A DNA stretch of 7,143 bases from a plasmid: the sequence record NZ_CP072259.1. One strand, given 5' to 3'. The notes under the pieces were generated by a model, which saw only the letters and a list, made by a program, of their open reading frames with translations, ran no database searches and was not told the DNA's origin. The position numbers and the translations under genes were made by a program. This document shows, piece after piece, positions 1 to 7,143 of the stretch. The first letter of the stretch is position 1; each line of letters begins with the position of its first letter.

Positions 1-1023
1 ATGGCAAGACCAATAAAAACGCAATCAAAGGATATACAGCAGAGCAACTATTTTACAACAGCCAAGTATGACTATACACTGCAAGAAAAAATTATCCTCT
101 ATCGTGTAGCAGAACAAGCATTTGAATATAGGGAAGCTAACAAGGAATGGTTCAAAGAACATGAAGGAGAATATATTGCAAAAGACCATGTTTCTTTCAG
201 GCTACCCATAACGCACTTCATGACCAAAGAACAAAGAGCTGATGGAAGCGGTAAATGCTATGATGATGTAGTGGCTGCCTTCAAGTCTTTAACAAGCAAA
301 AGAATAGAATTTCAGACAAAAGATGCCTTCTCCTTTGGCGCACTTCTGAACTCAGCCGACAGAGAGCCGGGAGAGGGAATAATATATTTTACCGTACATA
401 AGTTTGTATGGCAGTCCGCTTTGGACTTTACCAAAGGATTTACAAAGCTGGATTTGGTTGTAGCTATGGAGTTGAAATCAGCCTACTCCATGCGATTCTA
501 TGAGATAGCTCGAAGATGGAGTGATACCAAAATATGGAAAATCTCTGTAGAAGATTTCAGAGACTTATTTGGGTGCAAGGAGAAATATCCAGCATTTAAC
601 GATATGAAACGATATATTATAGACAATGCCAAAGAAGAACTGGATAGGGTTGCTCCGTGGTCATTCTCTTATGAACAGCACAAAGTGGGAAGAAAGGTTG
701 AGAGTTTTACCTTTTACTTCTATGAGATACCCAAAAACAAAAGGGAAGAAACAGAAAGAAAAGAGCTACTATCAAAGTACCCACAAGCAGTAATCAGACC
801 AGAGGTAAAGGATTGGTTCAAAAACAAGATGGGATTCAATACAGGACAAATCAGAAGTAATGTGCAGCTCATTGATGAACTGCAACGTATCTTCCAAAAC
901 GGCACAATCCCGGAACTGGAGGAAACATTCCAATACATAACAAAACAAGGGTTCAGACCACAGGAAAATATAGGGTGGTTTATTCAGAACCTCAAAAAGA
1001 AGATAGAAAACGCACAACTTTGA
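1..1023 (+). CDS. Plasmid replication initiator protein, Rep_3 (RepB/RepA-like) family
   Basis: 340-aa ORF with an ATG at position 1. The N-terminal block 'NYFTTAKYDYTLQEKIILYRVAEQ' looks like the conserved Rep_3 initiator N-terminus (a 'kY.ls..E.kl..yl' type motif). Iterons and an A/T-rich stretch sit immediately upstream if the molecule is circular. Composition is about 40% GC, distinct from the cargo region. Confidence 0.75.
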   Translation: MARPIKTQSKDIQQSNYFTTAKYDYTLQEKIILYRVAEQAFEYREANKEWFKEHEGEYIAKDHVSFRLPITHFMTKEQRADGSGKCYDDVVAAFKSLTSKRIEFQTKDAFSFGALLNSADREPGEGIIYFTVHKFVWQSALDFTKGFTKLDLVVAMELKSAYSMRFYEIARRWSDTKIWKISVEDFRDLFGCKEKYPAFNDMKRYIIDNAKEELDRVAPWSFSYEQHKVGRKVESFTFYFYEIPKNKREETERKELLSKYPQAVIRPEVKDWFKNKMGFNTGQIRSNVQLIDELQRIFQNGTIPELEETFQYITKQGFRPQENIGWFIQNLKKKIENAQL

Positions 1024-1025
1024 TT

Positions 1026-1451
1026 ATGTCACACAATCAAAACAATGATATTATGAAACCAACTGACTACATCGAGTGGGATAATCTGAAGAATATCCCT
1101 TTCTTCCTCTGCCAAGTGGTCGAGGACAAAGAAAACAAAGACATTGACATCTATTATTTAGGAAAGCGAGTGTTTCACGATTACGACCATGTGGGGCACT
1201 ATATGCGCTCTGCCATTATACTGTTTCGAAGAATCAAGAACCGCACGGCAGACTGGGTAAACCTTCAGAACCTCTGGACGCTGCGCAACTGTATTCGTGA
1301 GAATTACAATCACGGTATAGGTGTGGATAGTCTGATTTACGGAGAGGACTTTGACGGCGAGAATCCCGAAACACTTACTCCATTGACCAAAAAACGTTTT
1401 GACCTCATAGTAAAGCGAATACAGGAACTTGACAAATACGCAACAATTTAA
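1026..1451 (+). CDS. Hypothetical protein (141 aa) translationally coupled to rep
   Basis: The ORF track starts this frame at a GTG at 975, inside rep. The first ATG is at 1026, 2 nt after the rep stop (tgaTTatg). I see no recognisable family. There is a His/Asp-rich patch, 'FHDYDHVGHY'. GC matches rep at about 42%. Confidence 0.5.
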   Translation: MSHNQNNDIMKPTDYIEWDNLKNIPFFLCQVVEDKENKDIDIYYLGKRVFHDYDHVGHYMRSAIILFRRIKNRTADWVNLQNLWTLRNCIRENYNHGIGVDSLIYGEDFDGENPETLTPLTKKRFDLIVKRIQELDKYATI

Positions 1452-1630
1452 ATTGCATAGACGACTTCTATCAAATACAACAAAAAGGAGAAACTATAAT
1501 GTTAAAACCCAATTATCGAGAACAATATTACTAATAAATTCTTATCTTTGCATGGAATTTAGAACAACAAGTTATGTCGAACTTACAGAGTGCATTAGCA
1601 CGTACTTTTAGAATACGTTCATAGTCTATA

Positions 1631-1656
1631 CTGAGAATCCTTTCTCAGTTTTCTTA
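1631..1656 (+). terminator. Candidate rho-independent terminator or leader hairpin
   Basis: ctgagaa-tcct-ttctcag forms a 7-bp perfect stem with a 4-nt loop, followed by ttttctta. It sits in the 311-bp gap between the rep-operon ORFs and the OMP gene. Confidence 0.35.
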
Positions 1657-1762
1657 TAGCCTTCAATTCTTCTGAGGGCAAATTTTCTATTATCATTTAT
1701 TAATCAAGATTGTGATGCAGGTATTATATCTGTGTCTATATCTCATTTATAAGAAAACAAGT

Positions 1763-4081
1763 ATGGACTTAAATAAAAAACATTTATTATATCTTATCGT
1801 ATTTTTTCTGTTCGGTAACTTGAATGCTTTTGGACAATCAATTAACATTTCAGGAAGGATACTTAGTCAAGGTACACAAGATGCTGTTGAATATGCTAAT
1901 ATTGTTCTATTTAAACAGGATTCTATATTTTTACAAGGAACTACAAGTGATTCTATTGGGAGATTTGAATTTATGAACCTTTCTCCGAATGATTATGTAT
2001 TGTCAGTATCTTGTATGGGTTTTGAGCCTAAAAAGATATTGCTACAAAATCTTGCTGAAACAGTAGAAATAGATGTGTTCTTGAATGAAAGTGCACTGTC
2101 CCTTGGTGAAGTTGTTATTTCAGCTTCATCTACAATAAGCAAAATAAATCAGCGAATCGTTTTTCCGACAAAATTACAACTTAGTCATTCGGCAAACGGA
2201 ATGCAACTATTAAATACAATGATGCTTCCGGGAATAAACATCAATCCGATGGCAAACACGATTTCATCTTCCGACGGTGGAAAAGTCATATTGCAAATCA
2301 ATGACGTAAATGCCACATCGGAAGAGATACTGACTCTGCAACCGCGTCAAATCAGGAGGGTTGAATATTCGGATTATGCAGGAATAAGGTACGGAGAAGC
2401 ATCTAAAATTGTCAATTATATTGTTACAAGGGACGATAAGGGTGGTGTTATTGGTGTGGACTTGATGAACTCCCTGAATATTCTGGCGGGTGGCGATGTG
2501 TTTTTCGCCAAGTTTAATAAAGGCAAGTCGGAATATGCACTGAACTACACCGCTGCTTTTCAGAAAATCAACAGCAATAATCGGACACGTACAGGAAGCT
2601 ATCAATTTGAAAATTCACCTATGTTGCAGAGAGATGAAATCGGGGAAGGCGGAGATTATTCGTATCAGATGCATGATGTCACTTTAGGGTACAACTATCA
2701 ACAAAGCGATTCGACATTCTTCAATGCAAAATTAAAGTATGCTTTGACAAACCATCCGCATAATGACTTTAGAAGTAGCCTGAAAGAAAAAGGTGTAGAT
2801 GTAGGCAGAATATTTGATGGTGTTAGTCAGAAAATCAACACGCCAACAGTAGATTTATATTATGAACTTGGTTTGAAAAATCGGCAAAAAATTTATACTA
2901 ACCTTGTCGGGAGTTATTCTAAAGTTGAAACACATCGTAATTACATAGAATACGACAATATTGATACGCTTTTCAGGGAGCAATTCAATTTGGTTTCCGA
3001 CAAATATTCACTGATTGCAGAAGGTATTTACGAGAAAAGTTTTACTCATGGTAGTTTGAAACTTGGAGCAAAGCACATTCAATCGTTTACTCAACAAGAA
3101 GTTCGACAAAATGGAACTTTCGAGTCGAATTTGAATCAAGCTGAATCTTCCGTCTTTACAGAATGGAATCACAGTAAAGATAATCTCAGCTATTCTCTGG
3201 GGCTTAGAGTTAATCGGGTACACCTATCCAATAGCTCAATCGATAAGAGTTATTATAATCTTCTGCCAAAAGCCATGTTTGGATACAGGCTAAGTGAAAA
3301 TTCTTTTATTCGTTACGATGTGGAGATGAGTCAAACAAACCCGACTTTGATTGAATTAACCGATACGGAAATTAGACTTGACCCTTATCTTGCCGAAAAA
3401 GGAAACTTGTCATTGAAACCTTATCGCAACCTGAACAACAACCTTTTTTACGAAAACAAAAAAGGCTTGTTTACGCTCAATGTAAACCTACGACATCATT
3501 ATAAGCACAACCCTATCATGGAGTCAATAAAGCGACAAGGTGACATCTTCCTTATAATACCTGAAAATATGAAAAGTTGGAGCAAGTATAATGCAGAAAT
3601 GACCTTAAAGTTGGGCATGATAAAGAACATCTTACAGTTTTCGCTTACAGGCGGATACAATCATTTCAGCAGTCAAGGAAACAACTATTCGCATACACAC
3701 TCTAATTTTTATTATAGCGCAAATGTGTTGGCAATGTATAAAAAATGGATGTTTATCGGTCAGATACAGCCGTTTGAAGAAATGTTATATGGTGAAACCG
3801 TTATTAAGAACGGCAATTACCACTACTTAGCCGTTCAATACAATGCAAATAGTTTTTCGTTCGGCATAGGTGCATTCAATCCTTTTAAGAATGTTTCCCG
3901 AAGTATAATGGAAAACAAGAATGCTCTAGCTCCTTTTAGAAGAGAGAGTTTTAGTAATGCTTCTCAGACTATTGTAGCTACTCTTACGTGGAATTTCAGC
4001 TTTGGAAAAACTCATAGCTCAAGCAGTAAATCTCTGAATAATCAGGACGCTGATTATGGTGTGAAAAGTAGTTATAAATAG
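1763..4081 (+). CDS. Outer-membrane beta-barrel protein with N-terminal carboxypeptidase-regulatory-like domain (TonB-dependent-receptor-like / OMP_b-brl_3 type)
   Basis: The ORF track starts at a GTG at 1712. The ATG at 1763 gives a textbook signal peptide: MDLNKKHLLYLIVFFLFGNLNAFG|Q. The next ~85 aa ('INISGRILSQGTQDAVEYANIVLFKQDS...GRFEFMNLSPNDYVLSVSCMGFEPKK') match the CarboxypepD_reg-like fold that heads SusC/TonB-receptor-like and OMP_b-brl_3 proteins in Bacteroidota. The remaining ~680 aa are rich in alternating aromatic/polar residues (Y, N, S, G, F) typical of a large beta-barrel. GC is about 32%. Confidence 0.75.
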   Translation: MDLNKKHLLYLIVFFLFGNLNAFGQSINISGRILSQGTQDAVEYANIVLFKQDSIFLQGTTSDSIGRFEFMNLSPNDYVLSVSCMGFEPKKILLQNLAETVEIDVFLNESALSLGEVVISASSTISKINQRIVFPTKLQLSHSANGMQLLNTMMLPGININPMANTISSSDGGKVILQINDVNATSEEILTLQPRQIRRVEYSDYAGIRYGEASKIVNYIVTRDDKGGVIGVDLMNSLNILAGGDVFFAKFNKGKSEYALNYTAAFQKINSNNRTRTGSYQFENSPMLQRDEIGEGGDYSYQMHDVTLGYNYQQSDSTFFNAKLKYALTNHPHNDFRSSLKEKGVDVGRIFDGVSQKINTPTVDLYYELGLKNRQKIYTNLVGSYSKVETHRNYIEYDNIDTLFREQFNLVSDKYSLIAEGIYEKSFTHGSLKLGAKHIQSFTQQEVRQNGTFESNLNQAESSVFTEWNHSKDNLSYSLGLRVNRVHLSNSSIDKSYYNLLPKAMFGYRLSENSFIRYDVEMSQTNPTLIELTDTEIRLDPYLAEKGNLSLKPYRNLNNNLFYENKKGLFTLNVNLRHHYKHNPIMESIKRQGDIFLIIPENMKSWSKYNAEMTLKLGMIKNILQFSLTGGYNHFSSQGNNYSHTHSNFYYSANVLAMYKKWMFIGQIQPFEEMLYGETVIKNGNYHYLAVQYNANSFSFGIGAFNPFKNVSRSIMENKNALAPFRRESFSNASQTIVATLTWNFSFGKTHSSSSKSLNNQDADYGVKSSYK

Positions 4082-4089
4082 AGTCTGTT

Positions 4090-4308
4090 ATGAATAAAAA
4101 CAGTTTGGAATTATTCAGTTTATTATCTGAAAATTCACATGTTACAGACGAACAAATGCAAAATGCCTATAAGTCTTTTGTAGAACAGATAACAACAATC
4201 AGTCAATCTCAACAAAGCTATCCTGAAGTATTTCGGATGCTAAATAGAACTCGTATTGAGCTTGATTCTTTGGAATCATCATCTCTTTACGAGTTGGAAA
4301 AAAAATAA
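4090..4308 (+). CDS. Small acidic hypothetical protein (72 aa), operonic with OMP gene
   Basis: The ATG is 8 nt after the OMP stop and the gene shares the same low GC. There is no signal peptide or TM segment. The protein is rich in Q/E/S. I see no recognisable family. Confidence 0.45.
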   Translation: MNKNSLELFSLLSENSHVTDEQMQNAYKSFVEQITTISQSQQSYPEVFRMLNRTRIELDSLESSSLYELEKK

Positions 4309-4309
4309 G

Positions 4310-4765
4310 CTAAGAATCTCTGCTTTGGGGATTATTTTCTTTTTGATAATATTCATAATACATCTTATAGTTATCCCTATCTTTTGCTGCATCCACCCAT
4401 AAGTAGCACATCAGACAAGCAAACAACAGGGAGAAAACGGCACAAAGTATAGTCCAAAGTGAAATACGTTTGTCCACATAGCCACCATTCTTCATCCGGT
4501 AGCTCTGCTTCTCGAAACCCGACAAGACACTTTTTAGACTGTTTTCGGCATTTTCAAGACTTTTCTCATCTATCTGTACTTTTCTCTGTGTTGCGTCCTC
4601 TATGCGCTTTGTAAAGGCTTCTATGCGCTTTATCTCCTGAAATATCAGTTCAACCGCAAGCTGCGGGTTCACTTTCGGTGCTGTGTCCTTTCTGCGTGGG
4701 CTGTACTGCCCCCTTTTGGTGTTAGAGGTGGAGACCTCCTTTTCCTGATATGATGTCTTTTCCAT
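4310..4765 (-). CDS. Hypothetical membrane protein (151 aa), distal gene of mobilization operon
   Basis: ATG at 4763-4765 (minus strand), overlapping the relaxase 3' end by 44 nt. The N-terminal half is charged and looks coiled-coil ('KRIEAFTKRIEDATQRKVQIDEKSLENAE'). It has one strong TM helix ('LWTILCAVFSLLFACLMCYLWV'). The C-terminal ~20 codons are AT-rich. Confidence 0.5.
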   Translation of the reverse strand: MEKTSYQEKEVSTSNTKRGQYSPRRKDTAPKVNPQLAVELIFQEIKRIEAFTKRIEDATQRKVQIDEKSLENAENSLKSVLSGFEKQSYRMKNGGYVDKRISLWTILCAVFSLLFACLMCYLWVDAAKDRDNYKMYYEYYQKENNPQSRDS

Positions 4766-5516
4766 AACTCTGTCCTAATGTCTGTCTGTGTAACTTGAAA
4801 TGGGTTTTCTCTATGTGTGCGAGGGTGTAGTTCTTGCCTATCTCACTGGCTTTGTACTCCGTTCCGGACTTTGCCTTGACATAGTATCCGTTCAGCTTCC
4901 CAGTACTGGCTCTGGCTTCACGGATAGGATATCCAGCTTTCTCCATTTCCTCCTTGAAACTGCCGAAGTCGAACCTCTCGAGCTTCTGAAGAACTGCGTC
5001 CATGCCGGACTTGATGTCCTGTCTGTTTGCCTTGCCTATATCCTGAGCCTGTACGAGATTCCTCTCCCTCGCCATGCCGTTGGCTGCTTCGGTCGCCCTC
5101 TTGCCTATCCAGTTGTCCCGGTAAAGCTCGCCGGACATGGAAACCCGGTTTGCCAATATATGGAGGTGTGCCTGGTTCTTCCGGCTCTCCGTTCCTGAAT
5201 GCCTTATCACCACATACTGGTGGTTCTGCAACCCCATGCGTGTAAGGAAGTCGTCTGCTAGCTTCCTCCAGTCCTCACTGGTGTATTGTGCGCTTTCCTC
5301 AATGCTCGGACTTACCTCAAAGCGGAGGCAGTTGTTCCTCACGTTGGGGAAATCGGCAAAATACGGCTTCATCTCCTGAACCATGTCCGCACCTGTTGTG
5401 CCGTAAAGTCCGTTCCGGCACACTTCGGTGGCTGCGTCCTTTCCGGCTATCTGCTTGGAGAGGTCGTACTCCAGTGCTGCAGTACCGTGTGAAATGCTTT
5501 TTCCTTTGGCTATCAT
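4722..5516 (-). CDS. Mobilization relaxase (Relaxase/Mobilisation nuclease domain, MobA/VirD2-like)
   Basis: The N-terminus 'MIAKGKSISHG..ALEYDL' is the characteristic relaxase start. A His-rich motif 'HSGTESRKNQAHLHILANRV' is consistent with the HxH metal-binding site of MOB relaxases. Its ATG overlaps the upstream gene's stop (ATGA at 5513-5516). Confidence 0.8.
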   Translation of the reverse strand: MIAKGKSISHGTAALEYDLSKQIAGKDAATEVCRNGLYGTTGADMVQEMKPYFADFPNVRNNCLRFEVSPSIEESAQYTSEDWRKLADDFLTRMGLQNHQYVVIRHSGTESRKNQAHLHILANRVSMSGELYRDNWIGKRATEAANGMARERNLVQAQDIGKANRQDIKSGMDAVLQKLERFDFGSFKEEMEKAGYPIREARASTGKLNGYYVKAKSGTEYKASEIGKNYTLAHIEKTHFKLHRQTLGQSYGKDIISGKGGLHL

Positions 5517-5809
5517 CGCAAGAGCTTTTTAAGTTTTTCAATTATAACCCGGTTCTCCTCGAACACCTCCCTGTACTGGCGACCGCCGAAGTAGTTGTTC
5601 AGCCTTTGGAGGTCGCCCCTTATCTTGGCTATGTCACGAAGGAGAGCCTTTTCCTCCTCACTATACCTCTCCTTCGGCTGACCGCCAAGTGAAAGGCTTC
5701 TACAGTACTCCGAAGTGGTAAGACCGCATCGGAGAGCCTGTTCCGCAAGTGCAGCCTTCTCAAGTACCGTACAGCGGAATGTTATCTTTTCAGTGCGTTT
5801 TACTTCCAT
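5513..5809 (-). CDS. MobC-family (ribbon-helix-helix) mobilization accessory protein
   Basis: The ORF track starts at a GTG at 5914, but the upstream extension has non-protein-like composition. The ATG at 5807-5809 gives a 98-aa protein, 'MEVKRTEKITFRCTVLEKAALAEQALRCGLTTSEYCR...'. This matches the 'bacterial mobilisation protein MobC' pattern (R..r.t..E...l...A...G.s.SeyiR). Its stop overlaps the relaxase start. Confidence 0.7.
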   Translation of the reverse strand: MEVKRTEKITFRCTVLEKAALAEQALRCGLTTSEYCRSLSLGGQPKERYSEEEKALLRDIAKIRGDLQRLNNYFGGRQYREVFEENRVIIEKLKKLLR

Positions 5810-6118
5810 GCCGGCTAAGATAGGCAAAAAAATCCTTTTGAGCAAAGCGAGAAAGGCAAGAAATGTCCGACACGGACACTTCTTGCTATGTAAACACGCT
5901 GCATAGGAATACACCCACGCTTACCGACTGCACAGCCCACACACTTTTTTCCCTTTTTCCCCATGCTTCATACCAACGGAACACGGAGATAAAGTCAAGG
6001 GTACGGACTGAAAAAACCGCACAGCGAAGCTGCTCAGGATTTTTTCGGATCCGGACTTGCGAAGCCCTTGACTTTGGCGGAGTGTGGAGTTACCTTTGCA
6101 TCGGGTAAACGGGAAAAA
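5810..6118 (-). promoter_or_regulatory. Putative oriT / mob promoter region
   Basis: Non-coding gap upstream of the mobA-like gene. It contains a perfect 15-bp palindrome, tgtccgacacggaca (5864-5878). It also has an 11-bp perfect inverted repeat aaagtcaaggg / cccttgacttt (5991-6001 and 6065-6075), about 63 bp apart. A 'cggac' motif recurs four times (5867-5871 on the complementary strand; 5873-5877, 6004-6008 and 6052-6056 on the plus strand). Being upstream of the relaxase operon is the canonical oriT location in Bacteroides mobilizable elements. Confidence 0.4.
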
Positions 6119-6460
6119 TCAAAGTATATCCAGTTCTGCTATCATCTTCTTTAGAACTGGCACACTTACGGTAGAGTAGTCCGACTTGTCATAGACATCA
6201 ACGAGATACACACGACCTTCACTTTCGGAAGAACATATCGTAAACGTGATGACACGTGCGCCCCCTGACTTGCCTTTTCCTTTGGAGACTATGGCAAGGC
6301 GGATTTTACGCAAACCGGGACTAAGTTCAGTGCCTATTTTCGGGTCTTTGGCTAAATCTTCGACAAGCTCCTTTAAATCGGACTTGAAAGACTTGTACCT
6401 TTTCGCAAGGATTTTCGCTTCCCTCTCAAAATGCGGAGTGGTCTTTACTTCAAAGCTCAT
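6119..6460 (-). CDS. Type II toxin, RelE/ParE superfamily
   Basis: The ATG at 6458-6460 gives a 113-aa protein, 'MSFEVKTTPHFEREAKILAKRYKSFKSDLKELVEDL...'. It carries the 'KGKGKSGGARVI' motif typical of the RelE/ParE-fold 'GKSGGyRvI' toxin group. Its start overlaps the end of the upstream antitoxin by 11 nt. The track's longer TTG-start version (6505) is unlikely. Confidence 0.7.
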   Translation of the reverse strand: MSFEVKTTPHFEREAKILAKRYKSFKSDLKELVEDLAKDPKIGTELSPGLRKIRLAIVSKGKGKSGGARVITFTICSSESEGRVYLVDVYDKSDYSTVSVPVLKKMIAELDIL

Positions 6461-6683
6461 CGAGGAATGCGTTTGCGTTCTTGCCCGGAATTTCGCCGGA
6501 TTCAATTCGTTTTACATCATTCAACCCCTCTTTGATACGGGTTGCGATTTTCTCCTCCGCTGATACAGGAACCAGTTTGAAATCTCCGAGACGAGAGGTC
6601 AGGAATACGGATTCCCCCTGTATGGCACGGAGAAGGGTTGCGGTCTGATTTGTTCTAAACTTGCTTAATGAAACTACTTGCAT
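6450..6683 (-). CDS. Type II antitoxin, Phd/YefM family
   Basis: 77 aa, 'MQVVSLSKFRTNQTATLLRAIQGESVFLTSRLGDFKLVPVSAEE...'. This matches the Phd/YefM N-terminal pattern (M..vs.sefR.n....d.v..gepv.itrrG..v.vlvs.eey). It sits immediately upstream of the toxin in the same orientation. Confidence 0.7.
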   Translation of the reverse strand: MQVVSLSKFRTNQTATLLRAIQGESVFLTSRLGDFKLVPVSAEEKIATRIKEGLNDVKRIESGEIPGKNANAFLDEL

Positions 6684-6699
6684 ATCTATTCATTTTTTA

Positions 6700-6745
6700 A
6701 TTGTGTTACAAATGTAACCAAAGTTACTGATATTGTAACCAAATT
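6700..6745 (-). promoter_or_regulatory. TA-operon promoter with palindromic operator
   Basis: On the minus strand, TAcaTTTG (complement of 6709-6716) matches the Bacteroides sigma-A -7 consensus TAnnTTTG. It lies about 26-33 nt upstream of the antitoxin ATG. A TTTG about 20 nt further upstream (complement of ~6739-6744) could be the -33 element. The -7 box lies within the palindrome gttac-aaat-gtaac (6706-6719), where it overlaps the right arm. A direct repeat tgtaaccaaa x2 follows at 6714-6723 and 6734-6743. Confidence 0.4.
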
Positions 6746-6885
6746 AAGTTTCTTTAACACGCGGGAAAGTTCGTTCCAAACTTTAACCTCTAACCTTCCC
6801 CAAACCAGTCTTTTTTTCTTCCCTATTGTTTTTCCGAAAGTATGTTTTTGGGCAGTTTTTGAGTCACTTCGAGACTAAAATTCTG

Positions 6886-6924
6886 TAACCTTGTCCTAAG
6901 GTTATTATCTTGTATTAACCTTGT
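6886..6924. repeat. Direct repeat taaccttgt x2 (30-bp spacing) with overlapping palindrome taaccttgtcctaaggtta
   Basis: taaccttgt occurs at 6886-6894 and 6916-6924. The first copy is part of the imperfect palindrome 6886-6904. It lies in the 277-bp non-coding stretch between the TA promoter and the iterons. Confidence 0.3.
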
Positions 6925-6987
6925 ACAAAAAAAAATACGTTTACAATTTATTGGTTTTCAATATCATACAGACAACAAAAAAGCCGA

Positions 6988-7065
6988 TATACGGAAGAAT
7001 AGTACGTCATATACGGAAGAATAGTACGTCACTTTTTTTTTTATATACGGAAGAATAGTACGTCA
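6988..7065 (+). repeat. Iteron array (3 x 22 bp, tatacggaagaatagtacgtca), putative oriV
   Basis: Perfect copies at 6988-7009, 7010-7031 and 7044-7065. Copies 2 and 3 are separated by a T12 tract. An inverted partial copy (ttccgtatat, 7089-7098) and an A/T-rich stretch follow. This is the typical architecture of Rep_3 iteron-controlled theta origins. Confidence 0.75.
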
Positions 7066-7110
7066 ATAACGAAAAATCAACATTATTTTTCCGTATATTA
7101 TTTTTTATGC

Positions 7111-7118
7111 TATATTTG
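7111..7118 (+). promoter_or_regulatory. Candidate rep promoter -7 box (TAtaTTTG)
   Basis: Matches the Bacteroides TAnnTTTG -7 consensus. It ends 25 nt before the window end. If the molecule is circular, the rep ATG at position 1 is about 26 nt downstream, an appropriate distance. Confidence 0.4.
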
Positions 7119-7143
7119 CAACTGAAAACCAATAATTGAGAGT

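Follow-up and report, generated by a model that had tools for sequence, protein, structure and literature searches.

Many outer-membrane transporters of the TonB-dependent kind in Bacteroides have an adjacent lipoprotein or SusD-like partner, and promoters of this genus carry a -7 box with the consensus TAnnTTTG. Elements of the IS1380 family capture or activate neighbouring genes, as illustrated by ISEcp1 with blaCTX-M and by cfiA, nim and cepA in Bacteroides. Within B. fragilis, traG of CTn214 is interrupted by a 10-kbp element that has a TonB-dependent receptor as its first gene (PMC10865816).

We analysed a stretch of 7143 bp (record NZ_CP072259.1), called the window below, which in its entirety is a complete mobilizable Bacteroides plasmid from the gut with Rep3, MbpABC and a RelE-type toxin–antitoxin (TA) pair. 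Since the ends of the window are joined in an independent contig (L004), the plasmid is circular and complete. On balance, it probably carries a captured fragment of another mobile element, containing a TonB-type transporter gene (the product of which is called OMP here) gated by an attenuator, and the gene of a 72-aa protein (p72) as a hitch-hiker.

The plasmid backbone and the captured cassette

The + strand starts with the gene of the Rep3 initiator (1–1023; PF01051 and PF21205), followed by orf141 (1026–1451), a conserved 141-aa backbone ORF with a homologue in a B. faecis plasmid. The mobilization operon (4310–5809, - strand) comprises mbpC (4310–4765), the mbpB relaxase gene (4722–5516) and mbpA (5513–5809), and each of the three products scored above the cut-off of its NCBIfam equivalog. 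The RelE/ParE-like toxin and Phd/YefM-like antitoxin (6119–6683, - strand) gave weak Pfam matches; in related plasmids, the pair is annotated as RelE/ParE toxin and prevent-host-death protein. Three copies of ATATACGGAAGAATAGTACGTC on the + strand (6987–7074, direct-repeat family D1), starting at 6987, 7009 and 7043 and thus spaced by 22 and 34 nt, are probably Rep3 iterons and would mark the replication origin.

The nearest relative devoid of cargo was a 4320-bp B. faecis plasmid (L057), which is colinear with the window except for two inserts and shares about 70% (Rep) and 86% (orf141) protein identity with it. The window has gained the TA pair (6101–6874 has no counterpart in the B. faecis plasmid) and a 2.8-kb cassette (about 1525–4311), in the place of which the relative has about 700 bp. 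This cassette (1525–4311, + strand) consists of a promoter box, a leader, the OMP gene and the p72 gene, and is a fragment of a mobilizable element of the BfmA/MobB type. Positions 1533–4311 were 99.9% identical to B. fragilis CTn214 (L001, 6001–8779) and 80.6% identical to both pRGF00002 and a B. thetaiotaomicron plasmid, and beyond a deletion of 7–8 nt the homology went on with ATATTACT (1525–1532). The end of the cassette abuts the mbpC stop codon, and its left edge is not the same among contexts. An earlier note on this DNA had described acquired cargo on a rep/mob/TA plasmid, flanked by no integrase, IS or repeats, and this description holds: the window contains neither integrase nor IS, and no convincing repeats were found around the island.

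The same note had considered positions 1452–4309 to be compositionally foreign, with about 32% GC, compared to about 40% for the rep module and 50–60% for the mob and TA modules. The island did have the lowest GC, at 35.0% rather than 32%, and the value for rep and orf141 (39.8%) was as claimed, but those for the mob module (48.5%; 51.6% for mbpB) and the TA pair (45.5%) were lower than announced. By tetranucleotide profile, however, the island could not be separated from rep, the correlation between the two being 0.74, compared to 0.77 when the OMP gene was split in two and its halves were compared. The outlier is the mob module (0.26 versus the island and 0.49 versus rep), not the island. 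Orthologous genes with at least 80% identity also had a lower GC content (35–37%) than their flanks (38–46%) in 12 contexts. Acquisition is better documented by the comparison with the B. faecis plasmid and CTn214 than by composition.

The OMP gene was not specific to plasmids. Orthologues with 75–84% identity were found in at least 12 Bacteroidales genera, and most copies are part of IS1380 composite structures or of integrative elements that are mobilizable or conjugative. The notion of a new plasmid-borne OMP system was therefore rejected. The plasmid has rather captured a 2.8-kb internal fragment of an integrative mobilizable element of the BfmA/MobB type, a fragment that probably represents one functional cargo unit of four parts (promoter box, leader, transporter gene and p72).

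Alternatively, the cassette could be a neutral leftover from an earlier integration and deletion, of no use to the plasmid. It is indeed an internal fragment of another element and, because it is cut directly after p72, one gene of the two probably serves no purpose in the plasmid. Yet the OMP ORF is intact, its product is identical to that of the CTn214 copy and, as judged from a dN/dS of 0.06–0.13 and zero indels across 772 codons, it is under strong purifying selection. Furthermore, the cassette-bearing plasmid was seen as contigs of 7.1–7.3 kb in many human-gut samples. All this makes a neutral remnant very unlikely.

The p72 ORF was confirmed at 4090–4308 (+ strand), 8 nt past the OMP stop codon. 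Its product is a cytoplasmic protein, modelled as three helices and soluble (pLDDT 80), for which we found no Pfam family, no match in a fold search and no signal peptide, lipobox, membrane helix or export signal. The family comprised 109 representative clusters, and the dN/dS was 0.29–0.39. In other loci, p72 was always followed by a third gene, an HTH gene, BfmA and MobB, and it opens the backbone of the donor element. This module occurred without OMP in 37 loci, where the slot upstream of p72 was occupied by MFS, EamA, SDR, AraC/GyrI, flavodoxin or ABC-2 genes. OMP was found without p72 in more than 30 loci. Directly downstream of OMP and always in the same orientation, we observed RteC in 20 loci and the p72 module in 34 (12 + 22). 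The recurrence of the OMP–p72 pair, which the earlier note had asked about, is thus real, but each gene also exists without the other, and the functional coupling that it had supposed was not borne out. A role of p72 as an accessory or partner of OMP was ruled out by the 37 loci lacking OMP, the absence of envelope signals and the soluble three-helix model. In the plasmid, the downstream partner that p72 usually has is missing; p72 is a leftover of the donor mobile element, presumably co-captured as a hitch-hiker because it lies so close to the OMP gene.

These findings also bear on the idea that OMP and p72 form a dedicated plasmid-borne surface system, acting for instance as a phage-receptor decoy or in surface exclusion. 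A surface-exposed barrel could in principle serve such a purpose, and the short intergenic distance and the 34 shared loci would fit with it. The part of this idea that concerns the pairing is, however, already largely refuted by the properties of p72 and the separate occurrence of the two genes mentioned above, as well as by the fact that p72 is sometimes fused to the next backbone gene (e.g. in P0137). As most OMP copies are moreover found off plasmids, we hold such a system to be extremely improbable.

The outer-membrane protein

The 772-aa ORF was confirmed at 1763–4081 (+ strand). It starts with a conserved ATG; the mechanical ORF list additionally proposed a GTG at 1712, while RefSeq uses the ATG for the identical CTn214 gene. 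A combination of Pfam, AlphaFold2, Foldseek and a family profile indicated a putative signal peptide (aa 1–24), a CarboxypepD_reg-like domain (27–107), a plug (124–221), a barrel (226–747) and a C-terminal tail of 25 aa. The N-terminus resembles a signal peptide, with KK, a hydrophobic core (LLYLIVFFLF) and then NAFG|Q; the Kyte–Doolittle mean of the h-region was 3.1 and a helix was modelled at 6–18, ahead of the first domain.

The CarboxypepD_reg-like domain reported in the earlier note was retrieved with PF13715 (5e-13) and PF13620 (2e-11). In contrast to PF13715, two other families that the note had proposed to search, PF14905 and PF00593, gave no match even at E≤10, and neither did the Plug model PF07715. 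None of the NCBIfam models, including SusC, was reached. A 77% identical homologue (P0019) scored 54 bits on PF14905 (cut-off 27), a 30% identical one (P0071) scored 60 bits, and a distant relative (P0092) showed CarbopepD_reg_2, Plug and TonB_dep_Rec/OMP_b-brl_3. OMP is a divergent relative rather than a scored member. Its branch, which comprised at least 94 clusters in a word-seeded search with capped candidates (a lower bound), is both divergent and narrow. The identical protein is named 'TonB-dependent receptor' in RefSeq, and proteins of the PF14905 kind are called 'outer membrane beta-barrel family protein' or 'TonB-dependent receptor' by PGAP.

Further evidence for a transporter was obtained from the predicted structure. 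The AlphaFold2 model (mean pLDDT 85.6, pTM 0.74) showed continuous strands over aa 226–747 (pLDDT about 90) and, ahead of these, a mixed alpha/beta domain at 124–221 corresponding to the plug that the earlier note had suggested to look for. The folds matched in Foldseek included PhuR, ChuA, PfeA, Cir and BtuB (E about 1e-18 to 1e-15), with alignments to many solved transporters that spanned 640–890 columns, counting gaps, and TM values of up to 0.67 on the target. Model and matches point to a large barrel, presumably of the 22-strand class. Positions 114–273 of the family profile matched the PfeA/FepA plug (E about 3e-7) and positions 4–300 matched the XusA-type structure 9gbc (2e-18); SusC was matched as well. 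The TonB-box-like sequence GEVVISAS (aa 115–122; nt 2105–2128, + strand), identified by motif match alone, is located in the one low-confidence linker of the model (112–121), for which the family consensus is LxEVVVTASS. It resembles the EVVV-type TonB boxes of Bacteroidetes transporters. Because the PF14905-positive 77% homologue, the profile match to solved transporters, and the model with its fold search agree, we assign a barrel and a plug to OMP, which is predicted to have the fold of a TonB-dependent-type outer-membrane transporter. The secreted TonB-receptor-type beta-barrel proposed in the earlier note is in keeping with this.

The substrate could not be read from the fold, as receptors for heme, siderophores, B12 and colicins scored alike in Foldseek. 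No gene for a SusD-like or lipoprotein partner was found in the window, and none was conserved beside the orthologues. Judging from the fold, the transporter would most likely import a solute, probably a scarce one, across the outer membrane with the help of TonB energy.

Another reading is that it handles a ribosomally made, modified peptide (a bacteriocin, a signal or a metallophore), which it would take up, sense or export. Microcins usually enter through TonB-dependent transporters, and Cir in complex with microcin V was among the fold matches. Homologues with 31–34% identity are found in clusters (L049, L052) with a radical-SAM/SPASM maturase, an ABC exporter with a C39 peptidase and a double-glycine precursor, and others (L005–L008) adjoin a radical-SAM enzyme. 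However, further homologues with 33–34% identity occupy ordinary chromosomal settings without peptide-maturation genes, such genes never adjoin the mobile subfamily (at least 47% identity), and substrate specificity is not transferable at 30% identity. We therefore regard a peptide substrate as unlikely; if it were one, a host carrying the mobile copy would be able to profit from, or react to, a peptide that its neighbours produce.

The leader of the OMP gene

The leader (about 215–230 nt), the features of which were absent from the earlier note, showed higher conservation than synonymous positions within the OMP gene: it was 81–86% identical between cassettes for which dS was 0.9–1.6 or not computable (near saturation). 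Its sequence TATCTTTG (1543–1550, + strand) fits TAnnTTTG, is kept in all uORF-type contexts and is a candidate promoter box for the cassette. Conservation of a peptide motif and codon statistics revealed an upstream ORF (uORF) of 16 codons, MSNLQSALARTFRIRS and a stop codon (1574–1624, + strand). We found 12 variants of this peptide (the 12th in L019), with 16 or 17 codons and the ending F/Y-R/K-I/V/T-R-x-stop or, in short, F-R/K-I/V-R-x-stop. A-R was found three residues ahead of this motif in 10 of the 12. In the last 7 codons, there were 119 synonymous versus 120 non-synonymous codon differences in frame, compared to 17 versus 247 and 37 versus 238 in the shifted frames. When 1.8 Mb of loci were searched, the motif preceded no genes other than OMP genes, apart from a single chance match. 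The variants use all three stop codons, which makes a release-factor-specific mechanism unlikely.

Two terminator-like hairpins, the only such sites within 1400–4450, lie directly downstream on the + strand. Hairpin 1 (1630–1658; ACTGAGAA-TCCT-TTCTCAGT, invariant tail TTTTCTTAT) begins 6 nt past the uORF stop codon. Its stem is short (7–8 bp, 3 G-C pairs); of seven pairs analysed, 3 were compensatory, and 97% of the cells were paired. Hairpin 2 (1659–1689; GCCTTCA...TGAGGGC, tail AAATTTTCTA) showed 4 compensatory pairs out of seven, and its stem is wholly different in L054 (TTCTCCG/CGGAGAA). Across 11 related sequences, 94% of the cells were paired in the two hairpins versus 47–58% with the partners slid, and none of 500 shuffles reached the observed covariation score. 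A short uORF with a conserved peptide, directly followed by U-rich-tailed hairpins with 7 compensatory pairs in total, fits the anatomy of a ribosome-mediated attenuator. No Rfam family matched the leader.

In addition, TATAAGAAAA (1748–1757, + strand), upstream of the OMP start codon, is complementary to TTTTCTTATA (1649–1658) and pairs with it in the minimum-free-energy fold. As 9 of the 10 pairs are invariant, covariation provides no evidence here, and L047 lacks this pairing; it could sequester the OMP initiation region.

From the anatomy, conservation and covariation of the leader, we infer that the ribosome arrests in the uORF in response to a trigger, and that ribosome-mediated attenuation most likely controls the expression of OMP. 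By covering the 5' arm of hairpin 1, a ribosome halted at the uORF end would allow transcription into the OMP gene, while without arrest the hairpins would terminate transcription; the U-rich tail may additionally mask the initiation region. Direct occlusion of a stem by the ribosome needs no anti-terminator. R/K-x-R/K, which is present in the uORF, is a known macrolide/ketolide arrest motif (PMC8298421, PMC12583479). A ribosome stalled with Ile14 in its P site barely reaches hairpin 1, so that the geometry favours arrest at or near the stop codon over a classical +x+ arrest.

The leader might also not be a switch at all, the hairpins shielding the cassette from transcription that arrives from upstream or stabilising the mRNA, the uORF being incidental or encoding a small peptide useful in its own right, and OMP being constitutive. 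In line with this, the first stem is weak and neither single-sequence nor alignment folds contained a mutually exclusive anti-terminator. Copies of OMP linked to an IS also evidently work without the leader.

In 15 loci, the leader was replaced by an IS1380 element (332 bits for the transposase on the IS1380 model), in a single orientation and with four different junctions (72–73, 17, 12 or 2 nt ahead of the OMP ATG), all downstream of the hairpins. A TAccTTTG box on the + strand faces the OMP gene, and one locus (L027) has IS1380 copies on both sides of it. This linkage, confined to the OMP variant with 75% identity, does not concern the window. Some lineages appear in this way to have escaped attenuation, through an IS1380 with an outward promoter-like box. 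Together with the low dN/dS and the spread between genera, this repeated replacement makes selection on OMP, as the earlier note had surmised, plausible.

Several observations argue against a leader devoid of switching function. Being downstream of the -7 box, the hairpins would terminate the cassette's own transcript. The uORF peptide, its length and the 6-nt gap to hairpin 1 are kept down to homologues with 47% identity in unrelated chromosomal sites. Moreover, in L019 the leader precedes a gene for an rRNA methyltransferase of the RlmN/Cfr family, itself ahead of OMP, and was left intact despite the insertion of this gene behind it; there, the same leader would drive the methyltransferase. 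A leader without a switch seems thus rather improbable to us, and we favour attenuation.

A more far-reaching proposal, for which we see only a small chance, is that leader and OMP form a portable sensor of ribosome arrest, caused by ribosome-targeting drugs or other translational stress, which would switch on a surface transporter and, by read-through, the downstream regulatory and mobilization genes (RteC or the p72 module). If true, the arrangement would parallel the tetQ-rteA-rteB-rteC circuit of CTnDOT with an outer-membrane protein in the controlled position, and a whole family of Bacteroidales mobilizable elements would have its transfer tied to this one signal; the RlmN/Cfr-family methyltransferase of L019 would then be a second client of the switch.

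Comparison with known systems

The 10-kbp element of CTn214 (PMC10865816) shares OMP and p72 with the plasmid at 100% protein and 99.9% DNA identity. There, however, the cassette runs on into the third gene, HTH, btgA/bfmA, the relaxase, GNAT, Abi and two integrases, whereas only its initial 2.8 kb are present in the plasmid. In Acinetobacter baumannii, small Rep_3 plasmids (PMC5559437) similarly combine Rep3, a TA system and, as cargo, a TonB-dependent receptor, but they belong to another phylum, their proteins are unrelated, and the route of capture need not be the same.

With XusA (9gbc, xenosiderophore uptake; PMC13142918) and SusC homologues (5t3r), OMP shares the order of parts, which in its case are a putative signal peptide, the N-terminal domain, a TonB-box-like motif, the plug and the barrel. 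Its length is similar to that of XusA (772 versus 796 aa), and the profile match to 9gbc extends over the first 300 residues. The similarity is limited to the N-terminal domain and plug, and OMP differs from both by the absence of a XusB- or SusD-like lipoprotein neighbour and by a gene that is mobile and apparently leader-controlled.

The IS1380 copies linked to OMP resemble ISEcp1 next to blaCTX-M, and the IS that activate cfiA, nim and cepA, in that an IS1380 end lies upstream of the start codon at several junctions. This likeness concerns the OMP variant with 75% identity, not the window, and the box facing OMP is a candidate promoter.

As for the leader, it shares with those of ErmDL (MRLR), msrD (PMC10314930) and CTnDOT tetQ a short uORF with a conserved peptide and R/K-x-R/K near its end, a terminator-like hairpin directly downstream, and a location in mobile elements. 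It differs from them in that the controlled gene encodes an outer-membrane transporter rather than a resistance protein and in that no anti-terminator appears in the folds. In the RteC-type elements, rteC directly follows the gene that the leader would control, which is reminiscent of the tetQ-rteA-rteB layout of CTnDOT.

Plasmid backbone and edges of the cargo

Nine ORFs of the window have support. The plus strand carries a Rep3 initiator (1-1023), a conserved 141-aa ORF (1026-1451), the 772-aa outer-membrane protein (OMP, 1763-4081) and a 72-aa ORF (p72, 4090-4308), and the minus strand carries mbpC (4310-4765), the mbpB relaxase (4722-5516), mbpA (5513-5809), a RelE/ParE-like toxin (6119-6505) and a Phd-like antitoxin (6450-6683). 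Since an independent metagenome contig (L004) joins position 7143 to position 1, the window is a complete circular plasmid of 7143 bp. A p72 identical to that of the window was found on 7.1-7.3 kb contigs in many human-gut assemblies. The intergenic region upstream of rep (30% GC) contains three iteron-like copies of the 22-nt unit ATATACGGAAGAATAGTACGTC (starts at 6987, 7009 and 7043; span 6987-7074), which are probably the Rep3 iterons, i.e. the replication origin. Imperfect inverted repeats (6948-6982 with 7101-7135) lie around these copies.

The closest backbone in PLSDB was a 4320-bp B. faecis plasmid, with about 70% identity in Rep (protein) and 81% in the mob region (DNA). The two plasmids are colinear save at two places, window 1451-4343 corresponding to about 700 bp and window 6101-6874, the toxin-antitoxin module, to 179 bp in the B. 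faecis plasmid. Compared with this closest backbone, the RelE/ParE-Phd module is an insert of its own; it is common to several other small Bacteroides plasmids with different rep genes (78-80% identity). The 141-aa ORF follows rep after a 2-nt gap, or overlaps it by 49 nt if the GTG at 975 is its start, and is 86% identical (protein) to an ORF of the B. faecis plasmid that RefSeq names 'exo-poly-alpha-D-galacturonosidase'. Because no match was found in Pfam or NCBIfam, this name is doubtful for a plasmid backbone protein and looks like a mis-annotation. Two further PLSDB entries, NZ_OY725758.1 and NZ_OY725779.1 (L118 and L119; 'plasmids' of Parabacteroides distasonis TSDC17.2-1.1, such as plasmid 13 and plasmid 34), contain ordinary housekeeping genes (e.g. 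serB, peptidases, hydrogenase) and have the appearance of chromosomal pieces entered as plasmids.

The earlier note had proposed that the OMP region is acquired cargo, and this was borne out: the region is missing from the colinear B. faecis plasmid, and a near-identical copy (99.9% over window 1533-4311) is found in the B. fragilis element CTn214. The same segment is 80.6% identical to pRGF00002 and to a 104-kb B. thetaiotaomicron plasmid. The CTn214 paper (PMC10865816) describes traG as interrupted by a 10-kbp, 11-gene element. In these three contexts p72 is followed by a third gene (129-139 aa), an HTH gene, bfmA/btgA and a MobB-type relaxase; the right edge of the plasmid copy lies directly behind the stop codon of p72 and a single base short of that of mbpC. 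On the left, homology to CTn214 past the cassette edge extends for 100-125 nt in four loci, about 35 nt in one, about 8 nt (ATATTACT) in the window, past a small deletion, and 0 nt where an ISL3/ISAon1 element abuts the cassette. A fixed att-type end at 1533, which three BLAST comparisons had suggested, was rejected on account of this dependence on context. As already noted from the sequence, no repeats flank the insert: a search of its flanks gave only imperfect inverted matches (70-73%), probably due to chance. The ISL3/ISAon1-family element (143-aa and 358-aa ORFs) lies directly upstream of the 81% cassette variant and forms with it a 5-kb block (L002 1894-6951, equivalent to L003 4402-9460; also in L016 and L069). 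The copies of this block in a rat/human-gut plasmid and in a B. thetaiotaomicron megaplasmid are 99.9% identical.

The GC content was 35.0% for 1452-4309, 39.8% for rep and the 141-aa ORF, 48.5% for the mob operon and 45.5% for the toxin-antitoxin pair. The low GC of the island is thus real, and the contrast put forward previously (32, 40 and 50-60% for island, rep and mob) was exaggerated. Nor does the island appear compositionally foreign, contrary to what had been claimed: its tetranucleotide correlation with the rep module (0.74) is close to that between the first and second half of the OMP gene (0.77), and the outlier is the mob module (0.26), so that composition alone does not mark out the island. 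OMP orthologues with at least 80% identity have 35-37% GC in 12 contexts with flanks of 38-46%. The low-GC signature stays with the gene in every context.

The OMP and its small neighbour

Pfam recognised only the CarboxypepD_reg-like domain in the window OMP; NCBIfam gave nothing, and neither database assigned the barrel or the plug directly. The HMM search proposed in the earlier note thus upheld the N-terminal domain and not the barrel families. PF14905 was passed by a 77%-identical homologue, and a distant homologue matched CarbopepD_reg_2, Plug and TonB_dep_Rec (Pfam). A family profile of 44 members, compared with solved transporters, matched the XusA-type 9gbc (2e-18) and SusC (2.5e-15) over the N-terminal domain and plug, the PfeA/FepA plug (about 3e-7), and FrpB/FetA-type barrels (1e-6 to 7e-6). 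The structure 9gbc comes from work on iron piracy by Bacteroides (PMC13142918).

The AlphaFold2 model (pLDDT 85.6, pTM 0.74) comprises a signal helix, a beta-sandwich (aa 27-107), a disordered linker containing GEVVISAS (aa 112-121), a plug (aa 124-221), a barrel (aa 226-747) and a disordered C-terminal tail of 25 residues (aa 748-772, window 4004-4078). Foldseek matched it to PhuR, ChuA, PirA, PfeA, Cir, FecA, BtuB and many others (1e-18 to 1e-15, 10-12% identity). The predicted barrel and plug and the solved transporters found with them agree with the original proposal of a TonB-receptor-type protein, and we conclude that the OMP is a real TonB-dependent-type transporter. The island is a real cargo insertion carrying a transporter of this type. 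We tried to deduce the substrate from the fold, and no substrate class could be concluded because heme, siderophore, cobalamin, copper and colicin receptors scored alike in Foldseek. No FRAP/NPNL heme-receptor motifs were seen on reading the OMP sequence. TonB-dependent-type transporters normally end on an aromatic residue of the last strand. The last predicted strand of the OMP (TLTWNFSF) is followed by a Ser/Asn-rich low-confidence tail that ends in SSYK, and these 25 additional residues are unusual for such transporters.

Among cassette variants, the OMP gene had a dN/dS of 0.06-0.13 with no indel in 772 codons, which points to strong purifying selection. In one scan of representative genomes, orthologues of 75-84% identity, often on short contigs, were found in records named Bacteroides, Phocaeicola, Parabacteroides, Prevotella, Paraprevotella, Hallella, Hoylesella, Leyella, Dysgonomonas, Proteiniphilum, Barnesiella, Odoribacter and others. 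Among homologues of 31-34% identity, some occupy ordinary chromosomal sites and others radical-SAM/SPASM peptide clusters that include C39 ABC exporters, and an ancestral link of the family to modified peptides is possible. Such clusters are found in L049 (2848-8476), L052 (178-10430, with a 59-aa double-glycine precursor) and L005 (6213-15652).

The OMP and p72 had been regarded as a coupled pair, an idea that synteny contradicts. In an exhaustive search, p72-like proteins, most of them 69-95 aa long, fell into 109 representative clusters; they form a good family (consensus ...AYExF...FRxLNxTRIEL...YEQGEKC). A metagenome scan for p72 returned 60 loci, 37 of which contain p72, the third gene, HTH, BfmA and a MobB-like relaxase with no OMP upstream; the slot ahead of p72 is occupied there by an integrase and cargo (MFS, EamA and ABC-2 transporters, SDRs, AraC/GyrI regulators, flavodoxin). 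Conversely, the OMP is followed by RteC instead of p72 in 20 loci, and chromosomal OMP homologues have neither downstream. Since each occurs without the other, p72 belongs to the backbone of the donor element; it is a hitch-hiker and not the partner of the OMP. This calls for caution in annotation: even a small ORF closely linked to a gene may derive from a donor element instead of being a functional partner.

The protein itself is predicted to be a soluble three-helix protein (pLDDT 80), with a dN/dS of 0.29-0.39. It matched no Pfam family, the Pfam matches of its relatives were scattered noise, and the best Foldseek match was no better than E = 2.7. Because RteC holds the position of p72 in other elements, we considered that p72, with or without the third gene, could be a split RteC. 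In some proteins (e.g. P0137) p72 is fused to the third gene, and the C-terminus of the latter shows a weak colinear similarity to that of RteC (BLASTP 0.002; hhalign P 0.003, probability 10%). For p72 this reading was rejected: hhalign found nothing, and its relatives are stand-alone proteins of about 75 aa (109 clusters). The third gene (L001 8787-9206; L003 8809-9198) diverges fast, with 36% identity between cassettes whose OMPs share 81%.

A conserved leader upstream of the OMP gene

The 230 nt from the left edge to the OMP start codon, overlooked in the earlier note, are 81-86% identical between cassettes in which synonymous change is close to saturation (dS 0.9-1.6, or too high to be corrected). 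This leader contains a TAnnTTTG-type -7 box (1543-1550), a 16-codon upstream ORF (uORF, 1574-1624), a first hairpin (1630-1649) followed by the invariant TTTTCTTAT, a second hairpin (1659-1679) followed by AAATTTTCTA, and, just upstream of the OMP ATG, TATAAGAAAA (1748-1757), a sequence complementary to the hairpin 1 tail. The two hairpins are the only terminator-like sites within 1400-4450.

Forty-five loci have the uORF, among them those of OMP homologues only 47-68% identical and located in unrelated chromosomal sites. Up to its stop codon it encodes MSNLQSALARTFRIRS in the window, L001 (the CTn214 copy) and L004, MSSIRCALARTFRIRA in L003 and others, MSSIRCTLARTFRIRA in L018, MSSIRCGLARTFKIRA in L009, MSSIRCSIARIFRIRA in L011, MITLHSSVARIFRIRS in L054, MKHTLCNSLARTFRVRI in L053, MNSYRNMAGFLFRIRA in L047, MAIYKAALARIYRIRF in L043, MAIYNATLARIYRIRF in L048 and MLSIRCGLARTFRTRS in L019. 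In its last seven codons, 119 of 239 codon differences are synonymous in frame, as compared with 6% and 13% in the other frames, and all three stop codons are in use among the variants. On both strands of 1.8 Mb of fetched loci, the uORF motif was confined to sites upstream of OMP genes, save for one chance match. Compensatory double changes occur in 7 pairs of the two hairpins, with 94% of cells paired versus 47-58% when the partners were slid, and none of 500 shuffles reached the observed covariation score. A known RNA family was sought, and Rfam gave no match to the leader at E ≤ 1.

The U-rich tail of hairpin 1 (1649-1658) is perfectly complementary to 1748-1757 over 10 nt, a match that is invariant in 10 of 11 leaders and absent in L047. 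The tail may thereby mask the OMP initiation region, a pairing that is neither backed nor contradicted by covariation because it never varies.

Two residues before its stop codon the uORF has R/K-x-R/K, and the stem of hairpin 1 starts 6 nt past the stop. Two papers (PMC8298421, PMC12583479) give R/K-x-R/K as the arrest motif of macrolide- and ketolide-bound ribosomes. Judged from its layout, the leader looks like a ribosome-mediated (leader-peptide) attenuator. A drug, another ligand or an intrinsic arrest of the ribosome may be involved. An amino-acid (arginine) attenuator is unlikely, since L009 and L014 have Lys at position -4 and Arg codons are neither clustered nor uniform.

The L019 locus (50-3436; MAG contig of an uncultured Proteiniphilum) fits a leader-peptide attenuator acting as a switch that reports on the ribosome, in this one locus only. 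There the intact leader, with uORF and both hairpins, is followed by a 284-aa RlmN/Cfr-family radical-SAM protein, which begins exactly where the OMP otherwise would (with ATGGACTTAAA shared), and the OMP comes after it. Both ends of this insert carry a copy of the start region. The protein, a 23S rRNA methyltransferase family member of which the N-terminal domain is absent, scored 270 bits with the RlmN model (cut-off 290) and 184-188 bits with Cfr models (cut-offs 468-550); it matched solved RlmN at 1e-51 and solved Cfr at 9e-47. A ribosome-modifying enzyme would thus be placed under the leader.

Displacement of the leader and spread of the gene

In 15 loci of a 75%-identity variant, the leader is replaced by the end of an IS1380-family element (...GTGTTGCGGAATTAAGG; transposase 332 bits, cut-off 180). 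The junctions lie 72-73, 17, 12 or 2 nt upstream of the OMP ATG, in every case downstream of the two hairpins and in one orientation throughout, and an outward-facing TAccTTTG box is present on the + strand about 150 nt inside the element. These are four independent junctions, each of which removed the presumed attenuator. Such a pattern is familiar from IS-activated Bacteroides genes. With the box as a putative promoter, the replacements are signs that OMP expression is under selection. They were found among L020-L035 and L044; L027 has an IS1380 copy on either side of the OMP gene (4493-5929 and 8522-9808), and the downstream copy of L026 leaves rteC truncated.

The earlier note had suggested a plasmid-borne OMP system, but the gene is not plasmid-specific: the vehicles of the gene include mobilizable elements, conjugative transposons and IS composites in addition to plasmids, and it moves among at least 12 genera of gut, rumen and poultry Bacteroidales. 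Genes with such mobility, purifying selection and IS-displaced control are usually resistance genes. What makes the cassette noteworthy is this promiscuous mobility, together with strong selection and a conserved leader-peptide and terminator module. The putative attenuator is of a type not catalogued in Rfam, and we found no description of one for a TonB-dependent transporter. If it proves true, it would provide a small and testable case of nascent-peptide sensing in Bacteroides, and the leader a possible regulatory part for Bacteroides genetics.

Small Rep3 plasmids of Acinetobacter with TonB-dependent receptors (PMC5559437) are a precedent for the plasmid, leader-peptide attenuators for the leader, and IS1380 capture for its replacement. 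Since each ingredient has a precedent, we rate the cassette as a variation on known systems.
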